A DNA stretch of 64,000 nt from Escherichia phage V18. Positions 1 to 64,000 of this stretch are shown one piece after another. The position numbers were made by a program, and so were the translations under genes. A model generated the notes under the pieces. That model searched no databases. It saw nothing but the letters and a program-made list of their open reading frames with translations, and was not told where the DNA came from. Numbering within the stretch: position 1 is the stretch's first letter; each line of letters opens with the position of its first letter. The stretch lies in sequence record NC_041937.1. One strand, given 5' to 3'.

Positions 1-144
1 GTCACCTTCAAATATCAAGCAAGGACAGAAGACAACAACTACCAATTCCCGGAGTGGTGGGATGCTGTATGCGTCAGAAAATCCGCAGAATATGCAAAAC
101 ATGATGATTCGTTGGAAGAGTGGTTTAATCGGAGGTTTAAATGA
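1..144 (+). CDS. 3' end of an upstream gene, partial (runs off window start), product unknown
   Basis: Open frame from position 1 (…EWFNRRFK) ending at TGA 142-144, overlapping the endolysin ATG (ATGA arrangement). Confidence 0.35.
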   Translation, partial: VTFKYQARTEDNNYQFPEWWDAVCVRKSAEYAKHDDSLEEWFNRRFK

Positions 145-620
145 AGCTAGATAAAAATGTACAATTGAGAGCATTTTTTTCGATGATTTCACACTCAGAA
201 GGTACTGACAGGTATGGTGGCGAAGATGCTTCGTACCACATCCTTGTTGGTGGAAAATACATAGAGGATCTCAGCAGGCATCCCGGTATTTATGTCAAAT
301 TAAGACCGGGCCTTACCTCTTCAGCATTTGGCAGATACCAAATTCTGGAGAAATACGCTAAGCATTACATGAAGCAGCTTGGCTTAAGAGATTTTGGTCC
401 GGCAAGTCAAGATGCCATAGCAAAACAGTTGATCCGCGAATGTAAAGCCCTTGATGACATTTATGAAGGAAGGATCCGTTCAGCTATCTATAAATGCCGT
501 AGCCGTTGGGCAAGTTTCCCACCACCACCGGGGGCTGGTAAACTGTATGATCAGCGTGTAGAAAACATAGAGAAGATGCTGGACGTCTTCCGAAAAGCCG
601 GAGGCACAGTACTGGATTAA
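141..620 (+). CDS. endolysin, phage lambda R-like lytic transglycosylase
   Basis: 159 aa; SEGTD, GRYQ, KQLGLRDF, DAIAKQLI, WASFP and C-terminal AGGTV align by eye with lambda R lysozyme along its whole length. Confidence 0.85.
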   Translation: MKLDKNVQLRAFFSMISHSEGTDRYGGEDASYHILVGGKYIEDLSRHPGIYVKLRPGLTSSAFGRYQILEKYAKHYMKQLGLRDFGPASQDAIAKQLIRECKALDDIYEGRIRSAIYKCRSRWASFPPPPGAGKLYDQRVENIEKMLDVFRKAGGTVLD

Positions 621-683
621 TGGTTGACATAACCACACGGACGTGGTATTGTCACCTCATAAGATGTTCAGGAGGGTTTAACC

Positions 684-890
684 ATGAAAGATTTTCTGTT
701 GGCAATTTTGTTCATGGCGGCATGTCTGGCCTGTGGTGTAGTGTTTGCAGGTGAAACAGCGTATCTTGTCGATGTATATCGGGACAATGGTAAACGTATT
801 TGCCTTTATGAGACAAGCCAAGGTGAGCTCTACGAGCTTGTGAAACAAGGCGAGGCAGGTTCCTGCCCTCGCACCCATTTCTTTGAATAA
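684..890 (+). CDS. small secreted or lipoprotein-like protein next to the endolysin (possible lysis accessory)
   Basis: 68 aa; hydrophobic N-terminus LLAILFMAACLACG with Cys after the signal-like segment; position directly downstream of endolysin. Confidence 0.3.
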   Translation: MKDFLLAILFMAACLACGVVFAGETAYLVDVYRDNGKRICLYETSQGELYELVKQGEAGSCPRTHFFE

Positions 891-899
891 GGGGGATAC

Positions 900-1363
900 G
901 TGGAAGACGGACGTTTAATGAAGTCTGAACGCAGGCTTATTGTGCAACTGATCCCAGAAACAGCTTGGTATAATAACCTCCGAAACGCTGTGAAGGAGAG
1001 TGAGTGGGATAAGATCCGCAAGAAGTGCTATAGAGAAGCCAACTACACTTGTGAGGTGTGTGGCGGTAAAGGCAGCAAACACCCAGTGGAGTGTCATGAA
1101 CTTTACACTTTCGAAGAGGGAGTGATCCGGCTTGTCGGACTGATAGCGTTGTGCCAGATTGTCACACATCGGTGCATCCTGGGTTAGCAAATATTCGTGG
1201 AAAGTATGCTCAGGCAGTTAATCAGTTGGCTAAGGTGAATAAGATCACCAAAGGTATGGCAGAGGCGTATTACCGAGACTGCTTTGCAGAGTGGCGTGAG
1301 CTTAGTAAAGTTCCAGAGTGGAAGACTGACTTTTCGTGGATAGAGGGTTACCTTGATGGCTAA
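900..1363 (+). CDS. HNH-type zinc-finger endonuclease, reading frame interrupted near 1150-1160
   Basis: ORF 900..1187 carries CEVCGG…HPVECHELY and ends GLIALC; ORF 1151..1363 in the next frame starts PDCHTSVHPG. Joined they give the HNH signature LCPDCH; the break lies in a CC run. Confidence 0.5.
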
Positions 1364-1642
1364 GAGATCTGTAAAAGAGAAATTCGATAAGACAGCTTTT
1401 GTATTCGATACACCTCTGGACGATATCATCAGAGGTATGCAAGCCTTGTATCGGAAGGCTGAATCTGAGCAGTTGTCTGAATCAGAACTTTACTGGCTTG
1501 GTTGGTGGGAGTTAAACCTGCCTAAAGCTGAAAGTTCTTGTCTGAGAACTGTTAAAACGTGCGCCCAAGAAAACGCTGCACTTGGAATCTACCACAAAAG
1601 GAAAAGATCAACAAAAAGCTCTCCAAGAAAGACTAAAAAGTC

Positions 1643-1672
1643 TTGACAAAAGTGTTATTAATCTGATATTAT
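1643..1672 (+). promoter_or_regulatory. sigma70-like promoter
   Basis: TTGACA at 1643-1648, 17-18 bp spacer, ATATTAT at 1666-1672; upstream of 1747..2013. Confidence 0.4.
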
Positions 1673-2005
1673 CGGTCAGATATCTATAAACTAGGAGAAC
1701 TAGATATGCTTAAATTTTTATTGTTGAAGATAAAGATATTGTCCAGTTGTATGCAAACGAGAATCATAAAGGTATGATTCTAAAGAAGGCAAGCAACCTT
1801 CATGAAAACACAATTCAACCTGGTGATGTAATTAAGATCTGTGGTTATATGATACCAGACTCCTTGATGAAAATAACCCACCACTGGGGGTCTAATCCGT
1901 TCCTTTTTGAAAAGTATTGGGATGTTGAGTCACTTATTGCAGAGAGTGATGATGCCTTCCATTGCAGCATCCAACCATCTTGCAGAATAACTAACAGGAG
2001 GGTCT

Positions 2006-3145
2006 TTGAGTAGAGAATATCCACTTATTGAGTCCATAGATTGTCTGGCTGATCTTCTTGAACCTGACGCTATAGTTTATTATGACTTCGATCAGGTTGC
2101 ATATCAAGCTGCAGCAAGTTGTGAAAAAAGGACAATTGAGGTAACACACAAAGCCTCCGGACGTAAGAAGATGTTTAAAACACGAACAGAGTTCTGGGGG
2201 CGGCAGAAGAACACCGTTGGTGGTTGGTTAAAAGCTGAGAATACCAACCGTGAAGCTGCATGTAAAAAGGCTGGCAAGGAGTTTATTCCGTGGACACGAG
2301 AAGATTTCGATGTCTTGGATATCCAAACCCCTGATCCTGTAGAGAACTGCTTGCACACAATTAAGTGTAAAGCCAATGCAGTCCTTAATTATCTCGGTAT
2401 TCCGGAAGATCGGTGCGTGGGGGTACTTGGAGGCACAGGTAATTTCAGACTAGATCTTCCCATGCCGGAAAGATATAAAGCCAACCGTAACAATACTCTT
2501 CGACCACTGCTGCTTGGAGATGCAAGACAGTATCTCCAAAAGCAGTATAATGCTCAAGTGATCAACGGTATCGAGGCTGACGACTGGTTAGCTATCCAGC
2601 AATTTGAAGGTTGGAACCACTACCAAAAAACAGGTAAGTTCAACAAGTTTATTATCTCTATTGATAAGGACCAAAGAACACTACCGGGGCTTGTGTTCGA
2701 TCCCATGCGAAACGATAAGGGAGATTTTGTAAGGGAAACCCCTATGCTGATCGATAACGGTATGGGGAACATCTTCATGAAGCCTAATGGAGAGGTTGGT
2801 GGTTACGGAATGCTGTTCTTCGGATACCAAATGCTGTGTGGTGACTCTGCTGACAACATCAAGCCGTATCAAGGACTTATCGGTAAGGGTAAGTTCGGAG
2901 ATGCCTCAGCATTCTACCTACTGTCTCAGTGCAGCACTCCAAAGGAGATGTGGGTGGCTATTATTGATCAGTACAAGAAGTGGTTCCCGAAAGGTGTTGT
3001 TAAGTATACTGACTTCAATGGTATTGATCGTAGAATTTCCGTAGGTCAATGGATGAGTATAATTTTTGACTGTTTGTATATGAAGCGAACATTCAATGAT
3101 CAAACAAAACTTGTTAACGTTCTTAGAAATGTTGGAGCAATTTGA
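2006..3145 (+). CDS. 5'-3' exonuclease / flap endonuclease (T5 D15 / Pol I 5'-nuclease family)
   Basis: 379 aa; acidic clusters YYDFD, RYKANR, GIEADD, CGDSADNIKPYQGLIGKGKFGDA (helix-hairpin-helix region). Confidence 0.7.
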   Translation: MSREYPLIESIDCLADLLEPDAIVYYDFDQVAYQAAASCEKRTIEVTHKASGRKKMFKTRTEFWGRQKNTVGGWLKAENTNREAACKKAGKEFIPWTREDFDVLDIQTPDPVENCLHTIKCKANAVLNYLGIPEDRCVGVLGGTGNFRLDLPMPERYKANRNNTLRPLLLGDARQYLQKQYNAQVINGIEADDWLAIQQFEGWNHYQKTGKFNKFIISIDKDQRTLPGLVFDPMRNDKGDFVRETPMLIDNGMGNIFMKPNGEVGGYGMLFFGYQMLCGDSADNIKPYQGLIGKGKFGDASAFYLLSQCSTPKEMWVAIIDQYKKWFPKGVVKYTDFNGIDRRISVGQWMSIIFDCLYMKRTFNDQTKLVNVLRNVGAI

Positions 3146-3473
3146 TGACTAAAAATTCTGTAGATAACGCAATTATGGAAGCTGTTTTTGAGGATGATCA
3201 CACAACAGGGACACTTAAAACAAAAAATACATTCGTTGTTGCCACAGGTATGTGGCGGTTGTATGAAGATGACACCATTTCATACATCCTGTACACGGAT
3301 GATTACGCAGATGACCGTGTATGGTCTGCTGTTTTAAAAGAGGATTGTGAGCTGATTGAGGGCGAGCGGTTATGCATGTTCACCAGTGTGGAAACAGATG
3401 TTAAGCTTTGCTCTCTCGTCTTGTTCAAAGATAAGGCTTATGCTCCTGATGAAGGAGAGGAGGATGAGGAAGC

Positions 3474-4103
3474 ATGAGAGAGCGTCTATTATCCATAGAC
3501 CAGTCGTTGACACACACAGCTTGCGTTGTATGGGACGATGGAAAGCCTGTTCATAAGGTTGTGTTACGAACTCAAAGCTCATCTGCAAAAGAGATGAAAC
3601 CAGGGACGGTTTCTTTTGCAACAGCTGCTGAGCGTATTGACTGGATCTGCAAACAGGTCAGATATTATATCCACACGCACGGCGTTGACACCGTAGTTAT
3701 GGAAGGGCTTTCCTTTGGATCACGCGGGGATGCCACACGTGAACTGGCTGGGTTGTTTTACGGTCTTGAAGTTATGCTTTGGGATGCCTTAGCTGATTGT
3801 GAAAATGACGGCCTGTTTAAGGTCCACACAGTGACACCAACAACTGCCAAAAAGTTTGCTCGTAGTCATCTTCCTGAGGAACTTGCTTTCGAGGAGAAGA
3901 AAAAGCTTGACAAAAAGACAGGTAAAGAGCATACTGTGAAGAAACCTGTTACGATGGATAAAAAGTTGATGGTTAAGGCCTGCGAAGTATCTGAACCTGG
4001 GTTCCTAGATGGGATCAATTTGGTACAAGGTAAGGCCGATCTCGCAGATGCTTATTGGATAGGCAGGGCGCATCTGGAGGGATTATCGCAAAGCGTAAAA
4101 TAA
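3474..4103 (+). CDS. RuvC-like Holliday junction resolvase (putative)
   Basis: 209 aa; N-terminal LSIDQSLTHTACVVWDD, central VVMEGLSFGS, C-terminal DLADAYWIG, matching the spacing of RuvC-fold catalytic acidic residues. Confidence 0.45.
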   Translation: MRERLLSIDQSLTHTACVVWDDGKPVHKVVLRTQSSSAKEMKPGTVSFATAAERIDWICKQVRYYIHTHGVDTVVMEGLSFGSRGDATRELAGLFYGLEVMLWDALADCENDGLFKVHTVTPTTAKKFARSHLPEELAFEEKKKLDKKTGKEHTVKKPVTMDKKLMVKACEVSEPGFLDGINLVQGKADLADAYWIGRAHLEGLSQSVK

Positions 4104-4660
4104 GAAAGAAAGCTGTCAAAGCCCCCGTTCATAACGGGTGGTTAAAAGATTCTAAGGACATAGCCAACTTTCGAAAAGAATTGTCAGAGGAGCAGGATGG
4201 TCTTGATCCGATCTTGTGCGAGCCACTTCGTAAGCCTTGTTTGGATCATGACCATCTAACTGGTCGTTGCAGGGGTGTTTTGTCACAATGCACTAATACC
4301 TTTGAGGGGTATGTGCTTAAATACTGGATGAAATACTGTAACGAGTATACAGATTGCAGTTTATCAGAGGCGTTGCGCCGGATGGCTGACTATTTGGAGA
4401 AAGACTACAGCGACTTCCCGCTCCACAAAAACTACAGAGATGATATGACAAAGTTCTTGAGGAGATGCTCTAAAGCTACGATCATTGCACGAGCAGAATC
4501 AGATCTCAATCTTGTCATTAATCCAGAGTGCACCAAGCATGAGGCTATTGAGTTCTACATGCAGGAGTTTATAAAGAAAACTGAGGAGAGAGATTTCTAT
4601 GGGGATGAAAAAGGTATTCAATCCTTGCGATTCAGTTCTGATCAGGATGAAATACCGTAA
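4055..4660 (+). CDS. endonuclease VII-like (T4 gp49 family) protein
   Basis: Motif CEPLRKPCLDHDHLTGRCRGVLSQCTN (C..C…DHDH.TG..RG.L..C.N). The start is a non-ATG codon overlapping the upstream gene, so the true start is uncertain. Confidence 0.55.
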   Translation: MDRQGASGGIIAKRKIRKKAVKAPVHNGWLKDSKDIANFRKELSEEQDGLDPILCEPLRKPCLDHDHLTGRCRGVLSQCTNTFEGYVLKYWMKYCNEYTDCSLSEALRRMADYLEKDYSDFPLHKNYRDDMTKFLRRCSKATIIARAESDLNLVINPECTKHEAIEFYMQEFIKKTEERDFYGDEKGIQSLRFSSDQDEIP

Positions 4661-4826
4661 CTGGAAAGGTGTTGTTGCAGATCGCTGCGTTACTGAGCCT
4701 AATTTATGGTTTGGCTCTACAGAGTATCATAAAGAAGAGCAGTGGTTGATGCATGCCTTTGATGTAGACAAGGGCGAATATCGTGACTTCGCTTTAAAAG
4801 ACATTCTTCAGTTTTACTAAGGAATC

Positions 4827-5816
4827 TTGACGATGATGACAAAGTTAACTCTTGAGCAAATTTTAACACTAAAGCAACAGGGATACACTAATAGACAAAT
4901 TGCTCGTGAATTTTTAGGCCGTGAGTCACGTGAGAGCTGGATCCGACTACAGCTTAAACGTGCACAGGAGAATATGTCAGAGATTGTAGGAGAAGCAACG
5001 GAGCGCTTCCTTGAAGAGCACAAAGGTGCTAAAGTTTGGGTGTATGATACAGAGACATCTCCAACAAACGGCTGGTTCTTTGGGCACTATAAGACCAACA
5101 TTCAAACCTGCGGTATTGAAATTATGCCCTACATGCTAACTTTCGCAGGTAAGTGGTTAGACAGTCCTAGTGTGGTTGACTGCGCTCTTCCCGATTACAA
5201 AATGTGGGATGAGGATATTCACAATGATCTCGAATTGATTCAGGATTTGTGGTATTATCTGGATAAATGTGATGTCGCAGTAGCCCACAATTCAGGTTTT
5301 GACTGTGGGTGGGCCAACCAACGATTTGCATTTCACGGGTTGCCTCCAACAAGCCCCTACAAAGAGGTTGACACCCTTAAAATGATCAAGAAGGCATTCC
5401 GTTTGAATGCAAACACTTTGGAGTATGCATGCAAATACTTCCAACTGGCCCGACAGAAACTGATTGATCACACATTTGAAATGTGGATCAAGTGTGTCCA
5501 TGGTGATCTTGAGGCATTTAAACAGATGCGGGAGTATAATGTTGGTGATATCCTGTCTCTGGAAGGACTGTATTTGCTGGCTCGCCCGTTTGCTAAGCAG
5601 CACCCAAACATGTCATTGTACTATCAAGACGAGGAGCCAAAAGTTCGTTGTCCACGCTGTGGTGGAGAACACCTTCACGAGGAAGAAGCTTTGGCGTATA
5701 CTCAACTGAGTGCATTTAAAACATACCGCTGCGAAGGTTGTGGATCTGTTGTTCGTGACCGTAACAACATCCGCACCAGAGAAGAAATGAAAAATACCCT
5801 GATTCAGATAATCTAA
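4827..5816 (+). CDS. DEDD-family 3'-5' exonuclease with N-terminal HTH-like segment
   Basis: 329 aa; WVYDTETSP (Exo I), VAHNSGFDCGW (Exo II), YNVGDILSLEGLY (Exo III, YxxxD); N-terminal QGYTNRQIAREF; C-terminal CPRCGG…CEGCG zinc ribbon. Confidence 0.55.
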   Translation: MTMMTKLTLEQILTLKQQGYTNRQIAREFLGRESRESWIRLQLKRAQENMSEIVGEATERFLEEHKGAKVWVYDTETSPTNGWFFGHYKTNIQTCGIEIMPYMLTFAGKWLDSPSVVDCALPDYKMWDEDIHNDLELIQDLWYYLDKCDVAVAHNSGFDCGWANQRFAFHGLPPTSPYKEVDTLKMIKKAFRLNANTLEYACKYFQLARQKLIDHTFEMWIKCVHGDLEAFKQMREYNVGDILSLEGLYLLARPFAKQHPNMSLYYQDEEPKVRCPRCGGEHLHEEEALAYTQLSAFKTYRCEGCGSVVRDRNNIRTREEMKNTLIQII

Positions 5817-5824
5817 CAATTATA

Positions 5825-5850
5825 GGGAGGCTTGCGCCTCCCTTTTCCTT
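5825..5850 (+). terminator. rho-independent terminator
   Basis: GGGAGGC-ttgc-GCCTCCC stem-loop followed by TTTT, just after the stop of 4827..5816. Confidence 0.5.
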
Positions 5851-6678
5851 TTGGAGGCACTTTGAGCAAGAAAGAGTCCAACGACAAATACTACACAAAC
5901 CCTGAGTATGCAGAATATCTTGTTGGTAAAGTAAAAGATAAGTATGGGAATTGTGCATACGTTGAGCCTTCTGCTGGAAGGGGTTCTTTTTCAAAACTAT
6001 TTTCAGAGATACTGTCGTACGATTTAGTACCAGATCCTGAATTTGAAGGACCAACACCGTGCATTCAGGCAAACTTCTTGGAGGTGCATCCCAAGGCAGA
6101 TGTCTTCATAGGTAACCCACCATTTGGCAAGAATTCATCCTTAGCTTGCAAATTCTTTAACCATTGTGCATCATTGCTAGAGCTTGGAGGGGCTATAGCC
6201 TTCATCTTGCCACGGACATTTGAAAAAATTTTTTTCAAACAAACTGGACATGTCGATGCACCTTGTCTACAGCGAAAGGTGCCCTAAGAATTCGTTTTTA
6301 CTTAATGGCAAACCTTATGACGTGCCATGTGTTTTCCAAATTTGGGAGAAAAAGGCGTGCAATAGGGATCCTGTAGAGATTGGAGAGAATAAGTTATTTT
6401 CTTTTAGCACACCAGATGACTACGACTTCTGTGTAAGACGTGTTGGGTATAATGCTGGAAAAGTATTGGGGGATGATGACCCAAAATCTGAAGAATCAAC
6501 ATATTTCATAAAATCTTTAGTTAACGGTGTTGACAGAGTGTTTGCTGAATGCTATTCTTCTTTTCAAGAAGAAGCAGGTAAGACTGCTGGAATGAAGAGT
6601 ATAGGTAAGAAAGAACTACAATACATTTTGGAGACCAGGTATGATCAAAAGCATAGACTTGACCAAAGAACTTACTGA
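5832..6678 (+). CDS. N6-adenine DNA methyltransferase, frame interrupted near 6220-6290
   Basis: AdoMet motif EPSAGRGSF and catalytic IGNPPFGKN in ORF 5832..6287; continuation (…CVFQIWEKK) in ORF 6220..6678 in another frame; break in an A6T7 homopolymer stretch. Start codon uncertain. Confidence 0.5.
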
Positions 6679-7099
6679 TGCAAAAGCTTTTGGTGAGACA
6701 GCGGTACAAAGAGGACAGGCGATGGGACTGGCACTACCTTTCGTCTTAAAAGAGCACTTTACAGATTTTCAACTTATCAAAGGTGATAAGGGAATGCTTA
6801 TCCTGGAGCATAAGTTGAGTAAGAAACGCTATAAAGTCGTTTTTAATTCTAAAGCTCCAACAAAACTGGGATTCAGAACTTACAATCTTAACCCATCCTA
6901 CACTAAGGGTGTTGGAAGGGTAGAACAACAGCATTTCAGTGCCAGAGCTTCTTTAGCCCCTTTGATGCTAAATTTCTCAGGGGTGGCTTTAGGATACCTT
7001 GATAAGAAAAGGGTTCTTCATGTTCGTTTCACAGACTTTGTAACGCTTTTAGCTAACAACGAGGTTGATGAGAAGGGACGTGTAAAAACAAACTTCTAA
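6641..7099 (+). CDS. hypothetical protein
   Basis: 152-aa ORF, no recognisable motif. Confidence 0.3.
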   Translation: MIKSIDLTKELTDAKAFGETAVQRGQAMGLALPFVLKEHFTDFQLIKGDKGMLILEHKLSKKRYKVVFNSKAPTKLGFRTYNLNPSYTKGVGRVEQQHFSARASLAPLMLNFSGVALGYLDKKRVLHVRFTDFVTLLANNEVDEKGRVKTNF

Positions 7100-7325
7100 T
7101 AACGCATAGTATGATTGGAGACCGAAATGACACAATGACACTAGAGTTAACAATTCCAGACAGCTTTTCAGAAAACTTTATCCCAGAAATGATGAGTAAG
7201 ATGCGATCATTGCTTGATCAGATTGAGGAGGCTGTTTGGGAAGACGATGCTGTAGTGGCTAACGAGCTGGTAGATAAGTGTAAAAGTATTATTGATGCAG
7301 TTGAAGAATACCACGGAGGTTTTTA

Positions 7326-7940
7326 ATGGATATTATTGTTCTTAACGCCCCACCCAGCAGTGGTAAGGATCACATTGCAGATCTCTTGTTGGAAGCTATT
7401 CCTAACTCACACCACCGTGAGGTTAAGGAAATGCTCTTCAGTGTGGCAATTAAGGCAGCTGGTGTAACTCCTCAACTCTGGAATGCACTTTATGACCGCC
7501 ACTACAAAGAAGAGCCTTGCCCTTTCTTAATGATAGACGGCAAGCATGTTTCTCCGCGAGAATGGATGATCCATTGTAGTGAAAATCTGATTAAACCTAT
7601 CTTTGGTGAAGATGCTTTCGGTAAAGCCGCAGTCGCATCTTTGAAGAAAGATTTCCCTGAAGGTAAAGGGGTTATTGTTTACTCCGATGGGGGATTCAAA
7701 GAGGAGCTGGCATGCCTTAGCGAGTACGCATACAGCACAGGTGGAGATCTGTTGTTGTTCCGTATTCACCGTGTAGGATATGACTGGGGAAATGATTCCA
7801 GAACCTATCTAAGTCTGGAAAAGAACGGAATAAAAGGGGTTGAGTTTGATGTTGTAAACCCTGAAGGTGCACCTTGGGAGTGTGCATCGGAGATTGTGTG
7901 CAAGTATATTGATGTTAAAGAGGCCCAAGAAGAATGTTAA
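7326..7940 (+). CDS. P-loop deoxynucleoside monophosphate kinase-like protein (T4 gp1-like)
   Basis: N-terminal Walker-A-like LNAPPSSGKDHIAD, resembling the GxxxSGKD.xAD start of phage dNMP kinases; 204 aa. Confidence 0.45.
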   Translation: MDIIVLNAPPSSGKDHIADLLLEAIPNSHHREVKEMLFSVAIKAAGVTPQLWNALYDRHYKEEPCPFLMIDGKHVSPREWMIHCSENLIKPIFGEDAFGKAAVASLKKDFPEGKGVIVYSDGGFKEELACLSEYAYSTGGDLLLFRIHRVGYDWGNDSRTYLSLEKNGIKGVEFDVVNPEGAPWECASEIVCKYIDVKEAQEEC

Positions 7941-8527
7941 TCGGAATTGATGTAGATCTGACACTGGTAGATTCAGGAACAGCATGGTGGGAGTGGTTGG
8001 AGCGTTTGTATGGTCCAGCCAGTAAGACAGTAGCTAAACCTTCTAATGGGCTAATGTATTACGATCTGTCAAAGTATTGGCCTGATCGTCCCAAAGAAAA
8101 CATCATAGGACCTTTTGATTTCTGGAGTGATCCGTTCCTCTACGACTTCCTTAAGCCTGAAGAGGGGGCTATTGAGGTTATGAAAGATTTGGTGGCTCGT
8201 GGTCACAAGCTTGCATTTATCTCGGTATGCAAGAAAGGTCACCTTGCATCTAAATCAAGGTTCTTAAAGCGTTGGACCAGTGATTTTATGGATCTGGACG
8301 ACCACACCCAGGGCCACGGCTTCTACGCCACACATTTCAAAGGGAATGTGGCTGTAGATGTTATAATTGACGACAGGCATGAATACCTGAACCAATTCGC
8401 TTCACGACCTGAAGTTATTAAAATCCTAAAAGATACGCCTTATGAGCAATTCGAGGAGTTAAAGGTCAGTGTTGACTATACCGCTAATAGCTGGTATAAA
8501 ATAGGAAAATTTTTAGAAGGTATTTGA
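7934..8527 (+). CDS. HAD-superfamily phosphatase (putative 5'-deoxynucleotidase)
   Basis: N-terminal IGIDVDLTLVDS (DxDxT HAD motif I) and C-terminal VDVIIDDR (motif IV-like); 197 aa. Confidence 0.5.
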   Translation: MLIGIDVDLTLVDSGTAWWEWLERLYGPASKTVAKPSNGLMYYDLSKYWPDRPKENIIGPFDFWSDPFLYDFLKPEEGAIEVMKDLVARGHKLAFISVCKKGHLASKSRFLKRWTSDFMDLDDHTQGHGFYATHFKGNVAVDVIIDDRHEYLNQFASRPEVIKILKDTPYEQFEELKVSVDYTANSWYKIGKFLEGI

Positions 8528-8728
8528 AATGGGCAGATGTTCTAAAGGTGGCGATCCTGTAGTCAGATATGGTGACTGGCTAGAGGTGTATGATCTAGAA
8601 GGTAAGCTAGTGTATGCCTCTAGGATCACCCAAGATATGTGCTCTGACATGTTCAACAGATACCTTGCATTTAAGGCCAACATAAACCCAGACGAAATTT
8701 CCAAAATTAAAACAAGGAGAGCTAAATA

Positions 8729-9712
8729 ATGCTAAAACTGTGCACTGCAAAGATTATTGCTGACAGCATTTCCGAGAAAGGTAAGCGTATCACCACTTTT
8801 GAACTAGAGTATCCTCGAATTATTCACTCAGAGCTTATGACGCACCGAGTGTTCAGCCGAAACGCCATGTCTTCCCGTGCAGTACCTGTCGGCAAGATGC
8901 TGCAACAGATTGTGGAGAATCCGGCAATGCCAGTTCGCTTCGGTGTAAATAAGCGAGGAATGGAAGATGGTGGGGAACACGATCAAAAGATCCGTGTAGA
9001 GTACACTGACATGGAGCTAACTCCTGAAGAGTTTTGGAAAGAAGCTGCAAAAAACGCCGCTTGGCATGCAGAGAAGTTCGCCCTTGCTGGTTACCATAAG
9101 CAAGTATGTAACCGCTTAGTGGAGCCGTTCCAGCGCATGAAAACAGTTGTAACAAGCACCGAGTGGAATAATTTTTTCCACCTCCGTTGCTGGCACGATG
9201 CGGATCCTACGATTCAGATGTTAGCTAATTGTATGTGGGAGGCTCTTGAGAATAGCACTCCTGAAATCCTTAAACCGGGTCAATGGCACACCCCATATGT
9301 AGAGCACGTTTATTTGGACGGAGAGTTTAACTACGCTGTACGTGACACAGAAGGAAAGCTTTGCATTCTCGATACTAAAGAAGCTCTGTCTATCAGTGCT
9401 AGTTGCTGTGCACAAGTATCTTATCGAAATATTGACAGCACGTTTGAAAAGGCAGATAGTGTTGCTAAAAAATTGATTGGTGGGGATCGTATTCATGCAA
9501 GCCCTTACGAGCACCAGGCAACACCTATGGATCACGATAATGCAATGGAACGTTTAAACTACTACCTGTCTTCATGTGAAATCACACAAGACATCAGTAC
9601 TTGGCAGGAAGGTGTAACCCATCAAGACCGTGATGGTAAATTCTGGTCTGCCAACTTTTGTGGGTGGGTTCAGCACAGACAACTGCTTAATAACCACTTC
9701 GTGAAAGGTTAA
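8729..9712 (+). CDS. thyX: flavin-dependent thymidylate synthase
   Basis: ThyX signature MTHRVFSRNAMSSRAVP (RHR…S…S.R); 327 aa. Confidence 0.8.
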   Translation: MLKLCTAKIIADSISEKGKRITTFELEYPRIIHSELMTHRVFSRNAMSSRAVPVGKMLQQIVENPAMPVRFGVNKRGMEDGGEHDQKIRVEYTDMELTPEEFWKEAAKNAAWHAEKFALAGYHKQVCNRLVEPFQRMKTVVTSTEWNNFFHLRCWHDADPTIQMLANCMWEALENSTPEILKPGQWHTPYVEHVYLDGEFNYAVRDTEGKLCILDTKEALSISASCCAQVSYRNIDSTFEKADSVAKKLIGGDRIHASPYEHQATPMDHDNAMERLNYYLSSCEITQDISTWQEGVTHQDRDGKFWSANFCGWVQHRQLLNNHFVKG

Positions 9713-9741
9713 TCCTATCACAGCGATAGGTAACTTTTGTG

Positions 9742-9770
9742 TTGACTAATAGTATCAGATAATCTATAAT
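9742..9770 (+). promoter_or_regulatory. sigma70-like promoter
   Basis: TTGACT 9742-9747, 17 bp spacer, TATAAT 9765-9770. Confidence 0.5.
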
Positions 9771-9771
9771 A

Positions 9772-10272
9772 ATGGCTCACTTTGTTAGTGAGCCAGAAAT
9801 GGAGACAGATATGAGTAATGTTATGATTCCTAAAAAGACATTTATTTCAGTTACTTTGGATTTCCTATCTACCGTTCCAGGGTTTAACGTTCGCACACGA
9901 AACGGTCTCCGAGCTGCACTCTTTGCCGTAGGGTTTGATTTAAAAAGTATTGATGTTCTTCGTGGAAAAAACGTTCGATGCAAAAATAAGCCAACACATT
10001 ATCGAAAGGCAGATGTATTTGCTGGTGTCATGCGTGCAGACTTTAGATACCCGCAAATGTATAACGGTGTAGATATTTTAGATGTAGATAAAGCACCCGG
10101 TGAGGCAATGCTTGTTCAAGATCTTCCGTATGATATCCCTGTAGAGGATCGTGTTAATGTAAGAAAGTATACAAAACAATCTGAAAAGGCTGAAGATATT
10201 CATATTGTTGATGAACCTTTCAATTTTGAAGATCTGCATCGCCTGGAAAAATTATTCGGTATTGAAAGCTAA
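9772..10272 (+). CDS. hypothetical protein (true start probably at the internal ATG near 9811)
   Basis: The ORF ATG at 9772 lies 1 nt after the -10 box; GGAGA at 9802-9806 precedes the ATG at 9811. Confidence 0.35.
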   Translation: MAHFVSEPEMETDMSNVMIPKKTFISVTLDFLSTVPGFNVRTRNGLRAALFAVGFDLKSIDVLRGKNVRCKNKPTHYRKADVFAGVMRADFRYPQMYNGVDILDVDKAPGEAMLVQDLPYDIPVEDRVNVRKYTKQSEKAEDIHIVDEPFNFEDLHRLEKLFGIES

Positions 10273-10509
10273 GGTGGTGAAGATGAGTCATAACTCCAAG
10301 TGGAAGGATCTTGGTTTTGCAAGTCGGGCAGAGTATGTTGGTTGGCTTTGGTTCAACGGCCTGACAAACGATATTAAAATGTATGATGATGTTTATTATG
10401 ACGAGTATACAGGTAAAATTATAAATATCTCTGTAGAAGAGGATACCTTTATCCAGCAAGATACTGATACCTGCCTTGATAAATACGTTAATGAAGTGGA
10501 GGAAGCAAA

Positions 10510-12825
10510 TTGATCACCAAGGTAATTAAAAGCAACGGATGTGAAGTGGCATTCGATCCAGAACGTTTAAATAAGGCAGCTATTTTCGGTGACGACGGTA
10601 ACGGCAATTGGTCACATATTGCACTGGATGCCTACAAGCGGTTGTATGATGGATGTACAACCAAAGAAGTTAACCAAGCTATTATAGACTCTTGTGTTAG
10701 CCGTAAAGACGAAGCACATTCCCGTATGGCTGGTCGTGTTCTTATTGGTCAGATCTATAAAGAGGCTTTTGGAGGGTTTACAAAGATCCCTTCCTTACCA
10801 TCATTTTACAATGACATGGTTGAGAAAGGTTATTGGGAGGATATGGGTTATAGCTTTACCGAGCTAAACACTTTAGACGCTGTTATTGACCACAGTAAAG
10901 ATCTCGGTTATGGCTATGCAGTCCTTAAACAGTTTCGCGACAAATACGGGATCAAGGATACTCTTAAAGACACCTTGTTTGAATCTCCCCAGATGATGTT
11001 TATGGGGATAGCAATGGCTGTCATGAAGAATATGCCGAAAGAACGTCGTATCAACGATGTTGTAAAATTATACACTTATCTGTCCGACTTAAAGATCAAT
11101 GCCCCGACACCGTACTTAAACGGGCTGCGCACAGGTAAGACAGGGTATGCATCTTGTTGTGTAATAAAAGCTGACGATACAGCAAAATCTATTGGTGTGG
11201 CACGTGAAGTTGCGTACACAATGACGGTTAACCAAGCAGGTATCGGCTACTACTTATCCTCAAGATCTGCAGGCGATGGTGTTCGTGGTAACACTATTAA
11301 ACATATGGGTAAGATTCCATATTATCGAGGTATTGATGCTGGTGTTAAGGAGAACAGACAACAATCACGTGGCGGTTCTGCAACAGTATCATTCCTTGCA
11401 CTGGACCCGCAGATTGATGAGCTAATCCGTTTGAGAAACCCTATGACTGTTGCTTCAAAAAGAATCAACACCATGGACTACTCCATCGGTATTAATAGGT
11501 CGTTTATCAACCGTGTGGCTAAGAATTTAGATTGGATGCTTGTTTCTTATAAGCACGCTCCTCAACTGCATGAGGGTATCTTCACCATGTCTATGGAGGA
11601 GTTCGATGCAGAGGTTGAGCGTATTGCTAAAGATGACAGTATTCCTAAGACATGGATCCGGGCTAGAGATCTTGCTGTTGAGCTGATCACGCAGCGTACT
11701 GAGGTGGGAAGACTGTACGTATACTGGACAGATGAGATGAATAGACATACACCTTTTAAAGATGTGATCTATTCAAGCAACCTGTGTGCAGAAATAGCCC
11801 TCCCGACAAAAGGCTATTCAGATATGCGTAATATCTTCAAGTACGATGTTGATGATGGTGAGGTTGCATTGTGCTTCCTGTCATCTCTTGTAGCTGGAAG
11901 GGTTACCCCAGAGGAGTATGAGGATGTTGCATACTACACGGTGCTTATGATTGACAATGTTATGGAAATCATGACATATCCGTATGAAAACATGGAGAGT
12001 ACTGTTAAAAAACGCAGATCCATCGGGGTTGGCCTTACCAATGTTGCACATTTTATTGCCAGCCACAAGGTTACTTACGGATCTCCTGAAAGTAAACAGC
12101 TTGTTCACGATCTTGCAGAACTTCACAGCTACAGCTTGCATAAGGCAAGTTTACGGTTGGCAAAAGAGCGTGGTGTCTGCGAGTGGATGTATAAAACAAA
12201 ATATCCAGAAGGTTGGTTACCAATCGACACTTATAACAAAGAGGTCGATAGTGTGGTGAAAGATCCTTCTCTTAAACAGGATTGGGAAGGGTTACGTAAA
12301 GAAATCATTGAAAATGGTGGGCTACGTAATAGCGTTCTTGAAGCATATATGCCTAATGAAAGCTCTTCGCTGGCAACAAACACCACTAACGGGGTTTATC
12401 CTGTCCGTGAGCACATTATCTTTAAAAAGTCGCCACAAGGGCAGGTGCTGTTTATCGTTCCTGAATACGATGAGTTGAAAGAGTATTACACTTCGGCTTG
12501 GGACGTTGATACTAACGACATGATCGATATGTATGCTGTGATTCAAAAATTCACAGGTCAGGCAATCAGCGCGGATTTATACATAGACTACACCAAGTTG
12601 AAAGATGGTAAAATTTCAATGAAGGAGCAGCTAGGGTACCTTATCCGTGCCACTAAATTCGGGATGAAGACATGGTATTATTTAAACTCTAGGGTTGGTG
12701 CTGGTGACTCCTTGGCAGAGGAACTTCATGCCAAGAAACAGGCTGAAGATGAAACCAGAAAGAACTATCCTTTGATTGCAGATAGTTCAGTTGAAGATCC
12801 GTATTGCGAAAGTTGTGCACTATAA
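10510..12825 (+). CDS. nrdA: ribonucleotide reductase class Ia large subunit
   Basis: 771 aa; N-terminal ATP-cone-like VIKSNGCEVAFDPERLNKA, SSNLCAEIALP active-site region, C-terminal CESCAL redox Cys pair. Confidence 0.85.
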   Translation: MITKVIKSNGCEVAFDPERLNKAAIFGDDGNGNWSHIALDAYKRLYDGCTTKEVNQAIIDSCVSRKDEAHSRMAGRVLIGQIYKEAFGGFTKIPSLPSFYNDMVEKGYWEDMGYSFTELNTLDAVIDHSKDLGYGYAVLKQFRDKYGIKDTLKDTLFESPQMMFMGIAMAVMKNMPKERRINDVVKLYTYLSDLKINAPTPYLNGLRTGKTGYASCCVIKADDTAKSIGVAREVAYTMTVNQAGIGYYLSSRSAGDGVRGNTIKHMGKIPYYRGIDAGVKENRQQSRGGSATVSFLALDPQIDELIRLRNPMTVASKRINTMDYSIGINRSFINRVAKNLDWMLVSYKHAPQLHEGIFTMSMEEFDAEVERIAKDDSIPKTWIRARDLAVELITQRTEVGRLYVYWTDEMNRHTPFKDVIYSSNLCAEIALPTKGYSDMRNIFKYDVDDGEVALCFLSSLVAGRVTPEEYEDVAYYTVLMIDNVMEIMTYPYENMESTVKKRRSIGVGLTNVAHFIASHKVTYGSPESKQLVHDLAELHSYSLHKASLRLAKERGVCEWMYKTKYPEGWLPIDTYNKEVDSVVKDPSLKQDWEGLRKEIIENGGLRNSVLEAYMPNESSSLATNTTNGVYPVREHIIFKKSPQGQVLFIVPEYDELKEYYTSAWDVDTNDMIDMYAVIQKFTGQAISADLYIDYTKLKDGKISMKEQLGYLIRATKFGMKTWYYLNSRVGAGDSLAEELHAKKQAEDETRKNYPLIADSSVEDPYCESCAL

Positions 12826-12832
12826 TTTTAAA

Positions 12833-12852
12833 GGGGCTTCGGCCCCATTTTA
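12833..12852 (+). terminator. hairpin with UUCG tetraloop after nrdA
   Basis: GGGGC-ttcg-GCCCC followed by ATTTTA. Confidence 0.4.
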
Positions 12853-12864
12853 GAGGTTAGAATA

Positions 12865-13953
12865 ATGGCTGTATTTAATGCTGAGAACACCGCTCATAAA
12901 ACTGGTGACTATCCGCTGTTTTTAGGACAGCAAATGGGTATGTACGACTCTATCAACAAAAAATATCCACAACTGTTTGAACTATACAAAAAACAAAAAG
13001 AACAAGATTGGGCAGAGGATGAAGTGGATTTGTCGCAATCTATTTCAGATTTTGTAACATGCTCAAAGTCAACTTATGACGTGATGGTACAGACCTTGAT
13101 GTGGCAATGGGAGGCTGATAGCGTTGCGGCAAGATCGATCATCTGCCTCTTTTCACCGTTCATCACTAATAGTGAGCTTTTCACTCTATTGATGAAACAG
13201 TCGGAGATTGAAGTTCTTCACGCACTAACTTACTCAGAGATTGTTAGACAATGCCTCCCCAATGCCCGTGAGATTATAGAAGAGATTCAGGAAAACCAAA
13301 ACGTTCTGAGCAGATCCGGTGTTATTGTCAAATACATGCAAGAGCTAGAGGTTATTGGTGCAAAATACCGACTGGATCCTTCTAGTGTTGAAGAAGATGT
13401 TGTGCGGAAATGCATTCTTAGAGCGCTTTTTGCACTTTTAGCTCTGGAAAGTATTGAGTTTATTGCAAGTTTTGCATGCACTTTCGCAGTAGCTGAACAG
13501 GGTATCTTTGTTCAGGTGGCGCAGCTTGTTCAAAAAATCATGCTTGACGAAATGCTACATTCGAAAGGTGATTTTGCCATCATTGATATCTTGCTTAACG
13601 ATCCCGCATGGGAGAAAAGCTTCCTGGAGATAAAAGGGGAGTTAAAAGAGATTCTTGATGAAGTACGAACCAAAGAGTACGGTTGGAGTGACTATATTTT
13701 CAGCGAAGGAAGAGCGATTATAGGTCTTAACTCACCGTTGCTTAAAGAATGGGTTGACTATAACTGCTCACCGATTTATGATTACTACGACATCGACAAA
13801 GACTTTGTGCCGCCAACAAAGGACCCGCTACCGTTTATGCAGGTGTGGATGAAACCTTCATTGCAACAGACGGCGAACCAAGAAATGTCGAACACTGACT
13901 ACCGCGTCAACACAACTGTTAACGACGCTGAAGAAGAAATTTGGGAGTTTTAA
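12865..13953 (+). CDS. nrdB: ribonucleotide reductase class Ia small subunit
   Basis: 362 aa directly downstream of nrdA; ferritin-like E/H-rich helices (EIEVLHALTYSEI), acidic C-terminal tail …EEEIWEF. Confidence 0.8.
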   Translation: MAVFNAENTAHKTGDYPLFLGQQMGMYDSINKKYPQLFELYKKQKEQDWAEDEVDLSQSISDFVTCSKSTYDVMVQTLMWQWEADSVAARSIICLFSPFITNSELFTLLMKQSEIEVLHALTYSEIVRQCLPNAREIIEEIQENQNVLSRSGVIVKYMQELEVIGAKYRLDPSSVEEDVVRKCILRALFALLALESIEFIASFACTFAVAEQGIFVQVAQLVQKIMLDEMLHSKGDFAIIDILLNDPAWEKSFLEIKGELKEILDEVRTKEYGWSDYIFSEGRAIIGLNSPLLKEWVDYNCSPIYDYYDIDKDFVPPTKDPLPFMQVWMKPSLQQTANQEMSNTDYRVNTTVNDAEEEIWEF

Positions 13954-13956
13954 TAT

Positions 13957-14235
13957 ATGAGCTGCGAAAAATCTTTTTTCATCATCATTTACGGTAAGGA
14001 TAACTGCCCACACTGTGTCAGAGCAAAAGAATTTGCAATCAGCAAAGGTCTGCCTTTTGTATATAAGACACTTGGCGATGGCTACACAAAAGAAGAGCTT
14101 ATTGAGAAGTGTAGTCCAATTGTCCCCAGAACGTTGCCGCAGATCTTCTTAGAAAGCGATCTTGACAGTATCCATATAGGCGGTGCCGACGATTTCATCT
14201 CTTTTGTTAAGAATGGTTTTGGAGAGAAAAAGTGA
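13957..14235 (+). CDS. glutaredoxin / NrdH-like redoxin
   Basis: 92 aa; CPHC active site in IYGKDNCPHCVRAKEF; between the aerobic and anaerobic RNR genes. Confidence 0.7.
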   Translation: MSCEKSFFIIIYGKDNCPHCVRAKEFAISKGLPFVYKTLGDGYTKEELIEKCSPIVPRTLPQIFLESDLDSIHIGGADDFISFVKNGFGEKK

Positions 14236-16354
14236 AAGTTGTAAAACGGGACGGTAGAGAAGAGTTCTATAACGGAATTAAGGTGATCAAGGCGGCAGAG
14301 TCCGCCTTACTTGAGTCTGGACATACTGAAGAAGAAGCTTACCGGATCGCCTGCGCGGTTAATGAAGTTGTTGCTAACAATCTACCAACCGACCAGTGCA
14401 CGATCTCTGTAAAAAATATCCATATCCTTGTTGAAGATGCTCTTATGGATATGGGTTTAAAATGTGCAGCCAGAGAATACATCCAGTATAGACAGACAAG
14501 AGATAATAACAGAGAGGCAGGTGGAAAACTGCTTGCAGATATTAGTGGCTTCTTGGATCGAACTTGTGATGAATTTACAAAAGAAAACGCAAATAAGCCC
14601 ACTAATCATGTACACACTCATCGTGACCTGCTTGCAGGCATCCTTAGCAAACACCTTGCATCAACACAGATCCTGCCAGACCGTGTTTCAGAAGAGCACA
14701 ATAAAGGCTTCATCCATGTGCATGATCTTGACTACTTGATCAGTCCGTTAACAAACTGTTGTTTGGTAAATTATCCAGATATGTTGGAAAACGGATTCAA
14801 CATTGGCAACGCCCATGTCAGTAAGCCGAAGTCAATAGGGGTTGCAACAACAATCCTTAGCCAAATCTCTAGTGCGGTAGCTAGTGCTCAATATGGTGGT
14901 CAGACTATGAGCCATATTGATCATTATCTGGCACAGTATGCTGAAGCGACCTATGAGAAGAACCTTAAATTTTGCCAGGAACATTGGTTGCCAGATGCTG
15001 AGACTGTTGCAATGCAAATGACAGATAAAGACGTGTTTGACAGCATGCAGACGTTGCTTTATCAGATCAACACACTAACCTCGGTAAACGGTAACCCCTT
15101 TTATCACATTAAGTTTAGGTTTGGACACTTCGGTCTTTGGTAGAATGATTACCAAAAACTACCTGAAAGTCCACAAAATGGGTCTTGGTGAAGAACGTAT
15201 TACACCTGTGTTCCCTAAAGTGCTGTTCTTCCTAGAAGAGGGTGTCAACATGAACCCTGGGGATCCTAACTACGATTTGAAACGATTAGCTCTGGAATGC
15301 TGTGCAGAACGTATCTACCTGACTTCGTATCTGTACCACTAAATAGAAAAGTGACAGGCTCGACAGATGGCAAAGTAACGAGCATGGGATATGTAGAAGT
15401 TTCTTATCGAAATATAGCGACCCTGTAACAGGCGAGGAGAAATACCTTGGCAGATTTAACTTAGGCGTTGTTAGCCTTAACCTGCCAATGATTGCGGCAA
15501 AAGCTAAGACGGAAGGTGTTGATTTCTTTGCAGTTCTTGACGAATACTTGGATCTTGCATACGAGGCTCACCTTGTAAGGGTTAATCGTCTAAAAGGAAC
15601 AAAGGCGGGGCAGAACCCCATCATGTGGTGTGAAGGCGCTCTTGCTCGCCTGGATCCCGAAGAGAGTATTGATAAACTCTTCTATGACGGGTACGCTTCC
15701 ATCAGTATTGGGTATATCGGTGTGTATGAAACCTGTCAGATTTTGGGTAGAGAAGGCGACAAGGCTTTAGCTCTTGGAATCCTTCAGCACATGAGAGATG
15801 CTTGTGAGCGATACAAGAAGGAAAGTAGACTAGCATTTAGCTTGTACGGCACTCCTTCTGAGAGTCTATGCTATAAAGCTGCAACCTGTCTGGATCGTGA
15901 ATATCCGGAAGTGTTGAAGCACGAGCATGAATATCTCACCAACAGTTTCCATCAGCCAGTATGGATAAATAGCTCTCCTTTTGATAAGTGGGAGTATGAG
16001 GAAGGTTTTGCTATGATCTCCTCTGGTGGCAACATCGGATACGTAGAGACACCTAACCTGAAAAACAACCTGGATGCTTTAGAGGCCCTTGTTGACTTCG
16101 GGTATAAACACATTATGTATTTTGGTATTAACCAACCTGTAGATAAATGTCTCAAGTGTGGTTTCTCTGGTGAGTTCAGTGCAACAGCTAAAGGCTTTGT
16201 ATGCCCAGAGTGTGGAAACCATGAAGAGGGAACGATCAGTGTAATTCGACGTGTGTCTGGATACCTTTCCAGTCCTAACTCCCGTCCTTACAATAAAGGT
16301 AAGCAAGCGGAAGTTATCGAGCGAGTTAAGCACTACGGAAGTTGTGGTTGCTGA
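14232..16354 (+). CDS. nrdD: anaerobic ribonucleotide reductase (class III), reading frame broken in three places (possible pseudogene or indel errors)
   Basis: N-terminal ATP cone in frame 0 (14232..15143); middle segment …ITLSLGLDTSVFGRMITK…CCAERIY in frame +1; …PDFVSVPLNRKVTGSTDGKVTSMG in frame 0; C-terminal …CRSFLS…GRFNLGVVSLNLP…RVSGY (glycyl radical) and CLKCG…CPECG in frame +2 to 16354. Fragments sum to about 700 aa. Confidence 0.75.
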
Positions 16355-16530
16355 TTCTTGACAAAAGCCACAAGGATGTGGCATATTATTGACACACAGT
16401 GAGCTAGGAGGTGCAGTATGTCATCAGGTATTTATAAAATTTGCAAGTGTGGTTGTCGTTGCAATCTTCGTTGGTGCAAGGCACTAGACGATTTTATTTG
16501 GCATTGCCCTAAATGTGATGCGGAGTATCT

Positions 16531-17004
16531 ATGAACATTGTCGGATACACAGAAATATCTTACACCGAAGGGCCAGGTATTAGAACTGCCTTGTGGGTAT
16601 CTGGGTGCCCACACGCTTGCCCTGGTTGCTTTAATCAGGCATTTTGGTCAAAAGATAAGGGGAGGGAGTTCACTGAAGAAGATTTGCAAAAAATCTTGTC
16701 AGATTTAGATAACCTGTCTGTGTGCGGTATCTCTCTGCTGGGTGGAGAACCCTTAGCATACTATAATGAGCCAGATATTATTAGCCTGATGGAGAAAATT
16801 AAGGAAAAATTTGGTGACAAGAAAACTATTCTTGTATATACTGGGTTCACATTTGACCATATCTCTAGTGATGTTCTTAAACTGGCTGATATCATCATTG
16901 ACGGTAAGTATGTAAAAGATTTACCAACCAAGAAACCGTTCCGAGGCAGCGATAACCAAAGAATGTTTAAAAAAGTAGCAGGCGGTTGGGTTCAGGTAGA
17001 CTAG
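16531..17004 (+). CDS. nrdG: anaerobic RNR activating enzyme (radical SAM)
   Basis: 157 aa; CPHACPGC (CxxxCxxC radical SAM cluster motif); directly downstream of nrdD. Confidence 0.8.
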   Translation: MNIVGYTEISYTEGPGIRTALWVSGCPHACPGCFNQAFWSKDKGREFTEEDLQKILSDLDNLSVCGISLLGGEPLAYYNEPDIISLMEKIKEKFGDKKTILVYTGFTFDHISSDVLKLADIIIDGKYVKDLPTKKPFRGSDNQRMFKKVAGGWVQVD

Positions 17005-17007
17005 TTG

Positions 17008-17037
17008 TTGACAAAGCTTGGTTTAGATAGGTATAAT
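17008..17037 (+). promoter_or_regulatory. sigma70-like promoter
   Basis: TTGACA 17008-17013, 18 bp spacer, TATAAT 17032-17037; shares extended similarity with the promoter at 18400. Confidence 0.5.
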
Positions 17038-17068
17038 TATCGTAAAATGAAAGCAGAGGAGGTGCCAA

Positions 17069-17182
17069 ATGGCTAAAAAAGCCTTGAAGAAGGCGTACAA
17101 AAAAGAGATTGCGCTTGAGCTTAAGAAAAAACACAAGCGTGAAAAGAAACATCATGAAGATGAAGAGGGGGTGCAACAGTGA
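17069..17182 (+). CDS. small lysine-rich basic protein (37 aa)
   Basis: ATG at 17069 preceded by AGAGGAGG; translation MAKKALKKAYKKEIALELKKKHKREKKHHEDEEGVQQ; below the 60-aa ORF-track cutoff. Confidence 0.3.
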   Translation: MAKKALKKAYKKEIALELKKKHKREKKHHEDEEGVQQ

Positions 17183-17567
17183 CACAAGAACGTATCGATT
17201 TGGCTAATAAGTTTGTAGATCTCATTTTGCCACGGTTAGTTACTCAACATGCAGATGCTATTTCTACTAATCTTGATGGCTTACGCCTAATGCTGAATCG
17301 CACAGATGACCCTCGTATTCGGGCTGATTTAGAAGCCTCTGCCAACAAACTGGAAAAGTTCTTGCAAGTAGACACGCAAGAAGCCTTACACAAGATTATG
17401 GTGGAAGGTTTCTCTAAAGAATTTACCATTAAAGAGCTTAAGGAGCTGATCCACCAAGAAGAGATGAATATCCGAGTTCAGGCTGTTGCAAGCAGCATGG
17501 AAGCGGCTATTGAAAAACTGTTGCAGTAAAAGTACTTGGCACATCTCAATCTGAAAGGAGTCCCAAC

Positions 17568-18355
17568 ATGGGTCGAGCTAAAGAAACAAAACGCATGCGT
17601 GATGAAGCTAGAGAGGCTCGCAAATCTGATCGCCTGCGTAAGGCTGCTGAGAAATTTGCTGACGAACGAGAGCACACTGCTCCAGCTCTCCGACCAATGA
17701 ATAAGAAGCAGCAAAAGTATCTTGATTACCTAGGGTCGCGTAAAATTATCATTGTAAACGGAGTGTTTGGGTCTGGTAAAACATTCATGGCATCTGCTAT
17801 GCAGGTGACCTTCTGCGTAAGAATGAAATTGATAAGATCATTGTTGCACGTCCTTACGTTCAGACAGGAAAGACTTCAGGATTTAAACCTGGAAATGCAA
17901 TGCAGAAACTGTGGCCCTATCTTCGAAGCATGATGGACACGATTTGTCGTCGTGTTGGCAAAGGTGCTTTTGCCGCAATGCTGGGAGACGGTCAGAACAG
18001 CCGTATCGAGATTTGTGAAGTTGAAAGCATTCGTGGTCGTAGTTTCGATGAGCGATGCTTTGTCCTGATTGACGAGGCACAGCAAACTAACCCTGAAGAA
18101 ATGTTGTCAATTATCACAAGGATCTCTGATCAAGCCACCCTTGTAATTATGGGTGATAATAGCCAACGTGACATCCCTGGTAAATCTGGCCTTGCATGGG
18201 TGACGGATTTCTTTACTCGTCATCCAGATCCTGAGGTTGGAATGATCAGCTTTGATAGTCCAGACGATGTCGTTCGTTCTGGGTTGGGTCGTCAGATCGC
18301 ACTCAATCTTATTGAGGATCGTGCAAATCATATTTGGACCCCTGTTTCCGAGTAA
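17568..18355 (+). CDS. phoH: PhoH-like ATPase, frame interrupted near 17795-17815
   Basis: Walker A GVFGSGKTFMAS in ORF 17568..17933; the PhoH-like continuation (…KIIVARPYVQTGKTSGF…LIDEAQQT…VIMGD) is in the next frame and joins ORF 17900..18355. Confidence 0.65.
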
Positions 18356-18360
18356 TACAG

Positions 18361-18381
18361 AAGGGTGGTTATTCCACCCTT
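18361..18381 (+). terminator. hairpin after phoH
   Basis: AAGGGTGG-ttat-TCCACCCTT perfect stem. Confidence 0.4.
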
Positions 18382-18399
18382 AAATATCTAAAACAGTTG

Positions 18400-18428
18400 T
18401 TGACAAATAGGTAAGCTTTAGATATTAT
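18400..18428 (+). promoter_or_regulatory. sigma70-like promoter
   Basis: TTGACA 18400-18405, 17 bp spacer, TATTAT 18423-18428. Confidence 0.5.
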
Positions 18429-18828
18429 TATCGGACAAAACAGAGAGAAGGACAGTATGGCTACAATACAAGAGAAACTGAATAAAATATACTGCCTGTT
18501 TGTCTATAACGGCGAGACAATTTTGGCAAATAAAGGATCCAAGAATGTGTGGACCAAGGACAGCGGTGGTAATATAATTAACTTAGCGTTGCTACGTGAG
18601 CGCCGACACAGATTCTTTATCGAGTCTCGAATTATTGAAAGCAGCACTTGCTACAGAACAGGCGATAAAGTAATTGTTGACAATGATACGTGGTATGTGG
18701 TAGACTGGCAATCATTGAGTTGTGATGCTTCTGACAATCGTAAGTATTCCATAGTGATTGCTAAATAAAGGTAAATGTGAATCAGGTTTAAATAAATAGC
18801 TTTCAACTTCCAATATTAAGGATTTCTC

Positions 18829-19875
18829 ATGAATTTAACACCTCGCAGCACCATGGTACACGGCATGAAAGAAAAACAGAACGGTTTCGAACCTATGAGT
18901 AATAAAATGTTTGGTATGCCGGGTGGTATCATGGAAACATACAGCTACCCAACACCTGTTGTTGACCACGTTCTTTATATCGACGATTTGGAAGACCTGC
19001 AGGATCATATGTCTCGTCTGCAGACGATCCGTATGGCTCAGCCGGAAGAAAGCATTCGGGTGATCATCAATAGCCCTGGGGGTTGCGTGCACATTGCAAT
19101 GGCTTATCTACAGGCATTCCGCGAGTCTCAGGCAAGCGTTGTTGCACATGCTGAAGGGATGTGCTGCTCTGCGGGAACAATCTTATGGCTGGGTTGTAAA
19201 GAACGCACTGTGGCTCCGGACACAGAATTTATGTTCCACTACTATCAAGGTGGCACTTATGGTAATGGTGTGAACATGAATACTCAGGTCAGCTACTGGA
19301 AAAAACGTTTTGAACGCCTGATCGAAAAATACTACGGTGGGGTGCTGACAGAAGATGAGATCGCATCCATCACAGCTGGTGGTGAAGTGTGGTTGGACGG
19401 AGAGGAGCTGGCAGCTCGAACTGGAGCCATCATTCTGGATGAAGGCAACATACAACGCATCCAGAATGGACAAAAACCTAAAAAGCTTCTGGCAAAAGGT
19501 GATGAAGGCGTGTTAGGTGAAGCAGGTCTTCCGGAGATTCACCAGTGCACCTCTTTAGATGAGCTAGTTCATGCTGTTGAATCTGCGAAAGCGGTTGGTT
19601 CGAAAGGTGATGTTCACACTGTGTTCCTGAATCTGCAGATGGAAAGTGGTGAGACCATTAAGATTGCCTTAGGTGAGATTACCTCAGAAGATCTGCAGCG
19701 ATTCTCTGTCGTTGAACTTCAAGACATTCTGTCCCAATTGAAGACAACCCTGAACGGCGGTGAAGAGGTTAAGGTAAAAGATAAGACTCGCAAGCGTCTG
19801 GTGGACAATATTATTAAAACAGCAAAAGAACTCAATGAAAAAATCCTGGGTGCAGGAATTGTCGAAGAAGCTTAA
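18829..19875 (+). CDS. ClpP-family serine peptidase with about 150-aa C-terminal extension
   Basis: 348 aa; INSPGGCVHIAMA and AEGMCCSAGTILWLG correspond to the ClpP INSPGG and active-site Ser segments. Confidence 0.5.
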   Translation: MNLTPRSTMVHGMKEKQNGFEPMSNKMFGMPGGIMETYSYPTPVVDHVLYIDDLEDLQDHMSRLQTIRMAQPEESIRVIINSPGGCVHIAMAYLQAFRESQASVVAHAEGMCCSAGTILWLGCKERTVAPDTEFMFHYYQGGTYGNGVNMNTQVSYWKKRFERLIEKYYGGVLTEDEIASITAGGEVWLDGEELAARTGAIILDEGNIQRIQNGQKPKKLLAKGDEGVLGEAGLPEIHQCTSLDELVHAVESAKAVGSKGDVHTVFLNLQMESGETIKIALGEITSEDLQRFSVVELQDILSQLKTTLNGGEEVKVKDKTRKRLVDNIIKTAKELNEKILGAGIVEEA

Positions 19876-19887
19876 ACATTAATTCTA

Positions 19888-19910
19888 AAGCCCTCTTCGG
19901 AGGGCTTTTA
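19888..19910 (+). terminator. rho-independent terminator
   Basis: AGCCCTC-ttcg-GAGGGCT followed by TTTTA. Confidence 0.5.
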
Positions 19911-19926
19911 TGATCTGGAGATTTGC

Positions 19927-20460
19927 ATGACTTGTGCTAGAAAACCTGATGAACAACGTAACGCCTACGATGAGTATGTGACACCGGAGTGGTGTGCAGA
20001 AGGGCTGTATGACCTTATTCCGTTCCCAGAAGACTGGACCTACTTAGAGCCTTGCAGGAATAGTGCCTCAGGTGTGTTCTACTCCCGTATGCCGTTAGGA
20101 TCTGCATGGGGAGAAATCCAAGAAGGTGTTGACTATCTGAATACAGAATACAACCATGTTGACTGTATTATCACCAACCCACCATACAGTTTGGCTCGTG
20201 AGTTTGTAGACAAGGCGTTGAAAGATGCTGACGTAGTTATTATGCTTTTGCGTCTTAATTTTCTGGAAAGCAAAGCCAGATTTGAATGGTGGCTTGATAA
20301 TGCACCTACCACTGTGATCACAATATCTAAGCGTCCATCTTTTCAATCAAATGGCAGAACTGACGGGCAAGCATATGCATATTTTGTGTGGGATAAGAAA
20401 AACCGTTTAGGCTTGCCGCCATTTATGTGGTTGGCACCACCAGAGGTAGACCTGAAATGA
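19927..20460 (+). CDS. small N6-adenine DNA methyltransferase (phage Dam-like)
   Basis: 177 aa; catalytic motif CIITNPPYSLAREF (NPPY). Confidence 0.5.
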   Translation: MTCARKPDEQRNAYDEYVTPEWCAEGLYDLIPFPEDWTYLEPCRNSASGVFYSRMPLGSAWGEIQEGVDYLNTEYNHVDCIITNPPYSLAREFVDKALKDADVVIMLLRLNFLESKARFEWWLDNAPTTVITISKRPSFQSNGRTDGQAYAYFVWDKKNRLGLPPFMWLAPPEVDLK

Positions 20461-21013
20461 AGATGAGTGCTAAGGACAAATTACACCAGTTAGCGCTAAA
20501 ACGTCCTGTAACGCTCCCTGACGAGCTTAACTCCATTTATGATGCGATTGTAGGGGAGATACAAAATAAAGCGTTAGCAGGCTTTCTGGGATGCGGATTT
20601 TCGATAAATCTACCCTCGCATCTCTCAGATTACTTCCCGCACATTGTTGGAGATTTGAGAGCAGGAGGTCTGCAGGTAGATGTTGTTGGCATCTCCCCAG
20701 AGAAAAATAACACGGTTGCCTACTTGACAGTAACCTGGTAGTTGTGTATTGTTGTTCTCAACAAGGGGGAGTCATTTATGTACAAGTCATTTTCAATTTA
20801 CTCAAGACAGGGGAAACACTACACAGAGATCCTGATCACTCAGAAAAAATCTGTAGAAGGTGAGTGGGAATATCACCATAAAATGTTGCGTCCAGATTGG
20901 GTTTTTGATAGACTTATTGCCATGATCCCTCTTGGAGAAGTATATCCTCTGACAGGCGGGAGGGATGTTTGGGATTTAATTGCTTACATAGATTCATTTA
21001 AGGAGCCCAGTGT

Positions 21014-21415
21014 ATGAAGATTGAGATCACCAAAGAAGGCAAGAAAGTGTCTGGCGACTATGCAACAGTAATTCGGGATTTAATGTTTGAAGCCACCAAG
21101 ATCGGTACATCTAAAGTTGGTCAAACTGTTAGTGTGCAAAGTAATATCGCCACAGGAGAGAAGGTATTCATTGTGGTCAAAGGGCAGGATCCTGTGGAAG
21201 GAACAGTGGGCCGAGGAGGTTACCTGTGCATTTCTGAAGAGCCTCGTATGCTAGTGGCTGACTCCGCTACTATAGGTGGGAAACGTGTGTGCGAGGCGGA
21301 TGAGGTAATGATTATCCAGCCTGTTGACCCAGATGATCCAGCAACTTGGGTGGTAGGAAATGAAATCTTCTCTTTAGAAGAGTTATCCTTCCCAGCCCCG
21401 CGCTCTGTTCAGTAA
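21014..21415 (+). CDS. hypothetical small acidic protein (MKIEIT N-terminus group)
   Basis: 133 aa; N-terminus resembles 25218, 27368 and 30797. Confidence 0.35.
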   Translation: MKIEITKEGKKVSGDYATVIRDLMFEATKIGTSKVGQTVSVQSNIATGEKVFIVVKGQDPVEGTVGRGGYLCISEEPRMLVADSATIGGKRVCEADEVMIIQPVDPDDPATWVVGNEIFSLEELSFPAPRSVQ

Positions 21416-21454
21416 TAATTTATCTTACCAGGGACGGTAGAAGCAGGAGGTAGC

Positions 21455-21688
21455 ATGAAAGTTAAATTTCTTACAGATTTAGGGTACCCTTCCTTGGTTG
21501 ACTGTGTTGGTAAAATTGTGGAAGCAAAACGGCTATCTGCAAACGAGAATGTTGTCCTGGTTAAAGGGAAGGATTTACTAGCTGCAGGTGCAGAGTCTGG
21601 CAGGATCTCTCCTGATTATATGTATTACCTATCTTTAAGTAATCTGCCAGAGCGAGGCGGTAAAGGCCTTGAAGTTGTGGAGGAGTGA
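21455..21688 (+). CDS. small acidic protein, paralog family A (DL[IL]AAGA motif)
   Basis: 77 aa; MKVKFLTD… KDLLAAGAESG …EVVEE. Confidence 0.45.
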   Translation: MKVKFLTDLGYPSLVDCVGKIVEAKRLSANENVVLVKGKDLLAAGAESGRISPDYMYYLSLSNLPERGGKGLEVVEE

Positions 21689-22072
21689 CAGGTATGCTTC
21701 TGATTAACTGGGAAGACCTCTATGGGCCTTTATGGGAAAAGAGCATGTATTTAAAATGGTGCGTTAATTTAGGGAGGCCTTCCAGTGTTTCAAGCCATGT
21801 TTATTGAGATGCTATCTGGGGTATTGTTACTGGTAGCCATCTTAGGTGGTGCAGTTCTGATGTATAACTATCTTGAAAAAGGAGACAGCAATGGTAAAAA
21901 ATAAATCTTTAGAGCAGGCTGAAAACCTTCTCCACGAGCTGGTAAAGGAGTGGAAAGTTGAATACTCAGATTTTAATGCACGAGAGGGTGAAGATTATTG
22001 GCCTACGGAGCGCTCAGAGGGCGAATGGTATCAAGATTTTATAGAGTGGTTATATCAGACGTGCGATGAGGG

Positions 22073-22537
22073 GTGACGATGTTTGTTAAATATGTAAAAA
22101 CGTGCCTCAACAGTCTTGGCAGAGAGCATTGGTACACCTTGCTTGAAAAAGGGGAAATTTTAACAAAATCTGGAAAGATAACTTTTATACATAGTAAAGG
22201 TAAAGACCCGTCACGACTTGTTATAGATGATTACGTTACAGGTGTGACGTTCGAGGTCTCTGTGGAGAGGTTAATACGCAGAGCTGGCGGCCCTTATGAC
22301 CGAAGAGAGTATGTTTTCGATTCCGTTACAGAGATGGGGGAGCATCCGTCTTTAATGTTCAGGATGGTAATCAGAGATATGAGGTCATCTATAGATAGGA
22401 TTGTAAAGGACATTAAGGAACCTTTTAGAGTAAAAGTTAAGAAGTTTTTCGATTCTAAGATTAACATACTCGCCGTTGCACTAGGTGTAGTTCAACTTCT
22501 GTTAATTTTGCACTATTTTGAACTACTATTTAAGTAG
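22073..22537 (+). CDS. hypothetical protein with C-terminal transmembrane segment
   Basis: 154 aa; C-terminal ILAVALGVVQLLLILHYF hydrophobic helix. Confidence 0.35.
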   Translation: MTMFVKYVKTCLNSLGREHWYTLLEKGEILTKSGKITFIHSKGKDPSRLVIDDYVTGVTFEVSVERLIRRAGGPYDRREYVFDSVTEMGEHPSLMFRMVIRDMRSSIDRIVKDIKEPFRVKVKKFFDSKINILAVALGVVQLLLILHYFELLFK

Positions 22538-22599
22538 TAGTTGAGATATGGCACAAAGGATGTGCCATAGTGAAATAAACTAAGAAAGAGGTAGAGAGA

Positions 22600-22947
22600 A
22601 TGCCAAAGATTAAAACGTTATTACTGTGGGTAACTGTTTTAGCTTTTATAGGGTACTGGACTTGGGAAACTGAATTAAAAGATATAGGATATACCAGTCT
22701 TGAGAGCAAGGCGTGCATTGGCATAACCGATGCGTTCAGGCAAAATGCTATGGATCACGAATGTGTTGATGCAGATATAGATGAGAAACTGTCTAAGGAC
22801 AAAGATTTTTACCATGGGCATGCTTTACTTGATAGTGGTGACACTGTAGAGTTCTGGTCGTGGTTTCGTGAAGATGGAACAATAAAAACAGCAGTAAAGA
22901 TCTCTAACAAAGAGTTAATGCTGTTGCAGCAAAAGGAGGCTCAATGA
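22600..22947 (+). CDS. hypothetical protein with N-terminal signal/TM segment
   Basis: 115 aa; LLLWVTVLAFIGYW hydrophobic N-terminus. Confidence 0.35.
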   Translation: MPKIKTLLLWVTVLAFIGYWTWETELKDIGYTSLESKACIGITDAFRQNAMDHECVDADIDEKLSKDKDFYHGHALLDSGDTVEFWSWFREDGTIKTAVKISNKELMLLQQKEAQ

Positions 22948-23484
22948 TCTGGATATCCTATGCTGATGGCACCATGCTGTATACTGCAGGTACCAGATAT
23001 GAAGTTCAGGAGAACGATAAAAAATTTATCGTAAAAACATTTGACAAGGACGACAACCTTTTGCTAGAATTGACTTACAAGGTTGGAGAGGTATCCAATA
23101 TCCAATTGGATTGTGGTCATAAAGATAACCCACTCAAAAAACCTGGAATAGGCAAGGCTTCAGAAGAACGTTTGTCTCGTATTGCAGAAAGCGTTTCTAC
23201 ACAAAAATCTAAGAAGGGGACTAGAAAATGAAAAACTTACGTTTTAACACTGGCGCAATGGAAGAAGCAATATTCTAAACCAGGCGGGAGGGTTTTATGA
23301 AGCACTATTGCCTGTCTGGTAGAATGGGTACAGATTGTGATTGGGTTTTCTTAAAACTTGTCAGCATTCGAGAGTTCATCCCAGAGGAAGAGCAAGAAAG
23401 CGAGCTGATGTCATGGATCAACCATTACGGTAACACTTTTCGGCATGTTAAGGTAGAAGAGTTGCCAAGCGAGGCTGATTGACT

Positions 23485-23574
23485 ATGATTGCATCAATAT
23501 TAACGTTTATGGGTGGCGTGGCATTCGGATTCATTGTTTGCCTGTTTATAGTGATTATGTCTATGCGAGGCTGA
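23485..23574 (+). CDS. 29-aa hydrophobic peptide (putative)
   Basis: ATG at 23485; MIASILTFMGGVAFGFIVCLFIVIMSMRG; fills the gap between 23297..23482 and 23578..23949. Confidence 0.25.
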   Translation: MIASILTFMGGVAFGFIVCLFIVIMSMRG

Positions 23575-23945
23575 ATTATGAAACTTTTTGAGTGGTTTAA
23601 AAAGTTTAAATATAAAGCTGTAGCCATCGTGCCGTGGTCAATTCAGTGGGTTGATGAAGGTGGTCTACCAATACCTGGTGACAAAGATACTGGGTACTGG
23701 ATTATGATGGAGAACGGGTTTGGAAAGCGAAAGTATACGTGCACAAACTCTACTCGATCTGCCACTAACTGGTCTAAATTCTACTGGGGAGCCAACGAGT
23801 GGGGAAGATACGCCACCAAATCAATGGCACTTATTGGTATAGCAGAGTACATTGCAGCCAGAGATAGGGTTGGAGACACTTATTACTATACTGCGGACGA
23901 TATTCGTAACAGTGTTTACGTCCCACAACCACCTGATGGAGACCG

Positions 23946-24173
23946 TTGATGAAAGTTAAAGTTTTAGATTCAAGCTTCTATATTGGTCAGGAGCCCTTAG
24001 TGGGGAAAGTGTTTACTGCTGTCCCTAACGAAGATTACCCCGACCTTTTAAAAATAAAAGGGGCAGATCTTATTGCCGCTGGTGCATCTCATGAATGCTT
24101 TGACAGTCAGTGGACCTACAACTTTGCCCTAGGTGAGGATGTAGAGATAGTGGAGGACGATCATGAAGGTTAA
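23946..24173 (+). CDS. small acidic protein, paralog family A
   Basis: 75 aa; MMKVKVLD… ADLIAAGASHE …VEIVEDD. Confidence 0.45.
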   Translation: MMKVKVLDSSFYIGQEPLVGKVFTAVPNEDYPDLLKIKGADLIAAGASHECFDSQWTYNFALGEDVEIVEDDHEG

Positions 24174-24417
24174 AATTCTTGATTCTAACGTCTACTTGGG
24201 ACAATCCTTCCTGAAGGGAAAGGTAGTTCCTGCGGTATACTTTGAAGGGTTGCCGTGGGATGATCCTGTGCGGCAACATCACAGTTATGTAGGCCACAAC
24301 GTAGTGTTTATCTTAGGATCAGACCTGATCGCTGCTGGTGCACCGGAATATTATTTCGGGGAAGAATCCTATTATGCCTTTGGGGCAGGGTCAGATGCAG
24401 ATATTGTAGAGCTGTGA
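24163..24417 (+). CDS. small acidic protein, paralog family A
   Basis: 84 aa; MKVKILD… SDLIAAGAPEY …DADIVEL. Confidence 0.45.
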   Translation: MKVKILDSNVYLGQSFLKGKVVPAVYFEGLPWDDPVRQHHSYVGHNVVFILGSDLIAAGAPEYYFGEESYYAFGAGSDADIVEL

Positions 24418-24429
24418 TGGGTAACCGTT

Positions 24430-24825
24430 GTGAAAAATAAACTGTTCAAAGTTACAATGAAAATTCGCGGAGCTTGGAGCGTAAAGCAAGGGCGTATCCC
24501 AGAATTTGAGAAAGACTTCTACGTAGTCTCCACCTCGGAGGAGGCTGCATGCTGGCAGGCTGGCTATGCCTATGCAAGAACCTGGTACGAAGGATACCAG
24601 ACTGGGGGCTATGACGGAGAAATTATCAGCAAGGGTGTGGAAGAAATTAATGTGTTGACAAGTAAAAATTTTGTTATAGTGCATCCAGATTCCAGAGTGA
24701 AGCATTACTGGAATGCCAGAACAAAAACTTGGACACCGTTTGCAGATTCTGCTACACCACTTTTAAACCAAAAAGCTCTTGACTCTGCCCCGAGCTACGG
24801 GGTTGTTGAAGAAAAGCTAGACTGA
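24430..24825 (+). CDS. 131-aa protein, paralog family B
   Basis: …VIVHPDSRVKHYWNARTKTWTP…; paralog of 26635..27030. Confidence 0.45.
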   Translation: MKNKLFKVTMKIRGAWSVKQGRIPEFEKDFYVVSTSEEAACWQAGYAYARTWYEGYQTGGYDGEIISKGVEEINVLTSKNFVIVHPDSRVKHYWNARTKTWTPFADSATPLLNQKALDSAPSYGVVEEKLD

Positions 24826-25139
24826 AACAGTGAGGTGCCACTATGATGGATTTAGTTCTGAATATTGATAACGCAGGGGAGTTTAAAGACGATGGTGTAA
24901 CAAGCATTGACCAACCATGCTCTGCCAAGATTGACTCAAAATGGGCCTACAAGTTTGACGGAGAGATCTTCGCAAATGATGAGAAGGTTGTAGATGCTGC
25001 AGCCATTTTGAACGCTCTAGGGTACGACCCTGTGAATTCTTTGATCAAGGATCCTGTTGAGTTTGCAGAGTATGTTCGAAAAATGGCAGATCTTGCTGTA
25101 GATATTTTAGATACTATCGATAATAAGCTGTAAAAACTG

Positions 25140-25168
25140 TTGACACAACGCTTCAGATTTAGTATCAT
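25140..25168 (+). promoter_or_regulatory. sigma70-like promoter
   Basis: TTGACA 25140-25145, 17 bp spacer, TATCAT 25163-25168. Confidence 0.4.
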
Positions 25169-25217
25169 TGTTTTCAAAGAGAGATAGTTATTCCCTCTTC
25201 CTTAAAAGGAACACGTT

Positions 25218-25538
25218 ATGCAAATTGAAATCACTGGCAACAATGTAGAAATCACAGAAGGTATGGTATCTTTTATTTCCCGCAAAATGTCCAAGCTGGA
25301 GCGTTTACATCCCTCTGTCAACTATGCACGTGTGAGTGTAAAAGTTGAAAATGATCACCAGGAAGTTATGGCGTTCATTTTTGACAATTCTGGAAAAGAA
25401 GTTATTGCCAAAGCTAAAGGCAGTGATGCTTACGAGGCAACTGACCGTATGGTAGATGTTGCAGCACGTCAGCTGGCTAAATGCGGTGGAAAGAAAGGTA
25501 AGGGGAAAGGCAAAGTAAAGATTGACTTTGGAGAATGA
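25218..25538 (+). CDS. hypothetical protein with lysine/glycine-rich C-terminus
   Basis: 106 aa; MQIEITGNN…; C-terminal GGKKGKGKGKVK. Confidence 0.35.
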   Translation: MQIEITGNNVEITEGMVSFISRKMSKLERLHPSVNYARVSVKVENDHQEVMAFIFDNSGKEVIAKAKGSDAYEATDRMVDVAARQLAKCGGKKGKGKGKVKIDFGE

Positions 25539-25675
25539 GGTGCTACAATGGGTGTGATTAAGAAATTAGTCACAAATGTAGAGATTGCATGCTTTGAAAT
25601 TATGTTTGCAATCGCAGTTGTAGTTAATGTGTTAGGTTACGGCTATTAATATCAAATAATTGAGGAGACCTCTAA

Positions 25676-25945
25676 ATGAAAATTAAATTATTCAAAACTG
25701 AGCTGGCAGACAAAAACTGTGGACTGGTTGAAGGCATGATTGTTGAAGCACAACCAGTGGACTATATGAAGGTGGTTCGTGATGCCCTAGGTGAAGGTTT
25801 TGATCTGATGGAGCCAGCTCTGCGAGAAGATGTTATCGAGATGGCTAAAAAGCACACACCTGAAGGTTTGGTGGTGTTTGTTGCACCGGGTAACGGAGAA
25901 GAGTTGATTGTAACTCCGGATGTGTATGAGATTGTAGAGGAATAA
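25676..25945 (+). CDS. small acidic protein (family A-like architecture)
   Basis: 89 aa; MKIKLFKTE… ending YEIVEE. Confidence 0.4.
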   Translation: MKIKLFKTELADKNCGLVEGMIVEAQPVDYMKVVRDALGEGFDLMEPALREDVIEMAKKHTPEGLVVFVAPGNGEELIVTPDVYEIVEE

Positions 25946-26276
25946 TCCTGCTTGGATTAGCATACTTCCTCGATAAGGAAGATTTGTAATTATTTGTGGG
26001 AAAGGAATCCCAATCTCTTACCAGAGGTGATACTATATGATTGTTTATTTTAAAACTTCAGGTGGATACCCTGATTCTCAAAGCTTGATCGGAAAAACGT
26101 GCACAGCATACTCACCTCTTGATGAGGAGGTAAGCGATATTCTACGAAATATGTATCGGATTGACCCCCAAGAAGCTTTGATCAAAACCTTGTATTTGTC
26201 AAGGGCTCAGATATGAAGTCTTTGGGAGCATTCCCTGAAGCAGATGATGATGCCGTTTATTCGTTCATGACTCCTT

Positions 26277-26636
26277 TTGAAGCTATGGTTGTTGGGTGAT
26301 AATATGAAAGTACGCTTTATTGGTGAAACAATTCCTGTGCATCTCCGGTCTCCTGAGGATTCTGCAGATCTTGCATCTCAAAAGGCGAGAGGTTATGATA
26401 AGAAAGTAACCTCAACCGATGTAGTGCTTGAGGCTACTAGCTACCTGACCCTGCTGCATTCTTTAATCATTATGGGTACTATTTCAGCAACCTGATGAAT
26501 ATCGGTGAGCTTGTATTTATTAGTGGTGGAGAAATTGTTAGCAAGCTCGGTGGCGATCCAGATGTCTTTCATGAAACCTGTCCTTTTGCATTTGTGGTAG
26601 GTTCAGATGTGGAAGTTATTGAGGAGGTGCGGTAAT
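26277..26636 (+). CDS. family A paralog, apparently frame-disrupted
   Basis: N-terminus MKVRFIGE… in ORF 26277..26495; C-terminal half LVFISGGEIVSKLGGDPDVF…VVGSDVEVIEE in a small ORF 26496..26636 in another frame; mirrors 24163..24417. Confidence 0.35.
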
Positions 26637-27030
26637 GGTAAGCCTATACCGTGTCGAGTATAGCTCGGATACTGTATACAACGTAAGAAGCAAAGATCGC
26701 AGCGACAGAGTGCAAGAAATGTATGTTCTTGCCGACAGTCCGTTATCTGCAGCGTTCAAGGCAGGGGCTCTTGCATCTCGTTGGAAATTTGAAGGTGGAT
26801 CTTTCTATGAAGAAACCCTTGAAGATTCTGTTGTTATTTCTTCTGTAGAGGTTTCAGATGACTACGAAGGGAAAAAGTTCGTAATGCGGCACCCACACAG
26901 CAATATTGCGTACTACTGGGACGTTCTGAACAACGAGTGGACCCCAGATCTTCAGAAGGCTACTGTGCTAACACCGTTTTTGGCAGATAAGTTCCCACCA
27001 GAAGGTAATTTATCTGCACTGTTTCAGTAA
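26635..27030 (+). CDS. 131-aa protein, paralog family B
   Basis: …VMRHPHSNIAYYWDVLNNEWTP…; paralog of 24430..24825, same length. Confidence 0.45.
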   Translation: MVSLYRVEYSSDTVYNVRSKDRSDRVQEMYVLADSPLSAAFKAGALASRWKFEGGSFYEETLEDSVVISSVEVSDDYEGKKFVMRHPHSNIAYYWDVLNNEWTPDLQKATVLTPFLADKFPPEGNLSALFQ

Positions 27031-27048
27031 TTTTCTTGCACACAGGTG

Positions 27049-27077
27049 TTGACAACGCCAACCCTGTGTGAAATAAT
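27049..27077 (+). promoter_or_regulatory. sigma70-like promoter flanked by inverted repeat
   Basis: TTGACA 27049-27054, 17 bp spacer, AATAAT 27072-27077; CACAGG…CCTGTG inverted repeat brackets the -35 element. Confidence 0.35.
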
Positions 27078-27106
27078 ACCTTCATCTTAACAAGACAGGA
27101 GACCGA

Positions 27107-27367
27107 TTGATGAAGATTAAATTGAAAAACCTTGAAACGGCAGAGATTCAGGACGGTGTTGATTTCCGTTCTAAAGATGGTGACATCTTAGAGGTAAATA
27201 TTCCAACCTACGATCTGATCAAAGGTTTTGGCAACGTCCCCGAGGAAGGTATCGCAGACGTTCTTCTAATGTTAATCGTTAGTGGGACAGTGTTCTTGGG
27301 TGAAGGTGAGAACGCTATTGCAATCCCAAGCCATTTTTATGAAGTAGTTGACGAAGAGGTGCTGTAA
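27107..27367 (+). CDS. small acidic protein
   Basis: 86 aa; MMKIKLKN… ending YEVVDEEVL. Confidence 0.4.
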   Translation: MMKIKLKNLETAEIQDGVDFRSKDGDILEVNIPTYDLIKGFGNVPEEGIADVLLMLIVSGTVFLGEGENAIAIPSHFYEVVDEEVL

Positions 27368-27718
27368 ATGAAAGTAGAAATTACTGGTTTTGATGTGAAT
27401 GCGGTTCCGGAAGATATTTTAGCTAAACTTCCGGAAGGTTTTGGTAACGGTGTTGTGGTGGATGCTGTTCCTCCTACCAAAGACATTCTGCTGCAGTATG
27501 GTGTAGCAGAGGAAGATGTCGATAAAGTTCTTACAATGATGGCAATCGATCGTGTTGTCGTTGTTAAAGGTCTCGATAATTTTGAGAGTGATCCCCTGAT
27601 TATTCGTGGAGATGACTACAAAATCATCGATAATGAAGGCCAAGAGTTCTATGAACCTTGTGCAGAAGATATTCTTAACTTATTACTGGAAGCAGGCACC
27701 GAAGAGGAGGACGAATAA
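27368..27718 (+). CDS. small acidic protein
   Basis: 116 aa; MKVEITGF…; acidic C-terminus GTEEEDE. Confidence 0.4.
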   Translation: MKVEITGFDVNAVPEDILAKLPEGFGNGVVVDAVPPTKDILLQYGVAEEDVDKVLTMMAIDRVVVVKGLDNFESDPLIIRGDDYKIIDNEGQEFYEPCAEDILNLLLEAGTEEEDE

Positions 27719-28047
27719 TGAAGATTGACCCGTTACTGAAGGCTCGTGCAGAAAAAGCGTACACCATTAAGCTGACCACCCTGGTTCCTGCTTGTCATCC
27801 GGATGTAGGTTGGCCCGAAGGTCTGGTAGAGGGGACTGTAACAGCCGCATACCTTCCTAACATCAAATACCTTATGGAAATCTTAGAGATGGATGAGGAA
27901 ACTGCAGAACAGTTCCAGTTGGATATGAAACAAAGTGGGACTTTGGTTATTCACGGGTGGTATAATACTAAAGATGCAGAAGACCCTCTGGTAACTTCTA
28001 ATCTGGCATATGAAATCTTAGGGCCTTTGAACCTGGGGGAAGACTAA
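27718..28047 (+). CDS. hypothetical protein
   Basis: 109-aa ORF, start overlaps the preceding stop (ATGA). Confidence 0.35.
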   Translation: MKIDPLLKARAEKAYTIKLTTLVPACHPDVGWPEGLVEGTVTAAYLPNIKYLMEILEMDEETAEQFQLDMKQSGTLVIHGWYNTKDAEDPLVTSNLAYEILGPLNLGED

Positions 28048-28334
28048 TGAAAGATCTGGTTAAGATTAAGATTAAAGATACCAATGGAGAACTCAGCCAT
28101 TTTGGAATTAATGATGGTGACGAGCTGATCGCACACTTGCCTACCAAGGAAGTTGTAAGCAAAGCGGTTGCCGGAGAAGAAGCTGCAATGCAGGCTGCAG
28201 GTGTGGATGAAAACTATGTAGCCATGTGCATGTGCCGAGATCAGGTTGTTCTGTATAAAGCGTATCGACCAAACGGAGCCACGGAGTGGCTTGTATTCCG
28301 ACCTGAAGGATATGAAATCTTAGAGGCACTATGA
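28047..28334 (+). CDS. hypothetical protein
   Basis: 95-aa ORF, start overlaps the preceding stop. Confidence 0.35.
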   Translation: MKDLVKIKIKDTNGELSHFGINDGDELIAHLPTKEVVSKAVAGEEAAMQAAGVDENYVAMCMCRDQVVLYKAYRPNGATEWLVFRPEGYEILEAL

Positions 28335-28714
28335 TAAATCTTGCCAAGGTTGCAATGGTCCTGCTAATTATTTGCTGGTCAGTAACCTTAACACTGTGTC
28401 TTGTATTTCAGTAAGGTGCTTATATGAACATCCTGATGTGGGTTGTAGCAGTGGCGTTTGTTGCATGTTTTTGCTGCTGGGTTGCGGTGAGGATTTCTGT
28501 AGCTACCTTCGGAAGTTGGGGTTCTCAGAGTGGGATATTAATATCCTTTCTTTTCGCAATGAAACAATCTCAGCCGCCCTGCTCTGTAAGAAATTCAAGT
28601 GGGAACCTTGTGAGGTCATGAACTATCTAAGAACGGGGGATATCCCTGAAAGATTTAAAAAAGTTCTTGACGGCAAGGATAAATGATAGTATAGTGACTA
28701 ACAAGAGGTGAGGA

Positions 28715-28855
28715 ATGACTGATTTTACTGAAGCTTTGATGATGGCCTTGTCTGTTTTAGCGCTATCGGTATGTTTTGGGGCGTTATTCACATCTCTGGT
28801 TAAAGTTTTACATACAGTATTATTACCCAAGGAGCGCAGTAATGACGAAGATTGA
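28715..28855 (+). CDS. 46-aa membrane peptide (putative)
   Basis: ATG 28715; MTDFTEALMMALSVLALSVCFGALFTSLVKVL…; overlaps the start of the next gene. Confidence 0.25.
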   Translation: MTDFTEALMMALSVLALSVCFGALFTSLVKVLHTVLLPKERSNDED

Positions 28856-29093
28856 CTTGAATGCTGGCGACCATGTTGTTGTCAAATGCATCGGAGATTA
28901 TCTTGGATTCACAATCGGCAATACTTACGAGGCGGTAGTGTCGAAGGTTTATCATGATAAAGTCCTCAGTCTTGTATTTGACTGCGATGATGATGGGGAT
29001 GACCGATACGTCTGTGAGGTGCTGGCACGAGACGATAGTGAAGACCAGAAATTCCTGGTTATTGAACTGAACGGTATTTTTGTAGAACGTTAA
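28842..29093 (+). CDS. hypothetical acidic protein
   Basis: MTKIDLNAGD… preceded by AAGGAG at 28829-28834; within ORF-track entry 28776..29093. Confidence 0.4.
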   Translation: MTKIDLNAGDHVVVKCIGDYLGFTIGNTYEAVVSKVYHDKVLSLVFDCDDDGDDRYVCEVLARDDSEDQKFLVIELNGIFVER

Positions 29094-29121
29094 TTTAAAA
29101 CAACATAAGGAGACTCTTACT

Positions 29122-29427
29122 ATGGCTAAATCTAAAGTTGAACTGTTCACCTCTCTTCCTTCTGACACTGCAGAACGTGATCGCCTTCGCAAAACAATCG
29201 AAGAACTGGTGGAACTCCAGCTTCAGATTAAAGACCTGAAAGATGCCATCAAGGATATCATTCTCGTTGAGAAGCAGGATCATCTATATTCTCCTAAATT
29301 CATCAAATCTCTGGTGGCTACAGAGTTTGATATCCGCTACGAAGCTGAAAAACGTCGCGCTAAGATTGAAGAAGAGGTTGAGCACATGTCTGAGGCAGAC
29401 ATTCTGTTCAAACGCTCTGTAGAATAA
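29122..29427 (+). CDS. hypothetical protein, predicted helical/coiled
   Basis: 101 aa; charged heptad-like sequence; followed by terminator. Confidence 0.4.
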   Translation: MAKSKVELFTSLPSDTAERDRLRKTIEELVELQLQIKDLKDAIKDIILVEKQDHLYSPKFIKSLVATEFDIRYEAEKRRAKIEEEVEHMSEADILFKRSVE

Positions 29428-29433
29428 TGACAA

Positions 29434-29460
29434 AAAGAGGGGCCCAAGCCCCTCTTTTTA
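29434..29460 (+). terminator. rho-independent terminator
   Basis: AGAGGGG-cccaag-CCCCTCT followed by TTTTT. Confidence 0.55.
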
Positions 29461-29482
29461 CTATCTATGAAGGAGATTTGAG

Positions 29483-29809
29483 ATGGGTATACCGATCACT
29501 GTAAAAGAATTGAATGAACGTGATGCAGGCGGTCTATGGCCTGCACGAAAAATACGCTGCGTCTATATGAAAGAGAATCTTGAACATCTTGATCAACAGA
29601 TAAAGGTCGGCGATATTTTCGAGGTCTTCTATTCCAATCGGCGCAACTGGGAAACCATTCAGCCTTCTGGTTTTGTTCTTGCCAAACTTGACACTGGAGA
29701 AGTGATTATCCCTGGGTTGGATATTGTCTTCGAAATTATCCAGGAGTGGGATCCGGATAAGATTAGATACGAAGAACTATTCGGTAAAGGTATTATCAAA
29801 CCTGTGTGA
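29483..29809 (+). CDS. hypothetical protein
   Basis: 108-aa ORF. Confidence 0.35.
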   Translation: MGIPITVKELNERDAGGLWPARKIRCVYMKENLEHLDQQIKVGDIFEVFYSNRRNWETIQPSGFVLAKLDTGEVIIPGLDIVFEIIQEWDPDKIRYEELFGKGIIKPV

Positions 29810-30796
29810 GGTGGATTATGTCTACAAAGGCGGCTAAATACTCTTACATGCCATCAACCTCTGCAGAGGTAGACTTTAGTTTCGATGTGTTTCCACTGTT
29901 TGAGGTGGTTCTGGCATACCCAACAATACTATCTACTCCTGAATCACTTGTGCCTGTTAAGTTGCAGAACGCTATGCATTCTATGCACTACAACAATAAA
30001 TGTAGGCACAGATGGTGTCAAGACGAGGAAAAAGATTTGGATAGTTTGAGGGATTTTGACAGTCACCTTTTGACACCTTTCAGCTACTCCAACCTTGATA
30101 AGCCTCATGGGTATAGCAAAATATCAAATTTAAGACACCTAGGACGCTCTGTGGCGTCCTTTTCTTTATCTGGTGCACGATTGCATACCTTGGACAGATA
30201 ATCCCGTTACAGAGCGTTTAAGAGCTTCCTACAAACAAATCTCTCTTTCGAGCGTAGCGAGAACGCACGTCCGTTTTGACCCAAATCACCATACGCTCGG
30301 ATTTTAACCAAACCCTCGCGGCGTTTCTGTTGACACATTACCGCTACCGTGATAGTATCCACACAGTTTGGAGAATATGGAATACACAATGAGAACATTG
30401 TCTGAAGTTTTAGTGGTGATCCTGATGATCATTACGTCTATAGCGGCTGTTGCCGGAATACTCACGGGTGGAACATGATCAACACACATGCATCTGAAGG
30501 AGTGACGACATGTAGCCTGGATGAGCCAGTTAAAGAGGAAAACTTAGATTCTGATGACTCTTCATCTTCGTCCCAGACAGATCCTGAGGCTGATGACCTA
30601 ACGTGGGAAGACATCGTAGACATCTGGTTCTCTATTATGCCTGAGCACGAAGAGTTCAGAGGTGGTAGACTATGAAGCACCGAGCCCACACAGATTCCTC
30701 ATGCTAAAGCATGGCCTGAAGAGGCAAACGTGCATAATTCCAGCGTATTGGAACGTATAAAACCCTGTTCACACTCTCATTTCCAGAGGAGATTTC

Positions 30797-31012
30797 ATGA
30801 AGATAGAAATATTTGGTGGAGCTGACAACACTCGTGGCCTGATTTACCTTGAATTTGATGAATCATACCTGCCAGAGGTGTTAAATATAGACTCTGTTGC
30901 TGAGGCTTTGGGAGTAAACCCTAAAGAACTCCACTCTTGTGCTGAGATCGATGGTTGGGAAGAGACCATGAACATTGATTTCAGTGAAGTGGAGGATGAA
31001 CCGCTAGACTGA
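30797..31012 (+). CDS. small acidic protein, last gene of the plus-strand arm
   Basis: 71 aa; MKIEIFGG…; acidic C-terminus. Confidence 0.4.
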   Translation: MKIEIFGGADNTRGLIYLEFDESYLPEVLNIDSVAEALGVNPKELHSCAEIDGWEETMNIDFSEVEDEPLD

Positions 31013-31362
31013 CGCACAATTAGCTGCCCGGCTAAAGTGCTGGAAGCACCTATAACACATCTTTCAACTAAATTTCCTACCACCACAATCACTTACCTCC
31101 CGCACATGACTGTTTGCTTGTTTAGTGAGCAGTCATGCCTTGACATTCTTGCCTATCCTGATAAAATTAAGTTCTTCTCTTTTCTTTTACCGAGTAATTC
31201 GGGTTTTCTGTTCTCTTCGGTTTGAAGGGGTATGGAGATACACCTGAGTGAACAGGGTGAACAACCGAACCATTAGCTATGGCATTAGCATGGCGAAGCG
31301 GACGGGTGACGAAAGAGGGGCCGGAGGACACCAGTCACTGCCATATGATATATGGGTGATAA

Positions 31363-31902
31363 CCTGAAGAGTCTGAATAAGTGTTTAAGTACCAGTCAGA
31401 GGAAAAGGTGAATGGTAGCCGAAGGGGGGAGGGGGGTTTCTTGTATCTTTAATTTGTATATTATGTATACACTTGTAAACCAATCTAATCTGAATCTGTT
31501 TACCACACAAAGCGGATAGAGACAAATATTGCCTATTAAACTTGAATTATTTATAGAAAATACCACAACACCCCTTAAGTCTTTGATTTACACACAAATC
31601 CTACAGATATTCAACCTCCATATTTAACATACTTGTAACATATTCCATACTCTACCTGTCTGATCAATTTCCCAACTACATTCTCATATTTTCCCTGTCT
31701 GTACTACCCCTGCCCCGCCGGGAGTCCCGTCATATCTGGCTTTCCAGCAAATATCACACCCACAAATATCATTGCCTGAAGAGGGTTTCATCCCATAATA
31801 CCTGCCTTACCTGAAGAGCGCTTCATACACCACGTAAATTTTTTAATTGACCTCCCCCTGCCCCTCCGGAGAGGTTGGCTTTTCCCACACAGACCTGAAG
31901 AG
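31363..31902. repeat. dispersed CCTGAAGAG repeat family in the inter-arm non-coding region
   Basis: Exact 9-mer at 31363-31371, 31775-31783, 31810-31818, 31894-31902; also CCCTGCCCCGCCGGGAG (about 31708) and CCCTGCCCCTCCGGAGAG (about 31853). Confidence 0.5.
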
Positions 31903-32495
31903 TCAGCCAGAAATATCTGAATAGGCCCGATCTGCCCAGTCAGGAGCCAGTAGCGACTGGAGTGCTGCCAGGCGGACGGAATGGGAATACTTCTCATTCT
32001 TATAACAATTCTCAAATATCGAGGCAGTGAGAGAAATTAATAGGCCAGGCCGTTCACACAGTGGCACAACATTTGCAACCTATCCTGTGGGGATGAATGA
32101 GAATACCTATCATTGTGAGAACTATTATCATTACGGGCAATTTAACATAATACCCATTATGCGCACCACTGGCGATACATACAGGGATTGATACCATGAG
32201 TTACAGTTTACACACATAACAATTATATTTCTTACTATTTGTGTGGGATATAGTTAGCAGCCAATAGATTAGATATTGACCTGTAGACTTCCAACCGTCT
32301 GGACGTCTAAACGCCCACACACCAAGGGTTATACATACATCGCTGAATGTAAACAGGGCCGCAAAAATGCTACCATACCAGTTTGTAAATTTTTCATGCA
32401 GCACTTGACAAAGAGGAGAAAAACTTGTCTGACACAATGTCACACAATATGACACTTTACACTGGACACACTAGGCACAAAAAAAAAAAACTGCA

Positions 32496-32720
32496 GTGAC
32501 TAGGTCACCCCTTCAGGTGTTTCTATGACATAATATAAAAGCAGGGCAACTATTACAAATCTAAAGTTGCCTTGCTTGTTATGTCATGATTAACTAAATA
32601 CAAGGCAACTATGATCTGATTAATAGTTTGCAGACAAACTATCACGGGGGTGATGGTTACTGCTTTTATATTATGTCGCGACTCCGTCGCGCCATGCCAT
32701 TCGTTTGCATAGTTGCCTTA
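32496..32720. repeat. iteron-like locus: nested inverted repeats and GGCAACT repeats (candidate origin/operator)
   Basis: Palindrome GTGACTAGGTCAC 32496-32508; 18-bp perfect inverted repeat GACATAATATAAAAGCAG 32527-32544 vs 32660-32677; CAAGGCAACT(T/A) at 32601-32610 (+) and 32564-32574 (-); AAGGCAACTATG at 32602-32613 (+) and 32708-32719 (-). Confidence 0.55.
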
Positions 32721-33370
32721 TTGTTACAGATAAAATAATTGTATTGTTAATTATTTCTTATCTTTCTATTAGTCATCTAATGATTCCAGTTAGTATAGTA
32801 ACGTATAGTAAACATTAGACGACTAAATATTTCTCTGTTTATGATAACTCACCGTAATAATTTCGGACTGTTTACGAAAAATGTTGACACCCTGGCTGAT
32901 TTATGTTATGCAATTTAAACGAATAATTATTTTATGCAGGTATTGACTATTCCGTTATTCTATGGTTGGAATAAATACTTAGCAGGCTATAGAATGGTGA
33001 GCGTACGTAAATTCTGAGATCTGTCGGCTATAGTTATACCCGATTTTTCACGTAGAACACGCTTTCGATGCTGTGTAAGTGTATGACTTATAAAGATTTT
33101 TAGTTGTTGACAAGATATTGGAGATGTGCATCAGGTTAAAATTTGTGCAATAGCGGCATTACGTGCACTTTTGGGAGAGAAAACGGGTAAAAATGGACTT
33201 GCTACCACACAATGAAAAATTATGCAATAGCTATTTTACATGTATGTTTGTACAGTGCGGGCAATTGATGGCTCGTCAATTATTCCACTTGCCAGGTAGG
33301 GCCGTTTATGGTAGGGGGAAGAGCAGACAAAAAGAAAGGGGCCTAAGCCCTTGATAATTCAGTTAAAAAA

Positions 33371-33790
33371 TTATAATGATTCGTATATTTCAAAAATCCG
33401 ATTTGCCAGGTCGTTACGGTAGCGGAATTTTTCCTCACGTTTGATCATCAGATCTTTAAAGCCATATTCTTTAAGCACTTCATTAACTTTATGGCGGCAC
33501 ACCTTCATATTATCTTGAGCGTCACCAATAAACTTGTTGCTGTGGTGCATTGCTTTAATTTCTTCTTCCAGGACCAGGGCAACTACCCGGACCGGATCAA
33601 GCTGGTAGGCGGTAACATCGATGCGGCATTGTAGACGGCTTTTAACGTCTGCCACCGGATATACTGCAACCTCTTCCCCGTCAACATTGACAATAACTAG
33701 TTTACCATCGATCTCGAATCCTTTCGCCGCCGGACCGTGACAAAAAGCGTTATCAAAGCTATATGCCGGATTATTAGATTTAATGTTCAT
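33371..33790 (-). CDS. hypothetical protein, first gene of the minus-strand arm
   Basis: 139-aa ORF; hairpin GGGGCC-taa-GCCC at about 33330-33350 downstream. Confidence 0.4.
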   Translation of the reverse strand: MNIKSNNPAYSFDNAFCHGPAAKGFEIDGKLVIVNVDGEEVAVYPVADVKSRLQCRIDVTAYQLDPVRVVALVLEEEIKAMHHSNKFIGDAQDNMKVCRHKVNEVLKEYGFKDLMIKREEKFRYRNDLANRIFEIYESL

Positions 33791-34945
33791 GGTGTTTTTA
33801 CCTCTTAGTTAATTTTCTTACAACTTCCCTTCAAAAAAGAATATAGCAAAACTGCCGATCCCTGTCAACCAAGGATGGCATAATTTTTATGTGATCAAGG
33901 GGCTTTATTGCCCCTGACCATGTAACTTGTTGTATTATTTGTTATTCATCCAGTTTTCCCAAGCTGCCTGATAATCTGCCTCACTGCGGCGGATCTCTTC
34001 TTGCTCTTCAAGCCGGATCTCTTCTTCCAGGTACCCCAAGATATCGGCTTTTTTGGTCTGGCGTAACATCCAATCATCTTTTTTACGGGTAAAGATCTTA
34101 TATGCTTTCTCGCAAACCTCTTTTTTGCTACCTTTTTGGACTTTAAGAACTTTGTAGGCCATGTACTGAACTAGTTTGAGCTGATCAAGACGTTTCATGA
34201 TGTTTACCTCTTTATGAGGTTCTGGTTTGGTGTGGGCCTTTTGGCCCGTGTCATTATCTTATTACTTACGGCGGCAAAATTCAAGTGTTTTTAATTGATA
34301 ATCTTCCTCAGCTTGGAGTACAACCGCTCGATCATTTCGTTGGCATTGGTGAAGCCATACCCTTGAGCGAACTCATCCGCGCCACCTTCGTGATCATGTT
34401 CTGCGTTCATCGCTTCCACAAAATGGAATTCAAGATTATTGAGGTAAGGGCTTGATGTTCCGTCCTCTTTTTCGATGAGATCCCAGATAGCATTAAAACG
34501 TGATTCAACTTCTTGATTAATCCAGCTTGACATAATGTTTTCCTCTCTTCTGGTTGTTGTGTGGGCACTTTTGCCCCTTCAAGATAAATAATATCCCACC
34601 ACCTGGCAGATGTCAACGGTTTTTATAGTTTTTATATAACAGGCACCCCCGGTGATTGTCTCCCCCCGTCGCCAGGTGCCACCCGTGAAACAAGTATAAC
34701 AAAAAACAGGACAAAAACAAGCCCTGTTTTGTAGATATAAGGATTATATTTTTTCGCCTATGTAGTCCGGCCTATTCTTTTCGGTCATACGCTTAAGCAT
34801 TTTTTGCAAAGAGTTAATATATAACACCAGATCGCTGACTACCAGGACAACATTAATCAGCACATACCTAACCATAAAGGGAAAGATCGCCAACATTGCC
34901 GCCACGATCCCCATGGTAATAATTACCTTTCTCATGGTTAGCGGT

Positions 34946-35221
34946 TTACGTAGCTTTACCGTTTACGGTTATCGGCAGATCCTCCAGGTCTGGATCTTCT
35001 TTAAGGTCGCGAGCAAGTTCACCGCACCGAACGCCCTCGAATCCGTAGTACTCTGTCGTGCCATCCTGGAAAGTTTTAGCGGCAAGGCATAGGCGATAAG
35101 TAACACCGATTTGATTGACGGCATGGATATCAGTTAGATCTACCTCTTTTGCCAGCTCTTTGGCCATTACAGGCGCATTAAGTCCAACAACCAGGGCAAC
35201 CACTGCGATCATCTTTTTCAT
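34946..35221 (-). CDS. small secreted protein (signal peptide)
   Basis: 91 aa; MKKMIAVVALVVGLNAPVMA N-terminal signal-like segment. Confidence 0.4.
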   Translation of the reverse strand: MKKMIAVVALVVGLNAPVMAKELAKEVDLTDIHAVNQIGVTYRLCLAAKTFQDGTTEYYGFEGVRCGELARDLKEDPDLEDLPITVNGKAT

Positions 35222-35537
35222 TGTATCTATCCTCTTTCTGCTACGTTTAAGGCGGCGGCAACCGCCTGTTTATGCTTTGTTGGTTAATTTTCGGGTATCG
35301 GTATAAATTAAACTATGCTGTACGCTCAACTATAACAACGGCTTGAGGGATCTCACCTTCCACCACTATCAAGGCTTTTTTCTGCGTAATGGATATCTTT
35401 ACCCGCTTCAGCGTGGCGGTAAAGTCTTTCATTTCGTCACGTGGTGTTTTAGTGCAATACCAGATCTCAGGCTTGCCGATCTGTAAGTTGCGTAAAAATT
35501 CCGTTTTGCCTGTTTTGTTAGTGATCATTTGCCAACC

Positions 35538-35642
35538 TCACCCGATACCGTTGGAAGACAAGATCACATTAGCCATGGTTGCAATCAGGCCAATACCCAG
35601 GGCAATAACCAGGATCACCGCATCAATTAATTTCTGTTTCAT
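35538..35642 (-). CDS. 34-aa hydrophobic peptide (putative)
   Basis: ATG (minus) at 35642; MKQKLIDAVILVIALGIGLIATMANVILSSNGIG. Confidence 0.25.
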   Translation of the reverse strand: MKQKLIDAVILVIALGIGLIATMANVILSSNGIG

Positions 35643-36326
35643 GGTGTTTATCCTCTTCCTGTTGCGTTTAATGGGGCGCTTGTCTCCCCTACTTATTATG
35701 TTTTAATCTTCTTGTTCCAGGTGGCGGACCATTCCACCGCCTTATGTATTATGCTTTGTAAGATGGTTGTTTGTTTTCAAACTATTTTAACGATAATCAT
35801 CGTACGCTTTATTAACCTGGCGAATATAACATTCAAAAGCCAGATCAATAGATTTATATTCACGGATATACTCACCATAGGAAACCACATACATTTCTAT
35901 AGCTTCCTCATATGCGAGGAGAGTAGAATCCAAGCCTACGATCTCAGTCTTTGCAATAATAGCCATGATTTTTATCCTCTTTGTGGTTGGTGGGCTTGCC
36001 CCTTTGATTTATATACTACAGTCTTATATGGTCATGTCAACTATTTTCAAAAAATTTTTCTGCCGTGATATTCTTCCCGGTGGGGTTCGCCACCTTCAAA
36101 ATTTTATCATGCACTGGACGCCCAAAAGAATAAGCGCCGTACGCAGTAAGCCAATAATCCCCGTCAGGCTGTACTATTACCGCCGCATATGGTACGCCTT
36201 TTTCGTTTTTGCTGACAAAATAGATCACATTGCCATTAATAGCCTCAGCGCGTTTAATTTGTTCCATCATGATGATTCACCTATCTTTATTTTTAATAGT
36301 TTCAGGCCTTTTTGGCCCCGCCAGGT

Positions 36327-36611
36327 TTATTTATTGATAGCGTGCAACGGGAAAGGTACGCCAGGTTGATAGATAACTTTTACAACCTCATCGGGGCAAA
36401 AGAAATTACAAAATTCACCCCGATAAGCTTCATCTTCTTTTAATTCTTCATCAACATACTCAAAAAAGTAGTCGATGCTTGGATAATCCTGACCGGGATT
36501 ATAGTCAACCATTGTCAGGACTAGTTCAAGATCGTTGCGTAGGATATGCATACCTGCTTTTAAGTATTTTGCTTCCATTTCTACTACATCGCCAACGGTA
36601 ACAATAGCCAT
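36327..36611 (-). CDS. hypothetical protein
   Basis: 94 aa; a 17-nt poly-C/G tract lies 37 nt upstream of its start codon. Confidence 0.4.
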   Translation of the reverse strand: MAIVTVGDVVEMEAKYLKAGMHILRNDLELVLTMVDYNPGQDYPSIDYFFEYVDEELKEDEAYRGEFCNFFCPDEVVKVIYQPGVPFPLHAINK

Positions 36612-36647
36612 GATTTTAACTCCTATCTATCCGGTTAATGATTGGAG

Positions 36648-36664
36648 CCCCCCCCCCCCCCCCC
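36648..36664. repeat. homopolymeric C17 (G17 on minus strand) tract
   Basis: 17 consecutive C at 36648-36664 in the 5' region of gene 36327..36611. Confidence 0.8.
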
Positions 36665-36844
36665 GACACCCTTTATTATCCATATTGTAGGGCTTGATGC
36701 AAGTACTTCTTTAAAAATTTTTTAAGCGCCTTGGGGGCCGCTGTAGCGCTAAAATAATAAAGGCCATGCAACCGCATAGCTTTATGTGATTATATCGCTG
36801 CAGGCCCTACCATGGGCCTTATTTTGCATCATTTGCTGGAATTA

Positions 36845-37162
36845 TTAAGAGAAAACATCGTTCACAATAGCGATCACAATGCCGCCCACCTTGTCACGGT
36901 CAACAATGCACAAATCACCATAGATCATGTGGTAGTCTGGATGATCTTTCACGGAATAGTCAATGAGTGTCTTCTTATCGTCCAGCTTACTAACTTCCAT
37001 TCTCATAAAGATATGAGAATCATCAAAGGCATTATTCCGAAAAGTCATAACCTGACCGCCAGGGCACCCGGTGATTTCCACCTCCACGCCGTCTACGATC
37101 TGACCATCAAAGAAATAAAGATTATTAGCGGGTATAAACATGATCATTGCTCCTTTTTGCAC
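36845..37162 (-). CDS. hypothetical protein
   Basis: 105-aa ORF. Confidence 0.35.
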   Translation of the reverse strand: MQKGAMIMFIPANNLYFFDGQIVDGVEVEITGCPGGQVMTFRNNAFDDSHIFMRMEVSKLDDKKTLIDYSVKDHPDYHMIYGDLCIVDRDKVGGIVIAIVNDVFS

Positions 37163-37185
37163 TGATTATTTTAACAGGGTTTAAA

Positions 37186-37230
37186 TTTACTTTATTGATG
37201 GCCCTGGAGTCAAGGCCATCTAAAAATAAA
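37186..37230 (-). promoter_or_regulatory. repeated promoter/operator-like element, copy 1
   Basis: Inverted repeat GATGGCC…GGCCATC (37197-37203 / 37214-37220); minus-strand reading gives TTGACT-N18-TAAATT; upstream of 36845..37162. Confidence 0.4.
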
Positions 37231-37910
37231 TTTTACAGGCCTACAATCTCTTTATTCGTTTTACTGCTGCCTCAGCGCCTTGAGGGTAAAAATTATGGTA
37301 ACCAATCACGCGGGTAATACTGATCGCCGCCTGATGATCTTCATAATACCCCTTGAATATTTCTTGACCATCAACCAGCACAGCAATTTTTTCTTCTTTT
37401 TTGAAGTTAATAACGCGGATATTGTTGCTCATTTTGTTTCTCCTTTTGGAACTTTGTCTGTGTGGTGGGGAGTGTCTCCCCGTTGATTGTTATTATCCAT
37501 ATTCAGGACCGGATTGCAACACCCAGGGAGAAAAAATTTGAAAAGTTAGGCCCCAGGGATCGGGGCCGTTATCAGGCACGTACAGCGATAAAATACATCC
37601 CTACGCCTAACAATATTTCAAGGGCGATGATCTCCAGCCATACCATAACACGGCGCGCCTTATCGGTGCTGGGCTTATCCTTGGGTGTCATCGTCTCCCC
37701 CTTTCCTCCTGTTAGTAGTGACGTGGTTTGTAATGGTCCCCAGGAGTATTATCACCACGCACATTACAAGAAAAATTATCTCTGTCGTTGTTCGATCCAT
37801 TGTTATAAAACTCCTTAAGATCAGGCCTGAAAATAAAGCTTTCGTTATTGAATCCATCCCGCCAGGCGGCTGGCTTCAAATCTTCACTAAATGGATTAAT
37901 TAACGTGGTA

Positions 37911-38315
37911 TTATTTAAACGGCTGGCCCACATATTTTCTATTCCTCTCAAATAAGCGATCCGCCTCAGTTAAACAAATCTCATGGGCGTGATCTCTGGT
38001 TTTAGCTTCATCGAAAACCTGTTGTGCAAGGCTGCAACGTAGGGAGACTGGAAGATCACTATAATAGGCGTTGACAAACGTTTGAGCGTCGTACAGGTCT
38101 GAAAATACTTTACCCTTTCTATTATTCCCCTTGTCAACAATTGCAAGGATAACCAATACAATAGTTGCAACCACCCCCAGGAAAATAGATATAATAAACC
38201 ATAAAAAGGCGGATCTTCCCATCTTGCCAGCGATCCAGGCGTTAAACAAGGCAACCAATACAGCCAAAATAATAAATTCCATTCTATGTACCTCTTTTAC
38301 AGTTCTGATTAACAA
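37911..38315 (-). CDS. membrane protein
   Basis: 134 aa; two hydrophobic helices (ILAVLVALFNAWIA, FLWFIISIFLGVVATIVLVILAIV). Confidence 0.4.
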   Translation of the reverse strand: MLIRTVKEVHRMEFIILAVLVALFNAWIAGKMGRSAFLWFIISIFLGVVATIVLVILAIVDKGNNRKGKVFSDLYDAQTFVNAYYSDLPVSLRCSLAQQVFDEAKTRDHAHEICLTEADRLFERNRKYVGQPFK

Positions 38316-39043
38316 TAAGGCGGCAAATATGCCGCCTGTTACCTGATTAAAAATTATCGCCGTAAAGCTTTCCGCTTTCTGCCCATACCACCACGCGAGG
38401 CATACTATCCCACACGTCTTGTTTTAGATTAACGCGTGCAATTCTTCGGTGGTGCTCATACCGGGCACGGGCTGATTGTATACTGCAAAACGACCGCCTG
38501 CATAATCATAGGCCAGGGTTAAATCACACTGGATCATCTTTTTGATCATGGCATTAAGCATGGCGTTAGCCGCATATTGATCACGTTTTAAAGGCAACTC
38601 TTTGATTAGTTTGCGATAGTTTTCGATATGGTCGCACACTGTTTCACGAGGAAGATCTTTCATATCCTCGCGAAAGGTAACCAGGTTAAACATAACGGTG
38701 TCAATAGCTTTGGTAGTGTTTTTCATGATGTTATCCTCTTTGTTTTGTGTGGGGCAAATCATCGCCCCCTTGAGTTTTAATATAGCAGGTTTTTAGGTTA
38801 TTGCAACACTTTATTTATGAAAAAGTCATCTCACCATATTCATCGACATCAAACCGCCAATCATTGGCCTCGATAAGGCCGATCAGGTTTTCTGCGGTGA
38901 ACTGTTCTAGATAGGCCTCCTCCAGGTCTACGTAAACCTTGCGGGATAGCTCCCGTACCGTCTCGGTGATCAGTTCTTCCAGTCTTCCACTTTGTTTTCT
39001 TGTTTGGCGGTCAGATCTAGCCAAGTGGTATCAATGTACCCGC

Positions 39044-39436
39044 TTACAGTGTTTTCATGGCTGTAATGGCTGTACTTGTCGCGTTCAACACTGGCTGATA
39101 ACTCGCATCGTGCATTGTGCCGAACAAGTGACGAATTGATCGGAACTTGGTCAGGGCCCTTACTTTACGCAAAAATTTTTCTAAATCCACGTTTTCAGCA
39201 CTGATTGAAGCGCCGTCACCCTGGCACCAAAAGCCGGACCAATGTACTTCGGTATCTTCAAGGCCGTACTCTGGAAAGATATATTCTTTGTAGTGTTCAA
39301 TTACACTTTCTGCAAAAAAGTCATCCCCGCTGCGTTCTTCTCTTTCGCGGACCATTTCAATGGCTTTTTCTTTTTGTTCGTCGGTCAGCACGTCGAAAGA
39401 TAAATTGCAACCTGTAGTAATGTTAACGGTAGTCAT
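39044..39436 (-). CDS. hypothetical protein
   Basis: 130 aa; conserved 5'-leader hairpin CGGGAAGTTTTCCCG at 39466-39480 and promoter-like TTGACA-N16-TATACT (minus) at about 39493-39522. Confidence 0.4.
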   Translation of the reverse strand: MTTVNITTGCNLSFDVLTDEQKEKAIEMVREREERSGDDFFAESVIEHYKEYIFPEYGLEDTEVHWSGFWCQGDGASISAENVDLEKFLRKVRALTKFRSIRHLFGTMHDASYQPVLNATSTAITAMKTL

Positions 39437-40625
39437 GATGTTTTCTCCTATTTTCTTTGTTAGTGGCGGGAAGTTTTCCCGTTTACGTGTTTAAGTATAC
39501 TTATCAAGATTTACTTGTCAACACTATTTTTTAAATTATTGTGGCGCAAAATGTTTAAAATCTCCTCAACGTCATCAACACGGCGGCAATTTTTAAACGC
39601 TACCAATTGCCCCATGATTTTAATCACTGGGCGGCCTTGCCAGTGCCCCTGGAGAAAGCGCGCCTTGACTTTATCGGTGGAACTATCACGCCACCAAATA
39701 GCCTTGTTGTTGCAGTAGTAAAAATTATTCAGGACAACATCAACTTTATCAAAATTTTTTAATTTACGCATGGCGTTTACTCCTTTCTCTCTTTGATGTG
39801 GTTAGTATAGCTAACCTGTTGACGATGTCAAGGTTAAATAAAAAACTGTCAATGATATTTTTAACGCCATAAAACGGCCCTAAGCGATGTTTTCAGGTTA
39901 AAGGGGGGGCGATTGCATAGGTGGGGCCTTTTTGGCGCTTACAGGGCCAACCAGGGGCGCTATTCGTAGGATAGAAATAAAAAGCCCCGCACAATGGCGG
40001 GGCGTTGGTTGTTATTTGTCTTTATGGCGGTATCGTTCTGCCTGTCGTTCACGTTCCAAAAGTAGGCCGGGCAATTTACGATCATAATGATTGCGCCAGA
40101 TCTTCCCAAACCTTTTTGGCTTATTCAGTTTATTGTTACGCTGGCGGCGTTCTGGCAGCTCTTCGGAATCATGAGGGCGCTTTACAATTTTCTCGAAATT
40201 AATTTTCATATATTCCCCCCTTGCTAACTTCAATATTGGCCTGAATAGCCGATACGGCGCTTTATAACTTCCTGATCTGTGTGGTCATATCCCCAAAAGT
40301 CTACGATTTTTGCGCCTCCAGCCTTTAGGCGGTATAGTGTTTCTTGCATCTTGTAAGCTGGGATCGGTCGCGGTGTTACCTGGTCGCCTCTCTCATCCTT
40401 GTACTTGATAATGTAGTCTTCGTTGTCGTTGAATGCCCAAAATGGGTATTCTGTGAGCGCGTTGCTATCTTTTTCGTTTTTAGATTGGATCTTGTTTACA
40501 ATTAAAGCCGTAGCAATAGCGCCAATGATAAAACTAGCCCCGCTAATCATGTACTTTCTCCTTTCATGGTGTTAATAAATTATCTTTATAGATGGCCCTG
40601 CAACCAGGACCACCGAAAAAACAGC

Positions 40626-40871
40626 TTATTTGACGATACCGACAAAACAGATCCCGCCTTCCCCTATATAGGCAATATCGGTAATTTTATAATTTGTCAA
40701 GATCTGCTTATTTAGTTCATTAATAAAATCGGTCATTGCGTTGGTGTAGTTGTCTTCCGTGTCTAAGGCATAATCCCAGGTGTACACCTTTTTACGTCCG
40801 AAGCCTTTTACCATGATACGGGCGCTTTTGGTGTTGGTAGGGGCATAATATTTGGTGATTAGTGCTGCCAT
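40626..40871 (-). CDS. hypothetical protein
   Basis: 81 aa; same RBS/start context as 36327..36611 (ATAGGAGTTAAAAnCATGGC). Confidence 0.4.
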   Translation of the reverse strand: MAALITKYYAPTNTKSARIMVKGFGRKKVYTWDYALDTEDNYTNAMTDFINELNKQILTNYKITDIAYIGEGGICFVGIVK

Positions 40872-40912
40872 GGTTTTAACTCCTATGCATTAGTTCAGTG
40901 TTAACAGTATAA

Positions 40913-40962
40913 AGTTTACTTTATTGATGGCCCTGGTGTCAAGGCCATCTAAAAATAAGCTT
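40913..40962 (-). promoter_or_regulatory. repeated promoter/operator-like element, copy 2
   Basis: Near-identical 50 bp to 41533-41582; GATGGCC/GGCCATC inverted repeat bracketing a TTGACA on the minus strand. Confidence 0.4.
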
Positions 40963-41301
40963 ACTCGTTTTCTTCCAGCTCCGCAAGCTCTTCTTTTGCT
41001 TCTTCCAACCCTGTCTGTAATTCCTGGTATTCTTCATCGTCCTCAATATCCAGCTGTCGATGTAGTCGCTAAATCCGCAGCGGTAAGCGATAGGATCTAG
41101 CTCCTTGAGGATACGCGACGGAAGAAAAGAAATGTTTCCGATCATAATTTCGCCGTAGATCTCGTCTAACCATTCATCATAGTTTTCGTCGTACTTGTCC
41201 TCGTCGATTTCAAAGTTATCGATCTTATTCTCAAGGTCTGCGATCTGTTTTTTCAGCGCGGCGATCTGCATGGCTTTTTCTGCGGCGGTCATAGTAGTCA
41301 T
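40939..41301 (-). CDS. hypothetical coiled-coil/acidic protein (C-terminal part possibly out of frame)
   Basis: 120 aa; N-terminal KKQIADLENKIDNFEIDEDKYDENYDEW; leader hairpin GGGAAGTTTTCCCG at 41328-41341. Confidence 0.35.
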   Translation of the reverse strand: MTTMTAAEKAMQIAALKKQIADLENKIDNFEIDEDKYDENYDEWLDEIYGEIMIGNISFLPSRILKELDPIAYRCGFSDYIDSWILRTMKNTRNYRQGWKKQKKSLRSWKKTSKLIFRWP

Positions 41302-41380
41302 GGTGTTTTTCTCCTTTTGTGTGTTCTGGGAAGTTTTCCCGTTTATGTGCTTATTATAGCGATTTAAGTTAGCTTGTCAA

Positions 41381-41500
41381 TTAAAAGTTTAAGAAAAATT
41401 TTGCGACACCGTTGGCGCTACCCATCAACATTTGCGCCAGGATGTACCCAATGATGCAAACGATGATGGTTACCTTTGTGTGCTGGCGTGTAGTGCTCAT
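41381..41500 (-). CDS. 39-aa hydrophobic peptide (putative)
   Basis: ATG (minus) at 41500 preceded by GGAGGC; MSTTRQHTKVTIIVCIIGYILAQMLMGSANGVAKFFLNF. Confidence 0.25.
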   Translation of the reverse strand: MSTTRQHTKVTIIVCIIGYILAQMLMGSANGVAKFFLNF

Positions 41501-41532
41501 CTTCAAGCCTCCTTTTTCGCTTAATTGAGATT

Positions 41533-41582
41533 AGTTTACTTTATTGATGGCCCTGGTGTCAAGGCCATCTAAAAATAAGCTT
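41533..41582 (-). promoter_or_regulatory. repeated promoter/operator-like element, copy 3
   Basis: Inverted repeat GATGGCC 41546-41552 / GGCCATC 41563-41569; upstream of the 41381..41500 peptide ORF. Confidence 0.4.
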
Positions 41583-42024
41583 AGTAAATTTTCAGTACTT
41601 TACCGTCCAACCTGTCAAGCTGGATCTCGATAGCTGCAGAAAACCTATTGTACACCACGTCGCCCATAGAATCCAACCAGTCTATGACGTTATACACTTG
41701 CTCTTTGTTCTTGCAGGTCCGGATCCGTTTCATGATGTAAGCCGGATCAATATTGGTACTCTCGTTGGGGCCTTTACCACCACCTGGAATGGCTTTAAGG
41801 TGCCTTTTGCGTTCATCTCACGCGCTTTTGCGGCGCGGTTGTTATATGTTACACAACGGCGGCAAATGTTGATCAAATGCATGTCAATAATTTTTTCATC
41901 GTTTGCCAACTCGTTCATGATGCGGCGTACGTTCTTATTCATGATCTTTTTCCTTTGTGCTGGCGGGAAACATTCCCGCCTTTTGTGTCTAGTTTACTTA
42001 AATTTTGCAGCGTGTCAATGATTT

Positions 42025-42423
42025 TTATTCGTGGGCGCATGTTACAATGTGCTTTTTATAACCCAGGTGGTCAGCAAGTGCCGACAAAAACTCTTCTTCG
42101 TAGATCCAGCCGTCGGCAGTGATCCCCATAGCATCTAATGCGCTTTCAAGTGCTGCGTTGGCTTTATCGTAACCGTGACCGCTCGCCTTGCCGCCAGTAT
42201 AACCGTACTTATTGTTCTTGTTGTCGTGAATCCAAAACACGCAGTAGTAAGTGTTCCCGCTGGCTGCGGCATAATACCGGATCTCAGCTACTTCGTGCAA
42301 ATTATTGTCATCGTCCAGGCCCACCAGATTATAAGCCTTGTAAAATCCACGATCACGGCGGCAGTTCTTAACATCAGAAAAAGAGAAGTTAGCATTATCA
42401 AAATTAAAGGTAGTGGTTTTCAT
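42025..42423 (-). CDS. hypothetical protein
   Basis: 132-aa ORF. Confidence 0.35.
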   Translation of the reverse strand: MKTTTFNFDNANFSFSDVKNCRRDRGFYKAYNLVGLDDDNNLHEVAEIRYYAAASGNTYYCVFWIHDNKNNKYGYTGGKASGHGYDKANAALESALDAMGITADGWIYEEEFLSALADHLGYKKHIVTCAHE

Positions 42424-43031
42424 GATTTTATCCTCTTAGTGTCTTTTGTGCTTTCAGTGTATTTTGTGTCAGACTATATGTCAATACTTATTTTTTATTA
42501 AACCAGTGGTTGATCTGACCTTTTGTCAGGGCGCAACGGTTAAGCTGTTGCAGGGTATAGCTATGACCGCGACGGAATTTATAAAGGCCTTGCCCGTTGT
42601 TGATGGTTACATCCACCCGGCAAATCACTTGATTGGTGACCACCTGGCGAGTATTGCGACGTACTTTAATTCCGTAGGCGTTCATGATTTTTATCCTCTC
42701 TGTTAATTAGTGTGGTGTTGTTCACCTTGCGAGGATAAGAATAACAGAACTATCCGAGCTGTCAACCATTGGTTAGAATTATTTTTTGGGCAGAATCCCC
42801 GCCCAGGTTAACCATCATTTTTTCGTACTCTTCTTTATGTTCCAATGCTTCCGTTTTAGCCTTTTCGACCAGGGTGATAGCCTCAGCGTCATTAATCGCT
42901 ACATTTCCCAGGTGAGTAGCATTACCTTTCATTTTTGTACCTCCTCTTCAATTGTTTACCCTACAGCATGGGCCTACCAGGTTTGCAAGATTTCACCCTC
43001 TCCCACCTGGTCAGTTAGGTCCTGCCAGGCT

Positions 43032-43320
43032 GGCCCCGCCAGGTTGCAGCGGTTGGCGCATTATGTTAGAAAAAAAATTTTGAAAAGGTGTTGACAGCGG
43101 CCCCGCCAGGTGGCACAATATACCTATCGAAAGGACGGCAGGCACCGGTGACGGGGGAGACAACCACCGGGGATGGGCGCTGCATAAAATGAGAACGGTT
43201 ATCATTATCATTTAAAAATTTATGCAAAAAATCCTTGCTTTCTTTGTCCTGTGTGATACTATAATAACAAGCCGGGGCAACAGGGGCCGGGAGACAATCA
43301 CCGGGCCTGCCCGTTATTCT
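43032..43320. repeat. non-coding repeat block: GGCCCCGCCAGGT copies and GGGAGACAAYCACCGGG units
   Basis: 13-mer at 43032-43044 and 43099-43111 (third copy at 36314-36326); 17-mer GGGAGACAA(C/T)CACCGGG at 43155-43171 and 43289-43305, exact reverse complement at 34648-34664; each 17-mer followed by a GAGAAYGRTTATCATT…AAAA segment. Confidence 0.5.
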
Positions 43321-43380
43321 GCAAACGAGAATGATTATCATTCAAAATTCTAAATGAGAACTCCTCGCATTTAACAAATT

Positions 43381-43900
43381 TAATTAGCATGCTAATTACC
43401 TTCCGTAACAATTTCCTATAAAATAGTACCCCATAAAATATTCCCATATAGAAATTTTAAAAATCCATTTCTGAAAACGAAAAATCGATTTCGTTCCCAA
43501 AAATTTTAGACCTGGTGCTGGACCAATTTCAAGAAAATCCGATTCAGAAAACGAAAAACAGATCGAGTACCGAAAAATTTATCGAGAAAAATTTTCAGAA
43601 AATTCAATCTTTGAAACGAAAAACAGATCGAGTACTTGGAAAGCTGTGCCGCAACTTCAAGATAGTGGTTGGATTATTACCATAAAAGGTCAAGGGTAAG
43701 CGGAGGAAGTTCCCGTAGAAGGGTGTGAGCATGTGCGGGAAATCTGTAATGGTGATCTGGAATATGGTGCAAACGATAGGATGAGTGATTCATCTCGTCG
43801 TGCCTGCTCTGAAAAATCCATTTTAGTTTTCGATCCATTTTCTGATTTTCTAAGGATTTTAAAATATCCGGGCAGGTAAAATATCAAAAGGAGGAAATCC
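43381..43900. repeat. direct-repeat array and palindrome in non-coding DNA
   Basis: Perfect 16-bp palindrome AATTAGCATGCTAATT 43381-43396; GAAAACGAAAAA(C/T)(A/C)GAT(C/T)G units at 43472-43492, 43546-43569, 43612-43634; AAATCCATTTT recurring near 43460, 43802, 43883. Confidence 0.5.
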
Positions 43901-45798
43901 ATTTTAGAAATCCCCCTTACACTTGATATGCCAGGAATTTTCAAGTATCAGCTGTTTTTGTTTTTAGGTTTGTACATGCGCAGAGGTATGGTCGTAACAG
44001 TCCATCTCCCCAGCCCTTCCCAGTTCCAGTTGTAGGCATGGTACCCGGTTATGCATGCACTGCTAGAGTGGTCATAGGCATAAGAGAACGCTATACGCAC
44101 CAAATGGAACCAGTCTTTCCACGGTTGTGGTCCGTAAGCTTTTCTCCAACACCGACACAAACTAAATGTCTCAAGAATAGGCAGGATAACAAATCCATAC
44201 ACCGCCACCAGAATAGCCAGCGCAATGATTGTCAGGAATACATACCCTGCAGTTGAAACGATGATCTCTGTCATTTGTCGTCCCCTTTCTTACGGATATA
44301 GATGTGAGAGCCTGCCTGTATATAAATTTCTCGACCATCTTCTGCAAAGATATGAAATACACGATCACCTTCATACTCGATACGTGATATCTTCATAATG
44401 GTCTTTCCACCTGGGATGCGGATCTCGTCCCCCACAGCGATGTTCCATGCAGATTTAAGCTTAAACATCTGCACCCTCCTTTGGGAGCTCTAACTCTGGC
44501 ATAGCCATATACGCCACAACAGGGTTGTAATCAAAGTAGAAATGACCGTTAATTATCCCAGTTTTGTGAGCATAGTCACCAGATCCTGCAAGAACAACCT
44601 CGCAAACTCCGAAATCCACCTTGCCATTCTCATCTGCCATGGCTACAATATACTTTCCTAGAGGCATGTTTTTAACGCCGTCTACAAATGTCCACCCTTT
44701 GTTCATACTTTATCTCCTGCATTCTCTTAAGGTAACCAGTAAACAATCTCGCCTTTCAGCTTCATGTCGTTTCCAACATAAATTTGCCAGCCATCCATCT
44801 TAGCAGCTGCAGGCCCAAAGTCATCCGCACCCCTTACCTCTTTCCAGGTCCCGTAGTCAGGTTGCCAGATGTAAAATCCACCATCTTTATCCCATGCTCC
44901 GTACACTACGTTTAACAGGTTTCCCATTGCAACAATGGTGGGCCGTGGGAATAATACATCTACAGATGCGCCACAATTTCTGGTATCTTTTAAGTTGCAA
45001 TCCCAAAAGATGTCTGCCAGTGTGGCGGCGATAGCTTTACGTCTTTCCAATGTTACCATATCATACTCACTTTGTTAATAAGTTCTAAAACTTTCTGTCT
45101 TACTTTGTCAAGGTCTGTGGATTCAAAAACTGTACGGTATCCCCAACTTTGCCCATAGGAGTGACTGCAATCCCCGTAGCACCATTGCTCAATTTGATAG
45201 TATTCAAGGAACGGGTGCTGTCTAACTATGATACCATCTCGGTTAAAAATTACCATAATACATCGCTCTCTGTTAGTTTATGCGTATATTATACACTGCA
45301 GTCTTCAGATGTCAACCTCTTACAGATTGCTCCAGTACAATCGGCATTTACATTTTGGGCAATGAGGTTCTTTTATGTAATAACCGTCAGTCTTTGGAAC
45401 ACTTTTTGGTGCAGTTTTAAGATTGTACCTGGTAAAACATCGGAAGCAGGTTACCTCTCCCACCTGTTGATCGTTGATCCACTCACCAGAGTAAAGTTCT
45501 TTCTTGTTTCTCATAATTCTCTCCCAAATCATCTGCAATCTTATACCAAAATCTCCAGCCAGAAAGCACACGGGAACACTTTGAGGATTGAATCTTTACT
45601 TGGCTCGGAAGTTCTTTTCCGTATGGTAGGTAGAAATACCCTCCTGCAGATTCGAATATAGCTCCTTCGGTTGTATCTACCACAGCAAGAATTAAGATTT
45701 TAGTCTCCACAGTGCTCTCCTCTCTTAGTTGTTGTGGAAACTATATCACCTCAGAAGATGGTCGTCAACACTTTTAACCTTTCATGATTGAAAAGTAT

Positions 45799-46107
45799 TC
45801 AGCATTGGGTCCTGGGTAGAACTGGGTATACAGCTAGATTGCCATAAGCAGTCTCTTTGTCGGCTGCCAGTGCTTGAGGGAACTCACGGGCAATATCTTT
45901 CGCTATACCTGCACCCATTGTGTGAAAGCAGTTACAACCGTGGATCATGTGGCCTGACCCTTTCTTGAAAATGGAGATTAGATCTCCCTTTACAGTATCA
46001 ATAATCACGGTATGCCAACTCCTCTTCCGCAATTTCAAAAAACTCAGTCCAGCACTGTGGCATATTGGAGTTACCGAAGTGGCTTTCATAGTAAAGGTTC
46101 TCACCAC
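45799..46107 (-). CDS. macro-domain-like fragment (possibly truncated or frame-disrupted)
   Basis: Segment IIDTVKGDLISIFKKGSGHMIHGCNCFHTMGAGIAKDIAREFP resembles the N-terminal ADP-ribose-binding core of macro domains; ORF is too short for a full domain and overlaps 45998..46423. Confidence 0.3.
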   Translation of the reverse strand: MVRTFTMKATSVTPICHSAGLSFLKLRKRSWHTVIIDTVKGDLISIFKKGSGHMIHGCNCFHTMGAGIAKDIAREFPQALAADKETAYGNLAVYPVLPRTQC

Positions 46108-47221
46108 TTGGAAGGTAGAAATCTGTTACCTCATAGAATCCACAATCGTCGCACTCACCTTCTTCAAACTTGGCCTCAACCTTAATACCGAGGAAGGTAA
46201 AAAGTTTATGGATATCTTCAGTTTCGAACTCCCAGTGAATGTTGTTTTCCGCATCGGTATAGAACTGGATCAGCAGACCATTGTCCAGTTTACCAAAATA
46301 CTCTGTGAAGTAACTTCCTTCCCAGAAATCTTTATGACAAATAATATCCATGCGTTTACCCATAATAATGGTGTGAGCGTTTTGGGCATCGTCACGAATC
46401 AGTTTTGGCATTTCATAGCTCATCTTAGTTCTCCGGGTTCAACAGGTGGTGGCGCTACAGGAAGATCATAAAACATGGCTATCACAGTCTCTTACACAGG
46501 AATTGCTTCAAATAGACCGTTATCTATACCGTCCTTCAGGTAGAGGTTATATTCTATGTCGGTATCTGTATAAAGGGCAGCATCCAGCATTCTATCCGTG
46601 AGTCCATCCATCGGGGGGAGAAACCACCACCCACGCCAGTCAAAGTAACAGCCTGGTGCATCTTCTCTTACACGGATTCGATAAATCATGAGCAGTGGCC
46701 TCCTGTTAGTTATACATCCCAGTTTTCTTCGTTCATCACGTCCTCCCGTTCTATGAAGTTATAATTGCACACCTTTCAACCTGTGTCAACAGAAAACTTC
46801 AACAAATTCTTCCACAGTTTTAATGTCGTGGGAAAAAGGTTTACGGCTATAACGGGCAATAGCACTATCAACCACCGCCCGGTACTCCAAATCTTCAGAA
46901 TATTTCATGAAGCATTGTAGCGTCTCTGGACAGATAGCTAAATAGCTCCACCACCCCTCTTCAGATTGGTAGTCGAATCCCATACTCTCCAACCATGAAG
47001 CATATACGCCTGCACCCTCAAGCCAGTGAGTGTTTTCATCCAGGAACTTGTTAACAGACATGTGGGCTTCCAAGCATTTATCCAACTCTTTTCCGTTAAC
47101 CAGCCACGCACTGACCGTGGCGCATCCAAGGTCTACAGATTGAGTTGACAGGTTGTATTGGTCATAGTTCTCAGGCTTAACAATGATATCTTCTAATGTC
47201 ATTTTTCAGATCTCCTTATAC

Positions 47222-47250
47222 AAAAATGCCCCACCCTTTCGGGCAGGGCT
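47222..47250 (-). terminator. rho-independent terminator (minus strand)
   Basis: GCCCCACCCTTTCGGGCAGGGC hairpin 47228-47249 followed on the minus strand by a U-run; identical hairpin at 57908-57929. Confidence 0.45.
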
Positions 47251-47264
47251 ATGTCAGTTAGGTG

Positions 47265-47699
47265 CTAAAAGTATTCATAGAAGTATCCATCTGGAGCTGG
47301 AATTTTTTCATGAATGTAGTAACCAATATATATTCCGGTTTCTCTGCTACAAGAGTTGTGGGATACCCATTCTTTAAGAACGTTACCATTCATGTCCAAC
47401 CTCCTTACATTTTTGCACCGTCTACCGCTGGTGCTTCTATGCAACAGAATATCCTCCGTCTGCTTATCTTTATTTTCTCCCCAAGTCGTTAAACGGATAT
47501 TATCAAAAGAGTACCCTTTGAAATCATCTATCCTGTCACAAGAAGGCTTTTTCCTTTTGTCGTATCCGCTGGCTACCCACTGATCATACAACTCTTTGTA
47601 ACCGTTTAGGTATAGCCACTCCTTAAACTCTTTTTTGGTGTAAGTCGGAGGAGGGTGACCTCTTTGCTTGCTGTTGCACTTTTGAGCCTTGTACAACAC
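47265..47699 (-). CDS. hypothetical protein, weak HNH-like resemblance
   Basis: 144 aa; CDRIDDFKGYSFDNIRLTTWGEN loosely resembles the HNH_3 pattern H-IDGN…N-R—T-EN but lacks the first His. Confidence 0.25.
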   Translation of the reverse strand: MLYKAQKCNSKQRGHPPPTYTKKEFKEWLYLNGYKELYDQWVASGYDKRKKPSCDRIDDFKGYSFDNIRLTTWGENKDKQTEDILLHRSTSGRRCKNVRRLDMNGNVLKEWVSHNSCSRETGIYIGYYIHEKIPAPDGYFYEYF

Positions 47700-47809
47700 A
47701 CGTATTACACCTTTTTCTGAAGAGTCTTTAGCAAATTGGTCAGCCTCCCTGCTGGCCTTCTTGCAACACTCTTTGCACGTTGATTTGTTGCTGGTATAGA
47801 AGTCGGACC

Positions 47810-49036
47810 TTAGAAAGGGATCGAGTCATCGAACTCATACTGTGCTGGATTCTGATCCATTGGGTCATCTTCCTCATCATTTACAGGAGGAGCGTCTACA
47901 GTGTTTTGCTGTGGAGCTGCTTCCTGTTTGGCAGCTTGAGGTTCTTGATGGTCAGTGGACCCAGCACCGTTCTTGATCCAATCGTACAACGGCTCAGCCA
48001 GATTAGTCAAGACATCTTTTGCTTCTGCAGTAATTGCCGCTGCAAAATCATCAACTTTCGTTTTCTTGTCAATACGGCGACAAGCGTTCAACACCGCATT
48101 GCCGACACTGGCACCTACTTCATCTTCAGTTCGGTTGGTGGCTTGAGCATACTCTTTCTTAAGCTCAATGGTGACTACGTGCAGTGTTTTAGCCACGCCT
48201 AGTGGGTCGTCCACCTTAAACCCGCGATCCAGGATGATCTGCAACGCATTGATGCTATGTCCCGTCTCCACACCGATAGGGTCGTAAGAGGATTTACGCT
48301 TGCCACCAGAGCCTTGAGTGCCGTTCTCTGCCTTAGGAGGATAGGCCTTGAAACCACTGATAATGTTTCCGGTGTCTTTGTCAACAATGGCTGCAACACG
48401 ACCACCTACCACCAGGTCTTTAAGCTGCTCATCAGTGACAACCATAGCACCTTCGCCAATCTTGTGGTCATTAACAGTAACCACGTTGCCAACAATCTGA
48501 GTCACATCACCATAGATGCGTAAAACGTCCTGATTGGCATTCTGCTGAGGTTTCTGCTTCTGGCCTTGTGATTGTGCACCTTGTTGCTGTTTTTGCTGCT
48601 GAGTCGCTGCTGGAGCCTCTCCTGCACCCAGCTTAACCATCTTAGCCAGTGAGCCTTTGTAATAGGTCTTACCGTTATGCTCGTTTGCCTTCAAAGGGAT
48701 ATTTACGATCCATCCTGGCGTTACGGTTTCCCACTTGTCATCAATCTTAACAGAGACAGAGTCTTGATGACCCGGTTTAAGCAGTTTATCACCCATGCTG
48801 ATCCAGACTTCTTCACCACCTTGAAGCAGGTTATCAGAGGAATCCAGTTCAGAAATCAGTAAAGAGATGGTGTGGCTGGATTCAATTTTCTTACCTTGCC
48901 ACACAGTGGTTTTAATACCTGTTGTAGGATCAGTACCTTTGATAGGCTTGATGCTGACACGTTTAATCATGCCGTGAGCCAGTAAAACAGTTTCACGCGG
49001 ATTCATCGGGTTAGCGAATTGTTGAATAACGCTCAT
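47810..49036 (-). CDS. ssb: single-stranded DNA-binding protein
   Basis: 408 aa; Gln/Gly-rich linker; C-terminal acidic tail …EFDDSIPF matching the SSB C-terminal D-D-D-I-P-F type motif. Confidence 0.6.
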   Translation of the reverse strand: MSVIQQFANPMNPRETVLLAHGMIKRVSIKPIKGTDPTTGIKTTVWQGKKIESSHTISLLISELDSSDNLLQGGEEVWISMGDKLLKPGHQDSVSVKIDDKWETVTPGWIVNIPLKANEHNGKTYYKGSLAKMVKLGAGEAPAATQQQKQQQGAQSQGQKQKPQQNANQDVLRIYGDVTQIVGNVVTVNDHKIGEGAMVVTDEQLKDLVVGGRVAAIVDKDTGNIISGFKAYPPKAENGTQGSGGKRKSSYDPIGVETGHSINALQIILDRGFKVDDPLGVAKTLHVVTIELKKEYAQATNRTEDEVGASVGNAVLNACRRIDKKTKVDDFAAAITAEAKDVLTNLAEPLYDWIKNGAGSTDHQEPQAAKQEAAPQQNTVDAPPVNDEEDDPMDQNPAQYEFDDSIPF

Positions 49037-50427
49037 TATTTGTCTCCTTGTTCTTCGTTAGTGTTTGCCGTGTGTGCAAACCCTGCCTGAATTAATTTGT
49101 CCTGAACTTGAGCCAACAGGCCCATTGCAAAACTTGTGGTCCCAGAGAGAGCCATCAGCATATCTCGTTGTTGAGCTACCCAACCTAAGGCATAGTCCAA
49201 ACGACGATATTTTTCTTCTTCGCGCAGAGCCTGAAATAATTGTTCAGCCTCCGGTTGTTGTGTGAGCTCCTGAAGTCTTCCCATGAAAGAAGAAAGCACT
49301 AGCAAAAGAGACACTTGATCTTTACTTAACCCTAAGAAAAATTCTTGAGGTTGTTCTTGCTCGTTCATTGCAACCGACGTTTGATCGTTCATTTGTTCCA
49401 TTATGGAATCTCCGATTTTATTTGAACAACATAGAAGGAGACACTATTTTAGCATCCCCTTCTGCAAATTACAATAGGTATTTGTTAGCCAATCACTTCA
49501 AAAGTTCCCCAATTCCCGTCCAGCAGGCAGGTGATCGGATCCCCATCGTCGTCAAAGATTTCAAAGTTTTCAGCATCCAGGATGTGACCCTCGAACACGA
49601 TACTTTCGTCTCCACCACCAGAAATAACAGCGTATTCCTTACCTTGAGTCAAGTTTTGACACCCTTTGCCACCAAAACCTACTTCAACACAACGTACTTT
49701 CTGTCCTGCGCGAGCAACTGCTTCAGTCATCTTAAGGTCTCCTGATATTAATCGTCAAGTTCAAAATAGATTTTAACAGCTTCATCAAAGATTGGAATCC
49801 CGATGTTGTTGATAAGCTGCCAAACTACCATATCTTTACCTGGATCTGGGAGAATGTCAACCTTTCTCCATGCGCTGTATACCCAGTTCGGACCGCCTTC
49901 TGCACTAACTGGCAGATTTTCACCAGCTTCTTGTAGATACTTATACAGCAAAAGATATTCTGGATACTCTAGAACACTGTCCTCTGTAGTATATAGCAGT
50001 TCACGGTATACTTTTAAGAACCCTGCTGGGGTAATGTTTTCAGTCTTCATTTGCCGCTTCTCCTGCATTCATCAGGTCTGCCATAGCGTCACCCACGAAG
50101 AGGACAACCACATCGTTGACAGCGTCAGCATCATCTTTGTTGACGTTGCTGAATTTAGGACACACAGCAATGATCATATAGACACCGTTACCAACCTGAA
50201 CTGTCCGTGTGGTGCACATCATGGCGGTATTTGTGCCTTCTTTGAAGGCGAAGCTTGAAGACGCTCCTCTAAAGTGTTACCGGTAGATTTCAGAAGCGCC
50301 AGCTCGTCCAAGGCATAGATGATATCTCCGGAAGTTAGTGTTGCCTTGCCATCAGACACCATAATCACTCCATCAGCACCGTCAAGCTTAGAGGCTTCAA
50401 AGATATCAATATCCCAAATATTTTTCA

Positions 50428-50760
50428 TTACGCTTCCTCGTCGTCTAAGTAATCATCAAGAGAGGTGAAGATTTCACCGAAGTATTCTAAGATTTCTAGC
50501 TCACGTGTGGTGCAGCAAACATAATCTCCTTGGTCGTCCTTAATAGTGGCCTCTTTACCCAGAACATCTACTTCAAATTCATCGTTCAGCAGGACGGCCC
50601 CTGTGTAAACTTTGTCAGCTGTGCAGTCCCGAAAAGCAGAGTCCTTTTCCAGATAGTCTGGCTTAACCTTGGCTTTAATTCGTTGATATTGTTTGGTCAT
50701 TGCTGTGGTCTCCTTTCGTTTTGATAGGGCCATTATATTAGGCCCCATCACTGTTGTCAA
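50428..50760 (-). CDS. small acidic protein, tandem paralog 1
   Basis: 110 aa; KPDYLEKDSAFRDCTADKVYTGA… vs KPECVANDRAFKDCTVGAIYEA… in 50764..51018. Confidence 0.4.
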   Translation of the reverse strand: MTTVMGPNIMALSKRKETTAMTKQYQRIKAKVKPDYLEKDSAFRDCTADKVYTGAVLLNDEFEVDVLGKEATIKDDQGDYVCCTTRELEILEYFGEIFTSLDDYLDDEEA

Positions 50761-50763
50761 GTA

Positions 50764-51018
50764 TTAATGTTCAGGTTTTACAAAAACTACTTCATTAACA
50801 GTGCACCAGACAGAGTCTCCTTCGTCATCTTTAAAGGTAAGGCACTGTGCTGAGTTTTCCAGCTCATCAATCTCTTCTTGTGATAAAGGGGCCCCTTCTT
50901 CCAGAAGGGCTTTTACCAGAGGGTTCTCACAAAACTCTGCTTCATAAATTGCACCGACTGTGCAATCTTTAAAAGCTCGGTCATTTGCAACGCATTCTGG
51001 CTTCAAAGTAATTTTCAT
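50764..51018 (-). CDS. small acidic protein, tandem paralog 2
   Basis: 84 aa; see 50428..50760. Confidence 0.4.
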   Translation of the reverse strand: MKITLKPECVANDRAFKDCTVGAIYEAEFCENPLVKALLEEGAPLSQEEIDELENSAQCLTFKDDEGDSVWCTVNEVVFVKPEH

Positions 51019-52225
51019 CTTGGCAGTCTCCTTAGTTATTTAAAAATCAACGCTCTGTTTGTGTGAAGCATCTTATATCTAATCTTACTTCTTGTCAATG
51101 ACTATTTTCAATCAGCCACACAGGGTCGAGGTAGATTTGTTGGCGTGTTGCCCAATGACAAACTTCATTGTACATCTGCACCTCTTTGTCTGTCAATTCA
51201 CGAATAGGCTCATCTATACCCTCATTTTTGTGGTAATCCCAGTCGGCATCGATTTCCCACAGCCATGACTTGTTGTCACCACGCTTACGCACACAGAAGT
51301 CACCAGGACGGCCTGCCAGTGCATTTAAGAACTCGTTCTCTGCTCGCTCTTGAAGAATGCTAAGGAGCAAAACGTTGGAGCATGACCGTAAAATATGCTT
51401 CAGCTCACAATCATCAATCTCAACTTCAATACGTTGTTTGACTGTGTGGGTACCTTTTACTAACATCCTACCTCCTCTAAACGAACTCTGCAAGGGTTGT
51501 GTTGTTCACTGCACCACAGTAAATGGAGTATCCCAGCCCATTAGAGTGCAGAAACCACGGCGTGCCGAAATTATCTTTCACGTAGACATCGCCGTTGCTT
51601 GTAAAGGGCCAATATTCTTCACCAAGGGTGAAATACCTACTCATACCCTCAGCCAGATACTTTACTTTCATAGGTCCTCTTCAACAGCTACAAACTTGGC
51701 AAGCAGGGTGGTTCCGTAGATATGATACTCACCGTTTGCCAGATGGGAGATAAACCAGGCAATCCCTTCCTCGTCTTTAATCATCTTGTTTGCACGATTT
51801 TTATCGTAATAAACCTCGTAGGTCTTTCCTTCTTTAAAGAAGGACAGGTCTGTCATCTTTTCTTCTACAAAAGTAGCTTTAACCAAAGTTGTCATTGATC
51901 GGTCTCCTTCTTGTTAAGTCTGAATACTGCAATAATAGCATTCCCAAGGTGCAGTGTCAAATCATTTCCAAGATACCACAGCATCCCACGGTCATCTTTA
52001 ATGAAAGGGTAACAATCTGGTGCCTTCCAGACATTGTACACTTTGCCAACCTGAAAGAAATCAGGCCCTGTTGGGATTTTAGTTCCAGGCCACACTTGAG
52101 ATACCTGAACACATTCCACCTGCATAATAACAGGGATAGTCATGGATGTAAATGTTTTTGTTGGTTCTACTACCATAAAAGTCTCCTCTTTGCTCAACAA
52201 CACTTCCATGTGTTGATAGTTTACA

Positions 52226-55003
52226 TTAGTGACAATCACCCCAATTACGACCACACAAGTATTCACCTGTGATCTGGAACGGGACTCCCATCATTTTAGA
52301 AGCTTGCCAGAAGCAATGCACCACCATTTCACCCACAGGGCTCCAGATAAGCTCAAGCTTTCCGTCATCGTTCAGGATAGGATCGTACACCGTGTTTCCG
52401 TCTCTGTCAACCACTTCGTTTCCGTCCTCATCCTTGCGTGCCTTTTTGTACTTATGACCGTCGAACACATGAAGTTTGGCCTCCTGCTCTGCCTTAAATG
52501 CTTCCAGTTCTTCGATTGTGTCGAAGGTGTACACAGTCTTATACTTCGGTGTGTCAGGGACTTGAAGCTGATATTCGTCATGGTAATAGATAATACGACG
52601 AACACCTTCATCGTACCACCCACGCTTCACCATTTGGTGGTGCATGAGTATCCCAACTAAGTCACACAGCGATGCACCACCATTCTGTTGGTATGCATTA
52701 AGTAAAGAGTGTTTAGATCGGGTCCAGATAGCATGACCATCAAAAGAGTAGATAAACTTCTTACCCGTTGCTTCCCAGAATTTCTCCAGATCTTCTTTAC
52801 GCCCCTTAAGACCGGGGTTGGCATCCCAAAGTGCATCGATTACCCTTTGTCCCAACTCTGGAGAGATGTCCAGCATATCTGCAACTTTATCTTTTTGTGC
52901 CCCATACATAACCCCATACGTGATAGGTTTACCGTCGTTACGAGACACCTCTCTGCCTGCTACTTTTGTATATGCTTCAGCATTGTTTTGGTGTGCGTCC
53001 CCGTTACTTACAACATCATAATACAATCCGTTGTCGAACTCAAAGGCACCCCAAGCCCCGATAAGCTGCTCTAAGTTGGACCCGTCAATACCGATCTCAA
53101 AGTATCCTGGAGGAACACCCCACAGACTACGCATCTCTTTACCCATGACCACTTTAGGAGATGGTTTAGGCATGTTTGCACAAATACTGTGTTTCTGTCG
53201 GGAAGTGTTTGTTAACCCAGAGCTTTTAGCAGGAAGCTTATGGTCAATCTTCAAACGTGGATGATTAAGAAGACCAGTATCAACCTTATCCTCCTTGATT
53301 GGATCAAGTACCGATCTGCGGTTTCGCAATGATAACCACAAGACGATATCTTTAGCCATCTCTCCGTTCAATTTTTCAAGATTCGGGCATAGGTGTCCAA
53401 ACGTATCTTTCAGTTGCGGAGAAGTAATAAGTGCCCTAGCTTTTCTACGTATTTTCCCGAATACTTCCTTTTTAATCCTTTCGGAGTTAGGAAAGCTTCG
53501 GAACTTGTGCACGGTTGTCTGGAACTTAGCATCAGTTTTGTTCCAGAAGTTGATAATCAGGTCACAATACTCTGACTCTAAAAGCTCGTCCATATATGCA
53601 TATACTCGTGCATCAACATCTGCATCAGGTAGAGCTTTCTTCTTGCTGTCTTTAGTTACATCCTTAGTTCTCCACATTGTCGGAAGCCAACCAGCACTGA
53701 TCAGGTATCGCTTAATGTCGTCCTGGTTGCTGATTTTCATAGGTATCTTGCAGTCCGGCATTCGCTTCTGCTGTAGATCACTTATTGCCTGATCCATTAG
53801 CTCTTTAGGTAAAGGTTGTGGTGTGGAGGTGCCCTTAATATAGCCTCTCAAGAAATCAGCCATCTTATCGGGGTCTTTGCAGCCCATCTCTTCACACCAT
53901 TTTATCCCCATCTTACTGACATCTCCTGTAGAGGTAAATGCTCGCTTAGGCGGGGCTTTGAACTCTAAAGCGCTCATATCTACAGGATAGCCAAGCTTAT
54001 CTTTTAACCATTTCCAACCATTATTGGAGATTGTCCCATCTTGGTTAAACGGCTTTTCAGGGAACTTGGGCCGCTGAGACATTGACAGCTCTTTTAAAGG
54101 TAGTTGCGGTTCAACACGATCAGCGATTTCTTTCATCCACGCATCGCAACGGTCACGTAAAGCAATAGCTCCATCTATGTCAAAATACACACCCTGACGG
54201 GCCTGCAGCTCCATCAGGAAGTGCTGCAGCATGCCTCGGCGTAATGCGTTCTTCCAGGTGATCTTCTTGAACCCTTTCGGCTTCTCTTTGGCAGGATCGT
54301 ACATAAAGTTCTGCATGTCAGATTTGCCGTAGAATACACCTTTTGATTCCGCTACCAGCTCTTTCCAGAGCAGCTCCTGGATGATAACGTCCTCGAATAC
54401 ACGATCCACATACTTCCACAACGGAAGATCGCGCCAGTCATCAATTTGAACTTTCTGGTTACCAAGGGCGTAGCCCCATGCCATAAGGCCGTGAGGACCA
54501 ACAGGTTGCATTTTCTTAGTAACCGGGTTGAATACAGCGTCCGGACAACCTTTTGGTAAAGGGCGATCAGGCCACAAGATTCGGCTCATAGCCAACGTAT
54601 CAAACAGGTTAACCTGGTGGTCGTTGATAGTCCCCATGCATTTAGGATCACGGAACATATCAAAATGAATACCGGATAATCTTTCCATCAGCATAAAGTC
54701 ATAACTGTAGCAGTTATGGCAGTTCAAAGCTGTTGGTGACCAGTCGGAATTGCCTGTAAGCCAACCTTCCAACTCCGAAAAATCTGCTATGCGAACTTCA
54801 AAATCTTTATAAAGAGTTTTCTTTGCCAGAATAAAGTTCTTAGCCTTTTCTATATCCTCCTCGGAGTAGTGTGTGCGGCTATTTAGAGGAAGGAACAGCA
54901 TAAAACGGTTCTTATTCAGCTCTTTAAACAGACCGCAGTGATAATAAAGATCTGGGTCTTCCAGCAAACCGGATGACTCAAAATCGAACGACCACATACT
55001 CAT
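52226..55003 (-). CDS. DNA polymerase, family A, with N-terminal 3'-5' exonuclease domain
   Basis: 925 aa; N-terminal FDFESSGL (Exo I); polymerase motif B …KPITYGVMYGAQ and motif C YYHDEYQLQV. Confidence 0.85.
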   Translation of the reverse strand: MSMWSFDFESSGLLEDPDLYYHCGLFKELNKNRFMLFLPLNSRTHYSEEDIEKAKNFILAKKTLYKDFEVRIADFSELEGWLTGNSDWSPTALNCHNCYSYDFMLMERLSGIHFDMFRDPKCMGTINDHQVNLFDTLAMSRILWPDRPLPKGCPDAVFNPVTKKMQPVGPHGLMAWGYALGNQKVQIDDWRDLPLWKYVDRVFEDVIIQELLWKELVAESKGVFYGKSDMQNFMYDPAKEKPKGFKKITWKNALRRGMLQHFLMELQARQGVYFDIDGAIALRDRCDAWMKEIADRVEPQLPLKELSMSQRPKFPEKPFNQDGTISNNGWKWLKDKLGYPVDMSALEFKAPPKRAFTSTGDVSKMGIKWCEEMGCKDPDKMADFLRGYIKGTSTPQPLPKELMDQAISDLQQKRMPDCKIPMKISNQDDIKRYLISAGWLPTMWRTKDVTKDSKKKALPDADVDARVYAYMDELLESEYCDLIINFWNKTDAKFQTTVHKFRSFPNSERIKKEVFGKIRRKARALITSPQLKDTFGHLCPNLEKLNGEMAKDIVLWLSLRNRRSVLDPIKEDKVDTGLLNHPRLKIDHKLPAKSSGLTNTSRQKHSICANMPKPSPKVVMGKEMRSLWGVPPGYFEIGIDGSNLEQLIGAWGAFEFDNGLYYDVVSNGDAHQNNAEAYTKVAGREVSRNDGKPITYGVMYGAQKDKVADMLDISPELGQRVIDALWDANPGLKGRKEDLEKFWEATGKKFIYSFDGHAIWTRSKHSLLNAYQQNGGASLCDLVGILMHHQMVKRGWYDEGVRRIIYYHDEYQLQVPDTPKYKTVYTFDTIEELEAFKAEQEAKLHVFDGHKYKKARKDEDGNEVVDRDGNTVYDPILNDDGKLELIWSPVGEMVVHCFWQASKMMGVPFQITGEYLCGRNWGDCH

Positions 55004-55061
55004 ATACAGTTCTCCTTAAAGGGGAGGCGGTTGTACTACCCCTCCCACTCTTTGTTAAACA

Positions 55062-57055
55062 TTAAAAAGGCGTTTCATCATCCTCAAAACCAGGGACCGG
55101 GTCAGAGGATGGATCATCGTACTGGAGGTCTTCCTGCGTGTCAACAGGCTTAACAGTAGGAGTTACAACCTTATCAGCCACAACCTTGCCCATAGGTGTT
55201 TCTACAACTGCATGCTCCTGATCCTCAAACATAGCCTGAGGTCTCCAAACAACCTCCCCGCCTTCTCCGTCTGTAAACATTTGCATTTCTTTGTCCCAGT
55301 ACCAATTACTGGCATCATGGAACTTACCTGTGTGCGGGTCCATAACCAAAGTGTCAGCAATACCTAGAGTTTTTGCTGGACGGTTTTTAAGACCTACCAG
55401 ACGGACACGTCCACGAGAACGATCCACCATTTCTTCGGCCTCGACACCTATGACTACCCAACTCAACTGTTCAAGCCCAGCCGATCCTCGCAAATTCTCT
55501 TTTCGCACAGGATACCAGAAAGGTAACGGGTTACCATCCTTGTCCTTAGGAGGCACAATCTCTGTACGTTTGAGGTGAGCGATCACCAAGATAAACACAT
55601 TAAACTGCTTACAAAACGCAGCCAGTTGGGTCATAGCCATGTCCAGTTCTTTTCGCTCATCCTTAACATTAAGCCCTGAAATTACCATGGACAGGTGATC
55701 CAGCACAATATAACGACAATGGTACAGGCAAACCATTTGCTTAAGCTTGGTAATCAACTCGTCCACCGGAATAGACCCGAAATGTTTGAACACTTTGATT
55801 TTTCCAGCTTTTGCCCATGATTGGTGAATCTCTGCGTGTTCTTGATCAGTTAAAAACTGGCTAGGATCTTCAACAAACTCTTTAACATCAAACCCTAACT
55901 GGTTTGCATACAAGGAGTTAATTGCTTCCTCTGGGTCCTCCTCAAGATGGATCATGCATAGACGATCATCCTCTTCATAGTCATCAGCCTTCGGGCATGT
56001 CGGGTCCATTAGGTATCTTGCAATACAGTGTTCCAGTTTTTTAGCCACGGTTGTTTTACCGCCCCCTGATGGCCCTGTAAGCATTACGAGTGTCCCTTTG
56101 TGCAAGCCTTTTAGCATTTTTTGCAGTTTTGGGAACTCTGCGCTGATATCTACCCCGTTGGAAGTCTTTTTCCGCAAAGACTCGATAGAGAAGTCTTCTA
56201 AATCCGACACAGCATCAGGCACATATTTAACAGGATGCCGGAACATGTTGACAATATCTTCCAGCTTTTTAGCCTTCAGCATGTCACGGATATCTTTTAC
56301 ACCGTCAGGATCGTTTACCTCACCGGGGTATTCTACGTGGTAAACGTTATCAGCCATCAAAAATGCTGCAATATTGTGCGTGGCCTCGACACCTTTAATG
56401 ACGTGTTTTTGCTTCTCTACCTCGTTAGCTGCATCGTTATCCATTGCCAGCACAACTGTTCCATAGCTACGGATAAACTTCTCATTGTTTGCAAAAGTAT
56501 CTACTGCGTTTGCACATCCACAGTTAATTCCAACAAAAGGTAGGCAAGGTTTTCCTGCCAGATCACCACCGTTGATAACTGCGTCGATCCCGTCCTGGAC
56601 CTCTTTAGCCCACTGCTTCACCTTTGCCGGGGCTTTAGCGTTGGTGAGAATCCCTTTTACTTGTATCTGATATGCAGCCTGCCATGCTGCAATAACATCA
56701 CCTTCTCCCTCACAAACGTTAATCTGCTTACGGTTGTTGGAAGATGCACACAGCTTTTGACCAAACATCTGGGAGTTGGCCTTTACTATGCTACTACAGA
56801 CCAGTGCCCTTTCTGCTCTTTCGGCTTAGACCAGTCACGCTTTTTGAAACCAGACAGATTTCCGTAGCGGTCGTAATATGGGAAATATGTTGCAGTGACT
56901 GTCACACCGTCTTCTTGGGACAATGCTGATCGCACACCAAAATATTGTGCAGCCATCAGACCGATATTTTGTTGTGGGACAGGGACAATTTTAGTATTTT
57001 CTAAAACAGTCTCTACAGTTTCAACCTCTTTTTCATCACGATAGTCTCGTTTCAT
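55062..57055 (-). CDS. primase-helicase (TOPRIM primase domain + DnaB-family helicase), N-terminal part in a different frame
   Basis: ORF 55062..56768: TOPRIM EGEGD and LAMDNDAAN; Walker A LTGPSGGGKTT; Walker B-like FILVIAHL. A separate 89-aa ORF 56786..57055 immediately upstream ends 18 nt before it in another frame; I did not identify a primase motif in it, so the join is positional. Confidence 0.65.
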
Positions 57056-57128
57056 ACTACCCCCACTTTTGTATCTTGTTGCAACTGGGTTAGGTTCTCC
57101 ATAGCGGCTATATGCAGAGGATATAAAC

Positions 57129-57914
57129 TTATTCCCCTCTCCTTACTACAGGCTCGTTTGCTAAGAATACAGCTTTTGCCCAGCCACGTGGTGTGAGGCT
57201 TCGAATCATCTTCGTTCTTGCACTCTTTCCACCAAGCTTGGCGTGTTGCATGGAATACCCGCTAACCACGTCAACTATTTGCGGGACAGGTTTTGTGTCC
57301 GGGATTATAAATCCATTACCTATCCAGCCGCAAGTTATTTTTGGATAGGCATCACGTGGAGCTATAAATTCAGGAAACCATGGGTTTACATCATCCTCAG
57401 GTAAATACCCGCCATAGTCAGAAGGATGAAAACGGTAATCAGGTTTGCGCCACAGTGTGGACATAACACCAACAGGATTCTCTACATGCCACGGGCAATC
57501 GTAAATCTCTCCCAGCTCTTCCGCAACCCGAGCATCCTTTACAGCATTAATTTGGATCATGGGGTCCTTAGCCAGCTTTTTCTTAAAATGTGCAGCACCC
57601 GATACCGCTAAATGCGTGCACGGAGGAAATGCAAGAATAAAGTCTGGAGCTGGATACATGCAAAAAGTTTCCTGAGGGAACCACGGGTCAATCCAATAGT
57701 CAACATAGTGAATGTTGGGATGATCGGTTATCACCTCTGCATAACTGCCGTGATCAGCACCTTCTGCGTTAAAGCACAGGCACAGATATCCAGCTTTTGC
57801 CCAGTCAATGACTGCACCACCAGACCCGTCAAATAGACTCCACACAACACCTTTGTGGTAGTGTTCTTTGTAGATAAATTTCAATTTGCTGTCTCCTAAT
57901 GCAAAAAGCCCCAC
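57129..57914 (-). CDS. C5-cytosine DNA methyltransferase-like protein
   Basis: 261 aa; LFDGSGG (motif I F.G.GG), FPPCTH (motif IV PC), HVENPVG (motif VI ENV); shorter than typical Dcm-type enzymes. Confidence 0.35.
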   Translation of the reverse strand: MGLFALGDSKLKFIYKEHYHKGVVWSLFDGSGGAVIDWAKAGYLCLCFNAEGADHGSYAEVITDHPNIHYVDYWIDPWFPQETFCMYPAPDFILAFPPCTHLAVSGAAHFKKKLAKDPMIQINAVKDARVAEELGEIYDCPWHVENPVGVMSTLWRKPDYRFHPSDYGGYLPEDDVNPWFPEFIAPRDAYPKITCGWIGNGFIIPDTKPVPQIVDVVSGYSMQHAKLGGKSARTKMIRSLTPRGWAKAVFLANEPVVRRGE

Positions 57915-57930
57915 CCTTTCGGGCAGGGCC
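57902..57930 (-). terminator. rho-independent terminator (minus strand), identical to 47228-47249
   Basis: GCCCCACCCTTTCGGGCAGGGC at 57908-57929 followed by a U-run on the minus strand. Confidence 0.45.
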
Positions 57931-57935
57931 TAGTG

Positions 57936-58418
57936 TTAAACCCGGATACCTATTGTATACTCGGTGGATACCAATGTCAAATCTAAATTTAAAATTTCTT
58001 GCATCTCATAATATGCGTCCAGGGTGAGATACATTTCCCCATCCTTTTCTACATACTTGTCCAAGTGCTTGAGGCATTTCGGATAACTATCAAGTGCAGC
58101 TTTCAGACACTCAAATTCTGTGCTGTTGATGAATCCTTCCATCTTAGCTACCCGTTCTGGAGTAACGATAGCACTGTAGTGAGATTTAGCTTCCTGAATG
58201 CAATGGGTCCAAGCATCAACTTTCTCTTCAAAAAGTCCGAAGAACTTCTTTTTGGTGAGCTTCAGATTCTTTAAGTGCTTAAGCACTCGGTTGCCGATCA
58301 CAGCTACATCACGAAACTTAAGGATCACTTTGTCGATATCCTCGCGGCCTATTTTCACAAAGCAAGCCTCGCACATTTCAGGAGTGGCATAGCCTACTTT
58401 CCACATAAAATCTGACAT
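57936..58418 (-). CDS. hypothetical protein
   Basis: 160-aa ORF between two methyltransferase-like genes. Confidence 0.35.
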   Translation of the reverse strand: MSDFMWKVGYATPEMCEACFVKIGREDIDKVILKFRDVAVIGNRVLKHLKNLKLTKKKFFGLFEEKVDAWTHCIQEAKSHYSAIVTPERVAKMEGFINSTEFECLKAALDSYPKCLKHLDKYVEKDGEMYLTLDAYYEMQEILNLDLTLVSTEYTIGIRV

Positions 58419-58430
58419 AGCACTCTCTCC

Positions 58431-58826
58431 TTATTCCTGAAAAGCAACGATATCATATGAACTTGCAGATGATCCTGGTGAAGAATGACTCCAGTCTAGG
58501 TCATCAGAGTAGTCAGCGTACTGTGCACCACTACGTAGTTTGTATTTTACCCACTTACCTGGTGCAGGGTTTTCACCACCTTCCCATACTTCCCAGCCTT
58601 CTGGCAGGCCGTCCTGGGGGTAGTCATCCACCTCACTAATAATCTTAGGGTTTGGCACCAAGATCCCCGCAGGCTCTTCCTTCCGGATAAGTGTCCACAC
58701 AGCGCAGGTGTCTGAGCAGGCGCATGATAGCAAAGTATATCCACTATTCAGAACTTCTGCAAGCTCTTTTTCAGCATCTTCTAATTTGGTTAAGTGGTAT
58801 TGGATAATCTTCACACCTGTAATCAT
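58431..58826 (-). CDS. hypothetical protein
   Basis: 131-aa ORF. Confidence 0.35.
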   Translation of the reverse strand: MITGVKIIQYHLTKLEDAEKELAEVLNSGYTLLSCACSDTCAVWTLIRKEEPAGILVPNPKIISEVDDYPQDGLPEGWEVWEGGENPAPGKWVKYKLRSGAQYADYSDDLDWSHSSPGSSASSYDIVAFQE

Positions 58827-59170
58827 CAGAAACCTCCCACTTCTTCAGCAAATGCAGCTGCTGTCGTCGCTGCATCCAGATAGGACTCTAGTTCACGGGA
58901 TGCACGTTTGTAAATTGAGTGGCGCATATCGTTTGGCAGTTGGTGGAAGTCCACCTCTTCACCGTTGTGGTAAACATGCACATCGGTAATTTGTCTAAAT
59001 CCGTAATAGTCAACATCAGAATCACGGCACTCTGGGTCTGGCAACTGGACAACTGCCTGAGCTTCCACAGTGAACATATCGTCAAGTTCGAAATCGATTT
59101 CAAAAGTGTATGGTTTATAACGTTTCATCATTTGATTGTGCTCTTTATTGATCAGACTTATCTTTCGCAA
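58826..59170 (-). CDS. hypothetical protein
   Basis: 114-aa ORF. Confidence 0.35.
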   Translation of the reverse strand: MRKISLINKEHNQMMKRYKPYTFEIDFELDDMFTVEAQAVVQLPDPECRDSDVDYYGFRQITDVHVYHNGEEVDFHQLPNDMRHSIYKRASRELESYLDAATTAAAFAEEVGGF

Positions 59171-60470
59171 TTAAGGTCGGGGTAAGTTTGTAATAACGGA
59201 AGCCACCACCACCTTTCCAGTTTACAGACTTAGAAATACCACCTTGATCTTCGCCATCGATCACTTTTTCCAAGCGCGGAATAATATGGGTATGACAATG
59301 ATCACCTAGCTCGATTGAGATCCAACGTCTTTTCATCTTGTGAGCTACAGCAGCAGTAGTTCCCGAACCACCGAATGAATCCAATACCAAATCGCCTTCT
59401 CGCGTACACATTTCTAAAATCCGCTTCAAAAGAGCTTCTGGTTTTTTCCCATTTTTGAAACTGACGCCGCCTTCATTTGCTATTCCATTCCAACTAATGT
59501 CTGTCCAAACATCAGTTATTAGTTCCGCAGGTTGCATCTCACCGTCAATTTCCAAAAGTCTATTGGAGTAAAAGACCATTTGCCTACCATTTGCGATATA
59601 AAATCCTTCAACATCCTCATTTGGATGTACATAAACCTTATCCCTATCTTTCTTTGACTTCTCGATAGTTTCTTTTCTCTTTATTTTAGCACCACCACCA
59701 ATTGCAACAGATTGAAATACACGTTCTGCATTATCAGTTGCGAATTGTGCTAATTCATCATCGAATGTATCAGGCAGTTTTTTCTTGGCTTCTTTTGCAT
59801 CTTTATAACCATTGGCCTTTGCAAACGCATCGGCAATACCGCACCACGTCCAATTTTTATAATGGTCATCCGGGTTTAATAGGTATTTGTTATATCCTGT
59901 ATCATACCCTTTAGGTATATAGATTTTGTTAAGCGGTTTCTGGGTGCGATCTTTTGCATATACAAGCAAAAAGTTTGCTGTGGAGAAAACTGTGGCTCCT
60001 GTTGCCTTAAATCCCGAAGGGGAATTTGTGGTCATCGATATGGTATTTAACTGATTTGCACGACCAAAAATCTCGTCCATCAAAACTTTTAAATACGCCA
60101 TTTCGCAATCATCTAAGTGAACGAATATTACCCCATCATCACTTAGAAGATTACGAATTATTTCTAACCTATCCCTCATTAAGCCCAGCCAAATGGAATG
60201 CTCCAGGCTATCATCGTAGTGCTCAAAAGCCCTTCCGGTATTGAATGGTGGGTCTATGTAAACACACTTCACTTTGCCTGCATACTCTTGCTCTAGCGCC
60301 TTCAATGCTAATAAGTTATCTCCAAAAATCAGTTTATTATCAAAAATATCGTTTTCGGTCACTTTCTGGCTGTGGTAAGACTTGCTAGAATCCTCTAACA
60401 AAATGTGCGGCTCTAACTTTTTGCGCTCGTTTTTACCTATCCAGGTAAGTTCTAATTTGGTTTTGCTCAT
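59145..60470 (-). CDS. DNA methyltransferase, beta-class N6-adenine/N4-cytosine type
   Basis: 441 aa; catalytic VYIDPPFNTG upstream of the AdoMet motif VLDSFGGSGTTAAVA (beta-class order). Confidence 0.7.
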   Translation of the reverse strand: MSKTKLELTWIGKNERKKLEPHILLEDSSKSYHSQKVTENDIFDNKLIFGDNLLALKALEQEYAGKVKCVYIDPPFNTGRAFEHYDDSLEHSIWLGLMRDRLEIIRNLLSDDGVIFVHLDDCEMAYLKVLMDEIFGRANQLNTISMTTNSPSGFKATGATVFSTANFLLVYAKDRTQKPLNKIYIPKGYDTGYNKYLLNPDDHYKNWTWCGIADAFAKANGYKDAKEAKKKLPDTFDDELAQFATDNAERVFQSVAIGGGAKIKRKETIEKSKKDRDKVYVHPNEDVEGFYIANGRQMVFYSNRLLEIDGEMQPAELITDVWTDISWNGIANEGGVSFKNGKKPEALLKRILEMCTREGDLVLDSFGGSGTTAAVAHKMKRRWISIELGDHCHTHIIPRLEKVIDGEDQGGISKSVNWKGGGGFRYYKLTPTLIAKDKSDQ

Positions 60471-60531
60471 CGTTTGGTGCTCTCCTTAGTTTTTGTGGGG
60501 AGGAGTGCCTCCCCTTTATACTCACATCTTA

Positions 60532-60873
60532 CTACTCAAGGTCTTCAGAGTCAAGCTCAAAAAGAATCAAACTGTGCATGCCTGCAGAGAGATTAACACA
60601 CCCTGCAACAATAAGGGTTTGATAGTAAGGTTCAGCACCCTCAATGTCTTCGTTAAAATCCACAACAAGGTAGTCACCTTTGTTAAAGGTGTATTTGTCC
60701 GATGTAAACGCAAAACCTGCCCAGTCCCCTACTGCAGGATCTTTATCAGTCACCTTTGTTAGCAGTAGATCTTTTTCACGAGATCTTTTAGTAAAATCGT
60801 GAATCACAACATCCTTCTCTTCAGGAGTCGGATTGCCACACACGTAGTTAACGATATTTCTCCACAAACTCAT
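60532..60873 (-). CDS. hypothetical protein
   Basis: 113-aa ORF. Confidence 0.35.
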   Translation of the reverse strand: MSLWRNIVNYVCGNPTPEEKDVVIHDFTKRSREKDLLLTKVTDKDPAVGDWAGFAFTSDKYTFNKGDYLVVDFNEDIEGAEPYYQTLIVAGCVNLSAGMHSLILFELDSEDLE

Positions 60874-62240
60874 ACGTCCCCCTCTTCTGCTCTGGTTTCA
60901 AAATCTTTCCTGACAATTTTGTCTAAGTCAGGGAATGTTGTATTGTAAAACTCTACGACTCGCGGGTCAACAATAATGTCAACTTCTCTTAGCGGACGCA
61001 ACAAGTTTATTCCTTGTATTGTCTTAACTCTACTCAAAGCGACATACGTCATCCCAGGAGAGAAAGCTCCGTTCTTTCCAAGGTCTAGGTTGTAACAATC
61101 TAGCGTAAGTCCTTGACTTTTATGAGATGTTACGGCGTACCCAGATTTCAGAGGAAGTTGCTTGTATGACCCAATCACTACCCTCTCTATAAACTTCTCC
61201 ATCTTCCTTTCTGCAATGTTGTATCTCTGAGATGGCTTATACTCGTTATTCTCCCACAACCTCTGCTCTATGTCAACCTGTGTTCCATCTTCAAGCTCTA
61301 CCACCACCGCCTTGTTCTTAAATTTAACAATCGTGGCACGTGTTCCGTTAACATAATAAGGTACTTTGTGCGTCGGGTCAACATCGTTGGCGGTTATCAT
61401 AACTTTCATGCCAATTTTCAACTTCATCTCCTGCTCAACTGGCAGGGTGGAGGGAAACTTACCCTTCATTTCACCAGTGTATACCTTCTCTGGGGCGTTG
61501 ATGGCATCATAGAACCTTCTGTTCACTTCCTCTGCTTGTTTGTTGGTGGCGCAAATTGTGAGAGCATCTGTTGGTACACCACCTTTGTAACAGCGAGCAT
61601 TAAGTTCTGCTACAACCTCTTTTATGCGACGACCCTCACGAACACAGTTGAGCATTGTGGCAAATCGAATAGACTCCTGTCGGAACTGATCTATTAGGGC
61701 TATGTTGTGGAGGTCAAGCTCTTTCCAAGATTCGGTATAGCAACACAGGTCCGTATGGTAGAAGTTGAAATAGGCTTCCTTCTCCATAGAAGAGACAACA
61801 GGAGGTGCCTGGTAAAAATCGCCAAACAATATGACCTGTATGCCTCCGAAAGGTTTGTCATTTTTTCGAAGGAAGCGGAGTTTCCTATCCATCTCTATAA
61901 ACTTATCAGCGCGGATCATAGAGATTTCATCGATAATTAGGATGGTAAATGCCTTGCTTTTCAAAGGCTTTGCTGTTTTTGCCCTTATTGCGGTCCAGTC
62001 TGACTCCATGCTCACACCTGCTGCAAGATCGAAGGTTCGGTGTGCTGTTGCTCCATTAACGTTTAAAGCGGCTACCCCTGTCGGGGCAACCGTTATGCAA
62101 GAGTCTCCATACATTGACTGGATCATGTTGATGAGATACGTCTTCCCACAACCTGCAGGCCCTGAAACGAAGACATTCTCACCACTCATGATTGCAACGA
62201 GGGCAGCATCTGTGCCTACATCATACTGCCCTTTTTCCAT
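60870..62240 (-). CDS. superfamily 1 DNA helicase, Dda/RecD/Pif1-like
   Basis: 456 aa; Walker A VSGPAGCGKTYL, Walker B ILIIDEISM, further SF1 motifs (VILFGDFYQ, GYAVTSHKSQGLTL, VALSRV). Confidence 0.7.
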   Translation of the reverse strand: MEKGQYDVGTDAALVAIMSGENVFVSGPAGCGKTYLINMIQSMYGDSCITVAPTGVAALNVNGATAHRTFDLAAGVSMESDWTAIRAKTAKPLKSKAFTILIIDEISMIRADKFIEMDRKLRFLRKNDKPFGGIQVILFGDFYQAPPVVSSMEKEAYFNFYHTDLCCYTESWKELDLHNIALIDQFRQESIRFATMLNCVREGRRIKEVVAELNARCYKGGVPTDALTICATNKQAEEVNRRFYDAINAPEKVYTGEMKGKFPSTLPVEQEMKLKIGMKVMITANDVDPTHKVPYYVNGTRATIVKFKNKAVVVELEDGTQVDIEQRLWENNEYKPSQRYNIAERKMEKFIERVVIGSYKQLPLKSGYAVTSHKSQGLTLDCYNLDLGKNGAFSPGMTYVALSRVKTIQGINLLRPLREVDIIVDPRVVEFYNTTFPDLDKIVRKDFETRAEEGDV

Positions 62241-63481
62241 TACGCCTCCTCGTAAAGAATGTCGATAGTGTTACCGTCACGATCAACTACATATTCAATA
62301 GGGTCTCCATCTTTGCGTGCTTCCGGAGCTACCACAATCTCATAGCGGCATGCACGGCACTTAGCGCTATTGTGTTGGTATGGCACACTAACCACATCTG
62401 CAGGGTCAACCATAACAGTCATTACAGTGCCGTAGCTCTTTGCATACTCTTTGCTGGCGCAGTGTAGGCCATAGGAGCACGCAGCTTCAGGATCATCCTC
62501 TACAAAGTTACGAGGCATGGATACAAAAGCACCTTGGTATTGTGGGACTTTACCACTGTGCCAATCCACCCACTTGCTGCCGTTAAACTGAACCCCTTTG
62601 TAGCAAATGATTCGACCATCTTCTGCAATCTGGATATCGTTGGCCTGCATAAAGTCGTAGAGCATGTTTACAGATTTTGCAGAAGGATTGCGTAGCAGGC
62701 GAACGAGGAATTTCACATAGCGGTCATCTAGTGTTCCGTCTGCATAATCTTTCTCAATTTTCTTTGCAATGGTGGATCGCATCTCTACACCGTAGTAGTA
62801 GAGCTTACCATCTTTCATAATCAGGTTGTCTGCAAGTGTGGTGAACTCATTCTTGCGTTCCAGCCAGACAAGGATTTCACCAATTGCCTCATCATATTCC
62901 TGAACAGAGATATGGTCGAAGACTTTCTGGTAAACTTCCTCACTTTCGCTGCGGCGAATTTCAAAAATGCCTTCGTTGCAGGTGATCTGGAGAAGTTCCC
63001 CGCAAATAACTACCAAAGGCTCGATGCTTCGAGTCTGTTGCTGAGACACACTGCTCACCACCTCCAGCACCGGATCTTTGACTTCTACTAAAGGTTCTTC
63101 TGACTTGATTGCTACTCCAGTTAACCCCACACCGTGAACAACACACAGTGGGTATACCACGCCCCAACGTTTAACGGAACCTTCGCCTAAATCTAAGATC
63201 ATGGCGTACTTACCGTTATCTTCCAGACCGTATCGAAATAAACGGGCCTCTTCGCGGGTTTCAAAATCCTCACGGGTGTAGCAGACGCTGTCACGGTCAG
63301 GATCGAACAACTCTGGGGCACCCACTGCCAGTGTCCAGGTTGTGTCGCCTTTCTCAATAGCACATGTGAAACCCTTCTTCTCAAGTTCTGCACGGCGGTC
63401 GCGTGCTTCTTTACGAGTTTTGAAGTGTTCGTAGATGAAAATCATAACTGTCTCCTTATTTGGTGTTATTCTTTGTATCAA
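62240..63481 (-). CDS. hypothetical 413-aa protein
   Basis: Long ORF, start overlaps the helicase stop; no motif I can assign with confidence. Confidence 0.45.
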   Translation of the reverse strand: MIQRITPNKETVMIFIYEHFKTRKEARDRRAELEKKGFTCAIEKGDTTWTLAVGAPELFDPDRDSVCYTREDFETREEARLFRYGLEDNGKYAMILDLGEGSVKRWGVVYPLCVVHGVGLTGVAIKSEEPLVEVKDPVLEVVSSVSQQQTRSIEPLVVICGELLQITCNEGIFEIRRSESEEVYQKVFDHISVQEYDEAIGEILVWLERKNEFTTLADNLIMKDGKLYYYGVEMRSTIAKKIEKDYADGTLDDRYVKFLVRLLRNPSAKSVNMLYDFMQANDIQIAEDGRIICYKGVQFNGSKWVDWHSGKVPQYQGAFVSMPRNFVEDDPEAACSYGLHCASKEYAKSYGTVMTVMVDPADVVSVPYQHNSAKCRACRYEIVVAPEARKDGDPIEYVVDRDGNTIDILYEEA

Positions 63482-63531
63482 TCAGCTCACGGTATTCAAT
63501 CATAGCAGGGGTGTCCCAATATTTCAAGCGA

Positions 63532-64000
63532 AAGCTAGATAAAAATGTACAATTGAGAGCATTTTTTTCGATGATTTCACACTCAGAAGGTACTGACAGG
63601 TATGGTGGCGAAGATGCTTCGTACCACATCCTTGTTGGTGGAAAATACATAGAGGATCTCAGCAGGCATCCCGGTATTTATGTCAAATTAAGACCGGGCC
63701 TTACCTCTTCAGCATTTGGCAGATACCAAATTCTGGAGAAATACGCTAAGCATTACATGAAGCAGCTTGGCTTAAGAGATTTTGGTCCGGCAAGTCAAGA
63801 TGCCATAGCAAAACAGTTGATCCGCGAATGTAAAGCCCTTGATGACATTTATGAAGGAAGGATCCGTTCAGCTATCTATAAATGCCGTAGCCGTTGGGCA
63901 AGTTTCCCACCACCACCGGGGGCTGGTAAACTGTATGATCAGCGTGTAGAAAACATAGAGAAGATGCTGGACGTCTTCCGAAAAGCCGGAGGCACAAGAC
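63532..64000 (+). CDS. second copy of the endolysin coding sequence (partial; runs off window end)
   Basis: 63532-63996 matches 144-608 by eye; lacks the ATG (CGA at 63529-63531); in-frame GTG at 63511 or TTG at 63460 upstream; diverges at 63997-63998. Confidence 0.45.

Follow-up and report, generated by a model that had tools for sequence, protein, structure and literature searches.

The gene-free gap of Escherichia phage V18 as a probable chromosome-end region with a dif-like site in its terminal repeat

Introduction

In phage P1, a Cre-loxP site lies in terminally repeated DNA, and recombination of its two end copies circularizes the injected chromosome. The recombinase is P1's own product, and because packaging follows the headful mode, only some virions carry two lox sites. 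XerCD acting at dif normally requires FtsK, and the attP site of CTXphi and the microviruses are known Xer substrates. In phage T7, the promoter phiOR reads to the junction with no gene behind it; to our knowledge, the T7 terminal repeat is without an Xer site.

Vequintaviruses are widely used in therapy and biocontrol and form part of standard collections, yet the literature is at odds even on their chromosome ends: older papers termed rV5, PVP-SE1 and phiTE 'circularly permuted', and one PhageTerm run classed a Vequintavirus as permuted, against fixed termini. The DNA analysed here, referred to as the window, is a stretch of 64,000 nucleotides from Escherichia phage V18 (NC_041937.1), a Vequintavirus, that is, an rV5-like E. 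coli phage. Its two gene arms are separated by a gap at 31,015-33,370, which a sequence-only reading of the window treated as new, although the rV5 genome paper (2013) had already drawn the same gap as "non-coding". We conclude that this gap is probably the chromosome-end region, or concatemer junction, of Vequintavirus, and that it holds a repeat with an Xer site, for which we infer a function in end joining.

The direct terminal repeat

The records of phages Gotham and HdK5, which come from two laboratories, carry identical 459-bp direct terminal repeats. These map to positions 31,971-32,429 of the window, and the gap thus holds the physical chromosome ends, collapsed to a single copy. The repeat occurs once in the window, as expected of a permuted assembly, and its boundaries in this phage are transferred from the relatives at 92-94% identity. 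The left chromosome end lies at 31,971 (CCAG/GCGGAC, the slash marking the cut) and the right end at 32,429 (ending in CTTGACAAAGAGGAGAAAAACTTGTC). Since the 459-bp repeat is present at both virion DNA ends in close relatives, we place the terminase cuts at these two positions.

Published data agree with this placement. Two papers give repeat lengths of 458-459 bp, and for KPP-1, a phage of another genus, a 514-bp repeat was derived from doubled read coverage and a PhageTerm 'T7 type' call; we located this repeat in the equivalent gap. Fixed termini in the reads (doubled coverage, read-start pile-ups) have been reported for both Gotham and KPP-1. Several other records begin or finish at the same bases as the two boundaries, and among 16 Vequintavirus sequences conservation falls sharply immediately outside both of them. 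Most lineages checked share the left-cut sequence TAG/rCGGAC, and conservation of the right-end sequence, CTTGACArrGAG..TTGT, extends over several lineages and genera.

The region resembles T7-type ends in having an exact repeat of a few hundred base pairs, found at both virion DNA ends in the relatives, and defined cut sites, whose sequence is conserved across several genera. A further likeness is the presence of short repeat arrays abutting the repeat, here GACAC(AAT) direct repeats with a period of ~10 nt on the plus strand (32,430-32,475), at its right end. Unlike T7, the carrier is a 137-kb myovirus dependent on sigma-70-type promoters of the host kind, its gene arms converge on the junction, and its repeat contains an Xer site. 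The sequence-only reading, which proposed non-coding RNA, packaging or replication signals, or regulator arrays, is partly supported. Its 'packaging signals' are of the right type, since the direct terminal repeat, with the virion DNA cut points, lies in the gap. Both the repeat and the dif-like site within it had escaped that reading.

A dif-like site in the repeat

The dif-like XerC/XerD core site is located at 32,140-32,167 on the minus strand, and all 22 of its arm bases are those of E. coli dif. It reads GGTGCGCATAA-TGGGTA-TTATGTTAAAT, with an 11-bp XerC arm, a 6-bp centre and an 11-bp XerD arm (on the plus strand: XerD arm ATTTAACATAA, central TACCCA, XerC arm TTATGCGCACC). The site therefore has the dif-type layout of two 11-bp arms around a 6-8-bp centre, and shares the 11-6-11 arrangement with dif, cer and psi and with the att sites of mobile elements that exploit Xer, among them CTXphi and the gokushoviruses. 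It occurs once in the window and is identical in 15 of the 16 Vequintavirus sequences. A dif-like site is present in all nine lineages compared, with an invariant XerD arm and zero to two changes in the XerC arm; this pattern of an invariant XerD and a more variable XerC arm has been described for dif in Proteobacteria. The four lineages with mapped boundaries have the site mid-repeat. A search with dif recovers the present site together with CTXphi attP, and microviruses as well, and an unrelated, T7-like Ralstonia phage, RpY2, contains a dif-like site within its own 236-bp terminal repeat.

Because the repeat carries the site, each virion chromosome end has one copy, in direct orientation. 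As in P1, a site-specific recombination site thus lies within terminally repeated DNA; unlike P1, the phage would depend on a host enzyme, and two sites would be present in every virion. The dif-like copy hints at a host enzyme joining the phage ends. After injection, host XerCD would recombine the two copies and join the ends, giving a circle when both sites belong to one molecule, or, between molecules, head-to-tail concatemers with one repeat per junction that would form the packaging substrate. The flanks would supply accessory cis elements: on the left a promoter reading to the repeat, the strand-specific CCTGAAGAG motif and C-rich motifs, and on the right the short repeat arrays and a structured element. 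Against end joining by Xer, recombination on concatemers would excise monomers and so oppose packaging, and the dif-like site could serve just for XerCD binding.

The phage site differs in several respects from known Xer-exploiting elements. It is carried by a strictly lytic tailed phage and lies inside a terminal repeat. Its central hexamer is not the TGTATA of host dif, a difference that would make integration there less likely, and none of the nine lineages carries the host hexamer. Among 5,426 E. coli genomes, no integrated copies of the kind that define an IMEX were found at host dif; only a 40-nt dif-like stretch matched, without flanking phage DNA. A search of 31,900-32,500 revealed no cer-type ARG box with up to three mismatches, so by this search the site also departs from cer and psi, which have ~180 bp of accessory sequence with an ArgR/ArcA site on the XerC side.

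No phage-encoded Xer activator was found in the window, and no ORF resembled FtsK-gamma in a search with an approximate query. An 87-aa neighbour that some records label 'FtsK' was considered as such an activator and rejected; it has no Pfam, PDB or Foldseek match, and its model is all-helical. The KOPS consensus GGGNAGGG has nine matches in the window, three of them in 31,426-31,863. The G6AG6 tract that the sequence-only reading had pointed out is present at 31,424-31,436, and within it GGGGAGGG matches the consensus on the plus strand (31,426-31,433). The two GC-rich modules of the same reading were also recovered, at 31,708 and 31,856 (2 found versus 0.02 expected); the core of each is a reverse-strand, KOPS-like CCCTGCCC (31,708-31,715, with a counterpart in PVP-SE1, and 31,856-31,863, both on the minus strand). 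KOPS matches do not point to the dif-like site from both sides, as FtsK guidance would have it, and the two conserved ones in 31,426-31,863 are on the strand pointing away from it. The relatives PVP-SE1 and KB57 each have a gene with the annotation EndoVII, an endonuclease that resolves junctions; for that of PVP-SE1, similarity to an rV5 gene is noted.

In the literature searched, we found no experiments on Xer function in these phages, and both the dif-like site in the repeat and the structured element at 32,527-32,677 seem to be unreported. A dif-type site in the middle of the repeat offers a simple hypothesis, for which xerC, xerD and ftsK mutants are already available. More tentatively, and at less than an even chance, we suggest that lytic phages whose chromosomes end in short direct terminal repeats carry a host-type dif within each of these, so that host XerCD joins the ends right after injection into circles or head-to-tail concatemers, as a host-enzyme counterpart of P1 Cre-lox. 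This arrangement would extend throughout the Vequintavirinae and to at least one T7-like Ralstonia phage, and the chromosome end would possess, in the covarying structured element close by, a second conserved cis element or RNA that has as yet no name. If true, lytic tailed phages would join the list of Xer-exploiting elements, and the repeat and its dif-like site would need to be kept in phage engineering.

The left flank and its recurrent motif

The left flank includes a near-invariant, Vequintavirus-specific module on the plus strand (31,100-31,450; 97-100% column identity in 16 sequences). Its conservation is slightly above that of the neighbouring gene, and no similarity to it was found in other genera. 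A structured RNA in this module was considered and rejected, its fold giving no signal (z = -0.76). The module contains a sigma-70 promoter close to the consensus (TTGACA-16-TAAAAT, TG-extended; 31,140-31,167, plus strand), which is the last of the plus arm, has no gene downstream and points to the terminal repeat; in this it recalls T7 phiOR. Strong promoter-like sites across the window track arm orientation with few exceptions. About 20 nt past the predicted start is a 100% conserved weak hairpin with a T-run (31,190-31,212, plus strand), possibly an attenuator or the end of a ~40-nt CU-rich RNA.

The 9-mer CCTGAAGAG is real and recurs in related genera. The window has eight copies versus 0.60 expected, a number reached in none of 100 shuffles. 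The sequence-only reading had listed four copies, at 31,363, 31,775, 31,810 and 31,894, all of which were recovered together with a fifth non-coding copy at 30,715. All five are on the plus strand and span 30,715-31,902: an intergenic copy before the last plus-arm gene (30,715-30,723), a 100% conserved copy (31,363-31,371), a copy in the promoter-like setting TTGCCT-16-CATAAT (31,775-31,783), a fourth at 31,810-31,818, and a fifth, 77 nt before the left cut (31,894-31,902), whose counterpart in KPP-1 and GAP31 is TTGACCTGAAGwGTCAGCC. A minus-strand variant, CCTGAAGGG, is found at 32,509-32,517. The remaining copies are coding: those at 8,156 and 9,023 encode Pro-Glu-Glu in the reading frames of real genes, and that at 60,817 is inside a minus-arm ORF. 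What had been read as a tandem 35-bp unit is only a 20-nt repeat of 85% identity, 35 nt apart, which Tandem Repeats Finder does not call.

Rather than being tied to the junction, the copies could be remnants or parts of duplicated promoter-terminator cassettes, or operators of a phage regulator, with no packaging role; we regard this as possible, if unlikely. Good promoters of KPP-1, GAP31 and FENT2 (TTGACCTGAAGwGTCA-N-TATACT) have the motif across their -35 hexamer and spacer, at a constant distance of 19 nt from the -10 that follows, and in the window the copies at 30,715 and 31,775 have CATAAT 18-19 nt downstream. A conserved protein encoded at 29,122-29,427 moreover matches a PHROG family annotated as transcriptional regulator. 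However, three of the five window copies lack any -10 hexamer at such spacing. In addition, several genera have their copies concentrated immediately beyond the repeat, and those of Av-05 and TH18 abut the cut site, a placement that fits a junction-tied role.

The boxB hairpin of the lambda nut site is GCCCUGAAGAAGGGC. The phage sequence CCUGAAGA(G)G is similar to nutL boxB in stem and loop, and the motif stands in hairpin loops in some relatives. Unlike boxB, its loop is either GAAG, one base shorter, so that the GNRA-like pentaloop cannot form, or 6-7 nt long, and its stems in the window are 2-5 bp. No boxA partner at the right spacing was found in the window, and the motif thus lacks the 5-bp stem, GNRA-like pentaloop and upstream boxA of a lambda-type nut site. 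A lambda boxA proposed in KPP-1 (CGCTCTTA) was discarded as not conserved and without a boxB partner. The 20-nt repeat likewise does not form the tandem array of ~36-nt units seen in ToxI-like RNA repeats. The pseudo-ToxI RNA of phiTE, considered as an analogue of the 35-nt repeat, was rejected because its locus is elsewhere in the genome, in the phiTE tRNA/terminase region.

A structured element in the right flank

To the right of the GACAC arrays, the minus strand retains the remnant of a hypervariable segment (32,476-32,526), with an A12 tract, a terminator-like hairpin (32,509-32,495) and the CCTGAAGGG variant. Relatives are 100-210 nt longer here and have up to ~10 TGTTyAC repeats. The segment is followed by a multi-helix structured element on the plus strand (32,527-32,677), in which an 18-bp long-range helix (32,527-44 with 32,660-77) encloses further helices. 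Its minimum free energy is far below that of shuffled sequences (z = -7.7 for the plus and -8.7 for the minus strand). In every lineage where the arms were found, across genera, they are perfect and show compensatory changes; there are 12 covarying pairs, a number matched in none of 500 shuffles, and 12 G-T versus 0 A-C wobbles, which fit the plus strand only. One isolate, FV3, has the element deleted. Well supported by covariation and with a natural deletion mutant available, it is a candidate for a new structure of RNA or DNA. Just past it follow a conserved block, TGTCGC..TCGCGCCA (32,674-32,694, plus strand), and an AT-rich spacer (32,695-33,335) of ~36% GC, in which TATGCAAT repeats and weak sites resembling promoters occur. 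The TGATAAnnnTTATCA palindromes of KPP-1 were considered as Fur boxes, a reading that was dropped since they form a hairpin covarying with ATGCGA..TCGCAT in relatives.

The gap might encode non-coding RNAs, namely a transcript from the promoter at 31,140 and a ~150-nt plus-strand RNA at 32,527-32,677, with CCTGAAGAG acting in RNA as protein-bound hairpin loops or 3'-end signals. We consider this rather unlikely, although several observations speak for it: the promoter at 31,140 equals phage gene promoters in quality yet has no ORF behind it, and the covariation and wobble pattern of the element fits a plus-strand RNA. The motif copies are also on the strand transcribed towards the repeat at both sides (plus on the left, the minus-strand variant on the right), and in Mydovirus and Seunavirus the motif occupies the loops of terminators, for example GGGAGCCTGAAGAGGCTCC with a T-run after it. 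On the other hand, the left module has no fold signal, the stems flanking the window motifs are just 2-5 bp, and on neither strand does a strong promoter precede the element. Its perfect 18-21-bp helices contain hardly any wobble and would be as fitting in DNA as in RNA, and both strands fold equally well. Scans of the window, including the gap, and of six relatives yielded no Rfam family at gathering score and no tRNA (ARAGORN). The suggestion of non-coding RNA made in the sequence-only reading holds in so far as a structured element, maybe an RNA, exists, but this element is away from the motifs. A transcriptome of these phages was not found in the literature searched.

A possible role in replication

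Single-strand initiation signals fold strongly, and the structured element can be likened to them. The gap could mainly be a replication origin, compatible with a chromosome-end role, in which iteron-like repeats, an AT-rich stretch and the folding element recruit an initiator or prime synthesis. The element folds far better than shuffles, GC content is 36% in 32,000-33,000, and the TGTTyAC repeats of the relatives, spaced by ~15 nt, adjoin the GACAC repeats; GC skew also switches at the gap. Still, we judge an origin fairly improbable. The skew switch coincides with the coding-strand switch, a coincidence noted by the rV5 authors themselves when they sought an origin by skew and saw switches at the gap. 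Moreover, nearly the whole TGTTyAC array is lost in the present phage and the structured element is lost in FV3, so neither is essential, and no initiator gene is linked to the gap.

Gene content and arm orientation

As the sequence-only reading had claimed, there is no credible gene in 31,015-33,370. The longest ORF encodes 84 aa, and the nine gap ORFs gave no Pfam match above cut-off and no PHROG family match. All but two of the gap ORFs tested are interrupted by frameshifts or stops in close relatives, each in at least two of eight, whereas the flanking real genes are intact. A hidden protein gene, small or unusually coded, is very improbable: two short ORFs (31,167-31,331, minus strand, 54 aa; 31,248-31,367, plus strand, 39 aa) are open in all relatives compared, but their open state is uninformative because the stretch is ~100% identical across relatives, neither has a family match, the other tested ORFs are disrupted, and the gap is ORF-poor in other lineages as well (at least four further Vequintavirinae lineages whose annotation was read). 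Pattern scans of IMG/VR gave few additional loci. A conserved 101-aa protein was rejected as a synteny anchor, its position not being kept in PVP-SE1 or KB57.

The arms, earlier described as divergent, are in fact convergent: the plus-strand genes end at 31,012, and the minus-strand gene at 33,371-33,790 ends at the gap and does not start there. Its intrinsic terminator lies at 33,336-33,352 on the minus strand, the same place as annotated in Murica and HdK5. For annotation, genomes should start at 31,971; many records put spurious ORFs in the gap.

Convergent gene arms flank a non-coding gap

A database search with the gap at 31015-33370 finds 120 phage records with 90-97% identity; every one belongs to Vequintavirus (rV5-like myoviruses of E. 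coli), and no nucleotide match outside this genus was returned. The last plus-strand gene ends at 31012, the minus-strand gene 33371-33790 has its end at the gap, GC skew switches there, and strong sigma-70-type promoter-like sites are split in the same manner as the genes, lying on the plus strand up to 31140 and on the minus strand from 33868 with few exceptions. The arms therefore converge, instead of diverging as the sequence-only reading had proposed. The rV5 genome paper already shows a box labelled "non-coding" at this position and reports the skew change. Across the whole window, ~55 near-consensus sigma-70 promoter-like sites (~1 per kb) follow the orientation of the arms with few exceptions.

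The view that the gap holds short ORFs and no credible gene is borne out: all ORFs are ≤84 aa, and none matches a Pfam (above cut-off) or PHROG family. Frameshifts or stops break all but two of them in relatives, where the flanking real genes are intact; the two that stay open sit in a stretch of ~100% identity, so their openness is uninformative. Scans of the gap for tRNAs and structured RNAs were likewise negative, detecting neither a tRNA nor an Rfam family. Sixteen phages share 97-100% identity over the left module (31100-31450), which opens with a near-consensus promoter (31140-31167) that is directed toward the repeat and has no gene behind it; this module shows no fold signal and no counterpart in other genera.

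Several observations concern neighboring genes and records. The 139-aa product of the last minus-arm gene (33371-33790, minus strand) has no counterpart in Gotham, HdK5, or FV3, and the gene is therefore accessory; the Murica record assigns this protein a "Rel homology domain", for which Pfam finds nothing. A 101-aa protein encoded at 29122-29427 (plus strand; phrog_639, "transcriptional regulator") is conserved across Vequintavirinae, although PVP-SE1 and KB57 encode it elsewhere in the genome. Over the gap, nineteen "Campylobacter phage" records (MG0656xx) share 90-97% identity with Vequintavirus phages of E. coli; both of the two examined are marked UNVERIFIED, and the host label is probably wrong.

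Chromosome ends and terminal repeat

Comparison of record termini indicates that the gap contains the phage's chromosome ends. The Gotham record annotates a repeat at 1-459 and 136567-137025, the two copies being identical and mapping to window 31971-32429, and in HdK5, from a different lab, the two 459-bp ends are likewise identical and fall on that interval. Start or end points of other records coincide with the repeat boundaries, and papers give terminal repeats of 459 and 458 bp. The repeat is present once in the window, as expected if an assembler collapsed the two copies. Among 16 Vequintavirus sequences, its conservation is 89-100% per 25-nt block, and directly outside both boundaries identity drops to 56-68% with many indels. 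Counting against fixed repeat ends, older papers term rV5, PVP-SE1, and phiTE circularly permuted, and one PhageTerm run likewise called a Vequintavirus permuted; published accounts of these phages' chromosome ends thus disagree between "circularly permuted" and defined terminal repeats of 458-514 bp.

Other Vequintavirinae have this layout too. In KPP-1 (Mydovirus), a 514-bp repeat was reported from doubled coverage and PhageTerm, and we located it in a 1.8-kb ORF-poor gap flanked by converging genes. PVP-SE1 has a comparable gap of 2.27 kb, as do A73, GAP31, FENT2, and TH18; pEa56 has the gap too, but with minus-strand genes on either side of it. Between genera the gaps hardly align, yet they share ordered blocks: the left cut, TAG/rCGGAC across genera and CCAG/GCGGAC in the window (the slash marks the cut, at 31971); a CAAAATATC block ~43 nt inside it; a core of 27-28 nt between this block and the right end; and the right end itself, TTTGTAAATTT..CTTGACArrGAG..TTGT.

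A dif-type Xer site in the repeat

By its sequence, this core is an Xer site of the dif type. Set against the published E. coli dif, GGTGCGCATAATGTATATTATGTTAAAT, window 32140-32167 reads GGTGCGCATAA-TGGGTA-TTATGTTAAAT in reverse complement: its arms agree with E. coli dif at 22/22 positions, leaving the central hexamer as the sole difference. This site is unique in the window, and the identical 28-mer occurs in 15 of the 16 Vequintavirus sequences. Across nine lineages, the XerD arm does not vary and the XerC arm carries 0-2 changes; the central hexamer is TACCCA, AACACG, TACAAC, TACACG, or TACACC, and in none of them the TATACA of the host. Querying the phage collection with dif returned Vequintavirinae of all genera, including Certrevirus, together with known substrates of Xer, namely the CTXphi attP and microviruses. 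The arrangement is not confined to Vequintavirinae, since the Ralstonia phage RpY2 (Autographiviridae, a T7-like podovirus; OK318991.1) carries a dif-like site midway along its 236-bp terminal repeat (ATTTAACATAA TGGACC TTATGCGCAAT; comparison sequences L036 129-156 and L037 840-867). The literature searched contained no paper linking XerD with these phages.

Searched against 5,426 E. coli genomes, the gap gave a sole match of 40 nt (32133-32172), at a locus adjoining a filamentous prophage in strain UTI89. There, a dif-type sequence with central TATACA lies next to the Zot/GspD prophage (L035 4001-4040), and we take this locus to be an Xer integration junction. No integrated copies of the phage were found in these genomes.

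With this layout, each virion would have a pair of Xer sites in direct orientation, one at each end; if host XerCD recombined them, the result would be circular DNA or head-to-tail linked molecules, and the central hexamer, unlike the host's, would disfavor integration at host dif. Weighing against this reading, XerCD recombination at dif normally requires FtsK. A search for a phage-encoded Xer activator found none, and no cer-type ARG box is present. Several GenBank records label the 87-aa neighbor at 33935-34198 (minus strand) "DNA translocase FtsK", a label for which we found no support: the protein has no Pfam or PDB match and no Foldseek hit, and its model is all-helical.

A covarying structured element right of the repeat

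The right end of the repeat is directly followed by GACAC repeats. Relatives then have 100-210 nt extra, with up to ~10 TGTTyAC repeats, which V18 has lost (window 32430-32526, compared with L006 (rV5), L007, L008, and L030-L033); these same relatives have the block GCCATGCCATTCGTTTGCAT a second time on the right side of the repeat.

Beyond lies a structured element (32527-32677), in which a perfect 18-bp long-range helix encloses further helices (fold z-score -7.7 on the plus and -8.7 on the minus strand). The helix arms vary between lineages and are perfectly complementary wherever found. Ten sequences (Mydovirus, Seunavirus, Avunavirus, and the unassigned phage TH18) were compared, and 12 pairs had changed on both sides, whereas shuffles gave 5.5 ± 1.5 (0/500 reach 12) and slid controls 0-4. 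The wobbles agree with the plus strand alone (12 G-T versus 0 A-C), with 8 of the 12 coming from a single invariant pair. The element may act as RNA or as single-stranded DNA. FV3 (L009, compared with window 32463-32690) lacks it entirely: a block that flanks the element, GCCATGmCATTCGTTTGCAT, has recombined with its second copy, and the deletion joins the two; the element is therefore not essential. As a phage chromosome end, the region as such is already known and of an ordinary kind; what makes follow-up worthwhile is the dif-type site of the repeat together with the covarying element, both of which appear unreported in the literature searched.

Repeated motifs around the repeat

The 9-mer CCTGAAGAG, reported from sequence alone at 31363, 31775, 31810, and 31894, is indeed present there and enriched, with 8 copies in the window versus 0.60 expected. 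A fifth non-coding copy lies at 30715, and all five are on the plus strand; of the other three, two (8156 and 9023) encode Pro-Glu-Glu in the reading frame of real genes, and that at 60817 falls within a minus-arm ORF. The supposed 35-bp tandem unit shrinks to a 20-nt repeat of 85% identity. The related CCTGAAGnG (≤1 mismatch) clusters on the plus strand left of the cut in PVP-SE1 (5), GAP31 (4), and A73 (2), where our own calculation puts the expectation at ~0.13 copies per 1.2 kb per strand, and CTCTGAAG copies adjoin the cut in Av-05 and TH18. As a minus-strand variant lies right of the repeat (32509-32517; also in GAP31), the copies on either side are oriented toward the repeat.

The GC-rich modules and the G6AG6 tract stand at the positions first described. 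The modules contain CCCTGCCC, the KOPS consensus on the reverse strand, and in the window, KPP-1, PVP-SE1, GAP31, and Av-05 such counterparts are found 284-432 nt to the left of the core; these KOPS-like motifs face away from the Xer site.

Stems flanking the 9-mer average 4.2 bp versus 2.7 at random positions, and in the window reach only 2-5 bp. In Mydovirus and Seunavirus, the motif has two settings, terminator loops and good promoters; in the latter it spans the -35 hexamer and spacer, at a constant 19 nt ahead of the -10 hexamer. A terminator-promoter cassette conserved in both genera (L012 ~2490-2600; also L023 and L014) carries it in both the terminator loop (GGGAGCCTGAAGAGGCTCC, then a T-run) and the next promoter (TTGACCTGAAGAGTCA..TATACT).

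Follow-up and report, generated by a model that had tools for sequence, protein, structure and literature searches.

A conserved stem-loop element adjoins the direct terminal repeat (DTR) of the rV5-like Escherichia phage V18 (NC_041937.1), and we consider it most likely to be a cis-acting signal for making or handling genome ends. It holds its position relative to the DTR across the Vequintavirinae and occurs on one side of the repeat only, and compensatory mutations across the subfamily indicate that pairing within it is selected. The best reading, to which we tentatively assign a probability of roughly 0.35, is that of a folded-DNA cis element for regenerating the DTR or for packaging at concatemer junctions.

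The repeats that drew attention to the locus, in a sequence-only reading of the 64,000-nucleotide stretch analysed here (the window), are real and far beyond chance. The inverted repeat GACATAATATAAAAGCAG / CTGCTTTTATATTATGTC matches at 18 of 18 positions (32527–32544 and 32660–32677), with 115 nt between the arms; this pair is the only occurrence of the 18-mer arm in the window, in which the expected number is 0.13 even if 3 mismatches are allowed. The inverted pair AAGGCAACTATG, 12 nt long, is likewise exact (32602–32613 and 32708–32719). Copies of a GGCAACT core are present in both orientations, six in all, and are named a (32545, +), b (32563–32573, −), c (32604, +), d (about 32621, −, degenerate), e (about 32634, +, degenerate) and f (32709, −). 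All 3 exact copies of GGCAACTAT in the window fall inside 173 bp, compared with about 0.5 expected in the whole 64 kb, and the repeat motifs of the element have no copies elsewhere in the 64 kb. On either strand, and whether folded as RNA or as DNA, the sequence gives z-scores of −7.6 to −8.0. The palindrome GTGACTAGGTCAC (32496–32508) and the A12 tract (32479–32490) are also present as described; the tract and the exact form of the palindrome are private to V18, and they lie at a site where V18 has a deletion that sets it apart from 19 of 20 relatives.

The genomic setting differs from the earlier description, in which the locus was placed where two divergent arms meet. Genes to the left are on the + strand (the last open reading frame (ORF) ends at 31012) and genes to the right are on the − strand (first ORF, 33371–33790), so that the arms converge on an intergenic gap of 2.36 kb (31013–33370). 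Small hypothetical ORFs flank this gap, which is also where the cumulative GC skew reaches its maximum. Missed earlier, and decisive, is that the gap contains a 459-bp DTR (31971–32429), which marks the physical genome ends of an rV5-like phage, and that the element adjoins it. In phage HdK5, the first 459 nt are identical to the last 459 nt and map to 31971–32429; the records of HdK5, bov10K2 and YN3 all begin at 31971, and published DTR lengths are 458–459 bp. The unit was assembled twice in tandem in CM1, and no gene is consistently annotated within it. Klebsiella phage KPP-1, the 514-bp DTR of which was mapped experimentally, keeps the left boundary as GCYA^GRCGGAC, and its published DTR start (position 116316 of the record) is the base homologous to the V18 cut position. 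The locus as first delimited begins (32496) 67 bp to the right of the DTR, and the left (L) arm of the inverted repeat lies 97 bp from the right end of the DTR. The parts of the region are as follows.

31966–31977, + strand: left DTR boundary signature TGCCA^GGCGGAC, cut before 31971, from alignment.
31971–32429, no strand: DTR unit, 459 bp; the window is the circularised or concatemer-junction form, with one copy.
32140–32166, + strand: island within the DTR, ATTTAACATAA.AC.C.TTAT.CGCAC, conserved subfamily-wide.
32382–32429, + strand: right-end DTR signature TTTGTAAATTT-N11-CTTGACAA-GAGGAGAAAAACTTGTC, ending at the DTR boundary.
32430–32455, + strand: tandem array of 2.6 copies of TGACACAATA, abutting the DTR; copy number and sequence are highly variable in relatives.
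32479–32508, − strand: A12 tract and palindrome, a private deletion junction of V18.
32527–32544, + strand: L arm of the closing stem P1, 100% identical in 19 of 20 aligned relatives.
32539–32577, + strand: first internal hairpin (GGCAACT copies a and b).
32579–32587, + strand: TTATGTCAT (segment M), the complement of the outer L arm.
32601–32642, + strand: GGCAACTAT-type copies c, d and e, with palindromes c/d and d/e.
32637–32660, + strand: hairpin AACTATCAC-GGGG-GTGATGGTT, then a conserved GTTAC that abuts the right (R) arm.
32660–32677, + strand: R arm of P1.
32678–32695, + strand: GC-rich box, comprising the hairpin GCGAC-TCC-GTCGC and then GCCAT.
32691–32710, + strand: 20-mer CCATGCCATTCGTTTGCAT (copy B); most relatives have a second copy (A) to the left of the element.
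32708–32719, − strand: copy f, the outermost of the GGCAACTAT copies, which pairs with c in an alternative fold.

The TGACAYAAT motif of the TGACACAATA array also forms the outer part of the long arms. To the right of the element lies an AT-rich tract (GC content of 23–27% at 32700–32820). A near-consensus promoter-like site on the + strand at 31140 is aimed toward the DTR and the element, and the right arm has a good terminator at 33352–33336, 650 nt upstream of the element.

Relatives were located using the DTR-internal island as the anchor. Two proteins were rejected for this purpose: the products of a neighbouring 87-aa gene in the window and in KPP-1 are unrelated, and a 101-aa protein (29122–29427) is conserved across genera but not syntenic, lying 36 kb from the DTR in KPP-1. 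A search of IMG/VR with a 139-aa neighbour returned 3 loci only. Comparison with related genomes, which the sequence-only reading had suggested as a check, shows that the element is conserved and nearly invariant in 116 of 118 Vequintavirus records. Identity is 95–99% in 106 of these 116 records compared with mostly 90–95% in the adjacent 310 bp (mismatches of 0.5–2% in the element versus 4–15% in the flanks). We define the Vequintavirinae DTR-adjacent stem-loop element as a perfect 18–22-nt inverted repeat with a 71–204-nt structured spacer, GTTAC and a GC box, located to the right of the DTR, and the window has all of these traits. Such a perfect repeat occurs 360–680 nt after the DTR island in all 16 Vequintavirinae-type sequences (the window and the 15 loci with enough sequence), which have at least 8 different arm sequences. 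Mydovirus, Seunavirus (PVP-SE1), Certrevirus (CR3), Av-05-like and Erwinia phages carry an inverted repeat of different sequence at the same position, with the L arm replaced by different but self-complementary arms. The spacer is 71–204 nt across genera and the GC-rich box always follows the repeat; position and architecture are common to at least 6 genera, with diverged, co-varying sequence. The element lies close to the left physical genome end, 70–330 bp beyond the DTR across the subfamily (KPP-1 has an analogous perfect inverted repeat, of 21 nt, about 310 bp to the right), and in 23 sequences, made up of the window and 22 loci, the opposite side of the DTR had no inverted repeat longer than 11 nt. 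The R arm is bordered by conserved sequences that abut the stem, GTTAC on its left and the GC box on its right; the box is kept as ...CGCGCCAC in all genera and, in the CR3 type, one pair of its hairpin is compensated (GCGCC/GGCGC). A Certrevirus-only profile has its sole significant match in the 64 kb at 32645–32698 (E = 1.1 × 10−4), and a mixed-genus profile of the R-arm module, the alignment of which was out of register, had no match in the window. The Certrevirus-only profile was not significant against Mydovirus-type loci, and homology between these two genera is thus traced through architecture and short shared motifs only.

In the FV3 record, everything between the 20-bp direct repeats A and B is cleanly absent, including the whole element; copy f is retained and there is no other long inverted repeat. 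Because it is missing there, the element is not strictly essential, if the FV3 sequence is correct. In V18 itself the first internal hairpin is damaged (compared with all relatives it has a mutated loop and one mutated stem pair, and GATC is gone), and the tandem 15–16-bp arrays found beside the element in relatives, in 0 to about 12 copies, are absent. Regulation by Dam was considered and rejected: GATC occurs at about twice expectation in most elements but is absent from one locus (L037) and reduced in V18. The arms were also rejected as promoters, as the extended −10 sequence TGACATAAT is not conserved in the arms of other genera and there is no −35. A saturated transposon library of Bas54, a member of the Vequintavirinae, had zero insertions in an approximately 2-kb intergenic region between oppositely transcribed genes, a stretch that comprises the whole gap including the DTR and that we equate with the V18 gap via gene numbering. 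This was the one intergenic region of Bas54 that tolerated no insertions, and it was without assigned function.

Compensatory change is the evidence that pairing is selected. Of 62 pairs in a seven-sequence alignment, 16 have changes in both partners, compared with 5.7 ± 1.6 in shuffles (0 of 500) and 1–5 in slid controls. The inner arm bases of Mydovirus vary (GGGAG, GAGGG, GAGAG and TAGGG) and are compensated every time, and hairpin P4 is swapped whole for a different one with pairing kept; P3 is invariant in sequence across three genera. P1 contains no G·T pair and no mismatch in any locus, which fits a both-strand or DNA-level requirement; covariation does not in itself discriminate DNA from RNA. 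Alternative folds are also predicted. Segment M could pair in place of the L/R stem, and the same L–hairpin–M topology is seen in the KPP-1 sequence; copy c can pair with b or f instead, and one locus (L027) has a perfect 18-nt b/c pairing. The earlier suggestion of a structured RNA thus holds as far as intramolecular pairing is concerned, and no known RNA family accompanies it: Rfam 15 gave 0 matches at the gathering score in the window, the best in the gap being at chance level (E = 2.9), and five other loci gave chance-level matches only (E = 0.44). Folding energy favoured the + strand in 14 of 14 elements and was rejected as a basis for assigning the strand, as the spacer is G+T-rich and shuffles share the bias; the shuffle-corrected advantage is −1.2 kcal/mol, in 10 of 14 elements.

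Several other roles were weighed. The element may act as RNA, which we regard as possible if somewhat doubtful: as a non-coding RNA, or as a processing or barrier signal on read-through from the converging arms, in which a perfect duplex of about 20 bp would be cut by RNase III or stall RNA polymerase, shielding the packaging site and limiting antisense RNA on concatemers. The very strong folds on both strands (z of about −8) and the covariation of paired positions would suit this role, and an all-Watson–Crick P1 would leave the stem functional in transcripts of either strand; long RNA helices, however, usually tolerate G·U, of which P1 has none. The rV5 authors expected bidirectional terminators between genes 163 and 164 and found none, the window, KPP-1 and PVP-SE1 each have a terminator-like site on the − strand between the DTR and the L arm, and the promoter-like site at 31140 points in the appropriate direction. 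In V18, terminator-like sites occur at 32637–32658 (+) and 32509–32495 (−), and 32479–32508 on the − strand resembles an intrinsic terminator (hairpin and T12); this T12 is private to V18, and P1 itself lacks a U-tract in most genera. Against an RNA role, no promoter or U-tract terminator keeps a consistent position around the element from one genus to another, the right arm already has its terminator 650 nt upstream, Rfam has no match in any genus, and a simple insulator need not keep to one side of the DTR or retain a conserved GC box. A replication origin, one of the roles that the sequence-only reading had offered for what it called an iteron-like locus, seems unlikely, as does a helicase or primase loading site at which a folded single strand recruits a T7-like primase-helicase near the genome end. 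The locus is repeat- and hairpin-rich, non-coding and followed by an AT-rich tract, and the R arm ends in (G/T)(G/T)GTC in most groups, which may resemble T7-type primase recognition sites. The tandem arrays of relatives and the intolerance of the Bas54 region to insertions also favour an origin. However, the GGCAACT copies alternate in orientation (+ − + − + −) rather than forming a direct array, with only TGACACAATA (2.6 copies) in tandem; the 15–16-bp arrays are dispensable, being absent in V18 and variable elsewhere; and DnaA boxes (TTWTNCACA) are found neither in 31013–33370 nor in any of the 16 elements. Forks from this site would meet all transcription head-on, as both arms point here, and the skew maximum has the polarity of a terminus or point of convergence (the rV5 authors likewise explained the change in skew by the switch of transcription direction). 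None of the flanking small ORFs was identified as an initiator gene.

The remaining alternatives fare less well. A divergent-promoter operator, also proposed from the sequence, finds no support in the convergence of the arms, in motifs confined to this one locus within the 64 kb or in the lack of a strong promoter or promoter pair flanking the element. It is improbable that the element serves as a set of palindromic operators or iterons, symmetric double-stranded sites that stay unfolded, for a phage DNA-binding protein such as the small terminase. The TGACAYAAT and GGCAACTAT families are indeed multi-copy, alternate in orientation and form palindromes with spacers of about 10 bp, other genera carry several copies of their own arm-core motif, and the invariance of P3 also speaks for such sites; yet complementarity spans the full 18–22 nt, inner arm positions that are absent from the other motif copies differ among close relatives and are exactly compensated, unrelated sequences take the place of P4 with pairing retained, and such sites would be confined to this locus within the 64 kb. 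We similarly see little likelihood of an ejection or end-handling signal, in which a cis site on the inner border of the terminal repeat would be bound by host or phage proteins at the start of DNA entry, as at the T5 injection stop (iss). An 18-nt identity, AAATGAGAATCATTCCGC, links Mydovirus DTRs to the T5 iss, 15–17 nt are shared by CR3-type DTRs, and the V18 DTR has AATGAGAAT at about 32096, but the shared motif lies inside the DTR and outside the element. The paired DnaA boxes of T5 are absent here, a 459-bp DTR without pre-early genes offers nothing for a T5-style two-step transfer to express, the mechanism in T5 is itself unresolved, and protein binding fails to explain compensatory changes along arms of 18–22 nt. 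A selfish or mobile, MITE-like insertion with no function for the phage is scarcely credible. Its terminal inverted repeats would be perfect, FV3 provides a clean presence/absence polymorphism at 20-bp direct repeats, and the element is nearly identical among Vequintavirus genomes. It is, however, present in one copy per genome, without a target-site duplication (2–10 bp) at the arms and without a copy in 5,426 E. coli genomes (the sole plasmid match is a whole phage genome), which largely refutes the idea, and it recurs at the same position with the same architecture in at least 6 genera despite diverged and co-varying sequence.

The preferred reading, a folded-DNA element for DTR regeneration or packaging, would operate by self-folding. 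P1 (18–22 bp) would close a 71–204-nt region of smaller hairpins, which in V18 would be built from the GGCAACT copies, with the GC box following. A spacer of this length is unfavourable for spontaneous cruciform extrusion, and a single-stranded intermediate must therefore be assumed. We infer that the folded species is DNA, extruded or single-stranded at the concatemer junction during end maturation. In one version, a nick near the GC box would allow the R arm to snap back onto the L arm and prime synthesis, and extension of this fold-back leftwards through the arrays and the DTR would provide each daughter genome with its own DTR copy. In another, the element would be a structural landmark that lets terminase and resolvase cut on the correct side. 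That rV5-like myoviruses regenerate their terminal repeats with a telomere-like fold-back primer, nicked at the GC box, is rather doubtful; if true, it would be a previously undescribed answer to how exact DTRs are copied in the course of packaging, and would account for the perfect complementarity that the arms retain. The mechanism of DTR generation is acknowledged to be poorly understood, and how two repeat copies arise from one per concatemer junction is unresolved for T7, T5 and many large myoviruses. For T7, a ‘hairpin end’ has been put forward as a concatemer-processing intermediate (Chung, Nardone & Hinkle 1990).

The Vequintavirinae are widely used as therapeutic and typing phages. 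Our analysis places their physical ends within the gap and defines conserved cut-site signatures. The element is discrete, one-sided, structural and supported by covariation; it can be mutated by compensatory designs, which makes it a testable cis-element. Practical work on these phages, whether genome engineering, synthetic rebooting or the annotation of start sites, should leave the region intact.

Among known systems, T7 is similar in its direct terminal repeats, which are short and exact and have fixed ends, and in the short arrays of variable repeats that abut the terminal repeat. A processing hairpin of the T7 type would have its inverted repeat close to the terminal repeat and on one side of the concatemer junction only, an arrangement seen in V18 and in all of the genera compared here. 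A promoter across the junction may be a further likeness (phiOR of T7 is annotated at 39229; the V18 promoter-like site on the + strand is at 31140). Chung, Nardone and Hinkle reportedly proposed that fold-back at a one-sided inverted repeat would duplicate the terminal repeat of T7. In contrast to the Vequintavirinae, in which arms of 18–22 nt close a multi-hairpin domain of 71–204 nt, T7 has a terminal repeat of 160 bp and its longest perfect inverted repeat within about 800 bp of the junction is 8–9 nt; T7 was thus rejected as a structural homologue. There is no sequence similarity between the two, and T7 has its own RNA polymerase. In T5, as in the Vequintavirinae, the inner edge of the terminal repeat carries nested repeats and palindromes that are conserved (Repeat Region 3, or iss), a region of T5 considered essential although its mechanism is unresolved, and an AATGAGAATCATT-type motif is common to this T5 region and to Vequintavirinae DTRs, in which it lies in the DTR and not in the element. 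However, pre-early genes are encoded in the T5 repeat, which is about 10 kb, V18 lacks the paired DnaA boxes that are a hallmark of T5, and the inverted repeats just beyond the T5 repeat are imperfect (77–94%), whereas those of the Vequintavirinae are perfect. Iteron origins of plasmids and lambda-like phages share clustered short non-coding repeats and an adjacent AT-rich tract, but the V18 repeats alternate in orientation, lack DnaA boxes and lie amid convergent transcription and a terminus-like skew. Primosome assembly sites, single-strand initiation signals and integron attC sites may also be comparable, in that they derive their function from intramolecular pairing rather than from primary sequence, as do RNase III sites (T7 early RNA and lambda sib). 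Such pairing-dependent signals are 100–200 nt in length and contain imperfect sub-hairpins, and their sequences drift while their pairing stays.

The window comes from an rV5-like Escherichia phage (Vequintavirus) with 94-96% identity to the JohannBauhin, RudolfGeigy and rV5_ev phages, among others. Genes left of the locus lie on the + strand, the last ORF ending at 31012, and those to the right on the - strand, starting with the ORF at 33371-33790; both arms therefore point into a non-coding gap of 2.36 kb, converging and not diverging as the sequence-only reading had it. The gap holds the cumulative GC skew maximum and is only drawn, as a grey 'non-coding' box, in the rV5 genome paper. Vequintaviruses have a direct terminal repeat (DTR) of 458-459 bp and a fixed packaging start. 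In HdK5 the first 459 nt equal the last 459 nt and map to 31971-32429, 31971 is the exact start of three independently deposited genomes, and in CM1 the DTR unit was assembled twice in tandem. The physical genome ends thus lie inside the gap. Because the DTR ends at 32429, the locus (from 32496) starts 67 bp to its right, just inside the left end of virion DNA.

The repeats that had been read from the sequence are all present, including further GGCAACT-core copies in both orientations:
32479-32490, A12 tract
32496-32508, palindrome GTGACTAGGTCAC
32527-32544 and 32660-32677, perfect inverted repeat (18/18), left (L) and right (R) arms, 115 nt between them
32602-32613 and 32708-32719, inverted 12-nt pair AAGGCAACTATG

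These features are not due to chance: the three exact copies of GGCAACTAT in the 64-kb window all fall inside 173 bp, the 18-mer of the arms does not occur in the window besides the inverted pair, and for a 206-nt stretch the folding z is ~ -8 for both strands, whether treated as RNA or DNA. The A12 tract and the exact form of the adjacent palindrome mark a deletion private to this phage, and the first internal hairpin of its element has three private changes. Alignment of 20 relatives gives the following order right of the DTR:
1, array of ~10-bp TGACAYAAT units, variable in copy number
2, variable array of 15-16-bp units, in most phages; absent from the window
3, 20-mer CCATGCCATTCGTTTGCAT; absent from the window at this place
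4, variable linker
5, ~195-bp block (32525-32720), almost invariant
6, second copy of the 20-mer (32691-32710)

The ~195-bp block diverges by 0.5-2%, compared with 4-15% in flanking non-coding DNA. Of the 118 records with the right flank, 116 contain it, 106 of them at an identity of 95-99%; the adjacent 310 bp are mostly at 90-95%. In one record, FV3 (L013, NC_019517, 1561-1683), the whole element between two 20-bp direct repeats is missing, and no other long inverted repeat was found there. Either the deletion occurred naturally, and the element would then be dispensable, or a segment rich in hairpins was lost during cloning or assembly. A subset of Vequintaviruses (rV5, LL12, C9 and A135) carries a 33-bp insertion, TTAACATCCTCGAGACGAAGGCTATGCCTGAGT, in the spacer after the equivalent of 32577, with the arms undisturbed; in YP-6 a similar sequence sits in the linker instead. 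The same gap and element occur in CP057073.1 (pRHB39-C03_2), a circular 'plasmid' of 137,565 bp from a cattle-faeces E. coli isolate. The record holds an entire Vequintavirus genome and represents either a phage in a carrier or pseudolysogenic state or a contaminant deposited as a plasmid. Across the gap, some 18-20 records labelled 'Campylobacter phage' (MG0656xx, UNVERIFIED) share 94-96% identity with E. coli Vequintaviruses, and their host assignment is very likely wrong.

The Klebsiella phage KPP-1 (Mydovirus) has a DTR of 514 bp, mapped by coverage and PhageTerm, and the same convergent gene layout. Its published start falls on the base homologous to that of the window, the left cut in both being GCYA^GRCGGAC, and both have the right-end signature TTTGTAAATTT-N11-CTTGACAA. 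A perfect inverted repeat of 21 nt is located about 310 bp right of its DTR, its arms separated by 164 nt that contain nested hairpins. DNA patterns, one for the right-end signature and one for a conserved DTR-internal stretch (the island), retrieved 22 further loci from IMG/VR (27 pattern hits in all), putatively CR3, PVP-SE1, Hena1, Av-05-like, BIS47, Ro1 and others. A perfect inverted repeat of 18-22 nt, with a spacer of 71-204 nt and located 360-680 nt after the island, is present in all 16 Vequintavirinae-type sequences that extend far enough downstream (the window and 15 loci); none of these repeats has a mismatch or G·T pair in its arms. Across the DTR from it, 23 sequences (the window and 22 loci) contained no inverted repeat of more than 11 nt. 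The arm sequences are of at least eight kinds:
GACATAATATAAAAGCAG
(AG)CGACACAATAACAC, then GGGAG, GAGGG, GAGAG or TAGGG
GACACAATAACGCAGTAG
GACACTATAACACGAGAG
GACCAATAGAAAACAGGT(A)
GACCAATAGAAAAGGGTAA
CCGCCATAGTCAGTTATGGAG
AGCCACCTATAAACGCTGATAG

Conserved sequence flanks the R arm, with GTTAC on its inner side and a GC-rich box (…CGCGCCAC) beyond it; the box makes up a small hairpin in the window and the CR3 type, where one of its pairs is compensated. Two unrelated IMG/VR contigs matched by the island pattern (L035 and L045; 261,806 and 43,922 bp) have two perfect DnaA boxes (TTATCCACA) directly after the island, many short ACACTATAC-type repeats and no long inverted repeat; they may come from another group of phages whose terminal sequence is related.

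An alignment of seven sequences (five Mydovirus, PVP-SE1 and Hena1) yields a four-way consensus fold:
P1, long closing stem
P2, hairpin abutting the L arm
P3, long-range helix GTGTTATCGTGGC / GCCACGATAACGC
P4, terminal hairpin

In this alignment 96.1% of cells are paired, and both sides change in 16 of 62 pairs, compared with 5.7 ± 1.6 in shuffles (0/500) and 1-5 in slid controls; in P4, unrelated sequences substitute for one another with pairing retained. Covariation shows selection on the predicted intramolecular pairing, and alone does not separate DNA from RNA. Across the subfamily the element is conserved, one-sided and adjacent to the DTR, with a strictly Watson-Crick closing stem. A profile of the R module built from Certrevirus-type sequences only has its sole significant match in the 64 kb at 32645-32698 (E = 1.1e-4; next 1.6), so the window element is homologous to the CR3 type; by architecture and short motifs only, it appears related to the Mydovirus type. 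In 14 of 14 elements, it is the + strand that gives the better fold. The spacers are G+T-rich, shuffled + strands have the same advantage, and the corrected difference is -1.2 kcal/mol (10 of 14 elements); a single-stranded + form based on folding energy was therefore dropped, and no strand is assignable.

Left of the DTR, the gap contains further features:
31140-31400, second non-coding block, conserved even more (0-0.7% mismatch, 14 relatives)
31140-31167, + strand, near-consensus promoter TTGACA-16-TAAAAT with TG, at the start of that block
31190-31202, hairpin and T-run after the promoter
31363, 31773 and 31894, CCTGAAG(A/T)GTC motif

KPP-1 (L024, ~1696) and PVP-SE1 (L042, ~4804) have mutually homologous promoter-like blocks upstream of their DTRs, also with CCTGAAG(A/T)GTC; each genus thus appears to have a promoter directed across the concatemer junction, which may serve an sRNA or resemble the T7 phiOR arrangement. 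Vequintavirinae terminal repeats contain AATGAGAAT(C)ATT-type palindromic motifs (~32096-32135 in the window; ~2410-2470 in L024), which differ by one base from a Fur-box half (GATAATCATTATC).

We tentatively propose (probability about 35%) that the element is a putative folded-DNA cis element for genome-end maturation at concatemer junctions. It could act as a fold-back primer copying the adjacent DTR or, alternatively, as a structural landmark for terminase or resolvase. This reading agrees with the strict Watson-Crick pairing of P1, with the conserved GC box next to the stem and with the element keeping to one side of the DTR; the FV3 deletion, the long spacer and the lack of a comparable inverted repeat in T7 (longest 8-9 nt) count against it. 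DTR generation is acknowledged in the field as poorly understood, and the precedent is a hairpin end that was suggested to take part in T7 concatemer processing. In Bas54 (Vequintavirinae), a saturated transposon library had zero insertions in a ~2-kb intergenic region between oppositely transcribed genes, a locus that its authors considered functionally important and to which they assigned no function; from the description and the gene numbering in Bas53 and Bas57, we infer that it is this gap.

A role at the RNA level is conceivable though doubtful; Rfam gave no family match for the window and five other loci at gathering score or permissive thresholds. Of the options in the sequence-only reading, a structured nucleic acid came closest, the structure holding and RNA being one possible form. 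Its operator between divergent promoters is incompatible with convergent arms, and its iteron origin fails on repeat orientation, the absence of DnaA boxes, skew polarity and the dispensable nature of the true tandem arrays. An origin or a site for primosome loading is unlikely. Protein-binding sites in duplex DNA are improbable, and a selfish element is very hard to credit: a host-derived mobile element was rejected, none of 5,426 E. coli genomes having a match, the sole match among plasmids is the Vequintavirus genome deposited as one, and no target-site duplication was found at the element. There is only a slim chance of an ejection or end-handling signal like the T5 injection stop signal (iss), for which an 18-nt identity between T5 iss and Mydovirus DTRs (AAATGAGAATCATTCCGC) speaks.

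No description of the element was found in the literature, a full-text search for Vequintavirinae with 'inverted repeat' gave nothing relevant, and the gap is left unannotated in the rV5 paper, the BASEL paper and the HIDEN-SEQ preprint. The element represents a distinct family, as yet undescribed and clearly defined by its structure. It can be placed among the cis elements adjoining phage terminal repeats, a known kind of feature that includes the T7 junction and the T5 iss, whose repeated unit (T5 record 9587-9720) is the AATGAGAAT(C)ATT-type motif of Vequintavirinae DTRs.

Follow-up and report, generated by a model that had tools for sequence, protein, structure and literature searches.

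The window analysed here is a 64-kb stretch (64,000 nt) of the genome record of Escherichia phage V18 (KY683736.1, 129,454 bp), an rV5-like Vequintavirus whose nearest GenBank genomes are ~94% identical. At positions 36648..36664 its plus strand reads as 17 uninterrupted C residues, corresponding to G17 on the minus (coding) strand, which bears all genes of the neighbourhood, and the 17 consecutive C described in the earlier note are borne out for the deposited sequence. The second-longest G/C run within the window measures 7 nt, and the one other long homopolymer is an A12 at 32479..32490. With between 5e-7 (base composition) and 1.5e-6 (first-order Markov) G/C runs of at least 17 nt expected by chance in the window, the tract is far beyond chance and non-random. 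The features around it are, in the direction of transcription:

36751..36780, minus strand: the upstream gene's intrinsic terminator, with stem-loop GCTATGC-GGTT-GCATGGC (36763..36780) followed by CTTTATTATTTT
36713..36723, minus strand: A6T5, an A/T-rich, UP-element-like stretch 5' of the -35, conserved in relatives
36697..36702, minus strand: predicted -35, TTGCAT, invariant across all related loci
36681..36696, minus strand: promoter spacer, 16 nt
36675..36680, minus strand: predicted -10, GATAAT, invariant across all related loci
36665..36674, minus strand: AAAGGGTGTC, the 10 nt from the -10 to the tract, holding the predicted transcription start site (TSS) ~7 nt past the -10
36648..36664, minus strand: G17, standing where relatives have the hairpin's 5' arm, its loop and its innermost pair
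36644..36647, minus strand: CTCC, what is left of the 3' arm (type-B relatives have CCUCC) and a complement of the Shine-Dalgarno GGAG
36620..36624, minus strand: Shine-Dalgarno sequence AGGAG
36327..36611, minus strand: downstream gene, 94 aa, ATG at 36611..36609, homologue of rV5 gp171/ORF176

The tract sets in 10 nt 3' of the -10 hexamer of a conserved sigma70-like promoter (TTGCAT-N16-GATAAT), whose hexamers match 8 of 12 consensus positions; this is under the threshold of a generic promoter scan, and the promoter is hence not listed there. A PhagePromoter annotation in phage Gotham overlaps the homologous site. On its other side the tract is separated from the ATG by exactly 36 nt (36612..36647), and its placement 37 nt upstream of the gene was correct. 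From the promoter sequence it is predicted to fall inside the transcribed mRNA leader, at roughly +4 to +20, so that its description as lying in the 5' region of a small gene applies to the predicted 5' UTR and not to the coding sequence. The order of the leader 3' of CTCC is AATCATTAACCGGATAG, AT, AGGAG and TTAAAATC, and then the ATG. The 94-aa product is an ORFan assigned to phrog_12610, a function-unknown family; it gave no significant Pfam match and matched PHROGs without a function, and the exact protein is present on many related contigs. That this is an early gene, as previously proposed, is plausible from its place among small leftward genes with sigma70-type promoters, and only plausible.

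Upstream, the terminator is also annotated as such in EdH4, HdK5 and Alma; at window position 36781 its 5' arm is one G short in V18 relative to all relatives, which leaves an uncompensated bulge. Between this terminator and the 99-aa gene upstream, a large number of relatives, EdH4, ime, nimi and Alma among them, carry a ~350-nt extra gene (116 aa) that V18, rV5 and Gotham lack (window 36845..37162 compared with relatives).

Long G/C homopolymers in Neisseria, Bordetella, Campylobacter and Fletchervirus phages offer a generic precedent, and nothing beyond it, for classical phase-variable switching, where the length of the tract alters the -35/-10 spacing or the reading frame. Such a switch is hardly credible here. 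The tract (36648..36664) lies outside the spacer between the -35 (36697..36702) and the -10 (36675..36680), being wholly downstream of the latter, and it ends 36 nt 5' of the ATG (36611) rather than within a coding region. Because of this position, an effect on spacing or frame is impossible, and any effect would have to be exerted via leader-RNA structure. The single ORF that crosses the tract is a mechanical antisense ORF of 51 aa (36535..36690), and the length differences seen among relatives, not being multiples of 3, would shift its frame. The suggestion of a phase-variation switch survives insofar as the homologous run is length-polymorphic (G4-G9), whereas the spacing and frameshift modes are contradicted by position.

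Alleles of the site and the promoter-hairpin module

Related loci, 34 in all, were gathered from GenBank phages, IMG/VR, metagenomes, ENA and Logan assemblies, and each of them (34/34) has an interrupted G-arm/C-arm hairpin at the site of the tract. The alleles are of two types: type B reads AAAGGGTGTC G5-9 CGGTGAGG CCTCC, and type A reads AGGACGTGTC(A) G4-7 CGG C3-7. Every G-run length from 4 to 9 occurs among genomes with otherwise identical flanks, Illumina-derived assemblies included, and this between-genome variation indicates that slippage of the G-run is a natural phenomenon at this site. No run longer than G9 was found in any of the 34 loci, the 17-mer being unique to V18, and among the 60 GenBank matches listed none spans more than 202 nt for a 201-nt query. 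A gapped-pattern search for the locus returned 1 match in IMG/VR, 3 in metagenome contigs and 0 in GTDB genomes, with the 17-mer in none of them. Contigs encoding the exact 94-aa protein and the neighbouring 77-aa protein reach a best local identity of ~94%, and their G-run never exceeds 9.

The type B hairpin is GGGGGC-GGUGAG-GCCUCC and the type A hairpin GGGGG-GCGG-CCCCC, both with stems of 5-6 bp. Predicted folding energies are -11 to -13 kcal/mol in relatives, compared with a stem of just 4 bp at -6 kcal/mol in V18. Thermodynamics alone is insufficient as proof of a leader structure, since whole-leader folding z-scores are not significant. Both allele types retain the 5-6 bp stem and differ in the loop; the changes are one-sided (G:C to G:U), with no double compensatory substitutions in the relatives and the G and C arms merely retained.

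The same arrangement recurs elsewhere in the small-gene region, in the order sigma70-like promoter, 10-12 nt, GGG...CCC hairpin, usually a CA-rich leader (ACACAA.. or ACCACA..), and Shine-Dalgarno sequence. Its other copies are:

-35 starts at 38806, 37519, 36040, ~34617 and 41380, minus strand: at least 5 other promoters of the module
~38768, 37481, 36003, 34576 and 41340, minus strand: the hairpins of those modules

In relatives the module stems are kept and the loops differ, as in GGGGAG-ACA-CUCCCC versus GGGGA-GCAA-UCCCC. At six promoters the hairpin begins 10-12 nt past the -10, which would be ~+4 to +6 if the predicted TSS is 7 nt past the -10. This points to a modest but real feature of rV5-like phages, a short G...C stem-loop at a set distance after many early promoters. 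In the account of the rV5 genome, promoters of the sigma70 type and terminators are described, and the promoter-proximal hairpins are not (PMC3606486).

Inverted repeats at ~+4 to +25 of several promoters occupy a typical operator position, and the G...C repeat could in principle be a DNA-level operator, bound by a phage or host repressor that silences the early promoters. We regard this as quite improbable, because the sequence of the arms changes from one promoter to the next, the arms stand 3 to 9 nt apart and their lengths drift, and such drift and gap variation suit an RNA stem better than a protein site of fixed geometry. The fixed promoter distance, together with loops of 3 to 9 nt, favours an RNA hairpin at the transcripts' 5' ends over a protein operator. 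By analogy with mRNA decay in E. coli, the role of this hairpin is most likely that of a 5'-terminal stem-loop affecting mRNA stability and/or translation. With its drifting G arm, the promoter-hairpin module is a candidate control element, open to testing, for the stability or translation of early mRNAs.

Two other functions were considered for these hairpins and rejected. Intrinsic termination does not fit, as the hairpin at the tract site is followed by AAUCAUUAACC and no U-run follows any module hairpin; the EdH4 annotators labelled one of the module hairpins a terminator. A lambda nut/boxB-like antitermination hairpin was dismissed since the modules do not share a conserved loop.

Origin of the 17-mer in the V18 record

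On balance, and by a small step only, we favour the reading that the 17-mer is a consensus artefact over a slippery G-run and not a physical tract. The underlying element would be one copy of the recurring early promoter and 5' stem-loop module: in every relative, transcription is predicted to start a few nucleotides ahead of a hairpin with a G arm, a C arm and a stem of 5-6 bp, and the G arm is a short homopolymer drifting in length by slippage (G4-G9). The 17-mer would then be a G8+CGGTGAGGC allele with its four non-G bases all called G, reads or traces that disagreed by +/-1 on the length of the G-run having been merged across the G-rich loop into a poly-G consensus. Such an allele exists in 'nimi': G8 and CGGTGAGGC amount to 8 + 9 = 17 nt, they align gaplessly to the V18 window, and V18 has G at all four non-G positions. 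When reads with G7, G8 and G9 were simulated, their ungapped majority consensus was G16 followed by C's, which is nearly the observed G17 CTCC. The earlier note had left room for an assembly artefact, and this option gains support from the restriction of the tract to V18, from its having the length of the interrupted allele and from the frame-breaking 1-nt deletions in the record, to the point of being slightly preferred.

The V18 record has the appearance of an assembly left uncorrected and biased towards deletions. Aligned with RudolfGeigy over 46.7 kb, it shows 34 single-base deletions and 9 insertions, meaning that in 34 of the 43 single-base indels the base is absent from V18; 27 of these 34 fall in runs of at least 2 nt. 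Within 47 kb, ~12 conserved genes that align at 90-100% identity are split between reading frames. The primase/helicase ORF has 568 aa in V18 versus 692 aa, and PhoH is found as 121 + 151 aa versus 262 aa. Frame-breaking deletions of 1-2 nt lie at approximately these window positions:

17798, 26180, 26441, 28506, 38430 and 38982
39104, 40251, 41053, 45615, 50254 and 56790

Of eight V18 proteins found in the collection, five have a length shared with no other, or one other, listed cluster member. Indels near Dcm/Dam motifs (CCWGG/GATC; a nanopore signature) number 6 of 34 against a background of 7% of 13-mers, a mild enrichment that is not decisive. At 37549..37567, a minus-strand terminator has C4/G4 arms in V18 versus C5/G5 in RudolfGeigy (1-nt differences at 37555 and 37566); this pair is probably a real, compensated shortening of the arms, and therefore not every V18 indel is an error. 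In a non-coding stretch at 31424..31436 (GGGGGGAGGGGGG), the first run is one G longer in V18 than in RudolfGeigy.

Several points stand against an artefact. The dominant error of the record is base loss in short runs, which would shorten homopolymers, not create them; slippage of the G-run demonstrably occurs in nature, which makes a runaway expansion conceivable; and the local 3 kb of V18 is not unusually divergent, with no more private differences there than other genomes have. Long homopolymers are, moreover, natural in this genus, though they are A/T in the loci examined. Most Vequintaviruses of the BASEL collection carry one or two homopolymers of 10-15 nt each (bioRxiv 10.1101/2025.10.21.683753, Supplemental Table 13), and the long runs in the Vequintavirus loci examined here are A/T and lie between terminator and promoter; in well-sequenced members, runs of 10-15 nt are genuine. 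One of these, a variable A9-A12 run between the terminator and the promoter at 37519, occurs in relatives, and V18 has no long run there. Its positions, homologous to window ~37525..37545, are:

L001, 3028..3037
L011, 3640..3651
L023, 587..595

It is also possible, though we hold this only tentatively, that the tract is real. A G9-type run would have been expanded by replication slippage with loss of the loop CGGTGAGGC, giving a degenerate, probably hypermutable leader allele whose length tunes expression: the 5' hairpin would be gone, a 5' RNA G-quadruplex would take its place and the freed CUCC would pair with the Shine-Dalgarno sequence, making a non-coding contingency locus in a coliphage. 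The tract is, after all, present in a deposited record adopted by RefSeq, the typical errors of that record shorten runs, the homologous run takes lengths of G4 to G9 in relatives, Illumina assemblies included, and hypermutability has been reported for phage homopolymers of at least 6 nt (bioRxiv 10.1101/2025.10.21.683753). The G-quadruplex model of ViennaRNA predicts a 3-tetrad rG4 from at least 15 G, followed by CUCC:GGAG pairing, and G17 fits the pattern G3-N1-G3-N1-G3-N1-G3, a predicted fold that holds only if the 17-mer is real. Against this, the tract is unique with respect to the 34 loci and the 60 GenBank relatives listed, a 9-nt loss and a ~8-nt expansion would be needed that coincidentally restored the length of an existing allele, the hairpin kept in all relatives and at the paralogous promoters would be destroyed, and the record has ~12 frame-broken genes. 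The further proposition that G17 is both real and heterogeneous in length, with slippage toggling the leader between hairpin, G-quadruplex and anti-Shine-Dalgarno pairing to give graded expression of the ORFan early gene that is heritable yet reversible, is unlikely; to our knowledge no coliphage has been described with such a leader-toggling contingency mechanism. A real tract would be a rare case, for a lytic coliphage, of hypermutable sequence outside coding regions, and changes in its length could grade expression via leader structure.

Two other observations concern the records. The A12 at 32479..32490 is unique to V18, and all 30 relatives listed have 80-240 more bases at this place, a non-coding region (~2.5 kb long in a relative) with repeated GACAC motifs (~32430..32480) and no tRNAs within 29500..34500. 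It may be a real deletion or an assembly join; the suspicion that the A12 is an artefact was weakened by the natural occurrence of long A/T runs in the genus, in the BASEL table and in the loci examined. In addition, ~20 'Campylobacter phage' records, with Campylobacter jejuni given as host, share ~93% identity with this rV5-like phage of E. coli and are probably mislabelled or contaminant assemblies. They include:

MG065635, MG065646-47, MG065653, MG065659, MG065662 and MG065672-77

The preferred reading, a consensus artefact, has practical consequences. V18 (KY683736.1) is used in Russian therapeutic cocktails, and if the 17-mer is artefactual, re-sequencing of a RefSeq record with many frame-breaking errors is warranted. 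More generally, homopolymer 'switch' calls made from single records need a check at the level of reads.

Comparison with known systems

The 5'-terminal stem-loops of the ompA type, associated with the work of Emory, Bouvet and Belasco in 1992, reportedly stabilise mRNAs of E. coli; in this class a stable hairpin begins no more than ~4 nt from the 5' end. The phage leaders are like them in having a short GC-rich hairpin predicted near the 5' end, 3' of which lie an unstructured leader and a Shine-Dalgarno sequence. They differ in that the V18 record keeps only a 4-bp remnant, and in that the phage hairpin is without compensatory covariation and its TSS is a predicted one. The phage hairpin module recurs at many promoters of one phage.

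Homopolymer switches in promoter spacers are of the type found in Neisseria, Bordetella and Haemophilus. They share with V18 a G/C homopolymer near a promoter, but the V18 tract is 3' of the -10 and leaves the spacing unaffected. Should the tract be real, its closest described parallel is the tlpB mRNA leader of Helicobacter pylori, which contains a variable G-repeat targeted by the sRNA RepG (PMC8295292). As in tlpB, the phage site has a variable G-repeat in the 5' UTR, a homopolymeric run whose length differs between isolates and which could grade expression post-transcriptionally; unlike that of tlpB, the phage G-run is one arm of a hairpin.

Among lytic phages, T2 and T4 have homopolymeric simple sequence repeats (SSRs) as contingency loci, which act mainly by frameshifting of ORFs (bioRxiv 10.1101/2025.10.21.683753), and the receptor-binding genes of Fletchervirus carry poly-G tracts of 7-11 G (Sorensen et al. 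2021, as relayed in bioRxiv 10.1101/2025.10.21.683753). Like these, the V18 site is a homopolymer prone to slippage in the genome of a lytic phage, but its tract is non-coding and, at 17 nt, longer than any G/C run seen in its relatives.

Follow-up and report, generated by a model that had tools for sequence, protein, structure and literature searches.

A repeated promoter-plus-hairpin element in an ORFan-rich region of an rV5-like phage as a probable PeSL-type regulatory cassette

What is the role of a short element, repeated almost without change, that places a promoter and an inverted repeat in front of several small genes of the same phage? The question is posed by the window analyzed here, a 64-kb stretch of a Vequintavirus (rV5-like) genome, for which a preliminary description had reported three near-identical elements, each containing the inverted repeat GATGGCC…GGCCATC. 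A repeat search confirms the three sites and delimits them as 51-nt copies, 90-100% identical and all on the minus strand: copy A (41533-41583), copy B (40913-40963; 100% identical to A), and copy C (37184-37234; 90% identity to the reference). The count of three holds for full elements and missed a diverged fourth, the hairpin-only copy D (40578-40628, minus strand; 73% identity over 51 nt). All four were recovered by repeat search, RNA folding, and a covariance model (79.9, 81.9, 81.4, and 71.6 bits for A, B, C, and D), and the 3-4 copies of the window all lie inside 4.4 kb. The 64 kb contain precisely three matches to the pattern GATGGCC-N10-GGCCATC, compared with a chance expectation, for a dyad with 14 specified bases, of ~0.0005 in 128 kb (both strands). 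Beyond these copies, the covariance model detected no members, either elsewhere in the 64-kb window or in the Justusliebigvirus loci, and a search of positions 35000-45000 against Rfam 15 returned a single unrelated, sub-threshold match; the element thus corresponds to no curated family. A search of related phages, which the preliminary description had proposed, found roughly three copies in each of ~119 related genomes. A host origin was ruled out by a search of 5,426 complete E. coli genomes, which gave no match. In IMG/VR, a scan for GATGGCC-N10-GGCCATC gave >120 unrelated chance matches, which were set aside, and a protein-anchored search yielded only two Vequintavirus contigs.

The full copies share a fixed order of parts: an upstream stop codon, a T-tract, a 10-bp hairpin around TTGAC(A/T), an 18-nt spacer, and TAAA(C/T)T, followed after 26-37 nt by the SD and ATG of a small ORFan (starts at 41500, 40871, and 37147), so that each element does lie just upstream of a gene start, as originally noted. 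Copies A, B, and D begin at the stop codon itself (TAA-GCTTATTTTTA), which for copy A is the TAA of the ORF194 homolog (41583-41581, minus strand) with the T-tract next to it; in copy C, the TAG of the upstream gene lies 7 nt before the element. On the minus strand, the inner hairpin, -35, and -10 occupy 41569-41546, 41562-41557 (TTGACA), and 41538-41533 (TAAACT) in copy A; 40949-40926, 40942-40937 (TTGACA), and 40918-40913 (TAAACT) in copy B; and 37220-37197, 37213-37208 (TTGACT), and 37189-37184 (TAAATT) in copy C. The genes served by these copies, also on the minus strand, encode a predicted small membrane ORFan of 39 aa (41381-41500; rV5 ORF193 homolog, phrog_16391), an 81-aa ORFan (40626-40871; rV5 ORF191 homolog, phrog_3199) that has distant homologs in unrelated phages and is followed downstream by copy D, and a 100-aa ORFan (36845-37147; phrog_7366). 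All flanking genes encode products of no known function, in keeping with the ORFan-rich character of the region. An ORF resembling T7 gene 1.1 also lies near the elements.

The promoter half of the element is supported by consensus match and conservation pattern, from which the full copies can be read as predicted host sigma-70-type promoters. On the gene strand, copies A and B match the consensus at 10/12 positions (TTGACA-18-TAAACT) and copy C at 9/12 (TTGACT-18-TAAATT); the 18-nt distance and both forms of the -10 had been described correctly, and the bracketed TTGACA stands for the copies at 40913 and 41533, with the copy at 37184 one base off. Conservation was assessed over 50 distinct orthologous or paralogous copies from 19 genomes. 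Among the 38 that bear a promoter, TTGAC and TAAAYT are fixed apart from four rare -35 variants, and the sixth base of the -35, together with the next bases of the loop, varies; this sixth base is known to be weakly constrained. Across 18 genomes, variable columns make up 12% of the element core and 33% of its flanks (p ~1e-9). The rV5 promoter P194 has the same -10 context, AAGTAAACT, as does the promoter, without a hairpin, that precedes the orthologous gene in Antha/alia. Both the spacer of 18 nt and the -10 TAAACT are sub-optimal. These sites are absent from the rV5 promoter table and from GenBank annotation, and the searchable literature held nothing relevant on Vequintavirus transcript maps or on the motif sequence.

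The hairpin half is most informative when considered as RNA. Folding gives a 10-bp stem, GAUGGCCUUG/CAGGGCCAUC, with one U.G pair and a 4-nt loop, extended by an outer A-U stem of 7-10 bp into a two-tier helix of ~20-22 bp with a small internal loop, in which all 51 nt are structured. The minimum-free-energy shape is identical in all four copies (-21 to -24 kcal/mol, z ~-5.5), with energies of -20.7 (z -5.4), -21.1 (z -5.7), and -23.6 kcal/mol (z -5.4) for A, B, and C, and of -22.9 (z -5.8) for D on the minus strand versus -8.1 (z -1.1) on the plus strand. Paired cells amount to 97%, compared with 36-58% in slid controls, and 0/500 shuffles reach the observed values, the tested structure having been derived from the very sequences used for the covariation test. 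On the sense strand, the core pair cells comprise 730 Watson-Crick, 115 G.U, and 0 A.C combinations, with G.U present in seven core pair columns and A.C in none, and the outer A-U stem covaries; most of this covariation comes from one paralogue lineage, that of copy D, and represents few independent events.

Copy D is a natural case in which hairpin and promoter have come apart. Its -35 is replaced by CTGGTT and its -10 register is lost, a promoter-less state kept in 18/18 genomes, and its inner hairpin (40614-40591, minus strand) reads GGUGGUCCUG-GUUG-CAGGGCCAUC. It differs from the canonical copies at 14/51 positions, and 8/8 changes in the stem keep pairing, two double compensations among them; across the genomes compared, the whole of its loop varies. 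As DNA, its dyad is broken at 2/7 core positions, at which all pairs are kept as G.U on the sense strand only. Because a copy without a promoter retains the entire hairpin, by wobble pairs and compensatory substitutions effective on the sense strand alone, the dyad is best read as an RNA structure under selection, on that strand only. A tblastn search with the gene that follows copy D gave no homologs beyond the genus, so that it offers no deeper covariation.

These observations bear directly on the shared operator for a dimeric repressor that had been suggested at the outset. In such a scheme, a repressor of phage or host origin would bind the dyad as double-stranded DNA, occlude the -35, and shut off three early genes together. 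Such an operator would explain why the dyad overlaps the -35 of all three promoters and why its 7-bp GATGGCC/GGCCATC core is invariant in all 38 distinct promoter-bearing copies, a constraint that exceeds what structure alone needs and that leaves room for sequence-specific recognition of some kind. However, copy D has no promoter to regulate, its broken dyad is silent only as sense-strand G.U, the core pairs show G.U but no A.C, the outer A-U stem also covaries, and Pfam finds no DNA-binding domain in the eight flanking ORFans. We consider the operator quite unlikely and unsupported by these observations. Resemblances to IHF, FNR, and Dcm-type motifs were inspected by eye and found unconvincing. 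Strand-specific pairing that tolerates G.T would equally fit a hairpin in single-stranded DNA, serving either as an N4-type promoter for a virion RNA polymerase or as a priming (ssi) site. N4 hairpin promoters have a stem of 5-7 bp and a 3-nt loop and are used by a giant virion RNA polymerase. The 10-bp stem and 4-nt loop found here are unlike them, and the largest ORF in the window, at 925 aa, means that this half of the genome encodes no such giant polymerase. As the rV5 paper also infers use of the host RNA polymerase throughout (PMC3606486), a single-stranded DNA hairpin appears extremely improbable.

If the structure acts in RNA, one possibility is a classical intrinsic terminator that stops upstream transcripts, followed by a promoter that restarts transcription. 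A stable, GC-rich hairpin right behind a stop codon fits this scheme, and the stem-loop of a promoter-early stem-loop (PeSL) element of T4-like phages was reported to lower expression of a downstream lacZ to a level like that of rrnB T1 (PMC2839356). Against it, a U-tract is absent on both strands (the stem is followed by AAUAAAGUAAACU on the minus strand and by UAAAAAUAAGC on the plus strand, each strand being T-rich before the stem and A-rich after it), so that the hairpin is not a canonical terminator. A terminator scan left the element hairpins unflagged while finding four canonical U-tract terminators nearby, and they are likewise absent from the terminator annotation of phage Alma. Further, the gene after copy D, which encodes a 106-aa ORFan (40230-40550, minus strand; rV5 ORF190 homolog) preceded by an SD, lacks a promoter of its own and is presumably expressed by read-through of hairpin D, which must then be leaky. 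The terminator-promoter cassette of the preliminary description came near the best-fitting class, the PeSLs; we regard its strict form, with a true terminator, as unlikely. A second possibility is that the interrupted ~20-bp duplex serves as an RNase III site, or is bound by a phage RNA-binding protein, and that polycistronic early RNA would be cut there into units with a protective 3' hairpin. The length of the helix (~20-22 bp) with its small internal loop, the intergenic position in an early polycistronic region, the selection on sense-strand structure, and a core invariance compatible with specific recognition are all consistent with such a signal; the lack of an Rfam match is not, and taken by itself this reading, too, is an improbable one.

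Comparison of related genomes indicates how the copies have behaved over time. Between copies A and B lies a cassette (40964-41532, minus strand) that comprises ORF193, the consensus promoter P192 (41380-41353), and the coiled-coil ORF192. From phiWec189, ECP32, and the IMG/VR contig L123, 620 bp are missing, which correspond exactly to this cassette plus one copy of the repeat, and these phages keep a single hybrid element that is A-like upstream and B-like downstream. A module made up of P192, ORF192, and element B (40909-41381, minus strand) is common, at 93% identity, to Justusliebigvirus KKE7M, a phage of another subfamily (Stephanstirmvirinae, as opposed to the Vequintavirinae of Vequintavirus), which has acquired it in place of 296 bp of the sequence of its relatives. 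The ends of the module coincide with the -35 of P192 and the -10 of element B, and the crossovers in KKE7M fall inside promoter microhomologies of 21 bp and ~13 bp. Many further indels occur in the region among 17 relatives, one of which, in YP-6, joins two promoters. These comparisons show that the repeats, being nearly identical, directly oriented, and similar in their motifs to other early promoters, act as recombination joints and mark the breakpoints at which phages lose or exchange small genes. It could be argued that the repeats are nothing but recombination scars, or copies of a single promoter spread in this way, with a hairpin devoid of function: the 3-4 copies are few and confined to 4.4 kb, the cassette that they border is present in some phages and missing from others, and A and B are identical in the window. 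Such a neutral by-product would not be expected to have a core that varies about a third as much as its flanks (18 genomes), nor to keep its pairing in promoter-less copy D through 8/8 compatible stem changes, and we judge it very unlikely. Concerted evolution, or gene conversion, among the paralogues was not significant (p = 0.14) and is only suggested by the identical A/B pair of the window.

The explanation that we favor, and consider probable, is a composite regulatory cassette of PeSL type, placed between genes in an early, ORFan-rich region of Vequintavirus. As double-stranded DNA, it would provide a host sigma-70 early promoter with a T-rich upstream tract, driving a small gene ~30 nt downstream. 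When transcribed from promoters further upstream, its sense strand would fold into a two-tier hairpin of ~20 bp right after the stop codon of the upstream cistron, and this hairpin could mark a cistron boundary on early polycistronic RNA, as an attenuator or pause, a barrier to 3'-exonucleases, or a processing site; a strong intrinsic terminator is disfavored because there is no U-tract and copy D must be read through. The near-identical direct repeats, with motifs common to other early promoters, in addition act as joints for homologous recombination, through which promoter-plus-ORFan cassettes are deleted, inserted, and laterally transferred, as the comparison of genomes shows. As a more speculative extension, which we offer tentatively, the hairpin could be, rather than a generic stem-loop, a sequence-specific, sense-strand, cis-acting RNA signal (for instance one processed by RNase III/E or bound by a phage RNA-binding protein) that sets the boundaries and stability of early messages and that, fused to a promoter, forms a portable "insulated expression unit" moving ORFans from Vequintavirinae to Stephanstirmvirinae.

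The PeSL concept of regulatory punctuation combined with recombination joints would in this way reach beyond T4-like phages into an unrelated group, that of therapeutic and typing coliphages. The analysis also provides evidence, at the level of sequence, for selection on the stem-loop as an RNA structure irrespective of the promoter, documents a concrete transfer of a cassette across subfamilies with crossovers in promoter microhomologies, and flags three unannotated, predicted early promoters in Vequintavirus genomes. The ORF193/ORF192 cassette is naturally dispensable and may be useful for phage engineering.

Among known systems, PeSLs are the closest kind, encountered here in a different phage group. 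They are known from the T4-like phages RB49/phi1, PST/T4, and nt-1/KVP40 and consist of a stop codon in an AT-rich tract, a sigma-70 promoter, a stem-loop, an SD, and an ATG; in one subclass the stem-loop overlaps the -35, G-T pairs have been noted in the stems, and PeSLs populate hyperplastic ORFan regions in which degraded copies without a promoter keep intact stem-loops (Arbiol et al. 2010, PMC2839356; Comeau et al. 2014, PMC4122927). The present element has the same layout of stop codon, AT-rich tract, -35, -10, stem-loop, SD, and ATG; both recur in hyperplastic regions rich in ORFans, where indels and exchanges of cassettes take place, and both have degraded copies that lack the promoter but keep the stem-loop intact. 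In contrast, PeSLs reside in T4-like myoviruses rather than a Vequintavirus, have sequences of the form G(n)...C(n) unrelated to GATGGCC...GGCCATC, and number dozens of copies per genome rather than 3-4. Recombination between neighboring PeSLs gives excised mini-circles; of such recombination at the present element, the product seen is the deletion, as the hybrid element of phiWec189, ECP32, and L123. To what is known of PeSLs, the element adds explicit covariation and strand asymmetry in favor of structure at the RNA level, as well as a transfer documented from one phage subfamily to another.

Other systems share single features. In the early genes of T7, intergenic RNase III processing hairpins leave upstream messages with a protective 3' hairpin; like the element, these are interrupted intergenic helices of ~20 bp in a polycistronic early region transcribed by host RNA polymerase, but they lie outside promoters and are not near-identical repeats, whereas the element is a near-identical repeat embedded in a promoter. 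Rho-independent terminators likewise place a GC-rich hairpin right after a stop codon, with the U-tract that the element lacks. Operators of lambda and P22 also set a dyad over the -35 of several promoters; unlike them, the dyad of the element is kept paired by wobble on the sense strand and is still present at copy D, where there is no promoter. The morons of lambdoid phages are promoter-gene-terminator units (discussed in PMC2839356) and, like the cassettes described here, are self-contained units for expression of accessory genes that are gained and lost between relatives; unlike in morons, the flanking regulatory sequences of the element are conserved recombination substrates, and its genes are co-oriented with their neighbors. 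The membership of the element among the PeSLs is one of architecture and behavior, not of lineage or sequence homology.

The promoter-hairpin element is real and conserved. A repeat search of the window returned a 51-nt family at 41533-41583 (copy A), 40913-40963 (copy B) and 37184-37234 (copy C), the places where a preliminary description had put three elements; copies A and B are identical, copy C stands at 90%, and a fourth member that the description did not list, copy D at 40578-40628, stands at 73%. The inverted repeat described there is borne out as an exact GATGGCC-N10-GGCCATC dyad with three occurrences in the window. All copies read on the minus strand, the orientation of every neighbouring gene. 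The genes on either side are short ORFans without an assigned function, one of them T7 gene 1.1-like. On this strand the element opens with the termination codon of the preceding gene, a TAA in copies A, B and D and, 7 nt farther upstream, a TAG in copy C; it continues through GCTTATTTTTA into the hairpin GATGGCCTTG-ACAC-CAGGGCCATC, with TTGACA lying across stem and loop, and passes through AATAAAG to a -10 hexamer, TAAACT or TAAATT. A Shine-Dalgarno sequence and ATG follow 26-37 nt after the -10, so that the elements do sit just 5' of gene starts. The proposed TTGACA within the dyad holds for copies A and B, and copy C carries TTGACT; the -10 hexamer lies 18 nt after the -35 in each of these three, as described.

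With this 18-nt spacer, a promoter consensus scan gave 10/12 matches for copies A and B and 9/12 for copy C; strong promoter-like minus-strand sites around the elements numbered 35, with 22.6 expected. The window, 17 Vequintavirus loci and phage KKE7M together yielded 68 sense-strand copies, 50 of them distinct. Among the 38 distinct copies that bear the promoter, TTGAC and TAAA(C/T)T do not change, four rare -35 variants excepted, and free variation falls on position six of the -35 and the loop bases that follow it (A/T/G; C/T). The 12 distinct D copies vary over the entire loop and have lost the -10 register. This is the pattern predicted if promoter constraint acts on A, B and C and not on D. 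With the four loci pooled, 12% of columns are polymorphic in the element core, against 33% in the flanks and 67% at the variable loop positions (core versus flanks, Fisher p ~1e-9, with columns that are not fully independent). The -10 context AAGTAAACT is common to the element and the predicted promoter P194 of phage rV5, and in phages Antha and alia it occurs in a hairpin-less TTGCAA-N16-TAAACT promoter before the orthologous downstream gene. Consensus matches and conservation together support the promoter call, and the elements are probably active as promoters.

The dyad was also suggested to be an operator for a dimeric repressor, a reading not supported by comparison of the copies. The minus-strand RNA of all four copies has the same minimum-free-energy shape: an inner stem of 10 bp closed by a 4-nt loop and, beyond a 2x3 internal loop, an A-U outer stem of 7 bp (+3) in which the T-tract pairs with AAAGUAA (-20.7 to -23.6 kcal/mol; z = -5.4 to -5.8). 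Copy D, whose -35 is lost (CTGGTT), separates promoter constraint cleanly from RNA-structure constraint. Of its 51 positions, 14 depart from the canonical copies: 4 lie in the loop, 2 in the internal loop and 8 in the stems. Pairing is kept at all 8 stem changes: in the inner stem A-U becomes G.U, C-G becomes U.G and U.G becomes C-G; in the outer stem U-A to G.U and A-U to U-A are double changes, and the outermost pair goes from G-C to G.U. By our own arithmetic, the chance that all eight stay paired, given their positions, is about (1/3)^4 x (4/9)^2 = 0.002. The minus strand of copy D folds at -22.9 kcal/mol and its plus strand at only -8.1 kcal/mol (z -1.1).

In a 50-sequence alignment scored for a structure named in advance, although derived from the same sequences, 97.0% of cells are paired (99.6% in the inner helix), against 36-58% when partners are slid by 1-3 columns. 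None of 500 shuffles came up to the real alignment in paired fraction, double-change cells or covariation score, a signal that comes mostly from one old paralogue split and a handful of later events. Alignment pair 13-57 takes four pair types (U-A, A-U, G.U, G-C) and pair 15-56 takes two. Cells of the 17 core pairs comprise 730 Watson-Crick, 115 G.U, 0 A.C and 2 other, with G.U in seven pair columns and A.C, the wobble of the other strand, in none. A protein-bound DNA palindrome does not predict such strand asymmetry and gives no reason to conserve a promoter-less site; on these two grounds we infer that the dyad is a sense-strand structure and not a double-stranded operator. The 7-bp GATGGCC/GGCCATC arms are invariant in promoter-bearing copies, which may leave some room for sequence-specific recognition.

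As for the role of the hairpin, on either strand the stem has a T-run before it and an A-rich tail after it, and is therefore not a canonical intrinsic terminator; a terminator scan that found four canonical terminators nearby did not flag it. The alternative proposal of a terminator-promoter cassette is near the mark, being close to the PeSL class (PeSL, the promoter-early stem-loop of T4-like phages). Since the next gene past copy D (40550 to 40230) comes with a Shine-Dalgarno sequence but lacks a promoter, some transcription at least must pass through hairpin D. Our best reading is a cistron-boundary element on early polycistronic RNA, where the hairpin would attenuate or pause transcription, block exonucleases, or be processed. 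RNase III sites lie between T7 early genes, and such a site would be an attractive specific variant of this role. Lower downstream reporter expression has been reported for PeSL stem-loops (PMC2839356).

The window belongs to an rV5-like E. coli myovirus of the genus Vequintavirus, and its 6-kb region is matched by 122 phage records at 90-95% identity. A search for the element in related phages had been proposed; a 61-nt query found it at 342 places in 119 records, about three per genome, with Justusliebigvirus KKE7M the single non-Vequintavirus among them. It had no match among 5,426 complete E. coli genomes, and a covariance model run over the 64 kb found these four sites and no others. The element is missing from the table of 33 predicted promoters and 20 terminators in the rV5 paper (PMC3606486), from the rV5 GenBank regulatory features and from the annotated terminators of phage Alma, and no Rfam family matches it. 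Seventeen 'UNVERIFIED: Campylobacter phage' records (GenBank MG0656xx, e.g. MG065644.1) are 93-94% identical to this E. coli Vequintavirus and for that reason are probably mislabelled or contaminants. The PLSDB entry CP057073.1, listed as a non-mobilizable E. coli 'plasmid', has three element copies and, at 137,565 bp, matches a Vequintavirus genome in size; it is likely a misfiled phage genome.

Element copies coincide with recombination joints. phiWec189, ECP32 and IMG/VR contig L123 are missing precisely the 620-bp interval between A and B, with ORF193, promoter P192 and ORF192 (rV5 naming); each of them has one element with an A-type upstream and a B-type downstream flank. KKE7M, from another subfamily, carries a 475-bp stretch 93% identical to window 41381-40909, running from the P192 -35 to the element B -10 and replacing 296 bp of its relatives Antha and alia. 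The left crossover falls in a shared 21-bp promoter segment, TTGACAAGATAACTAAAATC, and the right in shared AATAAAGTAAA directly past the hairpin, documenting cassette transfer between subfamilies. Other KKE7M patches (3780-3973, 9623-9902 and 2263-2596 in its coordinates) match window 35978-35785 at 92%, 35593-35315 at 86% and 38693-38361 at 75%, which indicates repeated ORFan exchange between the two subfamilies. The 33-47 kb region has many further indels among 17 relatives, and a YP-6 deletion joins two promoter sites. Most relatives have an extra 351-nt gene at 36828/36829, which the window, rV5, phita32, Aya and Mangalyan lack. Copy A of the window has the C (GCTT) seen elsewhere in B copies only, a hint of gene conversion between A and B; concerted evolution of copies, tested genome-wide, was not significant (p = 0.14).

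Relative to rV5 and Alma, window ORF192 has a 1-nt deletion at 41054/41053, a frameshift that extends its reading across element B as far as 40939, and in ORF194 43 nt are deleted out of frame at ~41769/41768. Both are consistent with dispensability, and reflect either pseudogenisation of dispensable ORFans or assembly error. Homologs 31-47% identical to the 81-aa ORFan between copies B and D (40626-40871, minus) occur in Pseudomonas and Klebsiella phages and in unrelated siphoviruses (CAjan, slur01, Nonagvirus), and this ORFan therefore appears to be a widely travelled accessory gene. The 73-aa ORF at 40012-40233 (minus) matches Pfam PF08200, the T7 gene 1.1 protein (E 4e-11), an early-gene family that T7-like phages share. 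Stem-loops also accompany other strong promoters nearby, such as CGGGAA-nnn-TTCCCG in three 5'-UTRs, so that promoter-hairpin composites are the rule in this region. A second minus-strand repeat family (39451-39481, 41311-41341, 41948-41978) joins a near-consensus promoter, TTGACA-N16-TATAAT/TATACT/TAAACT, to a 5'-UTR hairpin, (C)GGGAA-nnn-TTCCC(G). At the 39831 promoter, small inverted repeats cover the -35 as well as the -10, and a minus-strand GC hairpin (GGGCGGGGATTCTGCCC, ~42805-42789) upstream of the promoter at 42765 has an A-run, not a T-run, after its stem. Three 46-nt direct repeats at 43451-43635 (spacing 74 and 65 nt, core GAAAACGAAAAA), in an ORF-poor stretch, look iteron-like and may be the 'non-coding' box of the rV5 map.

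Among known systems, the element comes nearest to the PeSL of T4-like phages; it lacks a defining feature of each of three others, the classical terminator, the dsDNA operator and the N4-type hairpin promoter. PeSLs run from a stop codon in an AT-rich tract through a sigma-70-like promoter and a stem-loop, which can overlap the -35 and in which G-T pairs have been noted, to a Shine-Dalgarno sequence and ATG. They are clustered in hyperplastic regions rich in ORFans and occur at indels and exchanges, and degraded versions still have an intact stem-loop (PMC2839356; PMC4122927). Neighbouring PeSLs are also described to recombine with release of mini-circles; of such an event only the deletion product is seen here, as the hybrid element of phiWec189, ECP32 and L123. 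The element shares all the architectural and genomic features compared, and for this reason we file it with the PeSLs as working like one; because this phage is not T4-like, it belongs there by architecture, not by descent or sequence.
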